DNA from: Minisyncoccota bacterium
GTDB taxonomy: Bacteria; Patescibacteriota; Minisyncoccia; Phycocordibacterales; JACRKE01
Reading direction: 5' to 3'
Length of the DNA: 64,000 nucleotides
Assembly (NCBI GenBank): GCA_041660505.1
Contig: JBAZWG010000001.1
Span: forward strand, 375,183 to 439,182
Part shown: one piece after another, positions 1 through 64,000 of the stretch
Position numbering within the stretch: the first letter of the stretch is position 1
Layout of the letters: every line of letters starts with the position of its first letter
The notes under the pieces: generated by a model
The model's database searches: none
Seen by the model: only the letters and a program-made list of their open reading frames with translations
What the model was told of the DNA's origin: nothing
Program-made: the position numbers and the translations under genes

Positions 1-159
1 CATATCTTGAAAACCAAAGCACGACTGAACAGCATTTTAGCCAAGAACACCGGCCAGTCCATCGCCCAGATTGAGAAAGACTCCGACAGAGACAACTTTA
101 TGTCCGCCGAAGAGGCCAAGAAGTACGGCCTGGTGGATGAAGTCCTGAAGCAGAAGTAA
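1..159 (+). CDS. clpP: ATP-dependent Clp protease proteolytic subunit, C-terminal fragment (gene starts upstream of the window)
   Basis: Frame 1 translates ...[38 protein letters not shown] and stops at 157-159. This matches the conserved ClpP C-terminus (…ILA.HTGQ..E.I..D..RD.F.SA.EA..YGLVD.). Confidence 0.85.
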
Positions 160-212
160 ACTTCCTATAATAAAAATCAACACCGAGTGTTGATAAATAA
201 GGGCATTACGGC

Positions 213-246
213 TAGCGGAGGTTGAACCTCCGCTAGTTTCGTTTAG
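213..246. terminator. Intrinsic terminator-like hairpin between convergent clpP and NYN genes
   Basis: gctagcggagg-ttgaa-cctccgctag followed by tttcgttt. Confidence 0.55.
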
Positions 247-263
247 TGACAGGGGCGGCTATT

Positions 264-857
264 TCAGTGAGGCATATCGAGCAGACTTGTCGGAAAGTAG
301 GGTAAAACGTCCTCATCTCTTAACAAGATCGTTTCATCGGAAGCCTTGGTTAAACCGAATGACTGCCCCTTTGACACGCCGACATATACAACCTTCTTAT
401 GTAAAGAACGCACCTCTTCAACCGCGGGAACCAAATCAGTATCCGAACTTAACAGATATGCAACATCATAGCTGTCATTAATCGCAAAGCGAATCATCTC
501 AACTGCAACGCGAACGTCAACACCTTTCTCATGAAAGCTCTTGTCTGGATGTTGTATAAGGTTTCCGAGCACGACCGCAATATTTTGTTGTTGTAATTTA
601 GCAAGTAATTTTTGTTGACTTGCATACAGTTTTTCAGATTTCTCTCTATTTTGTCCGTTTTGCCTCTTCACCGCACCGATATAATATCTCATGTCGACGA
701 GTACCTGATTCTTGATTAGATGTTCTGCAAATTTTTGATATTCAAAATCAAGCAAACTTACCAGCCCAATTTTACCAAAGGTAATATCCTTGAGTTTGTA
801 GTAAAAATTATTACCATCTATGAATATCAAGGCACGATTTTTGAGTGTATCTTTCAT
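264..857 (-). CDS. NYN/LabA-like (DUF88) domain protein, predicted RNase
   Basis: 197 aa ORF. LIFIDGNNFYY…VAYLLSSDTDLVPAVEEVRSLHKKVVYVGV is the typical NYN/LabA pattern. Confidence 0.8.
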   Translation of the reverse strand: MKDTLKNRALIFIDGNNFYYKLKDITFGKIGLVSLLDFEYQKFAEHLIKNQVLVDMRYYIGAVKRQNGQNREKSEKLYASQQKLLAKLQQQNIAVVLGNLIQHPDKSFHEKGVDVRVAVEMIRFAINDSYDVAYLLSSDTDLVPAVEEVRSLHKKVVYVGVSKGQSFGLTKASDETILLRDEDVLPYFPTSLLDMPH

Positions 858-1219
858 ATAACTAAAACTGCCGTCCTGGTTTTCACCAAGAAGGCAGTGG
901 GATTAACGTGACGCAAGTATAGCCTACGTAAACCCAAAAGTCAACTTGTCTGTTGATAACCCAGAACAGACTTATTCTATCATGAAAATTTATTCCTTTC
1001 TAGAAATATGTTCCCGATCACAATTTTACAATCCGCGCGAACTCTGGTATATTGAGTGTGTTCGATATTATAATTTATTTTCGCTTTATCGCTTCTCGCA
1101 GTTGCAAACAGACATGTGTACAAAAACTCTTATTTCTAGGCTTATTTTAGGAATACTGTCGAAACGACCAATACTGGTCGCATAGCTTGCAAAGGCTCGT
1201 GGCGTGAGGCGCACGCACT

Positions 1220-2812
1220 ATGTCAACCAAATTACTGTTACTCTTGCTCGGAGGGGGCGGAGCTGTTGGTATTCTCATCGGTTATCTCATTCGCTGGGCG
1301 GTTTCGCTCACCCAGAAGGCGTCTACGGAGCTCGCGGTTAAGCAAGCTTTGCTCGACGCGCAGAAGGACGCGCAGAAGATCATTGCTGACGCGCAAAAAA
1401 TAACGATTGAGGCAGAAAAGAAAGCAGAAGTAATCACGAACGACGCCAAGAAAATCGAGGCGGAGGCGAAGCGTGCCGAAGCCGATGTAAAACGAGCAGA
1501 GGCAGAAAGTAAGAATGAATTAAAGAAGCTCGAGGAGCGCTTGGTAAAGAAAGATGAGACCTTGGACAAACGCCAGTCTGATATCGATAAAGAAGCCGAA
1601 GCGATTAAAGAAAAAATTGTCGAGGTCAAGAATATCAAAGAGAACGTTAAGAAGCTTGAAGAAGACAAATTAAAAGAACTCGAGAAGGTAGCCAAACTTT
1701 CGCAAGAAGAGGCCAAAACGGTCATAATGCACGACATCGAGGCCAAGTATGAAGGCGACTTCCTCTCTCGAATGCAAAAATTGGAGCGTGACGGCAATGA
1801 ACGCTTGGACCATAAGGCCAAGGACTTGCTCGCGAATATCATCCAGCGTGTGGCATCTTCGACAGCATCAGACGTCATGACGACGACGGTGCAGATACCG
1901 TCTGATGACCTGAAGGGTAAGATAATTGGTAAAGAAGGACGCAATATCCGCGCCTTCGAACGTGCCGCAGGCGTTGACTTAATCATAGACGACACGCCGG
2001 GTACAATAGTTATCTCTAGCTTCGACCCTATTCGCCGAGCGATTGCAAAATATGCGCTTGAGGCTCTTATATTGGACGGCAGAATTCAACCGGCAAAGAT
2101 TGAGGAGCAAATCGAGAAATCGAAAGCGGAAGTTAATAAAATAATCAAAGAAAGCGGCGAGAAGGCAGCGTATGAAGCGGGTGTAATCAATCTCGACCAA
2201 AGGATCTTGCTTATCCTCGGCCGTTTGCACTTCCGCACAAGCTACGGTCAGAATGTTTTGACCCATTCGGTAGAAATGGCGCACATTGCGGCAATGTTGG
2301 CCGAAGAACTCGGAGGCGATGTAGCTATCGCCCGCGCCGGAGCCCTGCTCCACGACATCGGTAAGGCAGTTGATCATGAAGTGGTCGGCACGCACGTGGA
2401 GATTGGCCGCAGAATCTTGCAAAAGTTCGGCGCCGATGAGCGCATCATTAAGGCGATGCAGTCGCATCATGAAGAATACCCTTACGAGACAATAGAATCT
2501 ATCATTGTGCAGACGGCTGACGCTATCTCTGCCGGCCGCCCGGGTGCTCGCCGCGACAGCGTAGAGAACTACCTTAAGCGTTTGCACGACCTAGAAGACC
2601 TTGCAACGTCATTCAAGGGCGTAGAAAAGGCCTATGCCATCCAAGCTGGCCGCGAGGTACGCATCTTCGTCACCCCGGACCAAGTGAGCGATATTGAGGC
2701 TAAGACTATGGCCCGCGAGATCGCGACAAGAGTGGAACAAGAGCTCAAATACCCAGGAGAAATCAAGGTCAACGTTATCCGAGAGCTCCGCGCCGTCGAA
2801 TACGCAAGATAA
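1220..2812 (+). CDS. rny: Ribonuclease Y
   Basis: N-terminal TM segment, long coiled-coil, KH domain (GKIIGKEGRNIRAFERAAGVDLIIDDTPGTIV), HD domain (HSVEMAHIAAMLAEELG…LLHDIGKA). 530 aa. Confidence 0.95.
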   Translation: MSTKLLLLLLGGGGAVGILIGYLIRWAVSLTQKASTELAVKQALLDAQKDAQKIIADAQKITIEAEKKAEVITNDAKKIEAEAKRAEADVKRAEAESKNELKKLEERLVKKDETLDKRQSDIDKEAEAIKEKIVEVKNIKENVKKLEEDKLKELEKVAKLSQEEAKTVIMHDIEAKYEGDFLSRMQKLERDGNERLDHKAKDLLANIIQRVASSTASDVMTTTVQIPSDDLKGKIIGKEGRNIRAFERAAGVDLIIDDTPGTIVISSFDPIRRAIAKYALEALILDGRIQPAKIEEQIEKSKAEVNKIIKESGEKAAYEAGVINLDQRILLILGRLHFRTSYGQNVLTHSVEMAHIAAMLAEELGGDVAIARAGALLHDIGKAVDHEVVGTHVEIGRRILQKFGADERIIKAMQSHHEEYPYETIESIIVQTADAISAGRPGARRDSVENYLKRLHDLEDLATSFKGVEKAYAIQAGREVRIFVTPDQVSDIEAKTMAREIATRVEQELKYPGEIKVNVIRELRAVEYAR

Positions 2813-2989
2813 TTCAGAACAGAATTGAAGAATTTAGGAATCTGGGAATTTTAGGTCTTTAATTCCTTAATTCTCTAATTCCTAAATTCTGTCCAAGCTG
2901 TTCACAGCTTCCTTGCGCTAAAATATGGCTTAATATATACTGGCCTTAGCAATCTAAAGGTCGAAGACTCTATAAGTTAATTTATTTCT

Positions 2990-3262
2990 ATGAACAAAGT
3001 AGATTTAGTCGGTGTTGTTCACGAGAAATTGGGCGGGACGAAAGTCGCAGCAGAAGAAGCGGTCAATGCCCTCTTCGATGCGGTCGTTCACTCACTCAAG
3101 AAAGGTGATGAAGTTTCTATCGCCGGACTTGGTATCTTCTCGGTCAAACAGCGTGCAGCTCGTTCTGCCCGCAACCCTCGCACAGGCGCGATAGTTCAGG
3201 TGCCTGCGATGAAGATTCCTAAATTCCGCGCCGCAAAGGCTCTTAAAGAAGCCGTGCGATAG
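2990..3262 (+). CDS. hup: DNA-binding protein HU
   Basis: 90 aa. MNKVDLV…GFGSF…R.ARNPRTG is the canonical HU/IHF fold signature. Confidence 0.95.
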   Translation: MNKVDLVGVVHEKLGGTKVAAEEAVNALFDAVVHSLKKGDEVSIAGLGIFSVKQRAARSARNPRTGAIVQVPAMKIPKFRAAKALKEAVR

Positions 3263-3302
3263 CCGGAATCTGTTTTCGAAAATTGTTTTCCACTTACAAA
3301 AG

Positions 3303-3330
3303 TCCGCCGATGAGGCGGGTTTTTGTTTTT
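3303..3330 (+). terminator. Rho-independent terminator after hup
   Basis: ccgcc-gatga-ggcgg followed by gtttttgttttt. Confidence 0.65.
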
Positions 3331-3346
3331 ATGCTAAAATAAGTTT

Positions 3347-5017
3347 ATGTTTAGAACCGTATTTATTTCTTTACTCGTTGGTATTACCGGCGTTGCGGCC
3401 GCGTTCACGATACAACCCGCTTCTTCCGCACCACAACAGCTTGAGGCCCAAAAATCTGAATCTGTTACTGCTTCACCACATACGACACAGAATGCATTGT
3501 CGCAATTTCAGAGTGTGGCATGGAATACGCCTAACCGGCAAAATCAAAACGAACAGAATGTTTTTGATGCATTCTCGCCATTTATTCAAACCTTCTCAAA
3601 ATCTATTTCTTTATCTGATAAGTCGACCTCCACACTACAGCCAACTTCATTACCCAAAAATGTTCTAGCGATTGAACCGCTGGGCTCGCTCGCGCGTTAT
3701 ATGAACTCGCTCGCACCCGCGGGAAACGCGCCTTTTGCAAGCGCCTTGTCCGAAACACAGGTACGAAATACGTTGAACAGTGGCGGTATTTCTATCAATG
3801 CACAACCGCCACAAACAATCGTGGCGGGGCTTGGACAGCAGGCAGTTGACGGACTGTTGTATTTTCACAATCAAGCCGGATCCTTTACCGTTACCGGCGG
3901 GACCGAGGGCGGCCACCAGACTCACGGTACACAAAATACCTATACCGAAAACAACGTCGATATTGGAAAAGGGACGGGCCTCGATACGTTTATTGAAAAC
4001 AACAAGATAAGCACACGGCCTGGAACAAACGGCACAATATACAAACTAAAAGACGCAAATGGCCAAAATATCGAGTGTATGGACGAGGGCAATCACTGGC
4101 ACTGTATGTTCAACCCCGACGCTCGCGGGATAAATCAATCGACAGACCAGCCCGACGGCGACTCCGGAGACGGCGATGGAAGTGGTGAAAGCGGTTCTGG
4201 TGGCGGAACCAGTAGCGCCTATTGTGGTGATGATTACTGGTCAGATGAAGACATTTGTTGTTACAAGCATACTGGTCCTGCCGGCCCGCCCGGGCAATAT
4301 GATGGCGTGACGACGTGCAATGCTGGTTTTAAAATGGCTGGCGACCCACCTATCCCTACTCCGGTACCAAATTGCGGTCGTGACGGCAAACTCTGCGATC
4401 TGGAACTCACCTTGGCACAACCCGGAGGCAAACTTTTGTCCTGTTTATTCGCTGCCTGCCCGCCCAAGCGTAATGCTATCTGGGACCCGCAAACTAAACG
4501 CTGTGGCTGTGACGACGGAGGCAGTGGAATCGGGGTGGCCAGTGGCGGAGGTAGTGGAGATAACGGCACCGAGGCACCATCAACTTCTGCGACTGGAGAT
4601 CAACAAGGGAACACGGACAAATTGGCCGCACGGGGCGTAACATTGCAAAACGGCGTCCAAGTTGGCGGTCTAACCGACAACACCATGAATGGTATCGATA
4701 AATTTGCCGCAGACTATAAGGCGAATACCGGTAACACTCTGGAGATGAGCGCTGGCACCAACGGCACGCACGACGCGAATACACCAAGTGGCTTCACTCA
4801 TGCAAACGGCGGTAAGACCGACTTCAGTACCGGCGGGGATAACACCAACAGCGATCTTGCGCGTTATATTAAGAACCCCGATAACGGTTTCACCTTTGAC
4901 CACAACGCTTCTGACGGTCCGGTCTATCATGACGGAAACGGCAACATCTTTTATCTAGAAAATTCTGGCACTGCACCACACTTGGATGTCGCCTGGGCTG
5001 GGAACAATACAAGGTAG
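3347..5017 (+). CDS. Secreted hypothetical protein (signal peptide, Gly/Asn/Thr-rich, Cys-rich central segment)
   Basis: 556 aa ORF. N-terminal hydrophobic signal MFRTVFISLLVGITGVAAA. Low-complexity composition, no recognisable domain. Confidence 0.55.
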   Translation: MFRTVFISLLVGITGVAAAFTIQPASSAPQQLEAQKSESVTASPHTTQNALSQFQSVAWNTPNRQNQNEQNVFDAFSPFIQTFSKSISLSDKSTSTLQPTSLPKNVLAIEPLGSLARYMNSLAPAGNAPFASALSETQVRNTLNSGGISINAQPPQTIVAGLGQQAVDGLLYFHNQAGSFTVTGGTEGGHQTHGTQNTYTENNVDIGKGTGLDTFIENNKISTRPGTNGTIYKLKDANGQNIECMDEGNHWHCMFNPDARGINQSTDQPDGDSGDGDGSGESGSGGGTSSAYCGDDYWSDEDICCYKHTGPAGPPGQYDGVTTCNAGFKMAGDPPIPTPVPNCGRDGKLCDLELTLAQPGGKLLSCLFAACPPKRNAIWDPQTKRCGCDDGGSGIGVASGGGSGDNGTEAPSTSATGDQQGNTDKLAARGVTLQNGVQVGGLTDNTMNGIDKFAADYKANTGNTLEMSAGTNGTHDANTPSGFTHANGGKTDFSTGGDNTNSDLARYIKNPDNGFTFDHNASDGPVYHDGNGNIFYLENSGTAPHLDVAWAGNNTR

Positions 5018-5020
5018 CAC

Positions 5021-6196
5021 TTAATTATACACTCGCTTGATGAGCGGGTTGATGCGCGTTATTATTTCGTAATTTATCGTGCCGGCTTTTTCGGCTAGTT
5101 CGTCAGCGGTAATCGTCTGGCCAATTAATTCTACTTCGTCTCCTATTTTAATATTAGGAATATTGGTAACGTCTATCGATATTATATCCATCGAGACTCG
5201 GCCAATTACTTTCGCTCGTTTGCCGTTAATCGCCACAAATGCTTTTGATGACAGCGCTCGCGGATAGCCGTGCCAATAACCTATCGGGCAAACGGCAAGT
5301 TTGGTACCGGGCGGGACTGTCTCTGTATGGTCATAGCCTACACTGCCACCGTCTTTAAGCGTTTTAATTTCTGAAATAATCGTGTGCCACGAAAGCGCCG
5401 GCTTGAGTGTGATATTCGTGCCGATTGCATCCCGCACCGTCGGATCAGACCAGAGGCCGTACATGCTTATCCCGCTGCGGATCATATCGAGATGTGCATC
5501 GGAAAAAGTTAGAGTCGGCCCGGATGCCGACGCGTGTGTTATGGGCGTAAATCCGGCATTTTTAAATTGCGAAATAATTTCTGCAAAGATTTTCAGTGCC
5601 AAATCTACTTGTTCTGTCGTGCCATTGTGCCTGCCGAACGGGAAGTGCGTATAAACTCCCTCGACAATAACATTGGGTACTTCGTTTTTTAAATAGGCAA
5701 TAACTTGCGGAATTTCTTCCGGCAAGAATCCCTGCCGGTGCATCCCCGTATCTATTTTAAGGTGAGTTTTTAGTTTGTAGTTTTTAGTTTTTAGAATTTC
5801 TAAATGCTCAAGATGCGAAACGGTGATACTGACATCATTCTCGATTGCTTCAGTAATACGTGACGGCAATGTGTAGCCGAGAATTAAGATCGGTAGCGTA
5901 ATACCTTCTTCGCGCAAGCGCACCGCCTCGGTGATAGAGTCTACGCCTATCCAATCCGCGCCAAGGTCTTGCATTAATTTAGAATATTCCCAAAGCCCGT
6001 GTCCGTAGGCGTTAGATTTAGCGACAGCCATAAGCTTAATTTTGCCAACAAGGTCTCTCCTCGAGGAGGAGCTCTGCGACGGGAGAGGTGAGTCCTTGTT
6101 GTCGATAAGCTTACGAAACGTATCGTAGTTATGCCGAATGGCAGACGTATCCACCTCGACCCAGGTGCGCACGTCGGTTGGTTTGTTTGAGTTCAT
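5021..6196 (-). CDS. alr: Alanine racemase (carries an in-frame palindromic-element insertion)
   Basis: AVAKSNAYGHG PLP-binding motif and overall alr architecture. Insertion encodes KDSPLPSQSSSSRRDL. Confidence 0.9.
   Translation of the reverse strand: MNSNKPTDVRTWVEVDTSAIRHNYDTFRKLIDNKDSPLPSQSSSSRRDLVGKIKLMAVAKSNAYGHGLWEYSKLMQDLGADWIGVDSITEAVRLREEGITLPILILGYTLPSRITEAIENDVSITVSHLEHLEILKTKNYKLKTHLKIDTGMHRQGFLPEEIPQVIAYLKNEVPNVIVEGVYTHFPFGRHNGTTEQVDLALKIFAEIISQFKNAGFTPITHASASGPTLTFSDAHLDMIRSGISMYGLWSDPTVRDAIGTNITLKPALSWHTIISEIKTLKDGGSVGYDHTETVPPGTKLAVCPIGYWHGYPRALSSKAFVAINGKRAKVIGRVSMDIISIDVTNIPNIKIGDEVELIGQTITADELAEKAGTINYEIITRINPLIKRVYN
6050..6097. repeat. Family-1 palindromic element (GAGGAGAGACCTC / GAGGTSWSTCCTC arms), in-frame inside alr
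   Basis: aaggtctctcctc…gagaggtgagtcctt, an imperfect inverted repeat shared with 7 other copies. Confidence 0.8.
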
Positions 6197-6264
6197 ACCA
6201 ATAGTATAAGCATTTTTGCCATGAAACGCGAAATTTGATACTATGCAGTCTTGATTGATATTGC

Positions 6265-6335
6265 GCGGGCATAGTTTAGCGGTAAAATGTCAGTTTTCCA
6301 AACTGAGGTTCCGGGTTCGACTCCCGGTGCCCGCA
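6265..6335 (+). tRNA. tRNA-Trp (anticodon CCA)
   Basis: Cloverleaf by hand: acceptor GCGGGCA/TGCCCGC, anticodon loop TTCCAAA, T-loop GGTTCGACTCC. Confidence 0.85.
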
Positions 6336-7658
6336 TCAGGACTTCACCACTTCAATATCGGCGCCGATGGCGTTTAGTCTTGTCGCTATTTCTTCATAGC
6401 CTCTGTTTATGGAATAGACGTTTCTTAATATAGAAGTACCTTCGGCGGCCAGCATGGCGATGAGAATAATGACGGCGGGGCGCAGAGCCGGCGGGCAGAC
6501 CACTTGGCCGGCTTTTAATTTTGTTGGGCCGGTCACGAAGACGCGATGCGGGTCGGCAAGAGTGACCGACGCGCCAAGCTTGTTCAGCTCGGTAAAATAG
6601 ATAGCGCGGTTCTCCCACATCCAGTCATGAATTAATGTCTGGCCAGTGGCTTGCGTCGCGATAGGTACGAAGAACGGCAGGTTGTCGGAGTTGATGCCCG
6701 GATACGGCAAGGCGTGGAGCTTGTCGGCCGGTGCCTTTAATTTCGAAGGTAATATCGTGATATCGACGAGTTCGGTACGGCCGTTATAGGACTTATACTT
6801 TTTCGAAACTTTATATTTCAGTCCCATCTTCTCGAGTTTCAAGAGTTCTAGGGTAAGGAAATCTATTGGCGCTCGCGTGACAGTGAGCTTGGAGCCCGTC
6901 GTAATAGCCGCCGAGATGAACATCATTGCTTCTATCGGGTCCTCGCTGTTGTGATACTCGAGCGGTGCGTCGAATCCAGTAATGCCGTGCACGCGAAGCG
7001 TGGTGGCACCGATACCTTCAATCTTCACACCCATCTTCTCCAAGAAGAAGCAGATCTCCTGCACCTGATAATTCGGCGGGGCAAAGCGGATAGTCGTCAC
7101 ACCTTTGGCAAATGCGGCGGCCAAAAGCACATTTATGGCGCCGGTGTCGGACGCCTCGTACATCACCACCTCGCCGGCCTTAAGCCTCTTGGTCGTAACG
7201 GCGTAATGGTCGGCCTTGGTAACAATCTTCACGCCCAGGTTCTCAAGGCCATAACGATGCGCCGCGATTGTTCTGTTCCCCATTTTGCAACCGCCGGCGT
7301 GCGGGAGTTTGAAGAACTTCTCGCTATGCGCCAGCGCACCGATAAGCATGAGGCCCGAGCGCACACGCGCGGCAGCGGCGGCATCCAGCCCGTCCATCTT
7401 TAACACCGCCAGCGGGACAATCTCGAGCACGTTCTGCGCCTTCCACGTCGCTTTGACGTCAATGCTCTCAAGTATCTCGATTAATCGCTGGACCTCTTCT
7501 ATGCGCGAAATACCGCTAAGCGTCGTCTTATTTTTATTTAAAAGTGCGGCGCAAATCAATGCGACCGAGCCGTTTTTGGAAAAGTTGGTGGCAATCGAGC
7601 CCGAGAGTTTCTTGCCTCCTTTTATCTTAAAATCCAATGATTCGGGAAAAGCCGTCAT
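6336..7658 (-). CDS. murA: UDP-N-acetylglucosamine 1-carboxyvinyltransferase
   Basis: 440 aa EPSP-synthase-fold protein with MurA-type C-terminus (…RPAVIILIAMLAAEGTS…RGYEEIATRLNAIGADIE). Confidence 0.9.
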   Translation of the reverse strand: MTAFPESLDFKIKGGKKLSGSIATNFSKNGSVALICAALLNKNKTTLSGISRIEEVQRLIEILESIDVKATWKAQNVLEIVPLAVLKMDGLDAAAAARVRSGLMLIGALAHSEKFFKLPHAGGCKMGNRTIAAHRYGLENLGVKIVTKADHYAVTTKRLKAGEVVMYEASDTGAINVLLAAAFAKGVTTIRFAPPNYQVQEICFFLEKMGVKIEGIGATTLRVHGITGFDAPLEYHNSEDPIEAMMFISAAITTGSKLTVTRAPIDFLTLELLKLEKMGLKYKVSKKYKSYNGRTELVDITILPSKLKAPADKLHALPYPGINSDNLPFFVPIATQATGQTLIHDWMWENRAIYFTELNKLGASVTLADPHRVFVTGPTKLKAGQVVCPPALRPAVIILIAMLAAEGTSILRNVYSINRGYEEIATRLNAIGADIEVVKS

Positions 7659-7685
7659 AGGTTATGTATGATATACTAGTGAGAT

Positions 7686-8738
7686 ATGTTTCGCAACCGC
7701 GCTTTAATCATATTATTCATACTGTTTTCGACTTTCATCTTTATCTCTTCGCCGAGTAATTCCAACGCCTCAAATAATGTTCTGATACAGAAACAGATAA
7801 AGATCTTGCTTTTAAAAATCCAAATACTTAGATCAGAACTGGCGAAACTTAAGCTCGCTGAGGCAAAGGTGGCTCCGCTTGCGCAACTGGATATCGAGAC
7901 GCTTAATACTTCGGTGCGCAAGGCTGTAGTGAATATTCTCTGTGAGAATCAGAGCAATAGTCCTTTCAAATCGATAAGCGGGAGCGGTGTTATCATCGAT
8001 TCGCGCGGGGTTATCTTGACCAACGCCCATATCGGGCAATATTTTTTGGTAAAAGATTATCCCACACAAAATTCGATGTCCTGCGTTATCCGCACCGGCA
8101 GTCCGGCCTTGCCCGCCTATTACGCCCAGCTTATGTATTTGCCACCGATGTGGATACAGAATAATCCGACGACGATGAAAACTTCCGGTGCCACCGGTAC
8201 GGGCGAGAATGATTACGCTTTGCTCGCGATAACCGACTCCGCCAATACCACTCCGCTCCCCGCCTCATTCTCTTCTATCTCTATCGACGACACGTTCACT
8301 TCCCTCGCCGATAATTATCCAGCTTTGCTCGTGAGTTACCCGGGCGAACTTGTGGGCTCGTTTATAATAAAGAATTCTTTATCAATGAGTTCGGCCGTGT
8401 CCAATATTAAACAGGGTTATTACTTCGACGGCGATACTGACCATAACCTCGACCTCTTGGATGTTTCCGGCACGGTCATCTCTCAAGCGGGGTCATCGGG
8501 CGGCGCGGCAGTCTCTTTGCTCACAGGCAAACTCATCGGCCTAATCACGACAGCAACAGAAGCAAAAACCACGGACATCCGCGAGCTACGTGCTATTACT
8601 CTCGCTCACATAAACCGCAGTATTACTAAATACACCAGCCAGTCGCTCGATGCTTTCTTAACGCAAAGTCCAATAAGCGCCGCCGTAAACTTCGAGACGA
8701 GTACGGCCTCAACCGAGCGCGCAATACTTATTCAATAG
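7686..8738 (+). CDS. Secreted trypsin-like serine peptidase (S1 family)
   Basis: Signal peptide, GSGVIIDSRGVILTNAHI (His region), GSSGGAAV (catalytic Ser, GxSGG). Confidence 0.7.
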   Translation: MFRNRALIILFILFSTFIFISSPSNSNASNNVLIQKQIKILLLKIQILRSELAKLKLAEAKVAPLAQLDIETLNTSVRKAVVNILCENQSNSPFKSISGSGVIIDSRGVILTNAHIGQYFLVKDYPTQNSMSCVIRTGSPALPAYYAQLMYLPPMWIQNNPTTMKTSGATGTGENDYALLAITDSANTTPLPASFSSISIDDTFTSLADNYPALLVSYPGELVGSFIIKNSLSMSSAVSNIKQGYYFDGDTDHNLDLLDVSGTVISQAGSSGGAAVSLLTGKLIGLITTATEAKTTDIRELRAITLAHINRSITKYTSQSLDAFLTQSPISAAVNFETSTASTERAILIQ

Positions 8739-9807
8739 AAGGCTTCTCGAGCAAAGTTTGTTCTACGCCCACGGCTTCGCCCGTGATACGCAAGACATCT
8801 TTGTCTATTTTGCCGAATTCTTTTGTGGCAGAGTTATAGTGATTCACAGTGGTCGAGAGCGATGCGCCGAGCTTGTTATGGAACTCTCCGAAGGCCTGCA
8901 GATGCTTGCCGAGGTTCTGGACATTCTTGCCAATCTCTTTCGTCGCCTCTTCTATCTTGAATGCTCTGTAGCCAAGCAATACTGTCTGTAGATACGCGAG
9001 TAGTGTCGTCGGTGAGACTATTATCACTTTCTTCTCATTCGTCGCGTAATCTATCAGGCTCCGCGTATTCACTTTCAGCGCACCGACTTCATTCACTATC
9101 AGGTCATAATAAATCCCTTCGGCCGGGATGAACATAAAGGCGAACGGGAGCGTGCCTTCATCTGTGCGAATATATTTCGCCGTCTCATCTATCCTTTTCT
9201 TCAAATCATCTTTAAATACTTTGGCGAACTCTTCTTGTCTTATCGGGTCGCGCTCTTCGACGAGTCTCTGATAATTATCCAATGAGAATTTAGCATCTAT
9301 GGGTATCACTCCGTCTTTAGTAATTATCACGGCATCCACCGCTTCACCGTTCGGGAATGAATATTGGAGCTTGAAGACGCCCGGCGGCAACACGTTTTCC
9401 AGAATAAGCTCGAGGGAACGTTCACCCAGACTCCCGCGCTGTTTCTGGTGCGTCAGCACGCGCTCAAGCTTTTGTAATGCTTCTGTAATAGTCAAAACTT
9501 TTTTGCTCTGCTCTGTTGATTCCGTTACACCCTTCTGTACATCGAGTAGCTGTCGCGTAACTTGGCTGGTAATATTCTGCATCAGCTTTTGCGATTCTGA
9601 CATTTGGAACTGCAGGGAGTCGTTCATCCATTTCGACGACTCGCCCAGCTTCGCGTCCATAACTTTTGCAAGCTCCGCCACCTGTTGTTGGAGCATCAGC
9701 ATGCTGTTCATATCCTGCTGTGGCTCGGTCCGTTTCTTCATAACGAAATACGCCCCGGCAAACCCGAGGAGGAGAAAGACTATCCCGATCAATATGTACA
9801 ATGCCAT
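8728..9807 (-). CDS. rmuC: DNA recombination protein RmuC family
   Basis: N-terminal TM helix, long coiled coil, conserved RmuC C-terminal region. 359 aa. Confidence 0.7.
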   Translation of the reverse strand: MALYILIGIVFLLLGFAGAYFVMKKRTEPQQDMNSMLMLQQQVAELAKVMDAKLGESSKWMNDSLQFQMSESQKLMQNITSQVTRQLLDVQKGVTESTEQSKKVLTITEALQKLERVLTHQKQRGSLGERSLELILENVLPPGVFKLQYSFPNGEAVDAVIITKDGVIPIDAKFSLDNYQRLVEERDPIRQEEFAKVFKDDLKKRIDETAKYIRTDEGTLPFAFMFIPAEGIYYDLIVNEVGALKVNTRSLIDYATNEKKVIIVSPTTLLAYLQTVLLGYRAFKIEEATKEIGKNVQNLGKHLQAFGEFHNKLGASLSTTVNHYNSATKEFGKIDKDVLRITGEAVGVEQTLLEKPSIE

Positions 9808-9846
9808 ATATAGACTATTCTAGCACAAGTCGCTATACTATCCAGC

Positions 9847-10545
9847 ATGAAGAAACAAAATTTAGAGACGCACCAAATACTTATCATAAAGTTATTTTTT
9901 ATACTTTCGGTCATTGTCATTTTTGCCTTTACCGGCTGGGCGTATTGGCTCATGGTAAATGCGAACCGTGTTTCGCCCGTACCCGTTGTAACAGAAACCG
10001 TCACGCCAACACAACCGGATACAAAAGTAGAAATTCCCTCCTCGAGCGAGGTTACACTTTGCGGAATTGCCATTACTTTGCCGGAATTTTCAATCGGCTC
10101 GCTAGGAAAAGACTTGGATGGTTGCTTGTATCGTGATGACAAGTTAAGCATACAAGTAATAGACAAGGGCACTTCGACGCAAGACGCCTTCACTGCCTTC
10201 GACAGATATCTGAACACGCAACTTGCCAAAGAAATAATCTCTATCGCTCGAACAGATTCCGAATCTGATAATTTCATTCTCCGCACTTTCTATAATCAGT
10301 TAGAAAAGAATTCCGTAGCCTACACCGCCGAGCTTGGCCAAGATAAGCTTGGTGCTGGCGTTTACCAGACTGCAACTTATTTGGACGGACGTTATATTGT
10401 CTATCTCACATATCACCTCTTCGACCAATACGACAACGGTCAGCCATTCAGAACTTATACTAAAGAATACGTTTCCCGACCGGAAGTTCAATCGGTAATA
10501 AAAGAACTGAACGCGAGTACCAGAACGATACGCGTAGCGCAATAA
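9847..10545 (+). CDS. Hypothetical membrane-anchored protein
   Basis: 232 aa ORF with N-terminal TM helix (LIIKLFFILSVIVIFAFTGWAYWLMV). Confidence 0.5.
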   Translation: MKKQNLETHQILIIKLFFILSVIVIFAFTGWAYWLMVNANRVSPVPVVTETVTPTQPDTKVEIPSSSEVTLCGIAITLPEFSIGSLGKDLDGCLYRDDKLSIQVIDKGTSTQDAFTAFDRYLNTQLAKEIISIARTDSESDNFILRTFYNQLEKNSVAYTAELGQDKLGAGVYQTATYLDGRYIVYLTYHLFDQYDNGQPFRTYTKEYVSRPEVQSVIKELNASTRTIRVAQ

Positions 10546-10547
10546 AC

Positions 10548-11342
10548 ATGAACGAGCTATCTCCAGAATCGGCACACGACCAAGAGAGCGTCGAGAAAAA
10601 TGTGAAACAGATAGAGAGCCTTATCAGTATGATTATCGGCGTCGATATGAAGGAGCTGCAGGCGCTGGAAATAAATACCCTTGGCCACGAACTTTCCGAA
10701 ACCGAAAAACAATATAAAACAGACATTGTCGCTCATATAAAAGAGACTCGGTCGCTCGAGTTAACTTGTCGTAAACTTGTAGAAGACTTCCTGATAACCT
10801 TCCCCGTAGACCTAGGCTTCATTAATACAGTCAGACATATCATTTCACTCTCGGGCAAAGGTGATCCGACAGAGGATTTGGCAACGTATGTAAAAGATAA
10901 ACAAAAAGTCTGGAACAACAAACTTGATTTCGAACTTTCAGGTAAACAAACAATTACGGTTGATCTCGATGATAATAAAAAATTATTGGTAGAGAACAAC
11001 GGCAAATCGATCTTCTTTTCATGCGCTTTCGAACCGGCAATCTATAAACTTAATACCAAAGTCGGACCGAAGGAACCGATTAAAATAATGACTCGTAATT
11101 TGACAGACGCAGACTACGCGAAGATAGTCGAAACGATGAGGGGGCTCGAGGGATATATAGGTGGACTATTCAGAAATTATTGGGACTTATGTAAAAAAAC
11201 TGGTTCTGCCGACGCAGAAAAAGAAAAGAACGATATCGGTAAAGAAATATTACTGAAGACATGGAACACTCACGAGGCAGAGATAATCATAGCGAGCATG
11301 GAACTTTTGAGCCAGCACTTGTCAGAGCAGAGCCTGCATTAG
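10548..11342 (+). CDS. Hypothetical protein
   Basis: 264 aa ORF directly following the previous gene, no recognisable domain. Confidence 0.5.
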   Translation: MNELSPESAHDQESVEKNVKQIESLISMIIGVDMKELQALEINTLGHELSETEKQYKTDIVAHIKETRSLELTCRKLVEDFLITFPVDLGFINTVRHIISLSGKGDPTEDLATYVKDKQKVWNNKLDFELSGKQTITVDLDDNKKLLVENNGKSIFFSCAFEPAIYKLNTKVGPKEPIKIMTRNLTDADYAKIVETMRGLEGYIGGLFRNYWDLCKKTGSADAEKEKNDIGKEILLKTWNTHEAEIIIASMELLSQHLSEQSLH

Positions 11343-11353
11343 AACTTCGTTTG

Positions 11354-11424
11354 TGGACCTGGGGGGAATCGGACCCCCGCCTCAGCAATGCGAATGCTGC
11401 GTAATACCACTTTACTACAGGCCC
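11354..11424 (-). tRNA. tRNA-Ala (anticodon CGC)
   Basis: Reverse complement folds as a cloverleaf: acceptor GGGCCTG with G3:U70 (Ala identity pair), anticodon loop TTCGCAT, T-loop GGGGGTCCGATTCCCCC. Confidence 0.8.
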
Positions 11425-11511
11425 TAGCGTCCGTGTACTATACCGTGAAACTGGGCTGTATTCAAGCACACAGGGCAGTCTTCTGGGGCTCGCAGAAAAC
11501 TGCCCTGTGTG

Positions 11512-12756
11512 CTATGGCAGGAATTTCTTTTTTCGCAAAAGTTTGTGGTAGGCAATGGCGAAACGATGTGACTCGCTGTTGGCGAGGAGAATTGCATCGG
11601 ACTTGCCTAGTATATTTTTCTTCTCACCCAATATTTCTCGCGGCTTATGGCGTTCATCTTTTACTACGCTGACAACCGGAATAGTAAAACCTTTTTGTTC
11701 TAAAACTTCTTCAGCTGTATTTTTTTGCGGATAACCACCGTCGGTGACTATCAAATCCGGTAGTGGCCATTCGTCATGACCGAGCCTGCGCGTGAGCACC
11801 TCCTTCAAATTCGCAATGTCGTTCCCGCCCGACATTGCCTGCAGCTTCAGTCGCTGGCGGGCGGGCACACTGCCTTCGGCTAACTTTTTTATTTTGAATT
11901 TTCTGTAGCCAGACTTTTTTGCTATTCCGTTTTCAATGACGACCATGACGCCCACACTGTTTTTACCCGATAAGTGTGCAACGTCATACGCTTCTATTCT
12001 AAAATCAGAAGTATCGATATCTGTCTTAATCAAAGAAATATCGTGGATGTGTTGTAACGAAAAAATCTGTCGTTTTTTCTCTCCCGCCTTTTCAAAATCC
12101 TGCGCTTTTGAAAATTCAGCCATTTCTCGTTCGAGCAATTTAATAACTTTCTGTTTCTTACCTTCAAAAAAAAGTTTGATATTTCTGACGGTTTTCATGT
12201 ATTCCGTGCGCGTAACTTTACCAATACAAGTACCAGGACATACGCCCAATTCATAATCAAAACATGGACGCAATACTCCCCTCTCCTTCGGGGAGGGGTC
12301 GGGGGTGGGGTTGTGCGTATTAAAAGGAAATAATTTGCGAATTAATTCATACGCCGCGCGCAAACTTTGCGCACCGGGGAATGGCCCGTAGGTGCCCGCA
12401 CCGCGCGTGAGTAAAATTCTTGGGAACGGATCTCTTGTAATCGTCACATAAAGAAAGCTTTTATCATCTTTATCTTTTGTATTGTAAGGTGGCTGTAATT
12501 TCTTTATCATCTGCGCCTCGAGTATGAGCGCCTCAAGTACCGAATCTGTCTTCACATATCCGATAGTCGTCGCCTCGCCCACCATATTCACGATATGCGC
12601 ACCCCGCGTGTAACCAAGGTCGGATGAGAAATAACTCCGCACTCGTGAGCGCAGAGATGTCGCCTTGCCTACGTACAAAACCGTGGCACCTCGTTTGAAT
12701 AGGTACACCCCCGGCTCTCCGGGCAACTTAATATCCTTGAATTCTTGTATAGTCAT
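11512..12756 (-). CDS. uvrC: Excinuclease ABC subunit C-like (GIY-YIG N-terminus; carries family-2 element insertion)
   Basis: GIY-YIG motif (GVYLFK…LYVGKA…) and UvrC core; 414 aa, short for UvrC. Insertion encodes HNPTPDPSPKERG. Confidence 0.8.
   Translation of the reverse strand: MTIQEFKDIKLPGEPGVYLFKRGATVLYVGKATSLRSRVRSYFSSDLGYTRGAHIVNMVGEATTIGYVKTDSVLEALILEAQMIKKLQPPYNTKDKDDKSFLYVTITRDPFPRILLTRGAGTYGPFPGAQSLRAAYELIRKLFPFNTHNPTPDPSPKERGVLRPCFDYELGVCPGTCIGKVTRTEYMKTVRNIKLFFEGKKQKVIKLLEREMAEFSKAQDFEKAGEKKRQIFSLQHIHDISLIKTDIDTSDFRIEAYDVAHLSGKNSVGVMVVIENGIAKKSGYRKFKIKKLAEGSVPARQRLKLQAMSGGNDIANLKEVLTRRLGHDEWPLPDLIVTDGGYPQKNTAEEVLEQKGFTIPVVSVVKDERHKPREILGEKKNILGKSDAILLANSESHRFAIAYHKLLRKKKFLP
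12276..12313. repeat. Family-2 palindromic element (short form), in-frame inside uvrC
   Basis: cccctctcc-ttcg-gggagggg hairpin plus gggggtgggg tail. Same motif as 27412-27490 and 61900-61987. Confidence 0.7.
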
Positions 12757-12818
12757 CGTTGTTACAGTATCATATCTTTAGTTCCGATCAACAGGCCGAA
12801 TGAAAGGAGGTGAAATCC

Positions 12819-13007
12819 GTGGAGGATGTCATTATTGGCAAGGCCAAGCATCTCTGGAAGGATATCGGGAGCACCCGTCTCTCGAATCCGGAACTATCGG
12901 AGAAGGCCAGAGAGCTTCATGTTCGCCTGGCCGAAGACGGACATGTCGTTTCATTCCCGTTTGTCATGTCCGTTCTCTGCCTAGAATACTGGACAGAAAC
13001 GGGGTGA
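12819..13007 (+). CDS. Small hypothetical protein with perfect extended Shine-Dalgarno
   Basis: gaaaggaggtgaaatccGTG. SD is the full complement of the 16S 3' tail, GTG start, ~62 aa. Confidence 0.35.
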   Translation: MEDVIIGKAKHLWKDIGSTRLSNPELSEKARELHVRLAEDGHVVSFPFVMSVLCLEYWTETG

Positions 13008-13060
13008 CGGAATACCTGTTGAGCACGTCCCGACCCCAAAAAGGTCGGGCGCGCTTGTTA

Positions 13061-15634
13061 TTACTTCTTCAAATGTTTCTTTAAATATTTTCCGGTTTCG
13101 GATTTCGAATCGTTCGCAATGTCTTCTGGCGTGCCTTTGGCAATAACATGCCCGCCTTTGATACCGCCTTCTGGGCCAAGGTCGATGACCCAGTCTGCAG
13201 TCTTTATCACATCCAGGTTGTGTTCTATTACTACCACGGTGTTACCCCTGTCTACCAATCTGTTCAAGACTTTAAGCAAATTTTCGATATCGGCAAAGTG
13301 TAAACCGGTTGTCGGCTCATCAAGTAAGTATAAAGTCTTGGTCGTATCGCGCTTACCAAGTTCGGCCGAGAGCTTCACCCTTTGCGCTTCCCCACCGGAC
13401 AAGGTCGTAGCCGGCTGGCCGAGCTCGAGGTAGCCGAGGCCAACATCGTTCAAGATTTTTAATTTATCGTGCAACCATGGGATATCATCGAAGAACTTTT
13501 CCGCTTCTTCTATTGTCATCTTGAGTATCTGATAAATATTTTTCTTTTTATATTCTACTTCCAATGTTTCGCGATCGAAGCGCTTGCCTCGGCAAACGTC
13601 ACATTCTACATACACCGTAGGCAAGAAGTGCATCTCGATGGCGATAAGCCCGTGACCTTCACAGTTTTCGCAGCGTCCGCCGGGCACATTAAATGAGAAC
13701 CGGCCCGGCTTGTACCCACGCACGCGAGCGTCCTCTGTTGAGGCAAACATATCGCGAATGAATGTCCAAGCACCCACATAGGTGGCCGGGTTAGAACGTG
13801 GTGTCCTGCCTATCGCCGCTTGGTCGATAGTGATAACACGGTCGACGTATTCTGCACCAAGGAGCTCATGACATGGCTGTACTCCGACGCTTCGGTCGGA
13901 GCTGCTCGCGACGCTCGCGTGATATGGATCTTTCGAACGCATCATTTTATACAGCACATCGTATACAAGCGATGACTTGCCCGAGCCGGAGACGCCAGTC
14001 ACTGCCGTGATACGTCTTAACGGTATGTCTACATTTAAATTCTTTAAATTATTCGCCTTGGCTCCTCTAATTTTTAAATATGCGTGACCTTGTTTGATAT
14101 CACGGCGCTTGGGCACTTCTATCTTCATCTCTCCGCGCAAATATTTAAGTGTGGGCGAAGTTTGCTTTTTATCATCTATCAAGTCTGGCATCGGGCCTTC
14201 GGCAATTATCCTCCCACCGTGGATGCCGGCCGCTGGGCCAAAGTCGACTAAATGGTCAGACGACCAAATTGTATCTTCGTCATGCTCGACAACAATAATA
14301 GTGTTGCCAAGATCGCGCAGGTCGTGCAATGTTTTAATAAGCTTCGCATTATCGCGCTGGTGCAAACCTATGGTCGGCTCATCAAGCACGTATAAAGTGC
14401 CGGTTAATCGCGAGCCGACTTGTGAAGCAAGTCTTATTCTCTGCGCTTCCCCACCGGATAAACTGCCGGATTTTCTATCGAGCGTCAAATATTCCAACCC
14501 GACGTCTATCATAAATTTAAGTCTATTCTTGATTTCTTTTATCGGGACTTCTGTAATCTGCGTACCCTTCATGCCAGAGAAAAAAGTAAAAGCCGTATTA
14601 ATAGACATTTCAGAAATGCTCACAATATTTTTTTCTTTTATCAAAACATTCAGTGCCTCTTCGCGCAGGCGCTTGCCGTGACACTTGGGGCACACCTCAT
14701 CGCTCCAAACATCTTTGGTCCCCAAACCGTGGCAGACATCACAAGCGCCGTATGGACTATTGAAAGAAAAGAGGCGTGGCTCAATCTCGGGAAAAGTAAA
14801 ATTATCTTCCGGGCAGGTGAACTTTGACGACAAAAGTAACTCGGTCTTTCCCGTTACTATGTTTACCAGTTCATTTCCATATTTCAAAGCAGACTCAACC
14901 GCCTCAGATAATCTAAGTCTGTTTTCTTTATTACTAAAATCACTCATGGTCGGGATTTCGTCTACCACAAGCTCTATCGTGTGCGCTTTGTAACGAGACA
15001 AATTAATCCGTTCTTTAAGCGAATACCACTCGCCATCAACGCGCACCTCACGAAAGCCAGCATTTAGGAAATCGTAGAGCATCTGATAGTACTCCCCCTT
15101 GCGCCCGCGCACCGCCGGAGCCATAATCTTTATCGAATCGTAAGAATTTTTTACGAGTTGCTTGAGCGTTTTTGAGTTGTCCGAGGTCTCGCCTCGGACA
15201 TGAGAAAATTCGATAATCGCATCCACGATTTGCTCGTTTGTAAGCTTTTTAATCTCCCGACCACAGGTTGGGCAGAATGGCGTACCCGCACGTGCGAACA
15301 AGACGCGCAGATAGTCGTAAATTTCTGTTGTCGTCGCCACTGTGGAACGTGGATTGTGCGAATGGCTCTTCTGATCAATAGAAATAGACGGCGAGAGTCC
15401 ATCTATCTCATCAACGTCCGGCTTATCTAATTTCCCCAAGAATTGCCGCGCATAAGCAGAAAGAGACTCGATATATCGGCGCTGGCCCTCGGCAAATATG
15501 GTGTCGAAGGCGAGAGAAGACTTACCCGAGCCCGAAAGGCCGGTAAAAACGGTCATCTTCCCACGCGGTATCTCTAAATTCACATTCTTGAGATTATGCT
15601 CCCGCGCGCCTTTAATTATGATTTTGTCTTGCAT
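13061..15634 (-). CDS. uvrA: Excinuclease ABC subunit A
   Basis: 857 aa. Two ABC ATPase modules ([10 protein letters not shown]; [11 protein letters not shown]), zinc-finger Cys pairs, LSGGEAQR signatures. Confidence 0.95.
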
Positions 15635-15756
15635 ATACTTTTAACTTTAAAACTTTCTACTTTTTAACTAAAAACAGCCCCTGTTTTAGATCCCTAGGGG
15701 TATATTCACGCCAGACAGTATACCACACAATAACCGTTGACTAAAGCGTCCTTGGC

Positions 15757-16056
15757 TTGTACTATCAACTAATTACAGATCTATTCATTCACGTTTTTCG
15801 ACCAAAAAGGACGGTTCTGATGAGGGCAACTCTAACCGGAGTTTGTGCGCTGACGGCCATCACCCTCGGCGGCACACTGGCAATCGTGGCATACGCACTT
15901 GCCGCGACAGCGATACCGCTGCTTCAGGGCGACCATCTGGCGAGAGCCTACGACGAGTTGTCTCAATTTTTCCGGATAAGCGACAGCCTCATTGGTGTCG
16001 CACTCTGGATTCCGATTTGGTTCATTTTCGAGCAACTCAACCCCCGGCGCGAATGA
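15757..16056 (+). CDS. Small hypothetical membrane protein
   Basis: 99 aa ORF with hydrophobic segments; start uncertain (internal Met at ~15817). Confidence 0.3.
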   Translation: MYYQLITDLFIHVFRPKRTVLMRATLTGVCALTAITLGGTLAIVAYALAATAIPLLQGDHLARAYDELSQFFRISDSLIGVALWIPIWFIFEQLNPRRE

Positions 16057-16136
16057 ATTGAAAATAGCCCCCTGTCCGATTACAGCCTGAACTAGAGAGC
16101 CAGGTATGTCGTCGGCAGGGGGCTACGCGTTTCTTG

Positions 16137-16883
16137 CTATTCTGGAGTAAGACCCCAAAGAATGTCGAAGATAACCTTAAAGGCAGTGACTATTTCCGGA
16201 ATAGCAATAATAATAGCTACAGGATTTGTATGGCTCAAAACCAGCACTTTATCATCATGGATGTCCAAACTATCTTGGAATTGATATCCTTCCGGCAGGT
16301 AGCGTGATTCGCGCAATAGTTGCGGGTCGGCAGGGTCACCGCTACGTGAGTCGGCAGTCAGTAACAATTTCGTACTGATTCCCCGCGCACTGCGCTCATA
16401 ACGAAACTTAAGAAAAAAATCTGGGTCGATTGATTCCCATGTCATCGAGGAAATAATCCGATACCAGCGATCTTTTTTCGATTTTGTCTCATATTCATCC
16501 AAAAGTGATTCGTAGAAAGCTGTAATCTCCTTCTTCCCTTCCAGGTATCTGATTCCCAGCTTCTCGGTTTTAATTTTTTCCTGAGTCGGCAAGGTTGGAA
16601 TAAGAGTCTCGAATAGATTCAGCTTCCTGGAAAAAGCACGCGCCAACCACTCCGGCCGTTGGGCGGCATAATTTCGCTTCCCATTCTTAAAATAGACATT
16701 AACCACACCTTTTTCTGCTAATCCCTGCAAGATAGGGTAGATTGTCGTGCGCCTTAGGCCGATCTCTTTGGCCACCGCCGACGCCTGCGAGGCACCGAGT
16801 TTAAGAAGGGCCAAATAGGCCTGTGCCTCTTGCTCGCCCAACCCTAGATTCTTCAATGCCCTGGTTTGTTCGTGATAAGTCAT
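16137..16883 (-). CDS. TrmB-family transcriptional regulator (copy 1), divergent from the Cys-rich protein gene
   Basis: N-terminal wHTH LGLGEQEAQAYLALLKLGASQASAVAKEIGLRRTTIYPILQGLAEKGVV typical of TrmB, plus C-terminal TrmB-like domain. Confidence 0.8.
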   Translation of the reverse strand: MTYHEQTRALKNLGLGEQEAQAYLALLKLGASQASAVAKEIGLRRTTIYPILQGLAEKGVVNVYFKNGKRNYAAQRPEWLARAFSRKLNLFETLIPTLPTQEKIKTEKLGIRYLEGKKEITAFYESLLDEYETKSKKDRWYRIISSMTWESIDPDFFLKFRYERSARGISTKLLLTADSRSGDPADPQLLRESRYLPEGYQFQDSLDIHDDKVLVLSHTNPVAIIIAIPEIVTAFKVIFDILWGLTPE

Positions 16884-17012
16884 GGTTTAATAGTGTCAAA
16901 ATATTACTACACTTTTAATATTACCGATAATAGCTATATTTTACAAGTATATATTCAAGCATCATTGTTTACAGCTATTTACATAATATACATAATATAT
17001 AATACTAGCGGT

Positions 17013-18704
17013 ATGAATAAAGAAACTAAACAGTGTCAGAATTGCAAAAATAATTTTGCCATCGAACCCGAAGACTTTGCATTTTATGAAAAAATGCAGG
17101 TCCCGGCACCGACTTTCTGCCCTGAGTGCAGGATAATACGGCGATTCAGTTGGAGGAACGAGCGGTCATTGACGCGCAGACCTTGCGGTATTTGCAAGAA
17201 GCCGGTAGTTGCGATTTACTCGGAAACAAATCCTTTTCCCGTATATTGCCGAGATTGCTGGTGGTCGGACAAGTGGGATAGCAGTGACTATGGTCGGGAT
17301 TATGATTTTTCAAAACCATTTTTTTCTCAGTTCATGGAACTTTACAATCAAGTTCCGAAGGTGAACCTTTTCGGACAAAACAACGTGAACTCGGACTATT
17401 CCACCAATGTTTGGAATTGCAAAAATTGTTACCTGTGCACCTCAACGCTGAACTGTGAAGACATATTCTATTCTCGAGGGATGGATGCAAGCTTCTGGTG
17501 TGGCGATTGCCTGCATGTCTCAAAAGGTAATCATGCGTATGAATGCGTAGACTCCTCGAATGTTAATTCGAATTCGTTTCTCTCTGATTCATCCGATTGC
17601 GTTAATTCTCACTTTCTCTTTGACTCGCGCAATTGTTCGGACTGTTTCATGTCGGGTAACCTGCGTAACCGCCGCTTCGTGTTCCGTAATGAACAATGTT
17701 CCGAGGCAGACTACCGGGAGAAAATGGCGCAGATACAGATGAATAGCTACACGATGCTGCTGTCGCTCATTGAGGAATTTGAAAAGGTGAAACGGTCATC
17801 CATACACAGGTTTGCCAAGATACTAAAGAGTAACGACTGTACCGGCAATTCTATTTCTAATTCCCATAATGTAAAGGACAGTTTTTACATCGCCTCCGAC
17901 GGCGAGCACGTGAAGTATTGCTACCGTGGCCATCATATCACCGACGCGTATGACTCATCATTTGTCATCGAGGCCGAAATGGTGTATGAAAATTTGAACA
18001 TCGGCTACGGTGCTACTCGTTCCAAGTTCTGCACCAATATTACGTACAGCATACACGATGTGTCCTATTCCGATGCTTGCTATACCTCATCCGACCTATT
18101 CGGATGCGCAGGGCTGCGCGACAAGAAATACTGTATTCTCAATAAGCAGTATTCGAAAGAAGACTACGAGGCGCTCGTACCGAAAATTATTGAGCATATG
18201 AAGAGCACAGGTGAATATGGCGAATTTTTCCCCACCGCTCTTTCACCTTTTGCCTACAATGAAACGCTCGCACAAGAATATTACCCACTCTCAAAAGACG
18301 AGGTTTTGGCAAGAGGTTACCGGTGGAAAGAATCCGATGCCAAGAAATACGCGATAACCAAAGGTTCGAATGATCTGCCGAACGATATCAAAGATGTTCC
18401 GGATACGATAATCAAAGAGGTCATCATGTGTGCGCACAAGGACAAAGACTGCAACGAAATGTGCGCCACAGCATTTAGAATAATTCCGGCAGAATTAGAG
18501 TTGTATCGTAAAATGGGGTTACCGCTTCCTCGTCTCTGCCCCAACTGCCGCCATTTTGCCCGATTACAGAAAACCGTCCCGCTCAAACTCTGGAAACGGT
18601 CATGCATGAAACCGGGATGTATTAACGAATTTGAAACTTCATATGCACCTGATAAACCCGAGATCGTATATTGCGAATCTTGTTACCAGCAGGAAGTCAG
18701 CTAA
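17013..18704 (+). CDS. Large Cys-rich multi-zinc-ribbon protein, paralog A (unknown function)
   Basis: 563 aa from MNKETKQCQNC. CxxC-x17-CPxCR modules at both ends, central Cys/Asn/Ser repeat region. Clear paralog of 43573-45324. Confidence 0.75.
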   Translation: MNKETKQCQNCKNNFAIEPEDFAFYEKMQVPAPTFCPECRIIRRFSWRNERSLTRRPCGICKKPVVAIYSETNPFPVYCRDCWWSDKWDSSDYGRDYDFSKPFFSQFMELYNQVPKVNLFGQNNVNSDYSTNVWNCKNCYLCTSTLNCEDIFYSRGMDASFWCGDCLHVSKGNHAYECVDSSNVNSNSFLSDSSDCVNSHFLFDSRNCSDCFMSGNLRNRRFVFRNEQCSEADYREKMAQIQMNSYTMLLSLIEEFEKVKRSSIHRFAKILKSNDCTGNSISNSHNVKDSFYIASDGEHVKYCYRGHHITDAYDSSFVIEAEMVYENLNIGYGATRSKFCTNITYSIHDVSYSDACYTSSDLFGCAGLRDKKYCILNKQYSKEDYEALVPKIIEHMKSTGEYGEFFPTALSPFAYNETLAQEYYPLSKDEVLARGYRWKESDAKKYAITKGSNDLPNDIKDVPDTIIKEVIMCAHKDKDCNEMCATAFRIIPAELELYRKMGLPLPRLCPNCRHFARLQKTVPLKLWKRSCMKPGCINEFETSYAPDKPEIVYCESCYQQEVS

Positions 18705-20800
18705 ACTTTTTTATCTTTCTCCGCCTCCTTCCCCAGTTCATGCAGATCTTTCGTGAGCGTCTTTACTTCATCGCGCAGGAGCGCGGCGAGTTCAAAGTCT
18801 AGTTGTTTGGCCGCTTCTTTCATCTCTCTTTCTTTTTCTTTAATTAATTTCTCTAACGCTCTGGTTGTTTTTGGTACTGGCTTTAATTCCAGATTCAAAA
18901 CCTCTTCCGGCAAGATATCTTTTATCTCTTTGATAATAGTCTTGGGCGTGATGCCATGCTCTTTGTTATATGCGAGCTGTAAGGTACGGCGCTTGTTGGT
19001 CACGTCGAGCGCCTTCTGCATCGAGCCGGTCATAATGTCGCCGTAGAGAATGACTTGCCCCGACACATTGCGCGCCGCACGGCCGATAGTCTGAATGAGC
19101 GATGTTTCGCTTCGCAAGAATCCTTCTTTGTCGGCATCGAGTATCGCGACGAGAGAAACTTCCGGCAGGTCGAGACCCTCGCGAAGTAAGTTTACGCCCA
19201 CCAGCACGTCATACTTCCCTTTCCGGAATTCTGTAAGTATTTTTATTCTATCAAAAGTTTTTACATCGCTATGCAGATAGGCCGCTTTATATTTCTTCTC
19301 TTCCAAGTAGGCGCTCAAGTCCTCCGCCATCTTCTTGGTTAAGGTCGTTATCATTATTCTCTCTTTTTTCAGAATAACCGGATCAAGTCTTTTCTTTAAG
19401 TCCTCGATTTGTCCGCGCGCCGGAGACAAAATAATTTCGGGGTCAACCAGCCCAGTCGGTCGAATAATTTGTTCCGCGACCTGCGCGCTTTCCTTCAGCT
19501 CTTCTTCGCCCGGCGTAGCCGAGGTATATACCACTTGGCCGATCTTCGCCTCAAATTCTTCATAGCGCAAAGGCCGATTCTCGGCGGCAGAAGGAAGTCT
19601 GAAGCCGTACTCAATCAATGTCTTTTTGCGCGCCTGATCGCCAAAGTACATCCCGCGTATCTGGGGCAGTGTGATATGCGACTCGTCGATAATAGTGAGG
19701 AAGTCGGGAAACGGAGCGAGGCCATTCCCTCGTGAAGTTGACGAGGAGAGACCTCCTCCTGCCGCCCGATTGGCGGCTTGGGTCGTCGGAGGACTCACCT
19801 CATCAACTTGGGGAAAGTACGAGAGTAAGGAGTCAGGTGAGTCGCCTGGTTGCCTACCAGACAGATGCATCGAATAATTCTCGATACCACTGCAATATCC
19901 CACTTCACGGATCATCGCGAGGTCAAACTTGGTGCGACGTTCGATACGTTCTGCTTCGAGAAGTTTCCCTTCTTTTTCAAACTTTGCGAGCTGGGTTTTG
20001 AGTTCTGCCTGTATAGCTTTAATCGCACGCTCACGGTCAACACCTTCTGTAATGAAATGCTTAGCCGGCGCTATAGCCACAGTATCAACACTCGGTGTTG
20101 ATTTGGTCACGCCTTCCACGGGGTTAATCGCCAATATTTCAGAAATATAACCGTTCTGGACGCGCAAGTTATAAATAACCTCCTCATTCGCCGGCATTAT
20201 CTCCCATTGGTCACCACGGAGGCGGAATGTCCCGCGCGTTAGGTCTGCTGTCGTGCGCTTGAATTGGAGATTAATCAGTTTTTTTACTAAACTTGCGCGC
20301 TCTATCGCTAACCCAACATTAAAGAATAAAATATTCTCGCGATAGCGCTCCGGCGCACCGAGGCCGTAGATGCATGATACCGACGCCACTATTATCGTAT
20401 CTTTACGCGTAAGTAACGACATCGTCGCCGCGTGACGCAAACGGTCTATCTCCTCGTTAATCATCGCTTCTTTCTCTATATAAGTGTCAGTGATGGGCAT
20501 ATAAGCCTCGGGCTGGTAGTAGTCGTAATAGGAGACAAAGTAATGCACGGCGTTATTAGGGAATAATTCTCGAAATTCGTTACAGAGCTGAGCGGCGAGA
20601 GTCTTATTGTGCGCAATAACCAAGGTCGGCTTCCTCGCCTGTGCGATAACATTAGCCATTGTGAACGTCTTGCCACTACCGGTCACGCCGAGCAAGGTCT
20701 GCTTGGCCATACCCGCGTCTAAGCCAGCCACAAGCTTATTTATGGCCTTAGGCTGGTCGCCTGCCGGGGCATGTTTGGACTTAAGGTCGAAAATAGGCAT
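18701..20800 (-). CDS. uvrB: Excinuclease ABC subunit B (carries family-1 element insertion)
   Basis: 699 aa; helicase motifs GVTGSGKT, DESH, C-terminal UvrB/UvrC-interaction coiled coil. ~21 aa in-frame insert …SPPTTQAANRAAGGGLSSSTS… between YFP and DFL. Confidence 0.95.
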   Translation of the reverse strand: MPIFDLKSKHAPAGDQPKAINKLVAGLDAGMAKQTLLGVTGSGKTFTMANVIAQARKPTLVIAHNKTLAAQLCNEFRELFPNNAVHYFVSYYDYYQPEAYMPITDTYIEKEAMINEEIDRLRHAATMSLLTRKDTIIVASVSCIYGLGAPERYRENILFFNVGLAIERASLVKKLINLQFKRTTADLTRGTFRLRGDQWEIMPANEEVIYNLRVQNGYISEILAINPVEGVTKSTPSVDTVAIAPAKHFITEGVDRERAIKAIQAELKTQLAKFEKEGKLLEAERIERRTKFDLAMIREVGYCSGIENYSMHLSGRQPGDSPDSLLSYFPQVDEVSPPTTQAANRAAGGGLSSSTSRGNGLAPFPDFLTIIDESHITLPQIRGMYFGDQARKKTLIEYGFRLPSAAENRPLRYEEFEAKIGQVVYTSATPGEEELKESAQVAEQIIRPTGLVDPEIILSPARGQIEDLKKRLDPVILKKERIMITTLTKKMAEDLSAYLEEKKYKAAYLHSDVKTFDRIKILTEFRKGKYDVLVGVNLLREGLDLPEVSLVAILDADKEGFLRSETSLIQTIGRAARNVSGQVILYGDIMTGSMQKALDVTNKRRTLQLAYNKEHGITPKTIIKEIKDILPEEVLNLELKPVPKTTRALEKLIKEKEREMKEAAKQLDFELAALLRDEVKTLTKDLHELGKEAEKDKKV
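19743..19801. repeat. Family-1 palindromic element in-frame inside uvrB
   Basis: gaggagagacctcc-(31 nt)-ggaggactcacctc. Confidence 0.8.
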
Positions 20801-20822
20801 ACGTTTGCCTATTATAACACAG

Positions 20823-21224
20823 TTATTTTAAAGGGTGTTTTTCCTCGAGTTTCCTCTTTATTTCGTCAATTCCCTTCTGTATTAAATCTCCTTCAAGGTC
20901 TAGTACCGGCAAATCGATAAATTCGACTTTTTCCATACTGTCTTTCTTTGCAGGAGTGCTTTTTATTATTATGTGATATGAGGCGACGTTATTCACAAGG
21001 TAGGAAAGGGCTTTTTTCCTCAATTCTTCATCCGGCAAACTTCTCCCGCCTAGTAAATTTTGCACGACAAAATCAATCGCCTTGTCGCATAATTCCACGA
21101 TCATAGGCGTTACTTCATCTGCATCGAACGACCCCATCAGCCAATTAACTCGCTTGTTCAGCTTGCTTATTTTTTCATTCCAATCCGACTTATCTATTTC
21201 CGGTGATATCGCCTCTTCATTCAT
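20823..21224 (-). CDS. Hypothetical protein
   Basis: 133 aa ORF, no recognisable domain. Confidence 0.45.
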   Translation of the reverse strand: MNEEAISPEIDKSDWNEKISKLNKRVNWLMGSFDADEVTPMIVELCDKAIDFVVQNLLGGRSLPDEELRKKALSYLVNNVASYHIIIKSTPAKKDSMEKVEFIDLPVLDLEGDLIQKGIDEIKRKLEEKHPLK

Positions 21225-21252
21225 AATGTGTTACAGTGTAGCATACTTTTTG

Positions 21253-21323
21253 CGGGCTGTAGTATACCGGTAGTACGCGTCCATGGGGTGGATGTAGACC
21301 GGGTTCGATTCCCGGCAGCCCGA
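21253..21323 (+). tRNA. tRNA-Pro (anticodon GGG)
   Basis: Hand-folded cloverleaf: acceptor CGGGCTG/CAGCCCG, D-loop ACCGGTA, anticodon loop ATGGGGT, T-loop TTCGATT. Confidence 0.8.
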
Positions 21324-21337
21324 ACGAAAACAAAAAA

Positions 21338-21368
21338 CCGCTCATGATTTGAGCGGTTTTTTGTTTTT
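21338..21368. terminator. Bidirectional intrinsic terminator
   Basis: aaaaaa-ccgctca-tgattt-gagcgg-ttttttgttttt between tRNA-Pro(+) and the SIMPL gene(-). Confidence 0.7.
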
Positions 21369-21371
21369 AAT

Positions 21372-22160
21372 TTATCGTATCTCGTAGCGTAACGTTACGT
21401 CCACGACGATGTCCTGCGAACCCGCCTCGATAGTCGGTGACGGAGCAGACGCACCGCCAAAGCCAACTTCCGCCTTGCTCATCATCGGCGCGTAATCATA
21501 ATACGATCTGCCGCCGCCTTCATCCACGCCAAGCAATCGGCCGAGTGAGAATCCGCCGGCCTTAGCCATGGCCTGCGCTTTGACGCGGGCTTTCTCGATG
21601 GCCTCATCACGGGCAACGGTCTTAAGCGCATCGGGGTCCTCTACGGTAAAGGAGAGACCGGAAACATTGTTGGCGCCCAGATTAGCCACGCCTCCGAGTA
21701 GGTCGCTGATCTTACTGAAATCGCGCACCTTAACCGATACTGACTGCGATACTGTATAGCCGGTAATTTCAGAAGGTGGGCAGGGCTTGACGGCGCCCGA
21801 ACTGTCAACAGTGCGGTAACAATTATAGGTCGTGTATCGCGGCGAGATATTATACGAATCGGTCTTGATATCCTTAGCCTCGACATCATTGGTCTTCAAG
21901 AACGCGATTATCTTATTGCCTTTATCGGTATTGTCCTTCTGGAGTTTGGCGATATCTTTACCGCCTTCGTTTATTACAGAATATGAGAACTGCGCAATAT
22001 CGGGTATGGCCACCACTTTACCCTCGCCGCTCACGCTGACGGAATTCATCGCCGGCGCAATATAACGGAATGTCCCGGCGAAGCTGACGAGCCCATAGGC
22101 AAGCGCCAGTACCGCGACAATAGCGGAGATACCAAACCAATTTTTGATGTTGTTCGACAT
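21372..22160 (-). CDS. SIMPL-domain (DUF541) periplasmic protein
   Basis: N-terminal signal/TM, then a DUF541/SIMPL-like sequence pattern (…SVSGEGKV…KAQAMAKAGGFSLG…). Start taken at internal Met (MSNNIKNWF…). Confidence 0.75.
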   Translation of the reverse strand: MSNNIKNWFGISAIVAVLALAYGLVSFAGTFRYIAPAMNSVSVSGEGKVVAIPDIAQFSYSVINEGGKDIAKLQKDNTDKGNKIIAFLKTNDVEAKDIKTDSYNISPRYTTYNCYRTVDSSGAVKPCPPSEITGYTVSQSVSVKVRDFSKISDLLGGVANLGANNVSGLSFTVEDPDALKTVARDEAIEKARVKAQAMAKAGGFSLGRLLGVDEGGGRSYYDYAPMMSKAEVGFGGASAPSPTIEAGSQDIVVDVTLRYEIR

Positions 22161-22235
22161 AATATTATAGTTAATCTTAATGCCAAGAATATAGCACAAA
22201 GCAGTGTTTTATGATAGTATTCTGAAGATATATTA

Positions 22236-22306
22236 CGGGCTGTAGTATACCGGTAGTACGTGCGATTCGGGTTCGTAAAGACCGGGTTCGATTCCCGGCA
22301 GCCCGA
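22236..22306 (+). tRNA. tRNA-Pro (anticodon CGG)
   Basis: 5' 25 nt and 3' 28 nt identical to tRNA-Pro(GGG) at 21253; anticodon loop TTCGGGT. Confidence 0.8.
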
Positions 22307-22312
22307 CCAGGA

Positions 22313-22822
22313 TTAATGCCGAAACCCAATCTGCGGTTTTGGGCTCTCCTCTTCTTCCAGAAAACGCTTGAGCGCTTCGAACACAACGCGGAAGTTTTTG
22401 TCATATTTGGCCTCCATCGCTTCGATCTTTTCTTTCAGCTCGCGATAGCTCATGAGCATTTCGCGAAGCTGGGTGAACGTGCGAATGATCTGGATGTTAA
22501 CTTGCACGGCCCTCTTGCTTTTGAGCACCGAGGATAGCATGGCAACTCCTTGCTCGGTGAATGCATAGGGCAGGTATTTTCTGTGCTGGCCTTGCCCTTT
22601 CTTTAAGGTCACAATTTGTGATCTTAGACGTTCGTCCTCAAACTTCGATATCTGAAACATAAAATCTGCGGGAAATCTCTCAGAATTTCGTTTAACCGCT
22701 TGAGTGAGAGCTCGTATTTCCACTCCATACAATGCCGCTAAGTCACGATCAAGCATTACTTTATGGCCACGAAGTACAAAGATAGTTCTAACAATTCTTT
22801 CCGTGGGAATAAGCTTGAGCAT
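22313..22822 (-). CDS. ORF6N-domain protein (phage/mobile-element associated DNA-binding family)
   Basis: MLKLIPTERIVRTIFVLRGHKVMLDRDLAALYGVEIRALTQAVKRNSERFP…AFTEQGVAMLSSVLKSKRAVQVNIQIIRTF matches the ORF6N/KilA-N-like pattern. Start at internal ATG, overlapping the ABC exporter stop with GGAG at -9. Confidence 0.7.
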   Translation of the reverse strand: MLKLIPTERIVRTIFVLRGHKVMLDRDLAALYGVEIRALTQAVKRNSERFPADFMFQISKFEDERLRSQIVTLKKGQGQHRKYLPYAFTEQGVAMLSSVLKSKRAVQVNIQIIRTFTQLREMLMSYRELKEKIEAMEAKYDKNFRVVFEALKRFLEEEESPKPQIGFRH

Positions 22823-22823
22823 G

Positions 22824-24635
22824 TTATTTTTTCTCCTCTTCCACCTCATCCGGAATAAATCCGCCGGCTTGGAGCTTCCAGAGTTTCTTATACAAGCCTT
22901 GGCGTTTGCGAGTGAGTGACTCATGCGTGCCGTCTTCTACTATTTTACCATCGTCCATCACGATTATTCTGTCCATTTTTCGGATGGTGGAGAGGCGGTG
23001 AGCTATCACTATCGTCGTGTGGCCCTTCATTAGTTTATCTAGTGCGTCTTGAATGAGCATTTCAGAATGTGAGTCTAGTGATGACGTCGCTTCATCAAGC
23101 ACGAGTATCGGTGCGTTCTTCAACATCGCTCGGGCGATAGCCACGCGCTGGCGCTCCCCACCAGAGAGCTTGATACCGCGCTCACCCACAAAGGTGTCAT
23201 AACCGTCTGGTAATGCCGAAATAAATTCGTGGCAATGCGCCATCTTGGCCGCTTCATAAACTTCCTCATCGGTCGCATTCTGCTTGCCGTATCTGATATT
23301 CTCCATAAGTGTGCGGTGGAAGAGTATCGGGTCTTGCGGCACGAGGCTCACCGCGTTGCGCAGACTGTCTTGAGTCACTTTCTCGATATTCTGTCCGTCT
23401 ATCAAAATTTCTCCGCTTGTGACGTTGTAGAATCTAAAGAGTAATTTAACGAGAGTAGACTTCCCCGCTCCTGAAGGCCCGACGAGTGCCACCCTCTCCC
23501 CGGGCTTTATGGTGATATTAATATGGTCGAGCACCGATCGATTCTCGTGATAAAAGAAGACGGTGTCATTAAACTCTATTTTACCTTCATGTACTTTGAG
23601 ACCTTTCGCGTGAGGTGCGTCTTTTATCTCATGCGGTGTGTTGAGTATCCCCACCATTTCTTGAGCATCGGCGATAGAGTGATACGTCGCACGGATAGCT
23701 CGGCCGAAATTCCAGGTGTTATTGGTTACGCGCTGGAAATATGTTTGGGCCAGAATAAATGTGCCGATCGTAATAGAGCCGGTCTGCCAATATTTGATGC
23801 CATAGTAGAAAAGGAAGAATTCTATAATAAGAATCAGCCCTGATTGTACGGCCTCAATAACAGAGTCGATGTTCCAAGTAAAACGTGAAATATTGCACCA
23901 AGACTGATTGATTTTCTTAAACAAACCGAGCTCGAACAACGAACCGGAGAAGCTCTGGATAGTAGTATGGTTGGTGATAGCGTCGGCGAGCGATGCTGTG
24001 ACCTCCGAATCTTTTGCTGATTTCTCGGTATCGTATTTTATTTTTAAGAATGACGCCGAGAGTTGCATCAGCATTATGGCGAGAACACCTATACCGACCA
24101 CCGAGGCGAGCACCGTGTTGAAGTACCAGATACCGGTAAGCGTGCCGACTATCTGGATAAAGAGAGACAGGAAATCCCAAACTATGCGGTCGCCTACGTT
24201 GTCGTAAGAGTTGGCATAACGGTTAACTCTCTGTACCAACGACCCGGCAAAGTTGTCTGAGAAAAATCCGTAAGAGTGGTGCATTAAATACTCGAAGGCT
24301 TCATTACGCAAGTCGCGCATGACCCCGGATTGGAAATATACTTGGAGAAAGGTCGCTGTGCGCCAACCGAGCCAAGAAATAAGGTTTAGCCCCAATATAG
24401 TGAACACGATAGCCATGAGCTGTCCGACAAGATTCGGTTCCGATACCGATTTAGTTAGCAAATCAACAAACTCCTTGTAATACAGCACTATTACGAGGTT
24501 CACGATGTACGCTATTGTTGAAGCGGTGACTATACCCAGAGCCCACCATTTGCGTCGCATCGTCGCGCGCCAGTATCGGCTCAAAACCTGCCGGACGGTT
24601 GCTGTCGGCTTTTTATTTTTATCCGATTTTTCCAT
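22824..24635 (-). CDS. ABC transporter, fused permease/ATP-binding exporter (MsbA-like)
   Basis: 6-TM N-domain plus Walker A GPSGAGKST, signature LSGGERQRVAIARAML, Walker B ILVLDEATS. Confidence 0.9.
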   Translation of the reverse strand: MEKSDKNKKPTATVRQVLSRYWRATMRRKWWALGIVTASTIAYIVNLVIVLYYKEFVDLLTKSVSEPNLVGQLMAIVFTILGLNLISWLGWRTATFLQVYFQSGVMRDLRNEAFEYLMHHSYGFFSDNFAGSLVQRVNRYANSYDNVGDRIVWDFLSLFIQIVGTLTGIWYFNTVLASVVGIGVLAIMLMQLSASFLKIKYDTEKSAKDSEVTASLADAITNHTTIQSFSGSLFELGLFKKINQSWCNISRFTWNIDSVIEAVQSGLILIIEFFLFYYGIKYWQTGSITIGTFILAQTYFQRVTNNTWNFGRAIRATYHSIADAQEMVGILNTPHEIKDAPHAKGLKVHEGKIEFNDTVFFYHENRSVLDHINITIKPGERVALVGPSGAGKSTLVKLLFRFYNVTSGEILIDGQNIEKVTQDSLRNAVSLVPQDPILFHRTLMENIRYGKQNATDEEVYEAAKMAHCHEFISALPDGYDTFVGERGIKLSGGERQRVAIARAMLKNAPILVLDEATSSLDSHSEMLIQDALDKLMKGHTTIVIAHRLSTIRKMDRIIVMDDGKIVEDGTHESLTRKRQGLYKKLWKLQAGGFIPDEVEEEKK

Positions 24636-24657
24636 CGGAATATTATACTACGAAATT

Positions 24658-25530
24658 CTATCTCTCGTCACGTTCGTTATCGAAGATGAAAAGTAGTTTT
24701 TCTACTTCTGATTGTTCATTACCGGAGAGGGCTGTCGATTTTCGTGTAACATACGCCGCCAGGTCGTCTATGTGCGCGGAGGTAAATACTTCCAGCCCAT
24801 CTTTGTTATCAATAAGTTCATCTATGAGTCTGTGTTCAAATTTTTGTGCCGCTACTAAAATTTGTGCCAATTCAGGCGCTCTCGTTATCGGCCCGCGCAG
24901 GCGCACAATACGGATAATCTCGCAGAATGCCGCCGCCATCTCCCCCGCGCAATAGTATCTATCGTATGATTTGCGCTTCGTCCAGCGCACGATCTCTCTG
25001 AATGCTTTTTCTATTTCATCTTTTGTCACCGGTATCCGTTCCTTAGTCTCCAAGGGAGGCAGGTTGGGGAATCTGGTGTGCGCATGGGAGCGCGAGCCGG
25101 ACTCGGATGCTGCTATTCTTACAACATCCAGATCAGCGGTTAGTGGCTTTTTATATTGCGCTTGAATATTCGCGTATGAAACTAGGGGCGGAGTGATAGC
25201 GTTCTCCTCGACTTCCCGCCGACTAGGAGGTCCGCCAGTGAGGCGGGAGCTATCCCAGAGCAGGGCGAGCGCCACCATATGCTTGCACACTTCCCCACCC
25301 ACATACGGGCAATCACAAAGGTGCATCAGCTTGCCGGCGACGAATTGCAATTTAACTTTATAAGGCTTGGAGCCGAGAGCTAGACCATCAGCCTTGGTAT
25401 CAGAATATTCACGCAAGCGAACAGACCCCTTCTCAATACACGACTCCCCGCGGAGCCACACCTCTTCATAGGTAATCGGTAACAACATGTGGGCAACTGA
25501 TTTGGAGCTCATGTGGCTAGTATAGTACAC
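24658..25530 (-). CDS. SWIM zinc-finger domain protein
   Basis: CxCx(n)CxH motif (LCDCPYVGGEVCKHMVALAL) typical of SWIM. 290 aa. Confidence 0.65.
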   Translation of the reverse strand: MYYTSHMSSKSVAHMLLPITYEEVWLRGESCIEKGSVRLREYSDTKADGLALGSKPYKVKLQFVAGKLMHLCDCPYVGGEVCKHMVALALLWDSSRLTGGPPSRREVEENAITPPLVSYANIQAQYKKPLTADLDVVRIAASESGSRSHAHTRFPNLPPLETKERIPVTKDEIEKAFREIVRWTKRKSYDRYYCAGEMAAAFCEIIRIVRLRGPITRAPELAQILVAAQKFEHRLIDELIDNKDGLEVFTSAHIDDLAAYVTRKSTALSGNEQSEVEKLLFIFDNERDER

Positions 25531-25560
25531 TGTATTTACTTATCAACTTAATAGAAAAAT

Positions 25561-26841
25561 ATGATTGAAGGATTCAGTAAGTGGCTAGCGGGGTTAACCG
25601 TAGCGGCCAGCGCGCCATTCACAGCACAAGTATCACAGCCTTTAATGCCGCCGCCCACAGACGGTACGCTCCCCCCGCCGATGAATGAGCCCTTGCCTCC
25701 TAGGGATTCAACAGATGGTGGCGCCTTTATGCCGAACTCTCCCGACGGCGGGCAAAACTTCCAAATGCAACAGCCATTCCAAGGAACACAACAGTTCCAA
25801 CCAATGCAACCAGATCAATCTTTTCAACCTTCCCAGCCGAGACAGCCGATGATGCCTCAAGGTGGCTTCGATGACAGGTCCGGGAATCAAGGATTCCCCG
25901 GTGAACAATTTAATAATCAAGGCGGGCAAGGAGGACAAGGAGGAAATGAACGACAGATGCAGCCAAATCGACCTAAACCCAATATGGCACAAGCCTTCAA
26001 AGGCCCGGAGCAGATGATCAAACAGATGGAGACCAAAATAAAGAGCCTAAAAGCGAAGAATGTCTCCATCCCTGCCAACATCGAGCAGACAATATCGGAA
26101 GTTAAAGTTCTTATTGCTTCAGCAAAGGAGAGTTCTTCTAATGAAGATTCGGATCCGAGTGATGCAATGTCTGATGTTCAAGATAAAATGCAGGATCTGC
26201 AAGATGTGTTCCCTCAATTACAGATGCTCGGCGAGTGGCCAAGAATAGAGAAGCAAGCGACCAAACAGCTCGCCATGATGAAGAAGGAATTCGAACGCTC
26301 CAAGAAACAGGCGCTTAAGTCAAAAATCGACGTGAGCTCGATAGTGGCCAGAGTGGAGACGAGCTTAGCGGAAATAGAAAAGAGTATAGCCGACGCCAAG
26401 GCACAGGCCTCTGCGGGGAATATCGAGGATGCCATGGATTCCCTCCGCGATAGCGTCTTCGAAGCTTCCGATGATTTGCGTGACCAGTTCAGAATACTCG
26501 AGAGTATGGGTAATGTTGGCAGAATTTATACTCGCATATCTAAGGATATCGCTTCGTTCGAGAAGGAGGTGAAAAGATTGGCGAAGCAAAAAGATCCGGA
26601 GACCGGCGAGCTTCGCGACGTCAGCAAGCTTAATGAGCTTGTTGTGGAAGCCAAGAATTTCGTCGCCGATATTAAATCCAAGATAGATTCCAAGGCGGAG
26701 CCAGAAGAGATCTTCGATGCCTTGTCAGATGGCGAATCGCTCCAGAATGATATTATGGAAGAAATGTCGCACGTAAAGGGCCAAGACACCGCCATCGACA
26801 AGATGTTCAATCCGGCCTCCGGTTCACAGGGTAAGTTCTAG
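25561..26841 (+). CDS. Secreted Pro/Gln-rich coiled-coil hypothetical protein
   Basis: Signal peptide, P/Q-rich low complexity, C-terminal coiled coil. 426 aa. Confidence 0.55.
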   Translation: MIEGFSKWLAGLTVAASAPFTAQVSQPLMPPPTDGTLPPPMNEPLPPRDSTDGGAFMPNSPDGGQNFQMQQPFQGTQQFQPMQPDQSFQPSQPRQPMMPQGGFDDRSGNQGFPGEQFNNQGGQGGQGGNERQMQPNRPKPNMAQAFKGPEQMIKQMETKIKSLKAKNVSIPANIEQTISEVKVLIASAKESSSNEDSDPSDAMSDVQDKMQDLQDVFPQLQMLGEWPRIEKQATKQLAMMKKEFERSKKQALKSKIDVSSIVARVETSLAEIEKSIADAKAQASAGNIEDAMDSLRDSVFEASDDLRDQFRILESMGNVGRIYTRISKDIASFEKEVKRLAKQKDPETGELRDVSKLNELVVEAKNFVADIKSKIDSKAEPEEIFDALSDGESLQNDIMEEMSHVKGQDTAIDKMFNPASGSQGKF

Positions 26842-26862
26842 ATAATCAATACTTGAACGACA

Positions 26863-26899
26863 AAAAACCGTTCCGGCAAAGTGCCGGAACGGTTTTTTA
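26863..26899. terminator. Bidirectional intrinsic terminator
   Basis: aaaaaa-ccgttccggc-aaagt-gccggaacgg-tttttt. Confidence 0.75.
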
Positions 26900-27078
26900 A
26901 TGTCTTATGTTTATTCTAACGCGCGAAAATCAGCTACGCAACCTCGACAGAACGCTTGCGGACAAGCTTATGCGCAATGCCTTCTATCATCTCCAGCATG
27001 CGCTGTTTTAGAACCTCATTTTCAGAGTTCACCAAGCCCTCTTGCATGTGTTCTTGTGCCATACGTATGCTTTAATAA

Positions 27079-27324
27079 TTAGTTTTTATTGTCTTGTATA
27101 AGCTTCTCCCACTCTTTGTCCTCCTCGGCCTGATACTGCGCCACCTTTTTCTCCAAAAGCTGTGAAAATTCAACCACATCGGAATACGGGAGCTTGGTCA
27201 GCACGTCTTTCATGAGTTCTAGCTCGCTCTGATTCAAGAAATCGAGCGCCTCCATCCACAATTTCTTGTAGTTTTCCGAAAGCGGGCTGCCTCCGATTAA
27301 TTTTTCTACATCTTGTCGCAACAT
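27079..27324 (-). CDS. Small hypothetical protein
   Basis: 81 aa ORF, helical/acidic composition. Confidence 0.4.
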   Translation of the reverse strand: MLRQDVEKLIGGSPLSENYKKLWMEALDFLNQSELELMKDVLTKLPYSDVVEFSQLLEKKVAQYQAEEDKEWEKLIQDNKN

Positions 27325-27411
27325 GATTGTGAATTGTACGCGCCTAAAAATAAATACGCAAGGAAGTTACTCACAAAATGACAGTCCAGCACACGACCGC
27401 AGAACAATCAA

Positions 27412-27490
27412 CCTCACCCCTCCCCCTCTCCGAAAGAGAGGGGTTAAGAAATTCGTTCCCTCCCCTTCGGGGAGGGCTAGGGTGAGGTGG
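27412..27490. repeat. Family-2 nested palindromic element (full form), intergenic
   Basis: Outer IR cctcaccc/gggtgagg enclosing two hairpins ccccctctcc-gaaa-gagagggg and ccctcccc-ttcg-gggaggg. Confidence 0.75.
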
Positions 27491-27492
27491 TC

Positions 27493-28071
27493 TTACAATC
27501 TTTTCTTCGTCTGTCGAACGATAAGCTGTTCGATAAACACAAAGGCGAAGATAGCGATGAGGAAAATATAGCCCGCATTGCGCAGATACTGCTCGCCATC
27601 AGGTAGCCACGAGCCGGCACCGTAGCCTAATCCACCCACGATCAGCATCCAGACGAAGGTGGCGATGATATCGGCACGGAGCAATTCCGGATATGGTATC
27701 TTGAGCGATCCGGCGCGGAGGAGAATCGCATGGTGAAAGCCGTAAGCGAATTTAGAGAAGAAAATAGTATGAAAAGGACGCTCTTTAATATGATTATCAA
27801 AAGGGTGGGTCACCTTGCTCACCCATTTATTAAGCCTGTTGCCGGTCGCGTTGCGAATCCCCTTGCCGAATGAGTACCACACCGCATCGCCGAAGAGCAT
27901 GCAGATGAAGACGGTCATCGCCAAGTTGCCGAGATCGAGATAGCCCAAGCTTGCCACAAAGGCAGCGGTAAAGAGCACGATATCGCCCTCTACAAACATC
28001 CCCACACCCACAATAAAGTAAGCGATAGCCGGCGAAAGAGTAAGATATTGTAATAAAGTCAGATCACCCAT
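27493..28071 (-). CDS. DedA/VTT-family membrane protein
   Basis: 192 aa multi-TM protein with the FVEGD…DedA signature region. Confidence 0.75.
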   Translation of the reverse strand: MGDLTLLQYLTLSPAIAYFIVGVGMFVEGDIVLFTAAFVASLGYLDLGNLAMTVFICMLFGDAVWYSFGKGIRNATGNRLNKWVSKVTHPFDNHIKERPFHTIFFSKFAYGFHHAILLRAGSLKIPYPELLRADIIATFVWMLIVGGLGYGAGSWLPDGEQYLRNAGYIFLIAIFAFVFIEQLIVRQTKKRL

Positions 28072-28136
28072 AAGACACCCCTATTGTACCGCGTTTAGAA
28101 GCAAAAAGAGAAGCTTTCTGTCCACAGAGCGCACCC

Positions 28137-28176
28137 GAAGCTCGGCGTCTGGGAGTGCGACGCCGAGCTTCTTTTG
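28137..28176 (+). terminator. Terminator-like hairpin with no annotated upstream + strand gene
   Basis: gaagctcggcgtc-tgggagtgc-gacgccgagcttc followed by ttttgg. Possibly the 3' end of a small RNA. Confidence 0.4.
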
Positions 28177-28339
28177 GCGCGAACGAGACATATTCTTTCA
28201 TGAGAGAAGGAAAGTAAACCCCACCGCAACCTCCGTTGGTAAACGGCAGGGCGAGGAGAGAGCCCCGACTCGGCAGTACCGGTCGGGATAAATTCCTTCT
28301 CTCGTGAAAAGGCGCGTCGTGGAAAGGTGAGCGCGGGAA

Positions 28340-28375
28340 AAGGTTGAACCTTTTGAATCCCTAAGGTTCAACCTT
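28340..28375. repeat. Family-3 paired palindrome element (AAGGTTSAACCTT-N10-AAGGTTSAACCTT)
   Basis: aaggttgaacctt-ttgaatccct-aaggttcaacctt; same architecture at four other sites. Confidence 0.75.
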
Positions 28376-28789
28376 GAGGAGCGCTTTCTTTATCCAAGAC
28401 CCGCCCATGCATAGAAACTTCATTTTGAACCCGCGACAGAATGTCGTGAACTCAAAAATGGGGGCGAGCAGAAGATGTGCGGTCTTCGTACTCGCCCGAG
28501 TGCCCCGTAACGTGGTGCCTCCGGTTGATTTTCTCGCGCGTGTCGCGCATTGGTAAATCAACGTAAAACAATTAACTGAATTTTAAGAAGTTTCAGTAAA
28601 CTCTCGAGCAACTAACGTGTGCTCTGGTCTAAACGCTCTCTTGAATATGCATTACCCATGCACGCCTCAAGATGAGAAGGGTTTCCCGGGGCCTTTCGGC
28701 CACCAAACCGTTTTTAATTACGATTCGGCACTTCGACGACTGCTCACTTTCCGTGAGTTTGTCGCCGGACTCGCCAAGGAAAGGCGAGT

Positions 28790-29098
28790 TTATTCTCGCT
28801 CTTTTGCCACGAAGGTCCCGTCCTTTTGGACGTGAACTTCGTAAGAGTAACCCCCTTCAGGGTTACCCCGCTGGGTCGCATAACCCAGCTCAAAAGAGAA
28901 CGCCTGACCCAGGACATCGTACAACTCCCGGGTCAGACGTCGAACATCCTCCAGCTTCGAACCAGAGGACATTCCTACGCCGTTCTCTCCGACTTTATAT
29001 CGGGAGAGAACCTCACTCAGCTTTTCGGCCTGAGCTTCCGAAATTGAGTGGTGGACGTCTGTCCACCATTCAATTTCTATATCGTAGTCTGTCGACAT
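28790..29098 (-). CDS. Small hypothetical protein (GC-rich island)
   Basis: 102 aa ORF preceded by the perfect extended SD gaaaggaggtgaatcgagATG. Confidence 0.55.
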   Translation of the reverse strand: MSTDYDIEIEWWTDVHHSISEAQAEKLSEVLSRYKVGENGVGMSSGSKLEDVRRLTRELYDVLGQAFSFELGYATQRGNPEGGYSYEVHVQKDGTFVAKERE

Positions 29099-29403
29099 CT
29101 CGATTCACCTCCTTTCTGCCGATTTTTGCCCTGACCGCCGTCATGGCGAGTCAAGTCGGGCGCGGAGTCTCGGCACCGCAGTGATTGCTCACTAATAAAC
29201 CCGCAATCTTTCGGTTACGAACTTATTAGTGAGGGTGTCCAGCAAGATTGTGCAATCTTGCTGGACACCCTGATGAGCTGGATTTCCGCCAGCTCGCCGG
29301 CGGCAAGGTCTTCCTCTGTGCGAGAGGCAGGTTCTTGCGTCCCTGGCCGTTTATAAATCAAAACGACAAAAACTTTAGAAGCATAAACCTCCATTTCTGC
29401 AGG

Positions 29404-29438
29404 CAAGGTCTCTCCTCCAAGCGGGAGGTGAGTCCTTG
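29404..29438. repeat. Family-1 palindromic element (compact hairpin form), non-coding
   Basis: aaggtctctcctcc-aagcg-ggaggtgagtcctt. Confidence 0.75.
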
Positions 29439-29594
29439 CCTACCATTTGCTCCTACCACGCCGGAGCGTTAAGCGGTTTTGTGTAGGCACTCGCCCATGC
29501 GGATGGCTACCGCATTTCCCTGTGGTCTCGCTCGCGCATTACTGCGGAGTTCCCCACTCACCTCCGGGAACGAAGGGGGCTCACCAGCCAGGTC

Positions 29595-30017
29595 TCAACG
29601 TGCGCACATCGCGCACTTGCCCTGGTAGCCTGTGAGGTGGTGGTCGGGGCAATAAATATTGCCATACTCCGACCCGCACCCACAGCTCGGGCTGTCATGA
29701 GACCAGCCGGTGGGGAGCTTCTGCCCGCTCGACCTGCCGCCTGCCGCTTTTTCATCAGCGGTTTCGACGTGGTCGAGGACGTGAGCAGGAAGCTCCACCT
29801 CCTCGAGGCTCGCGCGCTCGAAAGCACGTCGGCAATCCTCTTCCGAACAGCGGAAGTAGGTGCTGACGCTCTTCTTGAGCTCGGCCGTCTTCAGAGACAG
29901 CGCGAGCTTGAGCGCCGCCAAGGTCTTGAACACCTCGGCGTGCGTAGCCTCGAAGCTCTTGAGCGCGGCCGTTGCTTCGGCCACCTCGCCCAAGAGCTCT
30001 TCGATTTTCTTCATCAT
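29595..30017 (-). CDS. Hypothetical protein with C-terminal Cys/His cluster (GC-rich island)
   Basis: 140 aa ORF, SD aaaggaggtgaatgATG, C-terminus CGCGSEYGNIYCPDHH…CAMC. Confidence 0.55.
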   Translation of the reverse strand: MMKKIEELLGEVAEATAALKSFEATHAEVFKTLAALKLALSLKTAELKKSVSTYFRCSEEDCRRAFERASLEEVELPAHVLDHVETADEKAAGGRSSGQKLPTGWSHDSPSCGCGSEYGNIYCPDHHLTGYQGKCAMCAR

Positions 30018-30131
30018 TCACCTCCTTTCGTGAAGATGCCATTTTTTCGGAACTAACGTGTCCGGGGCTCTGAACGCCTTTCTTTTTTCGATCGCGAAAA
30101 GAAAAGTAAAAAACGATCGGACGTTGCGGCC

Positions 30132-30779
30132 CTACCTCGTGGGGGTGGTCATCCTCACGAGGTAGTCGAGGTACTCCTCCGCCTTTGCGAGGCGAACGAG
30201 CACCTCTGCCCTACCGTTCACCCAGTCGACCCTTGCGGGCTCCTGGGTGAGTCGGTAGAGCACCCAGACGTCCCCGTCAAAGAGGATGGCCGCGGGGTTG
30301 AGCTTCTGCTCCAACCCCCGGATCCGCTCCTCGATCCGGAAGACGCGGCGCCGGAGCGCTTCGCCTTCCCGAATGGCTACCGCCTGTTCGGCGGTGAAGC
30401 GCGGGGGCAGGGCAATGCCCCACACCCGTGCCTCTGCCTCCAGGCGGCGCGCCTCGCGGAGGTAATCCACGAGGGCGCCGCCCTGGACCTCCAGCGGCTC
30501 CTGCTCCCCCGTTTGGGGGTTCAGAATCCGCTGGAACCGGCTGTCGACCCGGCGGCAGTCCCGGTAGTAATACCGGGACTGCCACCCAGGGTGGGCGAGG
30601 TCTAGATACCCTCGCCCCGGGTCAGCGGCCAGGAGCGCCGACGTCCTGGCCGTGAGGAGGATGAAGAGCTGCCGGAGCAACCCCTCATACCTCCTCGGGA
30701 TCCGCCTTTCGGCGCGTTTGCGCGCCAGCGGATCGTTCACGTCGATGGGATTCATAGTACCCATCCTTTCCAAGAGCAC
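30132..30779 (-). CDS. Hypothetical protein (GC-rich island)
   Basis: 215 aa ORF (GTG at 30779, or ATG at 30755 with a partial SD). GC-rich codon usage distinct from the flanks. Confidence 0.45.
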   Translation of the reverse strand: MLLERMGTMNPIDVNDPLARKRAERRIPRRYEGLLRQLFILLTARTSALLAADPGRGYLDLAHPGWQSRYYYRDCRRVDSRFQRILNPQTGEQEPLEVQGGALVDYLREARRLEAEARVWGIALPPRFTAEQAVAIREGEALRRRVFRIEERIRGLEQKLNPAAILFDGDVWVLYRLTQEPARVDWVNGRAEVLVRLAKAEEYLDYLVRMTTPTR

Positions 30780-31333
30780 GTTGCTCCTGAATTTAATCGC
30801 GAAAAAATAATTTTGATTCGTGTGTAAATTCAGAAGCCCTTCAGCTTTTTTGCGGAAAGCGGAAGGGTTCGTGCGAATTATGATATGTGTGCCGTATCAA
30901 AATTCTAATTGTGCCCAATCAGACGCCTGCATATCCGGGACTTTGGATGCTGGGGCAGGCCGCCGACTTGCCGGGGTAGATCGACCCGGCAGCGGCCGGG
31001 GAGTTTCCTGCGCGTTGGGCGCAGGTCTTCTCCCAGTAACTGGCCACGACCTCCTTGGTCGTGGCGATGGCCAATTTGACTTGATAGTCCAATATCCTTT
31101 TATCGAATAAATTTTCTGGTTTCATATATTTGTTATTTATTATTCTAATTCTTCCTTGTTCTCACCACAAGTTTTACTTGCGATGAGAATCAGGAGGAGG
31201 AGCGAGGATACTGTGCAGTATTTCGCTCCCCTCGTGAGTGCTTGTCCCCGTGCAGGGGACCTTTTTTGTGCTCGTTTCTTTTTTCCGAAAAAAGAAACGA
31301 TGCCGAAAGAAAAACTATTTAAGTTTGCGGGGG

Positions 31334-31666
31334 TTAGGCCCGCTTCAGCCCCTTGCAGCCGACGGGCTGGCCGTCGGCGCCCCTGACCAAGTCGCCCGGG
31401 GCGAACACGTCGCCCCGCCCGGCGACTGTCGGGTGAGCGGCCACCAGGCCGCTCACCACGTAACCCACCCCCTCCTCGGGGGCCGGGAGGCCAGTCACCT
31501 CCCCGTAGGAGGCACGGCAGGTGGGGAAGCCTGCCACCTCCTTGTCCGCCACGAAGGTGGCGGCGGTCCGGGCAACCTGCCCGGACGGGTCGATGGACCC
31601 GACCTGGGCGTTCCCGCCCAGGTCTAAAATGTTGATCCGGTGCGGGGTGAGGTTGACGAGACGCAT
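31334..31666 (-). CDS. Hypothetical protein (GC-rich island)
   Basis: 110 aa from MRLVNLTPHRINI…, SD ggaggaaagg 9 nt upstream of ATG. Confidence 0.5.
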   Translation of the reverse strand: MRLVNLTPHRINILDLGGNAQVGSIDPSGQVARTAATFVADKEVAGFPTCRASYGEVTGLPAPEEGVGYVVSGLVAAHPTVAGRGDVFAPGDLVRGADGQPVGCKGLKRA

Positions 31667-31838
31667 AATGCGTCCTTTCCTCCGATTTATGCCTCGGAGC
31701 ACGGCTTTGGATTCAAGACCACGTTGGGCCCTGAAATTTTCACTCGAATTTTCAAGTGGAAATTTCAGGGTAAAGGATATTTATAAGAACATTCTTCCGT
31801 GAACGTTTTCCTCACGACTAAAAACACAAGGTCGGTGT

Positions 31839-31903
31839 CCGAGGTCTCACCTCTGGCCTGTCTGCTTATTGCAGACTTGGGTTGGCCTGAGGAGAGACCT
31901 CGG
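31839..31903. repeat. Family-1 palindromic element (long-loop form), non-coding
   Basis: ccgaggtctcacctc-(35 nt)-gaggagagacctcgg. Confidence 0.75.
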
Positions 31904-32660
31904 ACGCGCAAACATTTTGCGTTCTTGGTCGTGAGGCTGAACATATGTTCAGCCTCCTTCTTTCCCTGTCGAACAACGCCTTGGCTATTTGCCTCGGACT
32001 TACTCGCTCGCAGGGTATTCTGTTGTCAAATAACCCGGTCGTTCTGTTGCATGCTATTACCCATACAACTTCAGATTCTCTTCGTTACTCCCCGCCTGCC
32101 ATCGCCTGAAGCTCAGGCTTTGGCGGGCAGGTCTCCTCAAAAGTTCTCTCCTCTTTTGGATTAACGATGCCGTTTGGTTCTCTCCTCACTTCTATCAGTG
32201 AGTGTCGGGGACGGAAGTTGGATGTCCTTCTGTCCCGACGCACTCATTGCTAGCGCATATACTGAATGTATCATTGCCTCCGCTTCTCTCTTTCTTAACC
32301 CTACTTGCCGGTTAGGGCGACCGTCCGGGGCTTTGGTATTGGCATACCTCGCCTTGTCCGGATCAGAGTTGAACGGTGTTACATTCTGTCGTATATGACC
32401 CTTGCGGGATTTTTGTAAAGACCTAATGCTTCCCTCTCCTCCTTGTCCGCCGGTGAGGCGGGTTATCTTATATAGAGAGAAGATTGTGTCCGACTTGCTG
32501 TCCGCTCCAATCTTCTATCTGTATTTTTTAACTGGCATAATCATACGCTAGCCTTGCCAGATTGTCAATACTATGTGATAGTTTATGGCATTTAGCGTCA
32601 TAAAGCCTTGATATTAGCCAAAATAGTGGCTTTATTGTGTTATCAGAGTGTCAAACTGTA

Positions 32661-32689
32661 TTGACAAGTAAAAGTCAAGATGATAGTAT
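32661..32689 (+). promoter_or_regulatory. Consensus sigma70-type promoter for TrmB-like gene 32759, with TGTCAA/TTGACA palindromes
   Basis: TTGACA-17 nt-TAGTAT. Upstream gtgtcaaactgtattgacaag and attgtcaatac inverted repeats overlap the -35. Confidence 0.6.
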
Positions 32690-32693
32690 GGCC

Positions 32694-32754
32694 GAGGAGA
32701 GACCTCTGGCTTGCCGTCTTATCGCCGGCTTTAATCAGCCCGAGGACTCACCTC
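32694..32754. repeat. Family-1 palindromic element forming the 5' UTR of the TrmB-like gene
   Basis: gaggagagacctc-(35 nt)-gaggactcacctc, starting ~5 nt after the -10 and ending 4 nt before the ATG. Confidence 0.75.
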
Positions 32755-32758
32755 ATCT

Positions 32759-33583
32759 ATGGGCGCAATATACAAAGAGAATCTGGTTCAGATAGGCTTA
32801 TCCGATAAGGAGGCGGTGGTCTATGAGGCCTTGCTCGGAGGTAAAGAGAACAGTATCGGCCAGTTATTGCATAAAATCCCCGAGATTAAGCGCCCCAATA
32901 TGTATGCCCTGCTCTATAGCCTTAAAGGCAAGGGGTTGGTGCAAGAGGTAGAGAAAAAGGGCAAAAAGGTCTTCACGCCGGAATCGCCCCAAAAGCTTGT
33001 CGACTTCGTCGATGCCAGAGGCTTCGAATATGAGCAAGCCAGGACAAATCTCGATTCCGCTCTCCCCTCTCTCATCTCGCAGTTCAATCTAGCCTCCGGC
33101 AAGCCGAACGTGCAGTTTTATGAGGGCGAGAAGGGTATGGAGAAAGTGGTCTTTGACTCGCTCACCTCAAAAACTGAAATACTTTCTTACGTCGACCACG
33201 AAGCGGTTGAGAAGTACTTCGCATCGTTCAACTCTCGCTATGTGGCCGAGCGCATAAAGAAAAATATTAAAAAGAAAATCATTGCGCTTGATACGCCCAG
33301 TATTCGCGAGGCGGCTAAGACGAGATATAATCCGGAATACACCGATGCCCGTGTTATCAGTGCCAGTAAATATGCGTTTGCGACAGTAATGCAAATCTAC
33401 GACGGCAAGGTGTCGTATCAAACATTAGACGAGAAGCAACTGGTCGGCGTAATAATTCAGGACGAGCGCATTTATAAAATGCATAAAGCTCTTTTCGAGT
33501 ACACGTGGGAGACGGCAGAGAATATTATGCCGCCTTCAACTCTTCCTGCTCTACCGACGCCTGATCTTCCCGCAGTAATGTAA
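32759..33583 (+). CDS. TrmB-family transcriptional regulator (copy 3)
   Basis: N-terminal wHTH IGLSDKEAVVYEALL…IPEIKRPNMYALLYSLKGKGLV plus C-terminal TrmB-like domain. 274 aa. Confidence 0.75.
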   Translation: MGAIYKENLVQIGLSDKEAVVYEALLGGKENSIGQLLHKIPEIKRPNMYALLYSLKGKGLVQEVEKKGKKVFTPESPQKLVDFVDARGFEYEQARTNLDSALPSLISQFNLASGKPNVQFYEGEKGMEKVVFDSLTSKTEILSYVDHEAVEKYFASFNSRYVAERIKKNIKKKIIALDTPSIREAAKTRYNPEYTDARVISASKYAFATVMQIYDGKVSYQTLDEKQLVGVIIQDERIYKMHKALFEYTWETAENIMPPSTLPALPTPDLPAVM

Positions 33584-35741
33584 AATATTCTTGTTTCCCG
33601 CGCAACGTCCGGCCGGTGGTCACGAATTTATTTTTGAGTGTATAATGCGCGAGCATTGGGCTGTCGACGGCAACTATCGCTTCTACCGGCGCGCGTCTCG
33701 CCTCTTGATCCAGAATAGTATCAAATAATGCGGTACCGAGAGAATATCCCTGCACGGATGGATCTGTAGAAAATGAACCGACGTAAGTGTGGCCGTTTTC
33801 GAGCGTCATAAATCGCACAAAGGCCACGACCTTGTCGCCCACTTTAAGCAAGTGGAAGCGCTGTTTTTCGTCTCGCAGAACTTCATCAAATTCGCGCAAA
33901 AGAACGTCTTTGGTCTCATTATCATATCGTCCGCGCGTGCGGTCGAAGATATCCCGCATTTGAGCACGTTCTGCATTGTTAAGTTCGCTTCCCAACTTCG
34001 TCTCAACGTGAGATGAAATAAGCTCATTGATGGGCAAATCGCCGGATTTCTTCGCCTCTTTGCAAACCGTAGCGAATAAGACTACATCTTTTTTAATACC
34101 GCGGAGTTCTTCTATTGCCTCGTGGCAGGTATGCATTATCTCTCCTTCTTTCACACCCTCCAGTTTTTTCACGGTATTATCGAGAAGCGCCTTGCATCTG
34201 GATAGCATTAAGCTGACTAATTCATCTTTTTGTTCCGGTGTTATTTCTTGACCAAAAGTAATCGCCACATAATCACTGAACTCATCTGATGCTCTAATAA
34301 TTTCTGCAGTCTTTGCAAAAATCACGCTCCCTAGTGCGGAAGGAACTTTTTCAGCTAGGTAAGTTATACTCTCTGTTGCGTCAGCGCCGACCGCATTAGT
34401 AAGAAAAGTTTTTAGAAAATTGACACCGTATTTTTCCGCACCTTGAACGATTTTCTCTTTCATTTCCGAATCTTTTTCTATCGTGTTGCCGAGCCATATC
34501 TGTTCACGCATATTTAATTTGTCGTGGATACCTATTCCGGTTCGCACAGATAATTCCAGAGAAAGATCTTTCACCTTCTTGCGGCTGGCGATTGCGAACT
34601 TTCTTTCTTCGCATTCTTTCGGGGTTTCTCCGGGCAGGCAAATTGATGTCGGCAATATCTGCTCGCCCTTTTTAAGCGAAAAGGAAACTCTGCTTCTGTC
34701 ATTTTTCATCTCAATCATTTTCCTAGCTATATCTTCTTCGTCTGCGAGCAACACTATATACTCTTCTGTTCCATCTTCGTTAAACAGCATGGCCATACCT
34801 TTTTCGAGCATTGTAGTCTTCCAGCCGGCGAACTCTCTCCCGAGAATATATTTAGCACCATTTATGTAGGCTACTCCATTTTTTGCGACTGTTTTCTCTT
34901 TACTTACCTCTGTGCCCGCTATATCTTTCATAACCCGAAAGTCTTCCGGCCTAAAAAGTCCTTTTTCAATCAATCTGGGACAATGGTCTCTTAGGAATCG
35001 CCACGGCGATTCTTCGAAAGTCCCGGAAGTGCCGCCTATCTGGCCGTATTTCCTTGTAAAGGCATAAGCAGAAAAAGGAATCCTCTCGCCATCCTGGATT
35101 ATTGTCAATCGCCCAGAATTGTCGCGTTCTGCAGCCAGCTCTCCAAATATTTTTTCTGTCAGAAACAGCTCGGCCAAACTTATGCTATTTCCGTCAGGCA
35201 GCACAATCTGATAATCCCATTTATGGTTGCCTCCAACATCCCACAGACCCAATTGAAAATCGGGGTAGTGCGCCTGAACATAGTCCGGATCTAGCGCATC
35301 TTTTATGGTCGGCGGTAGGTAAAAAAGCGGCCGTGACAAATCTGAAATGTCATTATCGTCTTCATCAAGCTCTTTTAAGTCAGCATAATTAACTACTTTT
35401 TCGCCCCTTAAATTTTCGAACAATTCGCTGCGGGACATCTCTCCTAGCTTTTCTACCCCCTTGGTATAATACTTGCTAAAAGCAAGGCGTCTTAATTTTT
35501 CCAAATTAACAACAGGTATCCCATCTATTTCTTGCCATATTCCCAATTGTTCCAATCGCTTTATGAGTTTATCTTTCATGGGGACCGCGACTTCCCTCCC
35601 AAGCGTCTTCTGTCCATGTTTTATCTCATAAGCTGTAGTCTTGCCTATATCATACTTCTCCATCAGATCTTTGGCTGACAAAGACCTGTCTTCTTCCGGG
35701 ATTTCTATTTTATTACTTTCTTCGCGACTGAATGATTCCAT
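33525..35741 (-). CDS. Large hypothetical protein with C-terminal GNAT-like acetyltransferase fold
   Basis: 738 aa. C-terminal ~150 aa resemble a GNAT fold (…VAFVRFMTLENGHTYVGSFSTDPSVQGYSLGTALFDTIL…). Convergent with and overlapping the TrmB-like gene. Confidence 0.55.
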   Translation of the reverse strand: MESFSREESNKIEIPEEDRSLSAKDLMEKYDIGKTTAYEIKHGQKTLGREVAVPMKDKLIKRLEQLGIWQEIDGIPVVNLEKLRRLAFSKYYTKGVEKLGEMSRSELFENLRGEKVVNYADLKELDEDDNDISDLSRPLFYLPPTIKDALDPDYVQAHYPDFQLGLWDVGGNHKWDYQIVLPDGNSISLAELFLTEKIFGELAAERDNSGRLTIIQDGERIPFSAYAFTRKYGQIGGTSGTFEESPWRFLRDHCPRLIEKGLFRPEDFRVMKDIAGTEVSKEKTVAKNGVAYINGAKYILGREFAGWKTTMLEKGMAMLFNEDGTEEYIVLLADEEDIARKMIEMKNDRSRVSFSLKKGEQILPTSICLPGETPKECEERKFAIASRKKVKDLSLELSVRTGIGIHDKLNMREQIWLGNTIEKDSEMKEKIVQGAEKYGVNFLKTFLTNAVGADATESITYLAEKVPSALGSVIFAKTAEIIRASDEFSDYVAITFGQEITPEQKDELVSLMLSRCKALLDNTVKKLEGVKEGEIMHTCHEAIEELRGIKKDVVLFATVCKEAKKSGDLPINELISSHVETKLGSELNNAERAQMRDIFDRTRGRYDNETKDVLLREFDEVLRDEKQRFHLLKVGDKVVAFVRFMTLENGHTYVGSFSTDPSVQGYSLGTALFDTILDQEARRAPVEAIVAVDSPMLAHYTLKNKFVTTGRTLRGKQEYFTLLREDQASVEQEELKAA

Positions 35742-35760
35742 GACGGAATGTTGAGTTAAG

Positions 35761-36009
35761 CTACTTTGACTTCCTCTCCCGCTTGCTGAAGTAGTAGATA
35801 TACAATATTTCTAAGATTCCCATCGTGTTGACGATAAGCAAGGCGACGAACCAGACTTTGTCATTCTTGTGCGCTGCCTTCCAGAGGGCAATACCCTTCA
35901 AGGCGATTACAGCGACGAAAGCCGCAGCCAATATTACCGTCACGGCAAGAACCTGCGGGTTACTCAAGTCCCAAGTACCCGTTCGAAAAATAGAGGCAAT
36001 TGATTGCAT
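35761..36009 (-). CDS. Small membrane protein, PLDc_N-like
   Basis: 82 aa, two TM helices, …VWFVALLIVNTMGILEILYIYYFSKRE resembles the PLD nuclease N-terminal domain family. Confidence 0.4.
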   Translation of the reverse strand: MQSIASIFRTGTWDLSNPQVLAVTVILAAAFVAVIALKGIALWKAAHKNDKVWFVALLIVNTMGILEILYIYYFSKRERKSK

Positions 36010-36033
36010 ATATTTTGATATTAGCTATTAAGG

Positions 36034-36105
36034 TCGGGGCGCCGGGAATCGGACCCGGTCTACATGCTCCCAAAGCACGCGTACTACCGGTATACTACGC
36101 CCCGA
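36034..36105 (-). tRNA. tRNA-Pro (anticodon TGG)
   Basis: Reverse complement: acceptor CGGGGCG/CGCCCCG, same D-arm as the other Pro tRNAs, anticodon loop TTTGGGA. Confidence 0.8.
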
Positions 36106-36142
36106 GTAGTTGAGCTACTTTAGCACAAATACATAAGAGACA

Positions 36143-36583
36143 CTAGCAGATATCAATGTCCTCTAGGATGCGGACGCGGCCTACATGCGCCTCCCTATCC
36201 ACTTCTACTGTTACCACGTCTAATTGCCAATCAGGCTCTTCGTCTTCGTCGTCTGGATATTTAGATAGTAAATAGACTTCTATCGTTCTGCGTAGCCTCT
36301 TGAGCTTCCAGGGGTGCACGTTCTCTTCGGCTTCATAGTCTTCGTCGTCTGGATCCGAGGAGAGACCTCCGCCTTTGCCGGAGGACTCTCCTCGGATTTT
36401 GTCGGCCGTCACCGATTTTACTTCGACAAAGTGCAAATTGCCGTCTTTTAGCGCGATAATGTCAATTTCACCATATTTCTTGCGGTAATTACGCTCTATT
36501 ACTGTATATCCATGGCGCTCCAGATAGGTCGTGGCGCAGTTCTCCCCTATTTGGCCGATAACTTGCTTGTCGGTTTGAGCCAT
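36143..36583 (-). CDS. yraN: YraN-family (UPF0102) endonuclease with in-frame family-1 element
   Basis: GENCATTYLERHGYTVIERNYR…GEIDIIALKDGNLHFVEVKS…. Insert encodes GESSGKGGGLSS. Confidence 0.8.
   Translation of the reverse strand: MAQTDKQVIGQIGENCATTYLERHGYTVIERNYRKKYGEIDIIALKDGNLHFVEVKSVTADKIRGESSGKGGGLSSDPDDEDYEAEENVHPWKLKRLRRTIEVYLLSKYPDDEDEEPDWQLDVVTVEVDREAHVGRVRILEDIDIC
36356..36395. repeat. Family-1 palindromic element in-frame inside yraN
   Basis: cgaggagagacctcc-gcctttgcc-ggaggactctcctcgg; near reverse-complement identical to the pcrA copy. Confidence 0.85.
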
Positions 36584-36720
36584 ATTTTATGGGTCAAGTC
36601 TTATATGCAATGTCTGTTATCCCCACTGTACACAGACTTATCCACAGTTTTCTGTGTGTAACGTTTATTTCTGTGGGCTGTCTTTATATTTAGAGACACA
36701 TTGGGTGTCTTAGACTTTGG

Positions 36721-36791
36721 TGCGGCCAGGGAGAATCGGACTCCCGCCTGCTCGTTGGCAACGAGCCGTCCTACCATTAAACTATGGCCGC
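36721..36791 (-). tRNA. tRNA-Gly (anticodon GCC)
   Basis: Reverse complement: acceptor GCGGCCA/TGGCCGC, anticodon loop TTGCCAA, T-loop GAGTCCGATTCTC. Confidence 0.8.
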
Positions 36792-36857
36792 TTTTTCAAT
36801 TATGCAATTCTACACTTTTTTTACTGAAACCTCAAGCACTTTTCTAAAAAACACTTG

Positions 36858-36929
36858 TGCACCCGGAGGGATTCGAACCCCCAAAGACAGCTTCGAAGGC
36901 TGTAGTGATATCCGTTTCACCACGGGTGC
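36858..36929 (-). tRNA. tRNA-Arg (anticodon TCG)
   Basis: Reverse complement: acceptor GCACCCG/CGGGTGC, anticodon stem ACAGC/GCTGT with loop CTTCGAA, short variable loop, T-loop GGGGGTTCGAATCCCTC. Confidence 0.75.
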
Positions 36930-37021
36930 TTAAACAAGAAGTATATATGGTATTCCGACTTTTTACCAGTGGATTAATTGGTATACGCACTTTACTTCAG
37001 ATTTTCTCTTGATATAATTAA

Positions 37022-39388
37022 TTGATGAGGCCCGGGCCGAAACCAAAGATATACATTTCTACTGAGTGGTCTAGCAACCTCGCTTATGCAGTTGGTCTTA
37101 TCACTGCTGATGGCTGTCTGTCAAAGGATGGCCGCCATATTGACTTTACATCAAAAGACCCAGATCAAATAGAAACCTTTATCAGGTGCCTCGGACTTCA
37201 CTCACTTGTTAGACCAAAGAAATCCGGTGCTGGAAGGTTTGCATTTCGAACCCAGTTTGGGAATGTATCGTTTTACAGATTTCTATTAGGCATTGGACTA
37301 ACGCCCGCAAAATCGAAAACTATTTCGAAACTTGAAATTCCCGACGAATATTTCTGGGATTTCATGCGTGGATATTTCGATGGTGACGGCACGAGCTTTT
37401 CGTATTTTGATCCGGTATTTCCTAAAAGCTATCGTTTTTATGTTGCTTTCGCTTCGGCAAGTGAGCCATATCTACTTTGGCTACAAGAGAAGGCATATAG
37501 GTCCGCAGGGTTAAAAGGCTACATTAACAGAGGCGTTAACCCTTCAAGCCTACAACTCAAGTATGCGAAGAAAGAAGCAATAGTCTTATGTCAAAAAATG
37601 TATTATGATGATAGCGCTCCCAGACTCCAAAGAAAATACGAGAAAATCTTGGATTCGATGAGCATTATTAACAGCAAACGCCGGGGTGGTGAAATTGGTA
37701 TACACGCAGCGTTCAGAACGCTGTGGGGGCAACCCCATGGAGGTTCAAGTCCTCTCTCCGGCACTTTTAACTCATTTCACGTGAAAAATAAGAAAGAATC
37801 TCCAGCTTACTATATCCCCTCCCATGTTCTGGGGGTTGTAACTACTTTACAAAAGGCCGGCTTCGAGGCATATCTCGTCGGTGGCTGTGTGCGCGATATA
37901 TTGATGGAGAACAAGCCAAAAGACTGGGATGTTACGACAAACGCCCGCCCGGAGCAGATCCAAGCCCTATTTAACGAGACTTTCTATGAAAACGAGTATG
38001 GCACGGTCGGCGTCGTGGTAGAAGACCTTTCACGTGAAAAGCTCAATATCGTTTCACAAGAAACGTTTGATGAGCTTTCACGTGAAAGCATGGAAGCCTT
38101 AGAGGTCGAACCTCGGGCTCCCAGAGGTTCGACCTCGGGCGCAGACCCAAGCCCGAAAGAGGTGATCGAGGTTACACCTTATAGGCTAGAAACCAAGTAT
38201 TCCAACTTTCGCCATCCGGACGCTGTCACCTTTAGCACCAGTCTGGGGGACGACCTGAAACGCCGGGATCTGACCATCAATGCCATCGCTTATGACCCCA
38301 ATAGCCCTAAAGGACAGTTTATAGACCCCTTTAACGGTCTAAAGGACATAAAGGACATGGTAATCCGCGCCGTAGGAGAGCCCTCGGACCGCTTCTGCGA
38401 GGATGCTTTGCGCATGATGCGTGCGGTGCGCCTGGCCGCCCAGCTCGGCTTTATGATTGACCCTGCGACCGAGCAAGCGATTGTTGCGAACAAGGCGCTT
38501 ATCACTAAGATAGCGGCCGAGCGTATCCATGACGAACTTATGAAGCTTTTAAATACCGAGTACGCGGTTGATGGCATTAGGTATCTAAAGATTACCGGCC
38601 TTCTTGAACTTATAATCCCTGAACTTCTTGAGGGGATAGGCATAGAGCAGAGAGGGGAGCATATCTATGACGTCTGGGAGCATAACCTCAAGTCGCTCGA
38701 ACACGCCGTCAAGAAGGGTTGGCCATTTCACGTGAGACTTGCAGTGCTGTTACACGACGTGGGCAAGCCGCGTACGCGCTTGCGCGATGAGGAGAGGCAA
38801 ATCTGGACATTCCATGGCCATGATGTGGTCGGTGGCAAGATGACCAAAAAGATACTTGAACGGCTCAAATTTTCACGTGAAATGATTGATAATATTTCTA
38901 AACTAGTGCGTTATCATCTTTTCTTCTCCGATACCGATAAAATCACGCTTTCTGCCGTACGCCGGATGATTCGCAACGTCGGCGCTGATTTGATATGGGA
39001 TTTAATGAAGGTGCGCCAGTGCGACAGAATAGGCACGGGCCGGCCCAAAGAAAGTCCTTATAGACTGCGCAAATACGAAGCGATGATAGAAGAGGCAATG
39101 CGCGATCCAATATCGGTGCAGATGTTAAAGATTGACGGCGCGAAGATAATGGAAATAGGGGAGATGGACCCCGGGCCGAAGATTGGCTGGGTGTTGCACG
39201 CCTTACTTGAGGAAGTACTAGAAGACCCGGCTAAGAATACGACAGAGTATCTGGAGACTCATACTAAAAAATTATTGGCACTTTCTGACAAGGAATTACA
39301 AGAACTCGGTGAAGCGGGAAAGGAGAAGAAGTCAGGGCTTGAAGAAGCGGCTATAGAAGAAATCAACAAGAGACACTACGTGAAGTAA
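37022..39388 (+). CDS. cca: CCA-adding enzyme (tRNA nucleotidyltransferase, HD domain) with an N-terminal LAGLIDADG homing-endonuclease-like domain and internal repeat-derived insert
   Basis: Residues ~1-210: two LAGLIDADG motifs (LAYAVGLITADGCL; FMRGYFDGDGTSF). Residues ~270-788: pol-beta nucleotidyltransferase (GGCVRDILM…DWDVTT), RRDLTINA, HD domain (LLHDVGKP). One continuous 788-aa ORF. Confidence 0.85.
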   Translation: MMRPGPKPKIYISTEWSSNLAYAVGLITADGCLSKDGRHIDFTSKDPDQIETFIRCLGLHSLVRPKKSGAGRFAFRTQFGNVSFYRFLLGIGLTPAKSKTISKLEIPDEYFWDFMRGYFDGDGTSFSYFDPVFPKSYRFYVAFASASEPYLLWLQEKAYRSAGLKGYINRGVNPSSLQLKYAKKEAIVLCQKMYYDDSAPRLQRKYEKILDSMSIINSKRRGGEIGIHAAFRTLWGQPHGGSSPLSGTFNSFHVKNKKESPAYYIPSHVLGVVTTLQKAGFEAYLVGGCVRDILMENKPKDWDVTTNARPEQIQALFNETFYENEYGTVGVVVEDLSREKLNIVSQETFDELSRESMEALEVEPRAPRGSTSGADPSPKEVIEVTPYRLETKYSNFRHPDAVTFSTSLGDDLKRRDLTINAIAYDPNSPKGQFIDPFNGLKDIKDMVIRAVGEPSDRFCEDALRMMRAVRLAAQLGFMIDPATEQAIVANKALITKIAAERIHDELMKLLNTEYAVDGIRYLKITGLLELIIPELLEGIGIEQRGEHIYDVWEHNLKSLEHAVKKGWPFHVRLAVLLHDVGKPRTRLRDEERQIWTFHGHDVVGGKMTKKILERLKFSREMIDNISKLVRYHLFFSDTDKITLSAVRRMIRNVGADLIWDLMKVRQCDRIGTGRPKESPYRLRKYEAMIEEAMRDPISVQMLKIDGAKIMEIGEMDPGPKIGWVLHALLEEVLEDPAKNTTEYLETHTKKLLALSDKELQELGEAGKEKKSGLEEAAIEEINKRHYVK
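37775..38902. repeat. Cluster of five TTTCACGTGAAA 12-bp palindromes inside the CCA gene
   Basis: Copies at 37775, 38028, 38076, 38726 (tttcacgtgaga) and 38891, in two different codon phases. Confidence 0.8.
38103..38140. repeat. Family-3 paired palindrome element, in-frame inside the CCA gene
   Basis: gaggtcgaacctcggg-ctccca-gaggttcgacctcggg, encoding LEVEPRAPRGSTSG. Confidence 0.7.
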
Positions 39389-39409
39389 GAAGTGCGTGAT
39401 ACAATAGCA

Positions 39410-39445
39410 AAGGTTCAACCTTAGGCATTCAAAAGGTTGAACCTT
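39410..39445. repeat. Family-3 paired palindrome element, intergenic
   Basis: aaggttcaacctt-aggcattcaa-aaggttgaacctt. Confidence 0.8.
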
Positions 39446-39453
39446 AAAATCGT

Positions 39454-40410
39454 ATGCTTACTGCCGACAAGTATATTGTGCGCGTCATAAACGATGCGCG
39501 ATTGCCCGACATTGAACTTTTTACCGATCCCGAACAGGGGATTGCTATTAGCGTAGAAGGAATTGCGATACCCACGGAACGCAACCGCGTAGCACGAAGC
39601 GCGAAAGAAATAATTCAACGCGCGCTAGGACTGCTCTCGCTCGATACGCCTAAGGCAATCGTCCACAACACTATCTCATTATTAAAACGCGAGCTCGCCG
39701 AACATTTTAGTAAAAAATCAGGTGTATCAAGCGCGCATACTGCCGTTATTAAATTTGCCTGGGATGAGGCACGCGGGCGAGTTGTGGCGATAGGCGAGAG
39801 CGATGGCGGTATAAAGAATTGCGCTTACAAAAAAGGGAAGTTTGGCCTCTTGGGTAAGGAATTATCGGCCGACCCCGGCGACATATTCATGCAATGTTCA
39901 CCGAGCATCTTATCCAACGTTGACGTGTCGGTAATGAAAGAGATTTTGTCTTTTCGCAAGCAACACGATTTGTCGCTTGAGCAAATTCGCCATTTACTCA
40001 TCGAATCCGCCCACAATAATCTCGAGAAGTTCCGCCACACCCCGCTCTATGACCCGCGCGACATGTCTGTTGTATTAATGGAATATGGTCCAGTTCGCGA
40101 ATTTGCCGGCAAGGTCTCTCCTCCCGAAAATATTTTCATGGGAGGTGAGACCTTAGAGAAGTCGCCGGCGAACCCTCTTCAGCAGTTTGGCTTCAGTGAT
40201 TTATTGTTACCCGAGGGCGCAACCAAGGACGACGCGCTCGTAAATTTACAGAAAGTTAGGAACAGGCTAGGGGAGTTAGGCTATGAAGCAAAGATAAAGC
40301 CGCACCACTATGCCGAATTACCCAAGCGTGGCGATCTGCAGAAAGTGGTCAAACGCGCACATGACATACTAGAAGCAGCAGAACTGCGCGAGTACCTAAA
40401 CAATATTTAG
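39454..40410 (+). CDS. Hypothetical protein with in-frame family-1 element
   Basis: 318 aa ORF; insert encodes AGKVSPPENIFMGGETLEKS. Confidence 0.5.
   Translation: MLTADKYIVRVINDARLPDIELFTDPEQGIAISVEGIAIPTERNRVARSAKEIIQRALGLLSLDTPKAIVHNTISLLKRELAEHFSKKSGVSSAHTAVIKFAWDEARGRVVAIGESDGGIKNCAYKKGKFGLLGKELSADPGDIFMQCSPSILSNVDVSVMKEILSFRKQHDLSLEQIRHLLIESAHNNLEKFRHTPLYDPRDMSVVLMEYGPVREFAGKVSPPENIFMGGETLEKSPANPLQQFGFSDLLLPEGATKDDALVNLQKVRNRLGELGYEAKIKPHHYAELPKRGDLQKVVKRAHDILEAAELREYLNNI
40111..40154. repeat. Family-1 palindromic element in-frame inside the hypothetical gene
   Basis: aaggtctctcctccc-gaaaatattttcat-gggaggtgagacctt. Confidence 0.8.
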
Positions 40411-40511
40411 CAAAAACAGAAAAGCTACCCTGGCAAAGGTCCTCGGATCTCCTCGCCAGGAGCGAAGTCAGGCTCGGCCAGACCATTTGCCATGGCACTT
40501 TTCCTTTTTTG

Positions 40512-41435
40512 CTACGACCTTGAGTGGAACGCTTTGTGCACCTCGCGCAACTGTTTATCAGTCACGTGAGTATAAATTTGGGTCGTTGAAATATTAGAGT
40601 GGCCGAGCATCGCCTGCACCGAACGTAAGTCTGCGCCATTACCGAGCAAGTCTGTAGCAAAGCTGTGGCGGATGACGTGGGGTGTAACTTTTTTAGAAAT
40701 TCCGGCTTTGATGGCGTAATGCTTGACGATGCGCTCAACCGAGCGAGAAGTGAGTGGTTCGGTGGAGATATTCACAGATTTTACTTTCAACTTTTTACTT
40801 TCAACTTTGCCAACTGCACTGTGAGACACGAACAGTGCGTCCCCGGCATCCCCGCGCTTATCAAGATAACTTTTCACTGCTTTTTTCGCCGCGTCGGTCA
40901 GGAACACCACGCGCACCTTGCCGCCCTTGCCTCTTATAGAAAATTCGTCGCGCTTCAGGTCTACTTTATCGATAGTCAGAGAACATAATTCAGAAACGCG
41001 CAGACCTGTCGAGAAAAGTAATTCTAGTATGGCCGTATCGCGCAAATTTTTAATATCCGTGCCCTGCGCCGACTTCATTAGTCGCTCAAGCTCGTCGTGA
41101 CTAATCAAATCCAGATGTCGTTCGCCGGTCTTAGCCAGTTCGATACGGTCTGGCGAGAGGGAAGCAATACTCTCCCGCACCATGTATTTCAAAAAAGAGC
41201 GTAAAGCGATAAGATGATAGTTCTGCGTGTTCTTCTGCAGATTTTTACGATTCAAAAAAAGTCTGTACTGCCTGACAATTTCATCAGTAATATCAGAGGG
41301 CACTTTAGCCTTCGAGAATTCAAAAAATGTCTTGAGATATCGATCATAATTCTCCACGGTCTTGAGCCCGCGCCCTTTCTCAATCTCCACATATTCAAGA
41401 AACCGTTGTTTCAAGTCAGGAATATTGTGCGACAT
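40512..41435 (-). CDS. Tyrosine site-specific recombinase XerC/XerD family
   Basis: N-terminal SAM-like domain and C-terminal catalytic box …HVIRHSFATDLLGNGADLRSVQAMLGHSNISTTQIYTHV (R…HxxR…Y). Confidence 0.85.
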   Translation of the reverse strand: MSHNIPDLKQRFLEYVEIEKGRGLKTVENYDRYLKTFFEFSKAKVPSDITDEIVRQYRLFLNRKNLQKNTQNYHLIALRSFLKYMVRESIASLSPDRIELAKTGERHLDLISHDELERLMKSAQGTDIKNLRDTAILELLFSTGLRVSELCSLTIDKVDLKRDEFSIRGKGGKVRVVFLTDAAKKAVKSYLDKRGDAGDALFVSHSAVGKVESKKLKVKSVNISTEPLTSRSVERIVKHYAIKAGISKKVTPHVIRHSFATDLLGNGADLRSVQAMLGHSNISTTQIYTHVTDKQLREVHKAFHSRS

Positions 41436-41707
41436 ATCTTAATTGTACTCTACCCTCGTCGTCAGCACAAATTAACACAGCCCGTTTCAATCAGAAATCG
41501 GGCTGTTGGTTGCGCACTTTCGTACTACTTTGGGCGGCACTAGCCCTAAACTCCTGGACATGGGGAAACCGACAGCTTCTCTTCACTCAAGAAGAGAAGT
41601 AAACTCCTCTAACTCTCCACAAGGATTCGCTGGCCATATTACTAACCAACGGTTACCGGTTTACAGTTACCATGAGTCACCATAGTCATCCCGTTATCAA
41701 ACGAGAC

Positions 41708-42208
41708 TCAACATGAACTGCTCGTTCTCTCGTCATCGTATTCCTGCATGGCGTCCTCGATTTCCATATCACACTCGGCCTTGAATTCGACCTGATTCGT
41801 GATTTTGGTAATCTCGGAGTAATCCATTGAGAGGAAATAGCGGTGTACGAAAGATTCGAGAAGCTCGTGCCGAAGCCTGCCCGGGTTATGCTCAGAGTTG
41901 AGCACCGGCCAAGATGGACGGTAGTACCTCTCCCAATCCCAGCTGCGGTTCTCGAATTCCAGAGCGAAAAGTCGGGCGAAGCCCTTCAATTCGACCCAGG
42001 AAATCGTGAAGTAGACGCTGCCGGTCTTGTTTGGGTCTACAACTACATTGTTGCACCCAACGTTGGGATCCATGAAGTAAACGGTAAGGCCCCACCAATG
42101 TTCGCTAAGGCAAAGCATCAAGGTCTTGAGAACCTCGTCTCGCCAGGCGCGCCGCTTGCGTTCCTGAAGCAGGTTTGCCTTGATTCGAAACAATTCCAAC
42201 TGGTCCAT
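41708..42208 (-). CDS. Hypothetical protein (GC-rich)
   Basis: 166 aa ORF with SD ggaggaggaaattcATG. Confidence 0.5.
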   Translation of the reverse strand: MDQLELFRIKANLLQERKRRAWRDEVLKTLMLCLSEHWWGLTVYFMDPNVGCNNVVVDPNKTGSVYFTISWVELKGFARLFALEFENRSWDWERYYRPSWPVLNSEHNPGRLRHELLESFVHRYFLSMDYSEITKITNQVEFKAECDMEIEDAMQEYDDERTSSSC

Positions 42209-42518
42209 GAATTTCCTCCTCCGGCCGGAGGCCGGGGTTTGGAGTCCAAAGTCTTTTCAGACTCCGTTGCCAAGAAAAAGCATATTTTTAGCCATGCCTT
42301 GGTAACGAAGTCTGGTAGTACGTTTTAAATGAACTTATTGGAATATATAATAACACTATATCAGTATATTTGTCAAGTATCAGTCGCCCACACCTCCTTT
42401 AAGTATCCTGGAAAATAAGCGTGGCGCAAGATTACCGGAAGTATTTGGCATAGTTTGCGTTCTTATAAGCTTTGGTGTATGATAACGTCATATTACAATA
42501 TCATATAATAAAAATACC

Positions 42519-42743
42519 ATGAGTACATTATCTGTTCCATTGACTCCGCAGCTTGAGGCGTTCATCAACAGTATGGTGAAGCAGGGCAAGGCTGAAAATA
42601 AGGCCCAGGTGGTGCGGCAGGCCATCGCGAAGATGGAGGAAGACGAGGAAACCAATGAGGTACTGCTCGCCTACCGCGAGATAGAAGAGGGTAGGGGCCT
42701 GCGTGGAGACCTACGCGAGATTGCGAAGAAATTCAAGAATTAG
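42519..42743 (+). CDS. Ribbon-helix-helix antitoxin (ParD/CopG-like)
   Basis: 74 aa; paired with and stop-start adjacent to the downstream RelE/ParE-like ORF. Confidence 0.55.
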   Translation: MSTLSVPLTPQLEAFINSMVKQGKAENKAQVVRQAIAKMEEDEETNEVLLAYREIEEGRGLRGDLREIAKKFKN

Positions 42744-42744
42744 T

Positions 42745-43002
42745 ATGGATATCCAATACGCGCCTAAGTTCATTCGCCAATTCAATAAATTAGATAAGCA
42801 CCTGCAAGCTGAGGTATACGAAAAAATAGAGGTTTTCAAATCCGGACAGAACACCGAATCACTAAGAATTCATAAACTGAATGGCAAACTAAAAAATGAA
42901 CTTGGTTTTTGGGTAAACTTCCGTATCAGAATTCGCTACGTTAAAAAGCCAGACGGAGGGTACTGGTTCCTCCGCGTTGGAGACCATAATATCTACGATT
43001 AA
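42745..43002 (+). CDS. RelE/ParE-family toxin
   Basis: ~85 aa from MDIQYAPKF…; C-terminal …NELGFWVNFRIRIRYVKKPDGGYWFLRVGDHNIYD matches the RelE/ParE pattern. Confidence 0.6.
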   Translation: MDIQYAPKFIRQFNKLDKHLQAEVYEKIEVFKSGQNTESLRIHKLNGKLKNELGFWVNFRIRIRYVKKPDGGYWFLRVGDHNIYD

Positions 43003-43011
43003 CTAAAATCA

Positions 43012-43038
43012 AAAACCGCCAATTTTTTGGTGGTTTTT
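43012..43038 (+). terminator. Rho-independent terminator after the TA pair
   Basis: aaaaaccgccaa-ttttt-tggtggtttttgtg. Confidence 0.7.
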
Positions 43039-43088
43039 GTGTTGCCCATGAGTCCTCCTTTCGAAATTTACTCCTGGGCGGGAAAGAA

Positions 43089-43472
43089 CTAGGCCTGCTC
43101 GTCGGCAGGCAGAGATTGGCCTCGTGTGAGCGGGCGACAGATGCCGAGCACAACCTTGACGCGTTCCGTTGTAGCGGCGAGAAGTGCCCGGAAGATGTAC
43201 TCGGCCACCCGCCAGTCAATCTGTTGGCCGTTGGCCCAAGCCCGGCAAGTAGCCTCTGCACTCTGTGCAGAGGCTACGTCGTACAGGTACTCGAGGCCTG
43301 GTTTCCCCGTTCGCTCGAGTTCGCGGGCAATATTAACCACGTCCTTGGAACTAGCGTCTGCCAAGACTGCGAGCAGACGCCTCCGTTCTTGGTCGTTTCT
43401 GATCAGAGTAAGGACGAGCGCAGCATAAGCCCGACGATCGTCCAAGTCCGGAATTATCGGCCGATAAACCAC
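43089..43472 (-). CDS. Hypothetical protein (GC-rich, GTG start)
   Basis: 127 aa ORF; acaaggaggtgaaagGTG extended SD. Confidence 0.45.
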   Translation of the reverse strand: MVYRPIIPDLDDRRAYAALVLTLIRNDQERRRLLAVLADASSKDVVNIARELERTGKPGLEYLYDVASAQSAEATCRAWANGQQIDWRVAEYIFRALLAATTERVKVVLGICRPLTRGQSLPADEQA

Positions 43473-43572
43473 CTTTCACCTCCTTGTAACCGTTACAAGC
43501 ACACCGTCTGTAATACTAGCATGCAAAAAAAGATTGACAATGAGCCCTGAAGAAAAAGCAAGGGTGTTTTAT

Positions 43573-45324
43573 CTACGCCACTTCGGCGTTGTAGCAGCTC
43601 TCGCAGTATACTATCTCCGGTTTATTGGGCGAATACGCTGTTCTGATATCCTTACCGCACTTCGCGCATTGCCTATCGTATAATTCCAGTTTACTGCGCT
43701 GTTCGAGGCGCTCGTAATGCCGACAGGCGGGGCAAAGATGCGGCACGGGTATATTATTATCGCGATAAAACTGCAGCTCCGCGGGAATAATTTTGAATGC
43801 GGTTGCGCATTGCTGCGAGCAGTTACCTGCATGTTCACAGCCGATAATCTCATTAAGTATCGTATCCGGGGTATCTTTGATTCTGTCAGGAATATTTTCT
43901 GGTTTGAGCGTAATGCTGAAACTTTTTTCTGCAGACTTGCGCCAGGCGAACTTCATTGCCGCCGCTTCTGCGGCGTTTAATGGAAAGTAGTCAAAGGCTA
44001 TTGTCTCGTTGTAAGCCCAAGGAGAGAACTCGGGCGGGAAGAACTCGCCATATGAATAGACGCGCCCTTTCGTATCTTGATACGGCACATCTTTCATATG
44101 CTGAATGATTTTCGGCACGAGCGCTTGATACTCCTCTCTACTATACTGCTTGTTCAGGATGCAATACTCCTTTTTGCGCAGGCCAACACAACCGAATAAA
44201 TTGGCCGAGCTGGAACAGAGCACAGAATACTCAATGTCATGCACACCTTCTTGAACATAAAGACAGAATTTAATACGGTTTGTATCGATACCGCAGGCGC
44301 AACATTCATAATCTAGTTGATTGTTGCCGCCCCAGATAGAGAAATCGTAGCAATCTTTACTGCCCGGAATCTCTTGCATATATTGGCAATAACGCAAATC
44401 TTCGCCCTCGCGGATCAAGAAACTATCTTTAACATTCTTACTGTGACTGATATAGCTGCCACTCACATCACTGTTGTGCGAGCCGACCAGATATTTGTTC
44501 GGGAACTTGAGCCAGAATTCATGTGCCTGCTTCTTTATCTTTTCTAAATTCTGATGCGAATTCCAATCAAGCTCTGCAAGTTTCTTAAAATACTCTTCTT
44601 TCGAATACGACTCGTTCCATATATGATATTTCTGATTGCGCAAACCGACACAGCCGACGCAGTCTGAACAGCCGACGCAATTTTTACTGAAGAGCATGTT
44701 TACGCAGCTTTCGCATTCGGCAGAGAAGAAAGTTTTTGCGCATGACGTGAGCCAGAAGCTTTCATAACATTGCTCTGATTTTCCTAAATGCGAAACATCT
44801 ACAGAATCTAGCGTATGCGTGAGCCCGTTTGAGTACATACAGTTTTCCGAATCACTGCAATTAAAAGCGAGATAGCAATTCTTTGGATTAGTAAAGTGAT
44901 TAACATAATCACTTCCAACACCGTTCACCACGTTCAAGTTCTTCATCGGCACATTCTTCCAAAGATCTCGCACCTGTTCCAAGAATGGCTTATTGAAGTC
45001 AATATCGACTCCATATTCCATCGGGTCCCAAGCGTCAGAAAGCCACACATCTTTCTCATACACTTTGTATCCTGACTCTTGCGAATACATCGAGAAGATA
45101 TCTTTGCCCGTAGCGGCACTTTTGATTTTATACAAATTTCGCTCGTTGCGAAAAGCAAAGCGGCGTTGGGCGCGACACAGAGAGCACCAAGTCGGCGGGG
45201 GAACATCTACCTTTGCGTAGAAAGTAAAATCTTGCACGTCTATAACAAAACTCTTTTTGCAACTCTGGCACACTTTTGTTTCACTGTTTGTTTGCGTATT
45301 CATATCAACATTCTGCATTACCAA
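43573..45324 (-). CDS. Large Cys-rich multi-zinc-ribbon protein, paralog B
   Basis: 583 aa; same terminal CxxC…CPxCR modules and central Cys-repeat region as 17013-18704. Confidence 0.75.
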   Translation of the reverse strand: MVMQNVDMNTQTNSETKVCQSCKKSFVIDVQDFTFYAKVDVPPPTWCSLCRAQRRFAFRNERNLYKIKSAATGKDIFSMYSQESGYKVYEKDVWLSDAWDPMEYGVDIDFNKPFLEQVRDLWKNVPMKNLNVVNGVGSDYVNHFTNPKNCYLAFNCSDSENCMYSNGLTHTLDSVDVSHLGKSEQCYESFWLTSCAKTFFSAECESCVNMLFSKNCVGCSDCVGCVGLRNQKYHIWNESYSKEEYFKKLAELDWNSHQNLEKIKKQAHEFWLKFPNKYLVGSHNSDVSGSYISHSKNVKDSFLIREGEDLRYCQYMQEIPGSKDCYDFSIWGGNNQLDYECCACGIDTNRIKFCLYVQEGVHDIEYSVLCSSSANLFGCVGLRKKEYCILNKQYSREEYQALVPKIIQHMKDVPYQDTKGRVYSYGEFFPPEFSPWAYNETIAFDYFPLNAAEAAAMKFAWRKSAEKSFSITLKPENIPDRIKDTPDTILNEIIGCEHAGNCSQQCATAFKIIPAELQFYRDNNIPVPHLCPACRHYERLEQRSKLELYDRQCAKCGKDIRTAYSPNKPEIVYCESCYNAEVA

Positions 45325-45355
45325 GCGTAATGAGTCAATTCTTGTCAGACAATTG

Positions 45356-45383
45356 TTGACAGAACACTGACAACGAGTATAAT
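45356..45383 (+). promoter_or_regulatory. Consensus sigma70-type promoter of TrmB-like gene copy 2 (apparently leaderless)
   Basis: TTGACA-16 nt-TATAAT with the ATG 7 nt after the -10. Imperfect palindrome tgtcagacaattgttgaca overlaps the -35. Confidence 0.6.
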
Positions 45384-45389
45384 ATCATT

Positions 45390-46148
45390 ATGATTAAGCC
45401 AATCTTAAGTAAGCTCGGTTTGAGTGAGAGCGAGATCGCTGTGTACAGTCAGGTGGTAAGGCATCGGCTTTGCACACCGGCACTGATTGCCCGCGAGACC
45501 AAGTTAAATAGACCGACGGTATACAACATCTGTAAGAAATTGGTCGCCCGCGGCCTACTTATTGAGGATTTGGGTGATAAGACCTTAAAATTACTGCCTA
45601 CAGCGCCAGATGAACTCGCTTCTATATTAAAACGGGACGAAGAGGAACTTAAAAATAAAGCACTGGTGCTGGAGCAATTGGGTAATGAGCTCGCGCTTAT
45701 GAAGAGCAGCAGGACGTACCCCGTGCCAAGAGTACGTTTTATAGAACAGGATCGGCTCAATGCGTATATGCATACACAAACGCCGACGTGGAACACGAGC
45801 ATCGGTAATTACGATAATATCTGGTGGGGATTCCAAGACCATACTTTTGTGGAGCAGTACAAAGAGTATATTTTGTGGTTCTGGAGGACAGCTGATGAGA
45901 GTATTAGCCTTAATTTACTTAGCAATAGCGCGCCAATAGAGGAGGAGATGAAAACAGAGAATTTCACACGTCGCCACATAAAGCCGTGGGACAAGGGCAT
46001 GATGTTTAGTGCCACGACATGGGTATTAGGCGACTATCTCGTTATGATTGTAACCGACAAAGAGCCGCATTACCTTGTAGAAATCCACGACGAACGCATG
46101 GCGGGGAACTTTCGCGAGTTGTTTAAGAACATTTGGGGATTGATTTAG
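45390..46148 (+). CDS. TrmB-family transcriptional regulator (copy 2), divergent from Cys-rich paralog B
   Basis: N-terminal wHTH LGLSESEIAVYSQVV…IARETKLNRPTVYNICKKLVARGLL. Confidence 0.75.
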   Translation: MIKPILSKLGLSESEIAVYSQVVRHRLCTPALIARETKLNRPTVYNICKKLVARGLLIEDLGDKTLKLLPTAPDELASILKRDEEELKNKALVLEQLGNELALMKSSRTYPVPRVRFIEQDRLNAYMHTQTPTWNTSIGNYDNIWWGFQDHTFVEQYKEYILWFWRTADESISLNLLSNSAPIEEEMKTENFTRRHIKPWDKGMMFSATTWVLGDYLVMIVTDKEPHYLVEIHDERMAGNFRELFKNIWGLI

Positions 46149-46246
46149 ACCAGAGGCTCACAGCTGTTTACCGAGTCGGCGTAGGGCCACGCTCGTACTC
46201 GAGTGGGGTAAAGACGCGAGGGAGACAGCTGTGAGCCTCTGGTCTT
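46149..46246. repeat. Large perfect inverted repeat (20-bp arms, 58-nt loop)
   Basis: gaccagaggctcacagctgt…acagctgtgagcctctggtc immediately after the TrmB-like stop codon. Confidence 0.7.
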
Positions 46247-46945
46247 GAGTAAAACAATAAAGGCTTGCGGGGGTTGGGAACTACCGTTTCATGGTACTTC
46301 ACACTCCCCACAAGCCTTTTGTTCTGCTTGCGCAGACGTTGTTCGTTAATCACGCTATCAAGCTTCCCTAACATTCCTTCGTCTTCACAAAACTCTTTCC
46401 GAACTCAAATCGTCGGAGAACGAGTTGTGATGTCCTTTAGCTCTGACCTATAAAAAATTGAGCTTGGACAACGACTTAGGCAACGTGTGCCTTATTCATG
46501 ATTACCGTGCAACGAACTATGACTGATAGAAGTATCTCATACCAGTTATAAAGGACAAGTGGATAACTTTTTATGTCCTACAGATATATCGCGTCAAGTA
46601 ACGCTAGACTAAAGCGTAGATATGTGCTTAAATGATGTCGGCAAAGTACCTCTCTCGAGCGACGGGCATGGCACTCCGTAACTGCCGTGGATGCGGTCAG
46701 GCTTGAATATCGGCCTATTTTGTCGAGATTCAGGCCACTATGTGCAAACCTCGAGCCGCATATCGAGGACCTGTTCTGTGGAGCACCCCAAAGCTCCGTC
46801 GGCCAAAAAGCCGAGCAGACCGGGCGCACAGGCGTCAAACAGAGAGGTGGGGCCAGTACGGCTGGGGAACATCGTGTTCCCCAGCCGTTTCCACTTCTAG
46901 CGCCCAAGAAAGCCTTATTTGCAAAATGCCTCTTTATATAGTACA

Positions 46946-47218
46946 ATGTTGCCCATGTTAACAAAAACTAAAAAAGCAAAGGTTATTAAGAAAGTTCAGT
47001 CACACGAGACCGACACAGGCTCGGCCGCTGTGCAGGTTGCCATTTTATCAGAACGCATTGTTGAGCTCACAACGCATTTGAAAAAGAACAAGAAGGACAA
47101 TCACTCGCGAAGAGGATTACTCCAGATGGTCGCCGATCGCCGTTCCCACCTCAAATATTTAGAAAAAAAGGACCCCAAGGTCCACAAGAAACTGGTAAAA
47201 GAGCTTTCGCTCGCCTAG
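46946..47218 (+). CDS. rpsO: 30S ribosomal protein S15
   Basis: …TGSAAVQVAILSERIVELTTHLKKNKKDNHSRRGLLQMVADRRSHLKYL is the S15 signature. Start ambiguous (ATG 46946 or 46955), no SD. Confidence 0.9.
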   Translation: MLPMLTKTKKAKVIKKVQSHETDTGSAAVQVAILSERIVELTTHLKKNKKDNHSRRGLLQMVADRRSHLKYLEKKDPKVHKKLVKELSLA

Positions 47219-47236
47219 TTTCTCTAACATTTTAAT

Positions 47237-47779
47237 ATGTCCATAATCAAACACAAAGCCCAGCGTGTCGGGGTGTTTATCGATACGCAAAATATGTATC
47301 ACAGCGCGCGCAACCTTTACAACGCGCGCCTAAACTTCGGTGCCGTGCTCGAAGACGCCGTCGCCGGACGCTTTCTTGTCCGCGCTATCGCTTACGTTAT
47401 TACCACAGAATCGGCCGAGGAACAGCCTTTCTTCGAAGCGTTGGTTAAGCTCGGTATCGAGACCAAGACCAAAGACCTCCAGATATTCTCGAGCGGTGCC
47501 AAGAAGGCCGACTGGGACGTCGGCATAGCCATGGACGCCGTAAAAATGGCTCCACGCCTAGACGCTATTATCTTGGTAGCAGGGGATGGCGACTTCGTCC
47601 CGATGGTGGAATATCTAAGGGCCGAGACCGGCGCCCAAGTAGAAGTGGTGGCCTTCGGCAAGACCACGTCCGGCAAACTCCGCGAGGCGGCCGACGACTT
47701 CATCGACCTCGGCGAGAATCCTGATCGTTATTTAATACGCCCAACTAACCGCAGAACATATGCAAAAAAAGGAGTATAA
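47237..47779 (+). CDS. NYN/LabA-like domain protein inserted between rpsO and pnp
   Basis: 180 aa; VGVFIDTQNMY…DAIILVAGDGDFVPMVEYLRAETGAQVEVVAF is the typical NYN pattern. Overlaps the pnp start by 20 nt. Confidence 0.8.
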   Translation: MSIIKHKAQRVGVFIDTQNMYHSARNLYNARLNFGAVLEDAVAGRFLVRAIAYVITTESAEEQPFFEALVKLGIETKTKDLQIFSSGAKKADWDVGIAMDAVKMAPRLDAIILVAGDGDFVPMVEYLRAETGAQVEVVAFGKTTSGKLREAADDFIDLGENPDRYLIRPTNRRTYAKKGV

Positions 47780-49871
47780 GCTTGAACTGGCCGGTAAAAG
47801 CATTACGGCAGAATTTAATGACCTGGCCAACCAGACGAACGGCTCTGTTATCGTCAGTATGGGTAACACCAGGGTGCTCGCGACAGTAGTAATGTCCAAG
47901 AAAGACCGCGAGGGTATCGACTTCTTCCCGCTCGTCGTTGATTATGAAGAGAAGTTCTACGCCGCCGGCAAGATCCTCGGCGGGCAGTTCATAAGACGCG
48001 AAGGCAGACCTTCCGACGAAGCGATTCTGACTGGCCGTGTTGTTGACCGCACCATTCGCCCGCTCTTCAACCAGAAGATGCGCAAAGAGGTGCAAGTGGT
48101 ACTGACCGCTCTGGCAGTGGATGATGACAACGACACCGATATTCCGGCAATCTTAGGCGCTTCGCTCGCGTTAGCCGTATCCGACATCCCGTGGGATGGA
48201 CCTGTCGGTGCCACGCGCGTCTGCGGTTATGCCGATGCGACACTTGAGCTTAATCCTGACCATGCCAAGCGTGAGACATCCGCCTTCGACATGGTTATCT
48301 GCGGTAAGGCCGAGACTATCAACATGATAGAAGCCGAGGCAAAGGAAATTCCGGAGACTGTGGCTGTGTCTGCGTTAAATCTGGCACTCGAAGCAATTTC
48401 TAAACTCGAAGCTTGGCAGAAGCAGATTGTGAGCGAGATTGGCAAGAAGAAAGTTTCTTTCACGTTTCCAGAAACACCGACAGAACTTACCGCACTTTTT
48501 AATTCAGAAATTAAATCCAAGATGCCCCTCGCCATATTCAGTGGCGCAGGACACGAGGGAATACACGGTATTCAAGACGAATGGATGAGTTTAGTGGCCG
48601 AGAAATTCCCGGAAGGTAATCACAAGACATTTGCCTCACACCTCTTCGAAGACACTATCAATGACTTGGTGCATGAAGAGGCTATCGCAAATAACAAAAG
48701 ACCCGATGGCCGTAAGATGGATGAGGTGCGTGAACTCTATGCGCAAGCAGGAGGAGTTTCACCTTTACTCCACGGCACCGGCATCTTCTATCGCGGGGGT
48801 ACGCACGTTTTGACCGCGCTCACTTTGGGCGGGCCTAAGGATTCACAAATTCTCGACGGTATGGAGGTAGAAGGCAAGAAGTACTTTATGCATCACTACA
48901 ACTTCCCGCCATTCTCGTCCGGCGAGACAGGCAGAATGGGTGGCATCAATCGTCGCGCGACCGGGCATGGTGCACTGGCCGAGAAGGCCCTTAAAGCGAC
49001 TCTGCCTTCACGCGATGTCTTCCCGTATACAATAAGACTCGTTTCGGAATCAATGGCATCGAATGGCTCGACCTCGCAAGCATCGATCTGCGCCTCGACC
49101 TTGGCCCTCATGGACGGCGGTGTACCCATCACTCGCCCGACGGCCGGTATCGCGATGGGGCTAATGTCATATCCTGATGGTAGATATAAAGTGCTGACAG
49201 ACATTCAAGGCCCGGAGGATCATCACGGTGATATGGACTTCAAAGTTGCCGGTACGACGGTCGGCGTCACGGCCATCCAGATGGACGTGAAAGTCGGCGG
49301 AATATCGGTAAAAGTTCTCTCCGAGGCCCTCGAACAAGGCAAGCAAGCGCGTTTACAAATAATTAGGACTATCGAAACAGCTATTCCGGCCCCGCGCGCA
49401 GACTTGGCACCAAATGCGCCAAGAATCGCTATTGTCAAAATCAATCCGGAGAAGATCGGCGCTCTTATCGGCCCCGGCGGCAAAGTCATTCAGGGTATTA
49501 CCGCCTCAACCGGCGCGGATATTAATGTGGAGCAGGACGGCTCGGTCTTCATCTTGGGTAAAAAGGAACAGGTTGAGCTCGCCAAGAAACTCGTTGACGG
49601 AATAACTCATGAATATAAGGCCGGGGAGAAATTCGAAGGCCCGATTGTGCGCATCATGGACTTCGGCTTCTTCGTTGAGCTCTCGCCGAACCAAGACGGC
49701 ATGGTACACGTATCGGAAATGGCCTCATTCAGGGTGAACAACATCCGTGACTATGTAAAAGAGGGGGACAGAGTGCCTGTCGTAGTAAAAGAAATAGACG
49801 AAAAAGGCAGAGTCAACCTCTCCATCAAACGCGCGAACCCGAATTTCTTTACGGAAAAGAAGTCTGCGTAA
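47760..49871 (+). CDS. pnp: Polyribonucleotide nucleotidyltransferase (PNPase)
   Basis: 703 aa; two RNase PH domains, KH (GKVIQGITASTGA) and S1 (FEGPIVRIMDFGFFVEL) domains. Confidence 0.95.
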   Translation: MQKKEYKLELAGKSITAEFNDLANQTNGSVIVSMGNTRVLATVVMSKKDREGIDFFPLVVDYEEKFYAAGKILGGQFIRREGRPSDEAILTGRVVDRTIRPLFNQKMRKEVQVVLTALAVDDDNDTDIPAILGASLALAVSDIPWDGPVGATRVCGYADATLELNPDHAKRETSAFDMVICGKAETINMIEAEAKEIPETVAVSALNLALEAISKLEAWQKQIVSEIGKKKVSFTFPETPTELTALFNSEIKSKMPLAIFSGAGHEGIHGIQDEWMSLVAEKFPEGNHKTFASHLFEDTINDLVHEEAIANNKRPDGRKMDEVRELYAQAGGVSPLLHGTGIFYRGGTHVLTALTLGGPKDSQILDGMEVEGKKYFMHHYNFPPFSSGETGRMGGINRRATGHGALAEKALKATLPSRDVFPYTIRLVSESMASNGSTSQASICASTLALMDGGVPITRPTAGIAMGLMSYPDGRYKVLTDIQGPEDHHGDMDFKVAGTTVGVTAIQMDVKVGGISVKVLSEALEQGKQARLQIIRTIETAIPAPRADLAPNAPRIAIVKINPEKIGALIGPGGKVIQGITASTGADINVEQDGSVFILGKKEQVELAKKLVDGITHEYKAGEKFEGPIVRIMDFGFFVELSPNQDGMVHVSEMASFRVNNIRDYVKEGDRVPVVVKEIDEKGRVNLSIKRANPNFFTEKKSA

Positions 49872-49995
49872 ATCGCATCGTCTCTAATTTTAGAAGCCGT
49901 GCTTCTGTGAGCCCGAAGCGCGGCTTCTGCGTTTTCGAGTCGTAAGTATTTTTGTCTCCTTGCGTCATAAGTAGGAATGTAGTAAAGTAGGAATT

Positions 49996-50286
49996 ATGAA
50001 AACATTCGAAAAAATTGTATATGCAAGTGAAAAAGGACAGATAACCCTGCCGGTAGCTTGGCGGTCACAAACGGGCACAAATATGTTTCGTATTAAGGCG
50101 CATACACCGGGAAATCTCGAGGTTGTACCCGTTCAGGACCAAGAAGACGAGGAAACTGGCTGGGTAACGGTCTTTAACAAAGATCGTGACAATAACGGCA
50201 AAGGGTTGCCTGCATCAGAATTTATTCGAGTGCTTCGTAAAATCAGGAAAGAAGAAGACGGCAGGAAATCAAAGAGAAAGAAATGA
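49996..50286 (+). CDS. AbrB/MazE-like antitoxin (putative)
   Basis: 96 aa; ITLPVAWRSQTG swapped-hairpin-like motif. Overlaps the downstream toxin by ATGA. Confidence 0.45.
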   Translation: MKTFEKIVYASEKGQITLPVAWRSQTGTNMFRIKAHTPGNLEVVPVQDQEDEETGWVTVFNKDRDNNGKGLPASEFIRVLRKIRKEEDGRKSKRKK

Positions 50287-50516
50287 AGTATTGGGAGAAA
50301 TTACTGCGCCGAGCCTCCAGATTTGATCGTAACCAGGTTGAAGCCGCAATCGAGATAATTCTGGCACGTAAATTTCCACCGAATACTCTCCCATTAAAAG
50401 GAATAGATCATTTTCGTACCCGAGTGGGGGACTGGCGGATTGAGTTTCATCACGTCGATAAGATTGTACTCATAGATAAAGTCGGCCGCCGAAACGAGAG
50501 GACTTACAAGCAATAA
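50283..50516 (+). CDS. RelE/ParE-family toxin
   Basis: 77 aa; …LKGIDHFRTRVGDWRIEFHHVDKIVLIDKVGRRNERTY matches the ParE/RelE C-terminal pattern. Confidence 0.6.
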   Translation: MKYWEKLLRRASRFDRNQVEAAIEIILARKFPPNTLPLKGIDHFRTRVGDWRIEFHHVDKIVLIDKVGRRNERTYKQ

Positions 50517-50518
50517 CT

Positions 50519-50555
50519 AAAAAACACCTTTCGACATGCTCAAGGTGTTTTTTAG
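50519..50555 (+). terminator. Rho-independent terminator
   Basis: aaaaacacctt-tcgacatgctca-aggtgttttttag. Confidence 0.7.
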
Positions 50556-50742
50556 TCTGGAGAGCGGAACGGAGTGTTCCTTGCGGCTGCTCTCATCAGC
50601 CGATTGGTTGCTTAGCTTGCGCTATGCATCGACGTTGTCGCGCTGATTGAATTCAACCTCCAATCAAGGAGAGTTAAGCAGATAACGACGCGATTAGCAA
50701 TGCACTGGGCGTTTTTGTGTTTCTTTTGTATACTAGAGGCAT

Positions 50743-51534
50743 ATGCCAGATCAAAATACAACTCCAACACCACAGCCAGAAGCCGCGCTTCAAATCCCCA
50801 CCGCGCCTGCCGGCGGGCAGGGAAGCACGGCTTCGAATGCAACACCCACGCCTATAATCGACCCGACGGTAAAAACTGCGGCGGTTTCGGCTTTGTCAGG
50901 ACTCGACAAAAAATCCTTCGCCGAGCAGATATTGGCACAGACCGAGAAGCTTGCCGAGCAAGTGGTGCAGAATCCGCCGGCATATGGCGCCGGTGGCGAT
51001 GCGCACTTGATTAAGGATGAAAAACTAAAGGAGTCGGCGATGCAAGCGTTAGAGGGAGACAAGTGGCACGAGAAACGACTCGAAGAGGAGGCGCGACAAA
51101 AACTAGAAGATCAAAAACAACAATTGCTTGTTGAAAAAGAATCAGCCAAAGCCGAGATAGAGAAACTTGATCGCGAGAAAGAGGTCTTCGAACTCCAGTG
51201 GGTGAACTTGAACGACCAGAAGGCGCCGATAGACGCTGAGCTCCAGACTATAATTAATGAAGAAACTCGCCTCGAGGGTGAGGAAAAAAAGAAAGAACAA
51301 GAAGAGATTGCGGCGGAGAAACCAGAAGACCGCAAGGTCATGGAAGAGGCTCGTTGGCAGATCCAACAAGAGCGTCATGCCACGGAAGAGAAAAAGTGGG
51401 CGACGCAGGACAAGGTGAGTACTCTTATGACCGCCATGCAAGCCTTAAGTACGAAATATCAGGAGATCTTGGCGCAAGAGGACATTCGTAAGCGCCGAAT
51501 CCAGGAGATAGATAACGATATCAAGAATCTTTAA
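50743..51534 (+). CDS. Coiled-coil hypothetical protein
   Basis: 263 aa, charged coiled-coil composition. Translationally coupled (TAATG) to the next gene. Confidence 0.5.
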   Translation: MPDQNTTPTPQPEAALQIPTAPAGGQGSTASNATPTPIIDPTVKTAAVSALSGLDKKSFAEQILAQTEKLAEQVVQNPPAYGAGGDAHLIKDEKLKESAMQALEGDKWHEKRLEEEARQKLEDQKQQLLVEKESAKAEIEKLDREKEVFELQWVNLNDQKAPIDAELQTIINEETRLEGEEKKKEQEEIAAEKPEDRKVMEEARWQIQQERHATEEKKWATQDKVSTLMTAMQALSTKYQEILAQEDIRKRRIQEIDNDIKNL

Positions 51535-52697
51535 TGCCTCCGCAAGACCAGACACAACCAATCGATTCAAGCGTTGAACTCGCCAAGAAACGAGCTATGG
51601 CCCAGATGGCGATGGAGGGCGAGGAACGCCGGCTGAAGCGCGAGCAAGAAGAAAAGTTCCGCAAAGAAAAAGAATTACTCGATCAGCGCAAACAAAACGA
51701 GAAGATCCGCATGCAGGGTGAAGCGGCTCGGCAAGAGATAGAGCGCCTCGCACAGATAAAGAGGCTTCGCGAGGATCGCGCCACGCACGTAGTGGAAGAA
51801 AAAATGGCGACAGCGGAGGTTCGCGAGAACCCGAACATAACCCTCTCGCCAATCCGCACGCTCAAATTCGACATGAGCACGATGATTAAAGACACCAAAG
51901 CATCGGTAGTATCGATGGCCATCAAAGAGGACGAGAAAAGACGAATGATGGAAACGGGTGTTATTCAGGAAAAGAAAAAGAATTATATTCTTATCGGTTT
52001 TTCAGTCATCTTGCTTATTGGCGGTCTGACAGCGCTCGGATTTTGGGCTTACGGTGCTTATAAAGCCAAACAGTTGGCGACTGTCCCAAACTCGGCAAAG
52101 ACTGTGGATTCGATAATTTTTGCCGAAGATTACACGGACATAGTAGTCACGAACGAGAACGCAATAACCTTGTCTGCCAAACTCCGTTCGGACGTGCCGA
52201 ACAACAATATACCGATAGGCAGTGTGAAATATTATCGTTTCATTGATAACGCCACCGGCCAAATACGTGTCTTAACCGCCGGCGAATGGCTGGCCAAGCT
52301 TAACGTTGCCGCGCCCGATACTTTGCTTCGCCTTATCGGCGACACCTTTATGTACGGAATATACTCCGGCGCCCAGAATAGCGGGTTCATTATTTTGCAA
52401 ACATCGTATTATGAAAAAGCCTTCGCCGGCATGCTCGCGTGGGAAGGTTCTTTGGCACATGATCTTTATCCGATTTTATCTGGCAGTCCGGTGACTCCGG
52501 AATTACAGAACACGAGATTCACCGACGTCAGCATTAAGAACATAGACGCTCGAGTCCTAAAAAACGCGAACGGCAAAACAGAATTGATTTATGCCTTCTT
52601 GCCGAACAGAACAACCGTCGTAATAGCCCATAATGAGGCAACAATACTCGAGGTGTTAACAAGGCTTACGACGCCAAAACCACAAGTGACAAAGTAA
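51534..52697 (+). CDS. Membrane-anchored hypothetical protein
   Basis: 387 aa; N-terminal coiled coil, one TM helix (ILIGFSVILLIGGLTALGFWAYGAY), extracytoplasmic domain. Confidence 0.5.
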   Translation: MPPQDQTQPIDSSVELAKKRAMAQMAMEGEERRLKREQEEKFRKEKELLDQRKQNEKIRMQGEAARQEIERLAQIKRLREDRATHVVEEKMATAEVRENPNITLSPIRTLKFDMSTMIKDTKASVVSMAIKEDEKRRMMETGVIQEKKKNYILIGFSVILLIGGLTALGFWAYGAYKAKQLATVPNSAKTVDSIIFAEDYTDIVVTNENAITLSAKLRSDVPNNNIPIGSVKYYRFIDNATGQIRVLTAGEWLAKLNVAAPDTLLRLIGDTFMYGIYSGAQNSGFIILQTSYYEKAFAGMLAWEGSLAHDLYPILSGSPVTPELQNTRFTDVSIKNIDARVLKNANGKTELIYAFLPNRTTVVIAHNEATILEVLTRLTTPKPQVTK

Positions 52698-52706
52698 AAA
52701 TAATCC

Positions 52707-54236
52707 ATGCTTGCGAAAGTCCATTCTGCACAAGTCACCGGCTTACGAGCAGATATAATTGATATTGAGGTTGATATTTCCAAATCGTTAAAGTCTTTCA
52801 CTATAGTCGGCTTGCCGGATAAGGCTGTAGAAGAAGCGAAGGACAGGATCTCGGCGGCAATAAAAAATTCCGGCTATCCGTCACCACACAAGGGCAATAA
52901 AAAAACCGTTGTTTCACTGGCGCCGGCGGACATAAAGAAAGAGGGACCGATCTTCGATCTCGGCATTGCCCTGGGCCACATGAAGGCATCGAAGACTATC
53001 GAGTTCGATGCGCGGGATAAAATCTTCGTCGGCGAGCTGTCGTTAAACGGCGACCTGCGCCCGGTGAAGGGGATACTAATGATCGCCCGCAAGGCTAAAG
53101 AAGAAAAGTTTAAAGAACTTTATGTGCCGGCAGATAATGCCAAAGAAGCGGCGCTTATCGAAGGCATAAACGTGTACGGGTGTAAAAATCTTAAGCAGAT
53201 AGTCACACACTTAACACCCGGCCCGAGCTTCAAAATAAAACCGAATCCGAAGACGGAGATAATATACGTAGAGCCAACTTACGTGACAGATATGGCGCAC
53301 ATTCATGGTCAGGAATCGGCTAAGCGCGGGCTCGAGATAGCCGCAGCCGGTGGCCACAACATCATCATGAGCGGTCCACCTGGGACAGGCAAGACGATGC
53401 TCGCCAAGGCTTTCGTTGGTATCCTCCCGCCACTCTTATTCGACGACGCGCTCGAAGTGACTGGTATATATTCTGTCGCGGGGCAATTGGATGAAGAATT
53501 AATGACCCATCCGCCTCTGCGCTCACCGCATCATACATCATCATATGTGTCCCTCGTCGGTGGCGGGACATTCCCCAAGCCGGGGGAGATTACGTTGGCT
53601 CATCGCGGAGTATTATTCCTTGATGAATTCCCCGAATTTGAAACTAGAGTTATCGAAGCATTACGTCAACCATTAGAAGACAGGGTCATTCACGTCTCGC
53701 GCATCAAAGGCACCGTCAAATTCCCGGCAAGCTTCATTCTTGTCGCGGCTATGAACCCATGCCCCTGCGGTAATAAGGGCTCGAAGAAGAAAGAATGTAT
53801 CTGCAACCAGTCTATGCTAATGAAATATTCTCGCAAAATATCCGGCCCCATAATTGACCGCATCGATTTATATTTAGAAGTTCCGCAGATAGAACATGCT
53901 AAACTCGCCGACACCGGCTATCACGGCGAGTCATCTAAGACGGTGCAAGCACGCGTAAAGAAGGCGAGAGAAAAGGCGCTCACGCGATTTAAGAATGCCG
54001 GGGTAAATATAAATATGAACAGCGAGATGAGCGGGGAACAGCTGAAGAAACTCGTGCCGTTAACCAAAGAATGCTCGCAAATACTCATTTCGTCTGCAGA
54101 GAGGTTGAACCTTTCCGCAAGGGCATATCATCGGGTTATCAAACTCGCGCGCACTATCGCCGACCTCGCCGATGCAGAAAGTGTCGCTGAAAATCATATC
54201 TTAGAAGCTTTACAGTACCGCCCCAAGGTTGCATAA
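52707..54236 (+). CDS. comM: YifB/ComM-family Mg-chelatase-like AAA+ ATPase
   Basis: 509 aa; N-terminal Lon-protease-like domain, Walker A GPPGTGKTMLA, ChlI/MCM-like core, characteristic C-terminus. Confidence 0.9.
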   Translation: MLAKVHSAQVTGLRADIIDIEVDISKSLKSFTIVGLPDKAVEEAKDRISAAIKNSGYPSPHKGNKKTVVSLAPADIKKEGPIFDLGIALGHMKASKTIEFDARDKIFVGELSLNGDLRPVKGILMIARKAKEEKFKELYVPADNAKEAALIEGINVYGCKNLKQIVTHLTPGPSFKIKPNPKTEIIYVEPTYVTDMAHIHGQESAKRGLEIAAAGGHNIIMSGPPGTGKTMLAKAFVGILPPLLFDDALEVTGIYSVAGQLDEELMTHPPLRSPHHTSSYVSLVGGGTFPKPGEITLAHRGVLFLDEFPEFETRVIEALRQPLEDRVIHVSRIKGTVKFPASFILVAAMNPCPCGNKGSKKKECICNQSMLMKYSRKISGPIIDRIDLYLEVPQIEHAKLADTGYHGESSKTVQARVKKAREKALTRFKNAGVNINMNSEMSGEQLKKLVPLTKECSQILISSAERLNLSARAYHRVIKLARTIADLADAESVAENHILEALQYRPKVA

Positions 54237-54322
54237 TTTCAGAAAAAGAGTATTATTTCCGACGGCAGAGTTTTCCGCTGCCTTACAGTCACTGGTCGCG
54301 ACGGACCTAAAGGAGGCCCGTT

Positions 54323-54898
54323 TTGCTTTCTGAAACCGAAAGAACTTTCATCAACAAGCTTCGCGAGGATGAGGTACTCCGAGATATTCGTCGCGATTTG
54401 TTGACGAACTTCTTTACTGAAGGAGCGCTTCTTGTAGCCTGCGGAGACTGCGAAAGATTCTGGGAGGCTATCGATTGGTTGCGAAACCATACCGACGGCC
54501 TACTTTCTCAGGACAAGTGGCGATTGCAGTTGTGCGTCTTCAACGGCGCACCGTTGCATCTTTCACGCAAAATGAGTTGGGAGCACAAGTTCATTCTGGA
54601 GCAATTTTCCCAGACGAACAGCTTCAAGAGCATTGAGCGTGTTATTGTCCACGGACATGGCCCTTGTAGCGCGGCAGGGCATATGGGGCTAACCCTCCCA
54701 CAGAATCTTGCGCTCACAATGCATGCCCGTGAGGTGATCGTTGACGTTTTCGGGCTCAAACCCGAAAACGTCATTGCCCTGTTCCATGCACATTACCGCG
54801 ACAAAATGCGGTTGTACAAAATCAAAAGGAGTGCATGGAAACGCGCAACAGAAGAGAACCATGATGTTCGGGTAGGGTTGCACACCCTATCGATATAG
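54323..54898 (+). CDS. Hypothetical protein
   Basis: 191 aa ORF. Preferred over the overlapping antisense 83-aa ORF because it is followed by a clean terminator. Confidence 0.45.
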   Translation: MLSETERTFINKLREDEVLRDIRRDLLTNFFTEGALLVACGDCERFWEAIDWLRNHTDGLLSQDKWRLQLCVFNGAPLHLSRKMSWEHKFILEQFSQTNSFKSIERVIVHGHGPCSAAGHMGLTLPQNLALTMHAREVIVDVFGLKPENVIALFHAHYRDKMRLYKIKRSAWKRATEENHDVRVGLHTLSI

Positions 54899-54915
54899 GT
54901 AGCGGAAAAACACGA

Positions 54916-54955
54916 CCCCCATCGCACACGCGGTGGGGGTCGGGGAGTTTTTAAT
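54916..54955 (+). terminator. Rho-independent terminator
   Basis: gaccccca-tcgcacacgcgg-tgggggtc then ggggagttttta. Confidence 0.65.
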
Positions 54956-54959
54956 TCTT

Positions 54960-54995
54960 AAGGTTCGACCTTAAGCATCCAAAAGGTCGAACCTT
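54960..54995. repeat. Family-3 paired palindrome element, intergenic
   Basis: aaggttcgacctt-aagcatccaa-aaggtcgaacctt. Confidence 0.8.
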
Positions 54996-55002
54996 TTAAA
55001 TT

Positions 55003-55836
55003 CTAAAACGGATTACGTGCGCCGCGGACTTCGAAGTGCAGGTGCGGACCGGTGGATTTGCCGGTATCGCCTAAGAGGCCAATGACTTGGCCTTGGGTAA
55101 CGTGTTCGCCTACGCCTACTGATGATTTAAGCAAGTGCCCGTATAAAGTCTGAGTACCATTAGTGTGCGCAATCACAATATAATTACCATATCCGCCATT
55201 ATAGCCACTGTTATTTTTACTTATCAGAACATCGCCCTCGGCGGCAGCAAGAACAGGTGAGCCTTCAGGCAGTACAAGATCGACGCCGTTATGGCCGTGA
55301 AGTCCTTGCGTGCGCCGATAGCCAGGCAGAGGGTTTGTATAAAAAGAATCTTTATTCGGCAAGATTTTTACTGATTTAGTGGACTTTTTTATCGGCTTGG
55401 CAACCGGCTCTTCGATTGATATCGGCAGGATGGTCAGATGCATGCCGTCTATAATCGGCTCGTTCTGTCCTAGGTCGTTGGCTTTACGAATAGTATATTC
55501 CGTCACGCCGTACATGTGCGCAATTTCTGATAGAGTTTCGCCCTTTCGTACAACATATACAGCAATCTGGTCGGCATTGGTGTCATCTTCATCATCAAAT
55601 CCACCGATACCGCGAGTTAGGGTCGGCTGGGGGAGGTATAGTGTCTGAGAATTAACACTACTCATCGCTCCACCGTCAGCATCCGCCAAGGCACTCCGAA
55701 CATAGTCGGCATTGCCGCTAAATAACGGCCTAGATACGAGATATAACAGAAAAAGAGCCCCGATGACGAGCCCTCGATTTTTCCACGTTTTTAGCTGTTG
55801 TTTCTTCGCTTTCCGCACAGGGATATAGTATAGCAA
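55003..55836 (-). CDS. LysM-domain M23 family metallopeptidase
   Basis: LysM (YVVRKGETLSEIAHMYGVTEYTIRKAN) plus M23 motifs (HNGVDL…; GHLLKSSVGVGEHVTQGQVIGLLGDTGKSTGPHLHFEVR). Confidence 0.85.
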   Translation of the reverse strand: MLYYIPVRKAKKQQLKTWKNRGLVIGALFLLYLVSRPLFSGNADYVRSALADADGGAMSSVNSQTLYLPQPTLTRGIGGFDDEDDTNADQIAVYVVRKGETLSEIAHMYGVTEYTIRKANDLGQNEPIIDGMHLTILPISIEEPVAKPIKKSTKSVKILPNKDSFYTNPLPGYRRTQGLHGHNGVDLVLPEGSPVLAAAEGDVLISKNNSGYNGGYGNYIVIAHTNGTQTLYGHLLKSSVGVGEHVTQGQVIGLLGDTGKSTGPHLHFEVRGARNPF

Positions 55837-55896
55837 AAAATCGACCCCCTTTCGAGTTTATCCACACGACATTACGCCTGTCAAGACACCCTTATT

Positions 55897-56235
55897 TTAG
55901 ATCAAGAATAGCTTTTTGAGACGCGATTTTACCTGCTTCATATGGTCCTCATCAATAATACCGATATCGCCAAGAATAATGCGCCGATCAAGCGTGGCGA
56001 GTTTGGCGACCCGAATGACTGAATCTGACTTTAGTCCGGTTCTTGCAAAATGCGGGTCGGTCCGTTTTATAAGAACATCCATTGGATCAGTACGCTCGGT
56101 GTTTGTTGAAATAAATGCCACGACAAAATCCTCGCTCGCTGAATGTTCCGCAATAACGACGGCGGGGCGCACCTTTGCTTCGGAAAGATCTGAATAGGGG
56201 AATGGCGTCAAAACAATTAGCCCTCGTTTAGACAT
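55897..56235 (-). CDS. MazF/PemK-family toxin (mRNA interferase)
   Basis: 112 aa; GLIVLTPFPYSDLSEAKVRPAVVI…VAFISTN is the PemK/MazF signature. Confidence 0.7.
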   Translation of the reverse strand: MSKRGLIVLTPFPYSDLSEAKVRPAVVIAEHSASEDFVVAFISTNTERTDPMDVLIKRTDPHFARTGLKSDSVIRVAKLATLDRRIILGDIGIIDEDHMKQVKSRLKKLFLI

Positions 56236-56479
56236 AGCGGTGCTTTAGGTCAGCCATAGAATATAGATCCGGCTCATCATAAAGAAAATCGAATGAGGGA
56301 GAGCTTGCATTAATCTTCGTAATCTCATTTACCTCTCGAGAGAACTCTCGCGGATATGGAATTAATAAGACTTCCGGCTCATTCCATCGGCCAATCGCCA
56401 CGGCTTCGCTTTTCTGCCGCACATGATCAATTAGATCGGAAAACTGTTTGCGTGCTTCAGTGGTTGATAGAGTTTTCAT
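56228..56479 (-). CDS. Putative Phd/YefM-like antitoxin
   Basis: 83 aa, overlaps the toxin start by 8 nt. N-terminus LSTTEARKQFSDLIDHVRQKSEAVAI matches the Phd/YefM pattern. Confidence 0.5.
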   Translation of the reverse strand: MKTLSTTEARKQFSDLIDHVRQKSEAVAIGRWNEPEVLLIPYPREFSREVNEITKINASSPSFDFLYDEPDLYSMADLKHRYV

Positions 56480-56521
56480 ATCACTATAATATCATTTTTG
56501 TACAATTTGTACAAATTCAAA

Positions 56522-58900
56522 TTATAAGCGTAATCTTGCCAAGATATCCGCTTCGACGTCTTCTAGATCTTTGCCGTAGACGAGGCGGGAGAGTTCTTTT
56601 AGCTTTTCGCGGACTTCCGCATTGCCGGGCGGGGGAGGGAGCAGGTGCATCGTGAACGGGCGAGACGGCTGGCCATTTATGAGCATCTTCACGTGGGCGA
56701 ATTTGTTCTCTATGCTAATTAAATCCTTTGCGGTGAAGATCGGGTCGAATTGTTTACCAAGCACTTCTGTATCCGGCACGCCGACGCGGCAGGCGATAAC
56801 GGAGCCGACGTTGCCGAAGACGGCATCGCGAATCTTCTCCGGCATCTGGGCGACGAACTGGTGAGCAATTATCATATCAAGGCGATATTTGCGCGCCTCG
56901 GAGAGAATGGTCGCGATGGAGTCGGTGGTAAAGTTCTGGAACTCGTCTATATATAGATAGAAATCGCGGCGATCTTCTTGGTTAATTATGTCAGAGCGCC
57001 CGAAGGCCGCCATCATCAGCTTGCCGACGATAATCATACCGAGAAGGTTGGCGTTTAACTCGCCGATTTTTGCCTTAGGCAGATTGATGAAGAGCATCTT
57101 GCCCTCGTCCATCAGCTTGCGGAAGTTGAAGGCCGACTTGGGCTGGCCAATAATCGGGCGGACGAAATCGTTCGAGAGGAAGTTACCGAACTTGGAGGTA
57201 ATCCAGACGGTCATATTAGCAAGCGAGTGTTCGCCGGAAGTTTTCGTCGCTTCGCGCTCCCAGAAGTCGATGACGGTCGGATTCTTTACGCGCGCAAGTT
57301 TGCGTTTGCGAAAGGCCTCATCGGTAAATATTCGAGGCACTTCTACGAGCGTGCACGGCTCGTTAACCGCGTCTTCCATGAGTAGGAGCAGAGCATTGCG
57401 CATGTATTGCTGGAACATCGGCCCCATACTCTGCGCGTCGAAGAGGCGGTCGAAGATGGACTGGATCTCGGATACGACGAAGCTCTTCTGTTCCGGATTA
57501 TCCAGGTCATATTCGAGCATGTTAAGGCCTAATGGGCGCGCGATATCTGATGGATCGAAGATGATAACGTCGTCTATCCTCTCCTTCGGCACAAGCGCCA
57601 ACATATCGTTAAAAAAGTCGGTGTTCGGATCAATAAGACAGAATCCTTTGCCGTTCACAATATCTTGCGCCACCATATGTTTCATCGTAAGCGTCTTACC
57701 GGTACCGGTCTGGCCGATAATATAGAGATGTCGGCGACGGTCGTCGTCGGTCATGCGGACATTCTTATGCTCGTCGCGATAAACACTCTCGCCTATAATA
57801 ATGCCTGCATCCGGCAAGCTCTCCGGCGGGGGAGCCTCGCGCGACGTGAGCCACTTGATGCGCGGAATGTCGGTCGAGGATGTTGGCAAGTGGAAGATGC
57901 TGGCAAGCTCCTCACTGCTTAAGATCATCGTCTGTCCGCCGTCGTACTCGCGAAAAGAATATTCATAGATTAAGCGTTTCAGATTCTTCGGCCTCACTGG
58001 CACAAGCTCGTTGCGCACCGGAGAAGAGAACTGTGAGAAAGAAGCGATAACGGAATTCAAAATACTTTCCGCTCTAGCCATGTCTGTTGCCGAGGCAAGT
58101 ACGCGGACGTTCACCGCAAAGAGCGGCTTAGAGACTTTCTCTTGTAGTGCCTTAATTGCGTCGTCGTCGGTAACTCTGTATGTTTCTTCTCTTTTTTCTT
58201 TTTTTGTATTCGTCGTCGGCTTAAGGACTTTATAAAGTTCTTTCGTCGTTATGAACTGCTTCTTCATCACGCGAGAGAACTTCTCGCCTTGCTTCAAGTT
58301 GCGGATAGCGTCCATTATTTTCTTCCTCGCCCTCTTATGCGCCGGCTGGAAGATAATCTGGAGCGAGACGCCTTCGCTCACATCGGCGAGCTTGGAGAAG
58401 TTGGAGAGTATCGGGGCGAATGTGTCTACCTGCGCCTCTTTATAAGTGCGAATTGGCGCCACATAACTCTGTTTCTGAGTAAAATAGGCCCCTACGGTCG
58501 CGCCATTCGGTTCGAAGATATTATAATCTGCGGTCTCTACAACCTGGCTGTCGGGGAAGAGCCCTTGGATCTGGCGTGAAGCAAACTCAACATAAGCCTC
58601 CGGCACGGCAATATAGAAGAAGATATCCTCGCCGATGCGATGTACGGATGTTTCGAAAACGACCGGTTGTTTAACCGATGTAAGTGCGGAGAAAATCTGC
58701 TCGGTCAACGCAACCTCTTTGGTAAAATCTATTTGCTCGTTTCTATTTGTGCCGAGCTCATCTTTACGTTTGGCAATTTTAATAATGAGTAGCTTTAGAT
58801 TAAGCGTATCCAGGCGCCCGACGCGGAAATGGTTGTACGCCATAATCCCGCCGACAATAATGATCGCGATAGTTATAAACGTAAAGCCAAGTAGATTCAT
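56522..58900 (-). CDS. VirD4/TraD/TraG-family type IV coupling protein-like ATPase
   Basis: 792 aa; N-terminal TM helix, Walker A GQTGTGKT, Walker B-like LYIDEFQNF, TraG-D_C-like C-terminal region. Confidence 0.65.
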   Translation of the reverse strand: MNLLGFTFITIAIIIVGGIMAYNHFRVGRLDTLNLKLLIIKIAKRKDELGTNRNEQIDFTKEVALTEQIFSALTSVKQPVVFETSVHRIGEDIFFYIAVPEAYVEFASRQIQGLFPDSQVVETADYNIFEPNGATVGAYFTQKQSYVAPIRTYKEAQVDTFAPILSNFSKLADVSEGVSLQIIFQPAHKRARKKIMDAIRNLKQGEKFSRVMKKQFITTKELYKVLKPTTNTKKEKREETYRVTDDDAIKALQEKVSKPLFAVNVRVLASATDMARAESILNSVIASFSQFSSPVRNELVPVRPKNLKRLIYEYSFREYDGGQTMILSSEELASIFHLPTSSTDIPRIKWLTSREAPPPESLPDAGIIIGESVYRDEHKNVRMTDDDRRRHLYIIGQTGTGKTLTMKHMVAQDIVNGKGFCLIDPNTDFFNDMLALVPKERIDDVIIFDPSDIARPLGLNMLEYDLDNPEQKSFVVSEIQSIFDRLFDAQSMGPMFQQYMRNALLLLMEDAVNEPCTLVEVPRIFTDEAFRKRKLARVKNPTVIDFWEREATKTSGEHSLANMTVWITSKFGNFLSNDFVRPIIGQPKSAFNFRKLMDEGKMLFINLPKAKIGELNANLLGMIIVGKLMMAAFGRSDIINQEDRRDFYLYIDEFQNFTTDSIATILSEARKYRLDMIIAHQFVAQMPEKIRDAVFGNVGSVIACRVGVPDTEVLGKQFDPIFTAKDLISIENKFAHVKMLINGQPSRPFTMHLLPPPPGNAEVREKLKELSRLVYGKDLEDVEADILARLRL

Positions 58901-58904
58901 AAAT

Positions 58905-59324
58905 TTATTTTACCAAACCTCGTGATTTCATCTCACTATAAAGTTTATCGGTAAGGGCGTCGTGGAAGACGTCGAGCAGGAAAGGGTCTTCTTCTATAAC
59001 CTGGCGCAGTGTGGCCTGGATGCCGTTATGGAACGCTTGCGCGACGTAGCCGTTAACTTTAGCGACCGTCGCATCATCCACAGTATCGAGATAACTTTTG
59101 CTACCGGCTTGGGCTTTCTTGACAGCGGCTTGCCCCGAGCTTGTCGAGGGGGCTGGCACTTGCGTAGTATCATCGGTTGTGGCAGATGGGGCACTCCTCG
59201 GTAGGAGCTCGCTGATTTTCTCGGTGAGCGCGGCATGCAACTGCTCTTTAGCGTCAGATGCCGGTCTCTCACTTGCAACCGCTTGTGTTAATGCCGCGAG
59301 TTCTGCGTCGAAATTTGAGTCCAT
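58905..59324 (-). CDS. Hypothetical protein upstream of the coupling-protein gene
   Basis: 139 aa ORF, 4 nt from the next gene, probably same operon. Confidence 0.45.
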   Translation of the reverse strand: MDSNFDAELAALTQAVASERPASDAKEQLHAALTEKISELLPRSAPSATTDDTTQVPAPSTSSGQAAVKKAQAGSKSYLDTVDDATVAKVNGYVAQAFHNGIQATLRQVIEEDPFLLDVFHDALTDKLYSEMKSRGLVK

Positions 59325-59338
59325 AAATTTTTTGATTT

Positions 59339-59374
59339 AAGGTTCAACCTTTTAGGTGCTTAAGGTTGAACCTT
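59339..59374. repeat. Family-3 paired palindrome element, intergenic (divergent promoter region)
   Basis: aaggttcaacctt-ttaggtgctt-aaggttgaacctt. Confidence 0.8.
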
Positions 59375-59409
59375 TGCCAGTATAACACGCTCATGACTCA
59401 CTTCGTAAT

Positions 59410-60048
59410 ATGAATAGTCCACAGCTTGTGCGAAAATTAATTGACTCTAAATACAAAAGAGAGGATAATGTATACATGCCCACCACACAGACAACAACAC
59501 CCCAAGATAAGTTCCCCGGCCTGATAGCGAAATTCCTGACGCCACCAGCAGAAAGTATCGAGACGGAGAGCTTTTCATCGCTCGAAGAAAAAGCAAAAGA
59601 AAAACAAACTGCCATTAAAGCGCTTAATGAGGCGATTACGACAGGCGAGCGCGACCTGAACAACAAAAGAGATCAGTTAAAAATCGCGAATGGAGAGCTA
59701 CAGAAGATCAATGACCGGATCGCCAGCGCAGCCGAAAAAGAAATGAAGGATTTACGGGACAAGCTCCATGAGATGGAGAAACGATATCCAAATTTGAAGC
59801 CGGAAACAAACACGGTTGTTGCACCGAAGGCTCCGGAAATAAAAGTTACTCCGGAAGTTATCCCAGACAACTTAGCGCTTGAGCCCGTAGTAAAACTCGT
59901 GAAAGCACCGGAACAAAAAGATACTCCGATCGCAATCAAAGTTGAGAAAAAAGTTGCAGCTCAAGTTCGCGCACCCGCAGAAACTAGTGATCCAGTAAAA
60001 GAAAAGCTTGTTGAGCTGGGTGAAGAATACTTCAAAAATGTAAATTAA
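59410..60048 (+). CDS. Coiled-coil hypothetical protein
   Basis: 212 aa, Lys/Glu-rich coiled-coil composition. Confidence 0.45.
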   Translation: MNSPQLVRKLIDSKYKREDNVYMPTTQTTTPQDKFPGLIAKFLTPPAESIETESFSSLEEKAKEKQTAIKALNEAITTGERDLNNKRDQLKIANGELQKINDRIASAAEKEMKDLRDKLHEMEKRYPNLKPETNTVVAPKAPEIKVTPEVIPDNLALEPVVKLVKAPEQKDTPIAIKVEKKVAAQVRAPAETSDPVKEKLVELGEEYFKNVN

Positions 60049-60049
60049 T

Positions 60050-60316
60050 ATGAGCAAGTACGCATTCTTAGACACACCATTAGGGGGAACGACAGGGGCA
60101 CAAATCCCGCCGTTAAAGCTTTGGACCGTCGGCACAATCATCGAGAAATCCGAGAATAAGGCTTACCAGACGCCCAAGAATCCAGTCTACGCACTCGGCC
60201 TATATCTCAAGAAGCGCTTCGGCAACAAGCCGGAGGTTATGAGCTTAACACTTGCTGACTGTGCGAAAAAGTATCCGGCAACTCCCGCTGATTTTGCAGG
60301 AGACAGTGTGGAATAA
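60050..60316 (+). CDS. Small hypothetical protein
   Basis: 88 aa ORF immediately after the previous stop. Confidence 0.4.
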   Translation: MSKYAFLDTPLGGTTGAQIPPLKLWTVGTIIEKSENKAYQTPKNPVYALGLYLKKRFGNKPEVMSLTLADCAKKYPATPADFAGDSVE

Positions 60317-60337
60317 ACAGTATGTTATACTGGCTGG

Positions 60338-62449
60338 ATGCAGAATAATCATCAAGAGTTGAATCCGGCACAAGCCGAGGTGGCCTCATATCTACGAGGG
60401 CCGCTTTTGATTGTGGCCGGCGCTGGCGCAGGCAAGACCAAAACCATTGCGCATCGCATTCTGAACCTTATACAGTCCGGCATACCAGCACACCAAATAC
60501 TGGCAATAACTTTTACCAACAAAGCGGCGAAAGAAATGCGGGACCGCGTCCTGCATCTTATTCAATCCGAATCAGCCAAACTTTCAACTCCCTTCGTTTC
60601 CACCTTCCACTCCCTCGGCGTTTATATAATAAAAGAACAAGCATACCGTCTTGGCCTCACGCGCTACTTCACCATTTATGATCAAGACGATTCTCTATCC
60701 GCTATCAAGCGCGCGCTAAAAAGCGAGGGGCTTGACCCGAAACAGTATGAACCAAAGCGCCTGCAGAACGCCATCTCGCGAGAGAAAAACAATCTGGTTA
60801 CGCATGACTTATATTCAGAACAACATTTGGGTGAATATTGGGGCGATATCGTAGCCAAAGTCTGGAAAGCGTATGAAAAGATTTTAGAAAAAGATAAAGC
60901 CCTCGACTTCGATGACTTGATTGTGAAAACAGTCTGGCTCTTTGAGAAATTTCCTGAAGTGCAAAAATATTATGCCAACAAATGGCACTATATACATATA
61001 GACGAGTATCAGGATACGAACGTGGCGCAGTATGCGCTATCGCACTTGCTCGCAAAATCACATAGGAATATCTGCGTGGTCGGAGACACCGATCAAGCCA
61101 TCTACGGTTGGCGCGGAGCAGATTATCAGAATATTCTCAAATTCGAGAGTGAGTATCCTGACGCGAAGGTAGTCTTGCTCGAGCAGAACTATCGCTCGAC
61201 ACAGACGATACTAGAAGCGGCGAACAGCATAATAAGCAAGAATACTTTACGCAAAGAGAAGAATTTATTTACGGCGAACGCCAAGGGCGAGCAAGTTACA
61301 ATCTACCAAGCGGGGGATGGCCCTCGCGAGGCTCATTGGGTAGCCAAGAAATGCGAGGAATTAATTAGAGGCCGAGGTGAGTCCTCCGGTAAAAGCGGAG
61401 GTCTCTCCTCGGCCACAACGGGCATAAACCCCAATAATATAGCCATATTGTACCGAATGAACTTCTTGTCGCGCTTGTTTGAAGAAGCTTTCCTGACGCG
61501 CGGAGTGCCATATCATTTGCTCGGCACAGCCTTCTACTCGCGCAAAGAGGTTAAAGATACCCTAGCCTATATCCGCCTTGCGCTTAATTCTGAAGACACG
61601 GCAAGTTTATTGCGTATTATAAATGTGCCGGCACGCGGGATAGGCGATGTAACAGCAGAAAAAATCGTAGTGGGCAAAGAAGATGAGCTCCCGGCAAGCA
61701 TGCGCGACAAACTTTCTAGCTTCCGCAGTATTCTTGCAGATATTAAAGCAAAGTGCTTGAGCGAGACACCGTCTAACGCCGTGCGCTATGCGATAAAGAG
61801 AAGCGGGATAGAAGCGATGTATGCTGATGGTAAAGAGGAAAGCGAAGAGAGACTGGAAAACGTACGCGAGCTCGCAACCCTTGCTACGAGATATGACAAC
61901 CTCACCCCCGGCCCCTCTCCGAAGGAGAGGGGAGAACTAAATGACGCCCCCTCCCTTTCGGGGAGGGGGATGGGGGGCGAGGTGACCGCGGGCATCGAAA
62001 AGTTTCTAGAAGACACAGCGTTGCTCTCCGATCAAGATTCTTTGATGAATAAAAAAGAAGGCGTGCGGATGATGACCGTGCACGCGGCGAAAGGTTTGGA
62101 ATTCGATTATGTATTTATCGTTGGACTCGAAGGCGACATCTTCCCGCACAGGAGGATGAACGATGACGCGAGCATCGAACAGGAAGAAGAAGAGCGAAGA
62201 TTATTTTATGTCGCGCTCACGCGCGCGAGGAAGAAAGTTTTCTTAACGCACTGTCTCATTCGCACCATCTTCGGCTCGCAGAAAATTCAGTCACCATCGG
62301 AATTTATTGGCGATATTCCGGAAGATTTAGCAATTACCGAAGGGGCAGAAAACGGCTATGCAGAGCCATTTTCCCTGCCTCGCCGACAGGCAGGTAGCAA
62401 TAGCGACGGCGAAGTGGTGATAGAATGGGATATATTTAAACGAAGATAA
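60338..62449 (+). CDS. pcrA: ATP-dependent DNA helicase PcrA/UvrD family, with two in-frame palindromic-element inserts
   Basis: Motifs Q, I (AGAGAGKT), II (DEYQDTN), III, IV, V, VI (VHAAKGLEFD). Inserts encode RGRGESSGKSGGLSSA and NLTPGPSPKERGELNDAPSLSGRGMGGEVT. Confidence 0.9.
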   Translation: MQNNHQELNPAQAEVASYLRGPLLIVAGAGAGKTKTIAHRILNLIQSGIPAHQILAITFTNKAAKEMRDRVLHLIQSESAKLSTPFVSTFHSLGVYIIKEQAYRLGLTRYFTIYDQDDSLSAIKRALKSEGLDPKQYEPKRLQNAISREKNNLVTHDLYSEQHLGEYWGDIVAKVWKAYEKILEKDKALDFDDLIVKTVWLFEKFPEVQKYYANKWHYIHIDEYQDTNVAQYALSHLLAKSHRNICVVGDTDQAIYGWRGADYQNILKFESEYPDAKVVLLEQNYRSTQTILEAANSIISKNTLRKEKNLFTANAKGEQVTIYQAGDGPREAHWVAKKCEELIRGRGESSGKSGGLSSATTGINPNNIAILYRMNFLSRLFEEAFLTRGVPYHLLGTAFYSRKEVKDTLAYIRLALNSEDTASLLRIINVPARGIGDVTAEKIVVGKEDELPASMRDKLSSFRSILADIKAKCLSETPSNAVRYAIKRSGIEAMYADGKEESEERLENVRELATLATRYDNLTPGPSPKERGELNDAPSLSGRGMGGEVTAGIEKFLEDTALLSDQDSLMNKKEGVRMMTVHAAKGLEFDYVFIVGLEGDIFPHRRMNDDASIEQEEEERRLFYVALTRARKKVFLTHCLIRTIFGSQKIQSPSEFIGDIPEDLAITEGAENGYAEPFSLPRRQAGSNSDGEVVIEWDIFKRR
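61372..61412. repeat. Family-1 palindromic element in-frame inside pcrA
   Basis: ccgaggtgagtcctcc-ggtaaaagc-ggaggtctctcctcgg. Confidence 0.85.
61900..61987. repeat. Family-2 nested palindromic element in-frame inside pcrA
   Basis: cctcacccc…cccctctcc-gaag-gagagggg…ccccctccc-tttc-gggaggggg…gaggtgacc. Confidence 0.8.
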
Positions 62450-62450
62450 A

Positions 62451-63523
62451 TTATCTTTTAAAGTTCTCCCAAAACATCACTAGCAATTTTTCGCGTAATT
62501 CGTACGCGTCAGCATGAGAGAGAACACCGAGATACGAGTTAAGCGACCCAAACAGTGCTTTCTCTGATAATATCCCGTCCTTGTATTCGGCAATTCTTTC
62601 TTCTAGCTTCCGGAATATCCGTCGCCTCGTTTTCGTTCGTAAGGTAATATGGTGTGGTCGTACGACGTAGCCTAGAAAGTCGACGCCTTGATGAAATGTA
62701 CGAAACTTTATCTTTTGTGGGTGCATTTGCAACTTCAACTTTTTGTTCAGAAAAACTTGCATTTTGTCTAGCAAATCCGCAAGATACGACTTGTCTGTTG
62801 AAACAATAATAAAATCATCGGTATAGCGCATATAATTCCTTACTTTAAGCTCATGTTTCATGAATTGATCGAACTCGTTCATATAGATATTAGCGAAAAG
62901 CTGGCTGGTGAGATTACCGATCGGCGCGCCTTTTCTACTCTCTCTCTCTCTCTCTCTCGATTACTGCTGACAGTATAACTTTCGATAAGATCTTCGAGGA
63001 GCCAGACGGCTTTTTCATCTTTAATCTTTTTCTGCAAAAGTCCGACCAGTATATCGTGGTCGATCGAGTCGAAGAACTTCTTAATATCGCACTTGAGCAC
63101 CCAGCACTGATGCGCGTTGTTTCTGCTCTCCCGCCGTAGTATCGTAGTGAGTTTCCCCACGGCTTTATGTGTTCCTTTACCAACCCTGCAGGAATATGAA
63201 GCGGGAATGAATGTCGGCTCGAAGATACTATTAAGAACTTGATATACAGCATGATGAAGGACGCGATCTCGAACGGTCGCCTTGTTAATATTACGAAGCT
63301 TGGGGTCGCGTATCCAAAAACTTTCGTATCTATCGTGCCGATATGTCTGATCACGAAGTTCACGATGTAAGGCAAAAATGTTCTGCTCCAGATTCTGCTC
63401 ATATTCAGACACGCCTTTCTTGTGTTTCTTGTCTGCCTTAAACTTGTCCCATGCAATAAACAAATTCTCGGGACTAATTATTAACTCAAAAATGTTTCTG
63501 CAAACTTTCATAAAATCATGCAA
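62451..63523 (-). CDS. Diversity-generating-retroelement reverse transcriptase (Brt-like), reading frame interrupted at a (GA)10 tract
   Basis: N part (63523-62879): NLFIAWDKF, …IPASYSCRVGKGTHKAV, LKCDIKKFFDSIDHDIL. C part (to 62451): GAPIGNLTSQLFANIYMNEFDQF (DGR-specific SQ motif 4), YMRYTDDFII (YxDD), FLGYVV. The two parts are joined in frame only if the dinucleotide tract has 11 rather than 10 units. Confidence 0.8.
62939..62958. repeat. (TC)10 / (GA)10 dinucleotide microsatellite inside the RT gene
   Basis: ttttctac(tc)10gattac; encodes (RE)n in the RT frame and sits in the loop between RT motifs 3 and 4. Confidence 0.95.
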
Positions 63524-63868
63524 GACTTAGAATTACCGATCTTCAAAAAAACGTACGATTTGTACAAGACGTTTTGTGAATTTCGCTCGCTTGTATCCAA
63601 GCAGTACAAACATACGATCTGCGAGAAAGTGGAGAATTACATTCTCGAAATCCTTGAACTAATTCTGCAAACAAACAACGTAAACAGGATTGAAAAGCTG
63701 GCACTCCTCGAGACCATGAGCCTCAAACTTAACATGCTTCGCATATTTATCAGACTAATGAAAGATACCCGTGCGATAGATATGAAAAAATATGTAGTAC
63801 TGCAAGCTGACATAGACGAGATCGGCCGTATGCTTGGCGGGTGGATCAAGTCGACGCGGGAAAAGTAG
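63518..63868 (+). CDS. avd: Avd-like accessory variability determinant (four-helix-bundle protein)
   Basis: 116 aa; C-terminus DEIGRMLGGWIKSTREK closely parallels Bordetella phage Avd (…AEVGRILGSWIARVNRK). Overall four-helix-bundle-protein pattern. Confidence 0.75.
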   Translation: MQDLELPIFKKTYDLYKTFCEFRSLVSKQYKHTICEKVENYILEILELILQTNNVNRIEKLALLETMSLKLNMLRIFIRLMKDTRAIDMKKYVVLQADIDEIGRMLGGWIKSTREK

Positions 63869-63904
63869 GAACTCCCGCGCAATGCGGGAGTTCCTTGGAC
63901 AGAG

Positions 63905-64000
63905 CTATGACTTCCGGGACGACGAGACTGCGATGTTGTTGTTGCGGTACTCGTCGGTGTCGTTGTTGACGTTCAGACCGTTCTCGTCGAAGTTGCCGAC
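63905..64000 (-). CDS. C-terminal end of a gene running off the window; AAC-codon-rich segment = candidate DGR variable repeat (or template repeat)
   Basis: Reverse frame: VGNFDENGLNVNNDTDEYRNNNIAVSSSRKS*, 8 AAC codons in 31. Followed by GC-rich hairpin ggaactcccgc-attgc-gcgggagttcc at 63868-63900. Confidence 0.5.
   Translation of the reverse strand, partial: VGNFDENGLNVNNDTDEYRNNNIAVSSSRKS

Follow-up and report, generated by a model that had tools for sequence, protein, structure and literature searches.

Why is one 12-bp palindrome, TTTCACGTGAAA, repeated within about 1.1 kb of DNA in and at the start of the gene for a tRNA CCA-adding enzyme (cca)? In the window, by which we mean the whole 64-kb stretch of DNA that was analysed, four exact copies (37775, 38028, 38076, and 38871) and one site with a single mismatch (TTTCACGTGAGA, position 38726) were found, all within 37775-38882; the 12-mer was absent from the rest of the 64 kb. 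An earlier sequence-only reading had already counted five copies in about 1.1 kb, correctly except that it placed the last at 38891. The shuffle control gave a mean of 0.27 matches, and none of 100 shuffles reached five. That reading also noted a single other TCACGTGA core, which does exist but lies at 40562 rather than 40564. This core codes for YTHV, a motif conserved near the C terminus of a Xer-type tyrosine recombinase, and, being 8 bp only, was rejected as a member of the array. The 12-mer itself is the central 12 bp of TGTTTCACGTGAAACA, the consensus of chromosomal parS (table in PMC7022226). The sites are as follows:

37775-37786, no strand: parS-like site 1, caTTTCACGTGAAAaa; exact; 11 nt past the 3' end of tRNA-Leu; the GTG in the site is the cca start codon
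38028-38039, no strand: parS-like site 2, first of the triple array; exact; codons L-S-R-E
38051-38064, no strand: degenerate middle site, GTTTCACAAGAAAC; outer G..C retained, centre CG/GT altered; codons V-S-Q-E-T
38076-38087, no strand: parS-like site 3, last of the triple array; exact; 24 bp from the middle site; codons L-S-R-E
38726-38737, no strand: parS-like site 4, TTTCACGTGAGA; one mismatch; HD domain, codons P-F-H-V-R
38871-38882, no strand: parS-like site 5; exact; codons K-F-S-R-E-M

The degenerate site, cGTTTCACAAGAAACg in full, makes a sixth; it is centred halfway between copies 2 and 3, and the triple thus advances in 24-bp steps. Compared with the parS 16-mer, the window sites match at 12-13 of 16 bases, and in four of them the central 12 are exact. 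A conserved arginine of ParB reads the G just outside the 12-mer (10.1101/724823), and this G is present in just 3 of 12 half-sites in the window. The affinity of a canonical ParB for these sites may therefore be reduced, or the ParB of this clade may have a shifted preference.

The sequence-only reading treated the open reading frame at 37022-39388 as one gene, a LAGLIDADG domain fused to the CCA enzyme. Within that frame its codon phases for the five copies (FHV / LSRE / LSRE / FHV / FSRE) are right, but the gene is not one: a tRNA gene stands between its two parts, and the fusion is an artefact. The gene cca starts at GTG 37781, inside motif copy 1, and the JGI gene call gives an identical 535-aa CCA protein. 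The surrounding features are:

36143-36583, minus strand: UPF0102/YraN-family gene, divergent from cca and its conserved neighbour; many relatives have parS sites in it, the window copy none
37022-37679, plus strand: free-standing LAGLIDADG endonuclease-like ORF (Pfam), outside the array and not fused to cca
37680-37764, plus strand: tRNA-Leu(CAG) between the LAGLIDADG ORF and cca (ARAGORN; Rfam, 52.9 bits)
37781-39388, plus strand: cca, tRNA nucleotidyltransferase (CCA-adding enzyme), 535 aa (Pfam PolyA_pol, PolyA_pol_RNAbd, HD, tRNA_NucTran2_2)
38018-38161, plus strand: 48-residue expansion of a head-domain surface loop (cca residues 80-127; alignment to PDB 1MIV), carrying the triple array

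In the alignment to PDB 1MIV, the 48 residues of the expansion replace 4, and the same loop is 12-13 aa long in 65 of 86 homologues. Expansions of this surface loop recur among relatives, and almost all of them contain parS-like sites. The expansion appears dispensable to the CCA enzyme and appears to exist mainly to carry the three sites.

The motif was followed through 86 related loci of Paceibacteria (1.30 Mb). About 202 sites were found when one mismatch or fewer was allowed, 187 of them between -2000 and +2000 of the cca start; at least one site lay in this interval in 57 of 62 loci. The sites of the relatives were confined to cca, the UPF0102 gene, and the spacers of these genes; a scan of the UPF0102 gene in the window for degenerate parS sites found none. 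The exact 10-mer core was observed 92 times against 1.4 expected, and the next two outward positions are most often T (88%) and G (52%), extending the consensus back to (t)GTTTCACGTGAAAC(a). Exact parS 16-mers occur in several of the loci. A palindrome that was frequent and evenly spread would have pointed to general over-representation, as the sequence-only reading had recognized; instead, neither the window nor the 1.3 Mb of related DNA shows such a spread, the motif being rare and tied to the one locus in both.

The closest relatives (74-81% protein identity) keep all of the site positions. An arrangement with tRNA-Leu at cca is also found in L081, L084, L085, and L087, and the exact 12-mer of site 1 recurs 8-12 nt past tRNA-Leu in L081, L082, L083, and L085, where the flanking bases differ. 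The middle site is kept as CACAAG or CACATG in five of six close relatives, L087 being the exception. The position homologous to site 4 bears a site in relatives, and the position of site 5 is the commonest in the class (24 of 87 genes). Overall, sites occupy about 30 different codon positions, restricted to two open phases because one frame of the palindrome contains TGA, such that it can be coding only as F-H-V-K or x-S-R-E; the two phases noted by the sequence-only reading are accounted for in this way. Codon usage was compared in a full codon alignment. At the K-F-S-R-E column, TCA was used in 21 of 22 genes (background 25%), CGT in 17 of 22 (23%), GAA in 21 of 22 (57%), and TTT in 21 of 22 (64%), while motif-free genes encode FPKK, YPKK, and similar peptides there. 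Since synonymous codons are fixed so as to spell the motif at a shared position, the constraint acts on the DNA, independent of the encoded peptide. The same claim had been made from the two codon phases in the window, and it is upheld both by this synonymous-codon test and by relatives in which the 12-mer persists in the non-coding DNA between tRNA and cca.

Several features place a probable replication origin at the same locus. Upstream of cca lies the following element:

36617-36646, plus strand: DnaA-box pair, TTATCCCCA and TTATCCACA, 21 bp apart; probable oriC element; the pair is conserved beside the UPF0102 gene in relatives

Across the class, the DNA directly upstream and directly downstream of cca shows an enrichment of over 10-fold in perfect DnaA boxes; the window alone has the upstream pair only. 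In 39 of 41 loci, GC skew was lower on the upstream side than on the downstream side, and skew at third codon positions (GC3) flips polarity at cca when gene strand is controlled (p = 2e-11 and 8e-8). The cumulative G-C minimum of the window lies at 36-45 kb. Neither DnaA nor DnaN was found in the window by motif regex, Pfam (about 50 ORFs), or NCBIfam (ten unassigned ORFs); the distance between dnaA and cca is 23-43 genes in eight published Parcubacteria genomes (Nelson & Stegen 2015, Table S1). Given the DnaA boxes and the strand-controlled GC3-skew switch, an oriC at the cca locus is probable.

We therefore consider the palindromes to be parS sites, the centromere-like loading sites of chromosomal ParB (Spo0J) that are widespread in bacteria, with a probability of roughly 85%. 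A 16-bp palindrome like TGTTTCACGTGAAACA is represented by the central 12 bp in the window and by exact 16-mers in relatives; copies are few and clustered near the probable origin in the 64-kb window and the 86 related loci; and the DNA is conserved irrespective of the peptide, as the fixed codons and the non-coding spacer attest. The suggestion of the sequence-only reading that the palindromes form a binding-site array for a dimeric nucleoid protein would on this view be right in essence, ParB being a protein of this kind; parS was not named. If the identification holds, then by analogy with bacteria in which the system has been studied, ParB dimers would recognize each palindrome, close as CTP-dependent clamps, and slide to adjacent DNA, building a partition complex beside the origin. 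With five or six sites at the 5' end of and inside cca, which adjoins the probable oriC, this complex would load SMC and, where ParA exists, drive origin segregation.

Searches for the partition proteins themselves were negative within the DNA covered. Neither ParB nor ParA was found in the 64-kb window by motif regex, Pfam on about 50 ORFs, or NCBIfam on ten unassigned ORFs. A tblastn search with Bacillus subtilis Spo0J and Soj as queries gave no match in the window or in 88 related loci, and a GERRxRA regex over the related loci returned a single ORF that is not ParB. Of 17 Parcubacteria genomes, 13 have the ParB/Spo0J family (COG1475), which was reported as core, and 14 have smc (Nelson & Stegen 2015, Table S1). 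A literature search for parS, ParB, or oriC in Patescibacteria, CPR, or Saccharibacteria returned nothing on the topic, only the core-gene table with COG1475.

Other roles can be imagined for a clustered palindrome. The sites might be operators of a dimeric transcription factor, such as a TrmB-like HTH protein, controlling tRNA-Leu and cca. Site 1 does overlap the cca start codon, 11 nt past tRNA-Leu, and TrmB-like HTH genes are common in these genomes and occur close to the locus, both here and in relatives; in the window, however, they number about one per 21 kb, so that closeness to the sites is expected by chance. The class-wide consensus is moreover the exact universal parS 16-mer, and sites that span more than 1 kb of coding DNA, and in relatives also the divergent UPF0102 gene, are not operator-like. 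We regard control by such a factor as unlikely. The palindromes could instead act through nucleic-acid structure, either in the mRNA, as a hairpin that influences translation or stability of cca, or in the DNA, as a cruciform at the origin. A long hairpin is predicted for the region 38027-38088, with a DNA folding energy of -22.6 kcal/mol and a z of -7.7 relative to shuffled sequences, and spacers that differ in sequence among relatives stay partly complementary. Yet a symmetric palindromic triple folds in this way as a by-product, a lone 12-mer offers only a 4-bp stem, and L087 has sites without such a hairpin. Single sites are also conserved at many positions, in genes of both orientations, and in an untranslated spacer, all of which makes a structural role very unlikely.

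The sequence-only reading offered two further explanations, neither of which was supported. One was a cluster of targets for a restriction-modification system or orphan methyltransferase. CACGTG is a classical type II palindrome, and other hexamer palindromes are strongly avoided in the window (e.g., GGGCCC, 1 observed against 12 expected), but CACGTG itself is neither avoided nor enriched (11 observed against about 13-14 expected). Type II targets are short motifs with a genome-wide bias and no locus specificity; here, the constraint covers 12-16 bp and is bound to one locus across species that would have different restriction-modification systems. Such targets are a most improbable explanation. 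The other was a homing site for the LAGLIDADG endonuclease, whose ORF lies 100 bp upstream and in the same frame. Besides the tRNA-Leu gene that intervenes, the ORF contains two LAGLIDADG motifs and would thus act as a monomer, for which palindromic targets are unnecessary. A homing site is as a rule a single site that the insertion interrupts, and a target should be co-distributed with its endonuclease gene. The ORF was found in the window only, plus a 55-aa remnant in L087/L088, and is missing from the closest relatives (L081-L085), all of which retain the sites; a homing function is scarcely credible.

Read as parS, the palindromes of this small-genome candidate-phyla bacterium would belong to a familiar class of element, found here in a coding context that is unusual: the gene for the tRNA CCA-adding enzyme beside a probable origin. 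We tentatively extend this to the class, although the odds are somewhat against it: in Paceibacteria (Parcubacteria), the centromere and replication origin may be built into and around the essential cca, and loop expansions with S-R-E every 8 codons may have been fixed for adding parS sites, not for protein function. If true, a protein insertion would have been selected for the DNA that it contributes. Expression of cca and tRNA-Leu might also be coupled to the replication and segregation cycle, through ParB loading over the start codon. For a major bacterial class that is uncultured, the locus would provide a sequence-level landmark of the centromere and probably also of the replication origin. 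It could be used in the orientation and checking of metagenome-assembled genomes, in estimating replication rates from read coverage, and, for cultivable Patescibacteria, in designing a first set of tools for ParB ChIP or plasmid stabilisation. Arrays of in-frame S-R-E would be a clear case of the need for a DNA-binding site shaping protein sequence, with a bearing on how lineage-specific insertions in conserved enzymes are interpreted.

Several known systems come close to this arrangement. A bipartite oriC can flank a gene, as with dnaA in B. subtilis or Helicobacter; the cca locus is similar in having DnaA-box clusters on both sides of one gene and a switch in strand skew, but the gene flanked is cca and the window has the upstream boxes only. 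Rickettsia palindromic elements are selfish mobile repeats of 100-150 bp that lie in frame and dispersed over many protein genes. They too place palindromic DNA in frame in a surface-exposed part of an essential protein; the window motif, however, is a putative protein-binding site of 12-16 bp, confined to a single locus and absent from the rest of the 64 kb. An in-frame mobile element of this sort was rejected, as dispersed copies in unrelated genes were found neither in the 64 kb nor in the loci of relatives. Noc-binding sites (NBS, TATTTCCCGGGAAATA) are related 16-bp palindromes bound by a ParB paralogue, and some window sites share with them an A rather than a G at the second base. The bases that set NBS apart within the 16-mer are an A at base 2 and a C at base 7, and Noc is restricted to Firmicutes (10.1101/724823). 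All window sites keep CACGTG, with A at base 7, in place of the CCCGGG centre, and NBS are scattered around the chromosome, avoiding the terminus, rather than clustered at the origin; identity with NBS was therefore rejected. The chromosomal parS of ParABS systems (the Spo0J sites of B. subtilis and parS of Caulobacter) differ in some respects: the copies in the window are all packed into 1.1 kb in or at a single gene, cca, with three of them at 24-bp steps in a lineage-specific protein loop expansion, parB is not adjacent, and the window genome has lost most of the outer G/C of the 14-mer. Shared features are an identical central 12 bp, the full 16-mer in relatives, and several copies clustered by the origin, often in coding genes, and conserved across distant species.

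Four exact copies of TTTCACGTGAAA were located in the 64-kb window, at 37775, 38028, 38076, and 38871, along with a one-mismatch version at 38726. Such matches averaged 0.27 per 64 kb in dinucleotide-preserving shuffles, and five were never reached in 100 of them. The number and clustering of copies described in the sequence-only reading were therefore confirmed, with the last coordinate corrected from 38891 to 38871. A degenerate sixth copy, cGTTTCACAAGAAACg (38051-38064), lies at the exact midpoint of copies 2 and 3 (38028 and 38076), and thus three sites are found there at 24-bp spacing. One extra 8-bp core, TCACGTGA, occurs at 40562, among the final codons of a Xer-type tyrosine recombinase gene, and specifies the YTHV motif conserved in that family; it was not counted as a member of the array. 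The surroundings of cca, the gene for the tRNA CCA-adding enzyme, are as follows.

Features around cca, in gene order
UPF0102/YraN gene (-)
tRNA-Pro (-)
tRNA-Gly (-)
tRNA-Arg (-)
37022-37679, LAGLIDADG endonuclease-like ORF, free-standing, upstream of tRNA-Leu
37680-37764, tRNA-Leu(CAG), on which ARAGORN and Rfam agree
37781-39388 (+), cca
39454-40410, gene encoding 318 residues, directly 3' of cca
Xer-type recombinase (-)

This order, the LAGLIDADG ORF excepted, is kept in the closest relatives, including the synteny of the 318-residue gene, which had no match in Pfam or NCBIfam. The start of cca is the GTG at 37781, the same GTG as in copy 1 (37775), and an identical 535-residue CCA-adding protein was called by JGI on a 719-kb contig. 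The homologues come from candidate phyla radiation bacteria, namely Parcubacteria/Paceibacteria (Vogelbacteria, Yonathbacteria, and others). A 788-codon ORF (37022-39388) spans the LAGLIDADG ORF, tRNA-Leu(CAG), and cca; it was rejected as a fusion protein because it is a mechanical read-through, with the tRNA gene between the two genes, and the "fused LAGLIDADG domain" proposed earlier is discarded on the same grounds. No stop codon closes the LAGLIDADG ORF itself, and its frame remains open across tRNA-Leu (to 37780) into cca. The cca start lies 17 nt past the tRNA-Leu 3' end (37765-37783) with no visible Shine-Dalgarno sequence, and the same close arrangement occurs in the related loci L081, L084, L085, and L087; the two genes may be co-transcribed, with tRNA processing making the mRNA 5' end. 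Directly after the cca stop codon, an inverted repeat (39410-39445; AAGGTTCAACCTT, 10 nt, AAGGTTGAACCTT) probably forms a terminator-like hairpin.

The 12-mer matches the central part of the consensus for chromosomal parS, TGTTTCACGTGAAACA (table in PMC7022226), the centromere-like DNA that ParB/Spo0J recognises across most bacterial phyla, with contacts described in 10.1101/724823. We put the probability that the palindromes are parS sites of ParB at about 85%. One frame of the palindrome, xxT TTC ACG TGA, includes a stop, which leaves F-H-V-K and x-S-R-E as its only possible readings in coding DNA, whichever the strand; these stop-free phases match exactly the two codon phases that the sequence-only reading had noted.

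For the comparison, GTDB species representatives supplied 80 cca loci (52-58% protein identity) and the closest metagenomic homologues six more (60-81% protein identity), together 1.30 Mb. The exact 10-mer TTCACGTGAA occurs 92 times in these loci, against 1.4 expected from base composition. Its flanking bases, left free in the search, were T (88%) and then, going outward, G (52%), preferences from which (t)GTTTCACGTGAAAC(a) is reconstructed; the perfect parS 16-mer is present in several loci. Allowing up to one mismatch to the 12-mer gives about 202 sites, of which 187 lie within -2000 to +2000 of the cca start, with density peaking at 9.9 per 10 kb near the start as compared to no more than 0.44 beyond 3 kb. 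At least one site was found in 57 of the 62 loci with enough upstream sequence. Most of the upstream sites fall inside UPF0102/YraN, the divergent gene, where they encode VSRET, VSCET, or MFHVKQ. Within cca, the motif occurs across species at about 30 codon columns, nearly always in the S-R-E phase, and most commonly (24 of 87 genes) at the column of window copy 5 (38871).

At this K-F-S-R-E column, 22 of 87 genes encode F-S-R-E; others encode FPKK, YPKK, FSND, and similar peptides. Synonymous sites should be saturated at 52-58% protein identity.

Codon choice in the genes encoding F-S-R-E (counts come from related sequences and so are not independent events)
Phe: TTT in 21 of 22; background in the same genes, 64%
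Ser: TCA in 21 of 22; background, 25%
Arg: CGT in 17 of 22; background, 23%
Glu: GAA in 21 of 22; background, 57%

Given this codon bias and the different peptides in the other genes, the peptide is not conserved and follows the DNA motif. The earlier proposal that the constraint acts on DNA and not on the peptide is thus upheld by the synonymous codons fixed at this column.

The whole site layout of the window is conserved in its closest relatives, with exceptions at L087 and at L083 and L085. Close relatives share a site 8-12 nt past tRNA-Leu, its 12-mer constant and its flanking bases varying between genomes, and keep the F-H-V-R-L site. Two of the six, L083 and L085, encode FSND in place of the K-F-S-R-E site, which the other four keep, and the triple array (copy 2, the degenerate site, and copy 3) is kept at 24-bp steps in all except L087, with CACAAG or CACATG at the centre of the middle site. 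This array is carried by residues 80-127 of the window enzyme (38018-38161), which replace four residues between two head-domain strands in an alignment to the Bacillus stearothermophilus enzyme (PDB 1MIV). The loop measures 12-13 residues in 65 of 86 homologues. An expansion of more than 20 residues was observed in 12, ten of which contain between one and four parS-like sites, usually spaced 24 bp apart, and SRE, SQE, SHE, and TRE repeats are visible in the alignment; the expansion looks like a carrier of extra sites. It also contains a second palindromic unit (38102-38140; GAGGTCGAACCTCGGGC, 5 nt, GAGGTTCGACCTCGGGC), with 13-nt arms that are nearly self-complementary and mutually reverse-complementary, encoding ALEVEPRAPRGSTSG, a peptide stretch common only to the homologous protein P0005 from L084.

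Other explanations of the sites can be weighed against these patterns. That they are operators of a local transcription factor is improbable, and that they serve as RNA or DNA structure is slightly more so, even though the 60-bp triple array is an imperfect palindrome with a predicted hairpin fold (-22.6 kcal/mol as DNA, z = -7.7), which we regard as probably a by-product of three symmetric sites. Neither idea accounts for a class-wide consensus identical to the universal parS, or for the turnover of sites across many positions of two divergent genes.

Restriction-methylation targets, an earlier suggestion, are very unlikely: CACGTG occurs in the window at its expected frequency (11 observed, about 13-14 expected), the constraint spans 12-16 bp, and the sites are localised at cca across loci. 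Least credible is the suggestion of LAGLIDADG homing sites, contradicted by the distribution of the full ORF, which was found only in the window's genome. A 55-residue remnant occupies the same place just upstream of tRNA-Leu in L087 and L088, which suggests a free-standing homing endonuclease beside the origin, recently gained or decaying.

Consistent with parS, several features point to an origin nearby. Two stretches, the 1.5 kb upstream of cca (49 boxes) and +1500 to +2000 (19 boxes), contain perfect DnaA boxes (TTATCCACA) at more than ten times the density seen in the remainder of the loci. A conserved pair 20-21 bp apart adjoins the UPF0102 gene, at -2100 to -350 relative to cca in related loci and at 36617 and 36638 (span 36617-36646) in the window, which holds this upstream pair only. 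Taken with the class-wide cluster of boxes just downstream of cca, the pair suggests that the oriC of Paceibacteria is bipartite, with cca in between. In 39 of 41 loci, GC skew upstream of cca is below that downstream. When gene orientation was controlled by third-codon-position skew on the coding strand, minus-strand genes exceeded plus-strand genes upstream (p = 2e-11) and the reverse held downstream (p = 8e-8), as would be seen with replication diverging from the 5' region of cca. The cumulative G-C minimum of the window falls at 36-45 kb. Published Parcubacteria genomes have cca 23-43 genes from dnaA-dnaN, which makes it origin-proximal on any reading; dnaA is not in the window. From these sequence patterns, we place oriC at the cca locus with moderate confidence.

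Motif, Pfam, and NCBIfam searches located no ParB, ParA, DnaA, or DnaN gene within the 64-kb window, and tblastn with Spo0J and Soj queries located no ParB or ParA within 10 kb of cca in relatives. In the core-gene table of Nelson & Stegen, COG1475 (ParB/Spo0J family) is present in 13 and smc in 14 of 17 Parcubacteria genomes; COG1192 (ParA/Soj) is absent from the table. The literature thus supports ParB in the lineage, and we infer its presence in the window's genome. An invariant ParB arginine reads a G just outside the 12-mer (10.1101/724823). Only 3 of the window's 12 half-sites have this outer G, and the sole site with both outer G/C is the degenerate one with the altered centre; either the sites are of lower affinity and act collectively, or the ParB of this clade has a shifted preference.

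Sequence identity, clustering, cross-species conservation at the DNA level, and origin context are what the analysis shows, and the ParABS mechanism is proposed by analogy. The five or six sites would serve as nucleation points for ParB dimers, which would then bind CTP, close into clamps, and slide across the neighbouring few kilobases, forming a partition complex at the origin; the complex would recruit SMC and, if ParA is present, be segregated by it.

Elsewhere in the window, a 4-kb stretch (28000-32000) has a G+C content of 0.55-0.58 versus about 0.48 in the remainder, with short ORFs that had no Pfam match, and may be foreign or non-coding DNA. Two adjoining ORFs at 62451-63523 (-), each matching part of the reverse-transcriptase domain RVT_1, look like a split or frameshifted retroelement of group II intron or retron type. 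The window also encodes three TrmB-like HTH regulators, paralogous to one another (16137-16883, 32759-33583, and 45390-46148), and relatives have similar genes close to cca. Strong avoidance of some hexamer palindromes was seen window-wide, namely GGGCCC (1 observed, 12 expected), ACTAGT, CTATAG, GCTAGC, GGTACC, and CCTAGG, which may be the footprint of restriction-modification systems.

We found no paper in the literature on parS or ParB in Patescibacteria. The parS site is a well-known kind of element, and its presence near an origin is expected. What is new is the lineage carrying the sites, their consistent housing in cca and UPF0102 and not near parB, and the in-frame S-R-E arrays within an expanded enzyme loop.

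Follow-up and report, generated by a model that had tools for sequence, protein, structure and literature searches.

The reverse transcriptase (RT) gene of a diversity-generating retroelement (DGR) lies at the end of the window, that is, the whole 64-kb stretch of DNA that was analysed, and is interrupted by a hypermutable (GA)n tract that probably switches the DGR on and off. It looks like a conserved mutator switch because at least 120 related genomes carry this repeat at the corresponding position, most of them out of frame. The chromosome of a Candidatus Paceibacterota (CPR) bacterium carries the element, with the minus-strand order target gene with variable repeat (VR), template repeat (TR), avd (on the opposite strand) and RT. 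Features beyond position 64,000 were placed using Logan contig L001, an independent assembly, and are given in window-equivalent positions.

62451..62960, minus strand: RT 3' part with motif 4 PIGNLTSQ, YTDD and thumb (downstream frame; ORF list and frame tests)
62879..63523, minus strand: RT 5' part, fingers/palm, motifs 1-3 (ORF list, Pfam and alignment)
62938..62958, minus strand: (GA)10G tract, site of the frameshift and proposed switch; reads (CT)10C on the plus strand
63518..63868, plus strand: avd (accessory variability determinant), PF22296 bAvd at 8.5e-19, divergent from RT
63867..63895, no strand assigned: perfect 12-bp GC-rich inverted repeat with a 5-nt loop, arms 63867-63878 and 63884-63895 (repeat search)
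63909..64000, minus strand: TR, the 3' 92 nt of a 120-nt block reaching window-equivalent 64028 (extension via L001)
64408-64527, window-equivalent (L001 3025-3144): VR, about 500 bp past the window (TR/VR comparison)
64398-65186, window-equivalent (L001 3015..3803), minus strand: target gene, 262 aa, with the VR at the 3' end of the ORF

The coding sequence of the minus-strand, DGR-type RT is broken into ORFs of 214 and 143 aa. This split, and its location at the (GA)10 tract, had been recognised in an earlier note made from the letters of the sequence, and both the ORF list and the tract coordinates agree with it. The upstream frame crosses the tract and stops at a TGA (62879-62881), and the downstream frame is open directly after a TAA (62961-62963) just 5' of the tract, both stops falling where the note had placed them. 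The called 3' ORF (62451..62882, 143 aa) starts at the Met of NIYMNEFDQ. The 214-aa ORF begins at TTG; the true start is likely to be the ATG at 63509-63511, since the MK(V/I)Y with which all 27 aligned homologues begin matches the ATG at 63511. A reading in which the halves act as two polypeptides was discarded, as the stretch from the TAA to PIGNLTSQ offers no start codon and the earliest Met comes after motif 4.

The same note had likened the RT to Bordetella phage Brt across all motifs, a DGR-diagnostic one among them, and had proposed profile searches for RT and Avd. The reconstructed RT matched Pfam RVT_1 at 1e-29, and the top match among solved structures was indeed Brt (8ub7_A, 4e-41), with group II intron RTs at 1e-26. 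It contains PIGNLTSQLFANIY, which has the I/LGxxxSQ form of motif 4 found in the DGR clade. In the structure-database alignment the tract-encoded peptide is a 12-residue insertion immediately preceding Brt DEGVGIPIGSLTSQ, where Brt is gapped, and the tract-encoded residues 187-194 are the sole segment of the RT model with pLDDT <50. Among the features by which a DGR is recognised, an accessory Avd protein is encoded beside the RT, and the RT ORF itself is not intact, being split at (GA)10G.

The tract is 21 nt long and is the sole dinucleotide tract of at least 5 units within the 64-kb window. Frame tests at -4, -2, +2 and +4 nt placed the 10-unit form out of frame, with 9 or 12 units restoring a single RT ORF of 352-356 aa. 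The addition of one GA unit to give 11, proposed previously as sufficient for an uninterrupted RT, yields RERERERE* and leaves the frame broken; the peptide offered in support of it is the 12-unit version. The number of units in an intragenic repeat thus sets the reading frame. The alternating GA contains neither an X_XXY_YYZ heptamer nor a homopolymer, and is not a canonical site of programmed frameshifting or transcriptional slippage (heptamer or homopolymer of at least 8, with one direction of shift).

No second allele of this strain was present in the collections searched, where the 10-unit form only was found. An Avd protein search for further copies of this strain's locus returned one indexed contig, and the best full-length homologue of its RT was 62% identical, with nothing above 62% in a metagenome scan. 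The identical 143-aa RT product is called in the Logan contig. Cluster mates of this fragment, called as 126 and 156 aa (NCBI, JGI) on a 719-kb Paceibacterota contig, were considered as other alleles and rejected as merely alternative start calls on that one contig. Hundreds of 143-aa C-terminal RT fragments occur in the protein database.

The AAC-rich minus-strand element beyond avd is the DGR template repeat and not, as first read, the C-terminus of a gene. The count of 8 AAC codons among the last 31 before the stop (63905-63907) was correct, but the frame has only 57 open codons and no ATG. The 20 nt at 63909-63928 of the TR are GC-rich and IMH*-like and recur without change at the end of the VR. 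No second copy of the TR occurs within the 64-kb window, in accordance with the earlier note, and the partner VR was found beyond it via L001. Over the 120-nt block, 24 of 33 adenines differ between TR and VR as against 2 of 87 other bases (Fisher p ~1e-15), so that the copy predicted past position 64,000 exists and shows the predicted adenine differences, though not at adenines exclusively. The target gene, which is protein-coding, has the VR at its 3' end, and adenine-specific diversification of the VR has happened in the past at this locus. A Pfam search of the 262-aa target protein gave no domain, and no C-type lectin was recognisable.

The Avd-like gene proposed from sequence inspection matched PF22296 bAvd (8.5e-19). 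It is divergent from the RT as described; the overlap described with it is absent if the RT starts at the conserved ATG, in which case the two genes stand back to back about 6 bp apart. The suggestion that this layout is atypical did not hold, since 87 of 89 evaluable tract-bearing loci among the matches listed have divergent genes with the TR beyond avd, and from these loci it appears that the divergent layout is standard in CPR/Patescibacteria. It is probably the 'B3' architecture, which Wu et al. 2018 (NAR, PMC5758913) give for 90% of their CPR DGR set. A GC-rich hairpin also exists, with 12 bp instead of the 11 counted before, between the 3' ends of avd and the TR; because the AAC-rich element is the TR, the hairpin follows the TR and the end of avd and not a VR. 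It is present in the minimum-free-energy fold of the TR transcript and could possibly serve as a bidirectional terminator and/or as part of the 3' structure of the TR RNA. An Rfam scan of the 5.3-kb locus gave no match.

Species-representative genomes were scanned for (GA)7 followed, after 3-33 nt, by PIGNLTSQ. A tract of at least 7 units at the same RT loop was found in at least 120 species-level genomes, almost all of them CPR. Among the matches listed, 27 are in frame, 48 need one more unit, 40 need one fewer and 5 are unclear, so that 88 of the 115 classifiable loci (77%) are one unit out, always with the break at the tract; reading frames across the tract in these relatives are close to random. 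The tract is the sole break in 115 of the 120 matches listed, flanked by >150 open codons on one side and about 135-160 on the other. Only one other dinucleotide tract of at least 7 units occurs in 823 kb of tract-bearing loci among the matches listed. (GA)n predominates in the loop, other loci having (CA)n or poly-G there, as (CA)8 and G9/G10, and a rough tree implies no fewer than 21 gain or loss events for the tract. The tract-plus-motif pattern had no match in the IMG/VR viral contigs, and there is therefore no sign of the tract variant in those phage contigs. A set of 80 metagenome loci, 'nearly all intact', was set aside as a tract-less control because the loci had been ranked by best tblastn segment, a ranking that favours uninterrupted genes; the control used instead was that the tract-bearing genes show no breaks apart from the one at the tract.

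Variation in tract length was evident within populations. At a Rifle-aquifer locus whose RT is 57% identical, contigs carry 12 (two contigs), 13 (three) or 14 (three) units in an otherwise identical RT; 13 units are in frame and give a 356-aa RT, and 12 and 14 are OFF. Between ON and OFF contigs the VR differs at 16 sites, all of them TR adenines, one ON contig reaching the VR for this comparison. The unit-number variants that the earlier note had proposed to seek were accordingly found in a homologue; this strain yielded 10 units only. ON and OFF alleles occur together in the Rifle homologue, whereas this strain and its three closest relatives are OFF only. One protein cluster contains at least three tract alleles. 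Contigs L060 and L079 are identical over 4.86 kb apart from one GA unit; they were rejected as a clean ON/OFF pair because their RT also has a TAG in frame, a codon that UGA reassignment does not explain. At a poly-G locus, where a G9 and a G10 form were paired, the RT has a further N-terminal break, and the pair is weak evidence on account of that break and of error-prone homopolymer calls. With such extra lesions in L060/L079 and at the poly-G locus, the tract may sometimes lead to gene death. Populations P0152 and P0204, with contigs from several samples and different assemblers, showed no tract variation, one out-of-frame count recurring in 10/10 contigs retrieved for each (8 units in one population, 9 in the other), so switching at the consensus level is not common in every population.

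None of the three closest relatives (73-78% identical) has the RT in frame; their tracts measure 33, 21 and 14 nt. Across this strain and these relatives pN was 0.08-0.17 against a pS of 0.6-0.9 in both RT halves, and dN/dS was about 0.1 or less in both halves of the four out-of-frame genomes, with synonymous sites near saturation. Both halves are thus under purifying selection despite the OFF alleles.

In the proposed mechanism, slipped-strand mispairing at replication would add or remove GA units in a tract located in a predicted disordered surface loop directly before RT motif 4. Because (GA)n codes for Arg-Glu in every frame and is free of stops, in-frame lengths would merely extend a tolerated loop. 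In the two remaining length classes translation would end within about 20 codons, and the tract would therefore gate RT synthesis and adenine mutagenesis of the target. The OFF state would freeze a diversified VR, and rare ON descendants would diversify it again. This genome, with 10 units, would be OFF, and the loss of one unit or the gain of two would turn it ON. In the assembled sequences of relatives the tract is both conserved and unstable in length, with ON and OFF alleles in a homologous population, and it seems to behave like a contingency switch. Replication slippage, not RNA-level slippage, is presumably the main route; switching may also occur in this strain, and the switch is presumably selected for. 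On balance we favour the wider view that many DGRs across the CPR are gated by a conserved simple-sequence contingency switch in a tolerant RT loop, mostly OFF and rarely re-armed.

A different account would place the event in RNA, with RNA polymerase or the ribosome slipping on the GA tract, so that the DNA frame is nearly neutral and the tract acts as an expression attenuator. The near-uniform frames (27:48:40 in 115 genomes among the matches listed), the strong purifying selection on both halves in out-of-frame lineages and the two populations fixed out of frame across many samples would all fit such a bypass, and a 2-nt realignment would presumably leave the RNA:DNA hybrid paired in a tract of at least 14 nt. 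However, (GA)n is not an X_XXY_YYZ heptamer, and the +1 (48) and -1 (40) classes are both common among the matches listed, so a ribosomal frameshift in one direction cannot rescue them. To our knowledge, transcriptional slippage is established for homopolymer runs rather than for dinucleotide repeats. Length changes also occur in the DNA itself, including an in-frame allele within the same population. As the principal explanation RNA-level bypass is unlikely, though it is compatible with a DNA-level switch and the two are not mutually exclusive.

It is decidedly improbable that the tract is a mutational hazard without function, an AGA/GAG-rich loop expanded by slippage that leaves young pseudogenes, the DGR of the window being dead. 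The proportion out of frame (77% of classifiable genomes among the matches listed), the additional lesions at some loci (the TAG of L060/L079 and the N-terminal break of the poly-G locus) and the uniformly out-of-frame state of this strain and its three closest relatives would be compatible with decay. Against it, 115 of 120 matches listed are broken solely at the tract, dN/dS does not exceed about 0.1 in either half among the four out-of-frame relatives, three different repeat types arose at one loop and the tract was gained or lost at least 21 times on the rough tree. The Rifle population, moreover, has an in-frame allele and adenine-only VR differences beside both OFF alleles. An assembly or sequencing artefact, with the true allele in frame and the 10-unit call erroneous, is scarcely credible: dinucleotide repeats are prone to PCR stutter and some of the scanned genomes are long-read assemblies, but the window and the independently assembled Logan contig are 100% identical over 2617 nt with 10 units in both, which speaks against the assembly error considered in the earlier note, the gene calls on the 719-kb contig (NCBI, JGI) are likewise C-terminal RT fragments, other populations gave the same out-of-frame count in ten contigs each from different assemblers and samples, and a 21-nt tract is far below the read and k-mer lengths used.

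The control that cells exert over the timing of DGR mutation, and the cost of unrestrained diversification, are poorly understood. If the repeat-gated RT is real, a heritable, reversible and stochastic switch would offer an uncomplicated solution in the lineages richest in DGRs, allowing a population to keep a working receptor variant together with a few cells able to re-diversify. Gating throughout the CPR would amount to two-tier evolvability, one stochastic mutator controlling another, with the window as an example of the OFF state. About three quarters of the tract-bearing loci among the matches listed are split, and many CPR DGRs will be overlooked or wrongly scored by pipelines that demand an unbroken RT ORF. 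A full-text literature search, in which Paul et al. 2017 was not covered, turned up no account of a DGR RT gated by a repeat or subject to phase variation, nor of this tract and its frame statistics, in line with the earlier claim that such control was undescribed.

The element resembles the DGR of Bordetella phage BPP-1 (Brt, bAvd, TR, and VR in mtd) in having an RT of the same clade, a bAvd-family protein, adenine-specific TR/VR differences, a target ORF whose 3' end contains the VR, TR and VR ends that share a GC-rich segment, and a GC-rich hairpin downstream of the VR. It differs in having avd on the opposite strand between TR and RT, a further hairpin after the TR, a chromosomal location in a CPR bacterium instead of a phage genome, a target without a recognisable C-type lectin or Pfam domain, and an RT gene broken by a simple-sequence repeat within a loop of 12 residues that Brt does not have. 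Its host group is that of the CPR/DPANN DGRs of Wu et al. 2018 (PMC5758913), who report occasional non-adenine TR/VR differences in CPR elements, as seen here (2/87), and, in the passages searched, mention frameshifts in VRs only and not in RT genes. According to Benler et al. 2021 (PMC8008677), DGR RTs had until then been predicted as single ORFs; in the gut phage Quimbyvirus the RT lies in three overlapping frames, for which two programmed ribosomal frameshifts were proposed. There, as here, adenine-specific VR variation accompanies a DGR RT spread over more than one ORF. Unlike Quimbyvirus, for which no repeat tract was reported, the break described here falls at a length-variable repeat and in-frame alleles exist in DNA.

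The closest parallel in regulation is with simple-sequence contingency loci, in which an intragenic dinucleotide repeat sets the frame, stops lie nearby in the wrong frames, length is polymorphic among otherwise identical sequences and ON and OFF forms share one population (here, among homologues). Outer-membrane protein genes of Helicobacter pylori are contingency loci with CT repeats. A type III methyltransferase gene of Mycoplasma mycoides carries an (AG)12 tract of this kind (PMC3498834). In contrast to such loci, which gate a surface antigen or a methyltransferase, what is gated here is the polymerase gene of a second hypermutation system, one that is targeted. The tract is placed in mid-gene, in a loop of a catalytic protein, and not near the 5' end, and unlike the repeats of a single pathogen species it is conserved across many classes of the CPR.

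The reverse transcriptase (RT) gene of the diversity-generating retroelement (DGR) near the end of the window was recovered as two pieces that change frame within a (GA)10G tract, the sole dinucleotide tract of at least five units in the 64-kb window. The split at this tract and the stops on either side of it, both described in the earlier note, were confirmed. The features of the locus are as follows; L001 is a Logan contig that overlaps the window end.

62451-63523, minus strand: RT, both pieces (ORF list)
62879..63523, minus strand: RT 5' piece (ORF list)
62451..62882, minus strand: RT 3' piece (ORF list)
62938-62958, minus strand: (GA)10G tract, (CT)10C on the plus strand, where the RT pieces change frame
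62961-62963, minus strand: TAA of the downstream frame, just 5' of the tract
62879-62881, minus strand: TGA closing the upstream frame
63518..63868, plus strand: avd, the accessory variability determinant gene (PF22296 bAvd, 8.5e-19)
63867-63895: perfect 12-bp hairpin adjoining the avd stop codon, ~13 nt past the template repeat block
63909-64028: template repeat (TR), 92 nt inside the window, with adenine-biased differences from the variable repeat (VR)
L001 2948-2977: 11-bp GC-rich hairpin, unrelated in sequence to that of the TR, ~50 nt past the VR block
L001 3015-3803, window-equivalent 64398-65186 and outside the window: DGR target gene, 262 aa, VR at its end

Frame tests yielded a single RT at 9 units (one deleted) or 12 units (two added). 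The 11 units previously proposed to restore the gene give ...RERERERE* and leave it broken; the peptide written out in support of that proposal corresponds to 12 units. Once repaired, the protein matched RVT_1 in Pfam (1e-29) and, in agreement with the likeness already drawn to Brt, the RT of Bordetella phage BPP-1, its best match among solved structures was Brt (8ub7_A, 4e-41), with group II intron RTs ranking lower. The neighbouring gene is indeed a divergent Avd homologue, but its reported overlap with RT probably does not hold: all RT homologues aligned begin MK(V/I)Y, so the true start of the window RT is probably the ATG at 63511, which would place RT and avd back to back, ~6 bp apart. 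This arrangement had been considered atypical, but avd lies divergent and just upstream of RT in 87 of 89 evaluable relatives among the matches listed and the layout is normal for the group. We infer that it represents the 'B3' architecture, which the survey of Wu et al. 2018 (PMC5758913) assigns to 90% of its CPR DGRs.

The exact Avd protein was encoded by one further indexed contig, L001, a 5.3-kb assembly of SRR18595301 that is identical to the window across a 2617-nt overlap, 10 units included, and reaches 2.7 kb beyond the window end. The AAC-rich stretch had been taken for the C-terminus of a gene, but the frame with eight AAC codons is open for just 57 codons and lacks an ATG. A copy of this sequence ends the 262-aa ORF (L001 3015..3803) ~500 bp farther out. 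Within a 120-nt block, the distal copy departed from the window copy at 24 of the 33 adenines of the latter and at 2 of the remaining 87 positions (Fisher p ~1e-15), identifying the window copy as the TR and the distal copy as the VR. No additional TR/VR copy was present within the 64-kb window, and the partner repeat lies past position 64000, outside the window as anticipated. The 20 nt at the TR end (63909-63928) are GC-rich, the same in TR and VR, and resemble an IMH/IMH* pair. The hairpin formerly placed 3' of a VR is real but adjoins the TR and the avd stop codon, the VR having one of its own. Both repeats therefore carry a 3' GC-rich hairpin of 11-12 bp, whereas in the Bordetella phage element, as Wu et al. 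(PMC5758913) describe it, only the VR does.

The target protein had no significant Pfam match. GC content was 64% in the target gene and 56% in the TR, against 41-50% in RT, avd and neighbouring genes. Judged on sequence, the window locus with its L001 extension is a complete DGR whose target was diversified at some time. The host is probably Candidatus Paceibacterota, the NCBI annotation of a cluster mate of the window RT fragment that sits on a 719-kb contig. Within a UvrD/PcrA-like helicase ORF (60338..62449), a pair of short hairpins rich in GC at 61905-61975 on the plus strand, CCCCTCTCC-GAAG-GAGAGGGG and CCCCCTCCC-TTTCG-GGGAGGGGG (GC ~0.55 vs ~0.47 nearby), are translated in frame as ...PGPSPKERGELNDAPSLSGRGMGGEV... 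and look like a small palindromic insertion within the coding region.

GTDB representatives, one genome per species, were scanned for (GA)7 with a back-translated PIGNLTSQ (motif 4) 3-33 nt downstream. At least 120 loci matched, and those listed fell nearly all in CPR lineages, including Saccharibacteria, Paceibacteria, Berkelbacteria, Doudnabacteria, Wolfebacteria, Uhrbacteria and Peregrinibacteria; no match was found in IMG/VR viral contigs. One other dinucleotide tract of at least 7 units occurred in the 823 kb spanned by the matches listed, indicating that the tract is a site-specific feature of the RT loop. The exception is a (CT)8 at L041 991-1006, a few bases from the RT tract of that contig. 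Loci were classified by whether PIGNLTSQ was preceded in its own frame by 150 or more open codons, either as the sequence stood or after GA units were added or removed. Related genomes did carry unit variants: among the matches listed, whose tracts measured 15 to 68 nt (median 22 nt), 27 loci were in frame, 48 were repaired by +1 unit, 40 by -1 unit and 5 were unclear (contig ends or extra lesions). RT was accordingly out of frame in 77% of the classifiable species-level genomes listed, the break always falling at the tract and the parts on both sides being otherwise open. The three classes were near equal among these matches, in-frame loci being somewhat rarer than one third (binomial p = 0.03). 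When 178 C-terminal halves were placed on a rough neighbour-joining tree, at least 21 changes were required to explain where the tract occurs, against ~47 for shuffled labels, so that the tract is clustered, yet with many gains or losses.

Other repeats occupied the same position. A (CA)8 lay out of frame at the RT loop of L226 (~990-1010; Logan SRR22388014). In a Rifle aquifer population (L215-L225), ten contigs carried G10, out of frame, and one carried G9, in frame across the loop; one G was the sole difference in 1.2 kb, and this poly-G RT also has an N-terminal break. Such different repeat chemistries at one RT position argue that mutability, rather than an Arg-Glu peptide, is maintained there.

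Length change was evident between close homologues. One GA unit was the sole difference over 4.86 kb between contigs from different co-assemblies (L060 and L079); both have an in-frame TAG at a conserved Leu (…NFV*RGDITKFFD…, position 1111-1113), and this element may be decaying while tract length still changes. Locus pairs with flanks 97%, 90% and 88% identical had tracts of 29/23, 68/35 and 21/55 nt, respectively. One protein cluster contained ...YEREREQTLF..., ...YEREREREREQTLF... and other-frame fragments, all with identical C-termini; another held a full-length 356-aa RT (P0252), 57% identical to the window RT, beside split versions. The P0252 locus was present in eight contigs from different Rifle-aquifer samples, with 13 units and in frame in three, and out of frame with 12 units in two and 14 units in three; the RT/avd part otherwise contained one SNP. 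The TR (L240 1479-1596) was identical in all four contigs reaching it. The VR (L240 978-1095 in the out-of-frame form common to the 12- and 14-unit contigs L240-L242) differed at 16 positions, 16/16 at TR adenines, from that of L239, the one in-frame, 13-unit contig reaching the VR. This is the pattern expected of a live DGR gated by a repeat, although very few contigs tie the state of the tract to the VR allele.

RT fragments matching the 143-aa C-terminal piece numbered several hundred; among the 120 listed, lengths ran from 136 to 232 aa, and 56 were exactly 143 aa with the same Met start. The three closest relatives of the window RT among the matches listed (73-78% identical) are known only as C-terminal fragments, and all three are out of frame, two with tracts of 33 and 21 nt and the third with an interrupted tract of 14 nt. 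Across these four sequences non-synonymous divergence was 0.08-0.17 and synonymous divergence 0.6-0.9, near saturation, with dN/dS ~0.1 or less both upstream and downstream of the tract. The downstream frame has thus been kept as coding over long divergence, in spite of the out-of-frame state of all alleles sampled. By this measure, the split RT genes are not pseudogenes.

Every frame of (GA)n is free of stops and encodes alternating Arg-Glu, hence in-frame length changes would merely lengthen a loop. The tract-encoded residues form a 12-residue insertion directly before Brt DEGVGIPIGSLTSQ in the alignment to 8ub7_A, Brt being entirely without this loop, and residues 187-194 (SNRERERE) were the sole segment with pLDDT <50 in an AlphaFold model (mean 85). 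At out-of-frame lengths translation would stop at a TAG directly after the tract or at a TGA ~20 codons on; with no start codon between the TAA and motif 4, no separate C-terminal protein carrying that motif could be made. The best-supported reading of these sequences is that slipped-strand mispairing toggles RT synthesis. With RT OFF the diversified VR would be frozen, and rare ON descendants could re-diversify it; at 10 units the window genome would be OFF. The switch claimed for the tract is favoured by the coexisting 12-, 13- and 14-unit alleles, but switching was seen in homologues and not in this strain.

OFF alleles could be leaky through slippage on the tract at the RNA level; such slippage would account for frames being close to random while purifying selection is strong, and may coexist with DNA-level switching. 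A ribosomal frameshift in one direction is unlikely because the +1 and -1 classes are equally common among the matches listed and a canonical slippery site is absent. A purely deleterious mutational hotspot agrees with the extra lesions at a few loci but is at odds with the evidence for selection, with several repeat types having converged on one loop and with an in-frame allele coexisting in one population. An artefact is very unlikely, assembly noise being discounted by two populations in which ten contigs each, from different samples and assemblers, were uniformly of 8 or uniformly of 9 units, out of frame.

Phase-variable control of a DGR had been called undescribed, and full-text literature searches turned up no DGR RT described as gated by a repeat or as phase-variable; an earlier passing mention is possible. 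The closest parallel is in Quimbyvirus, where the RT is frameshifted and the authors invoke programmed ribosomal frameshifting; according to them, DGR RTs had previously been predicted as single ORFs (PMC8008677). Phase variation through intragenic AG repeats is well known, as exemplified by a methyltransferase gene of Mycoplasma mycoides (PMC3498834). The present locus would join two known kinds of system, the DGR and the contingency locus.
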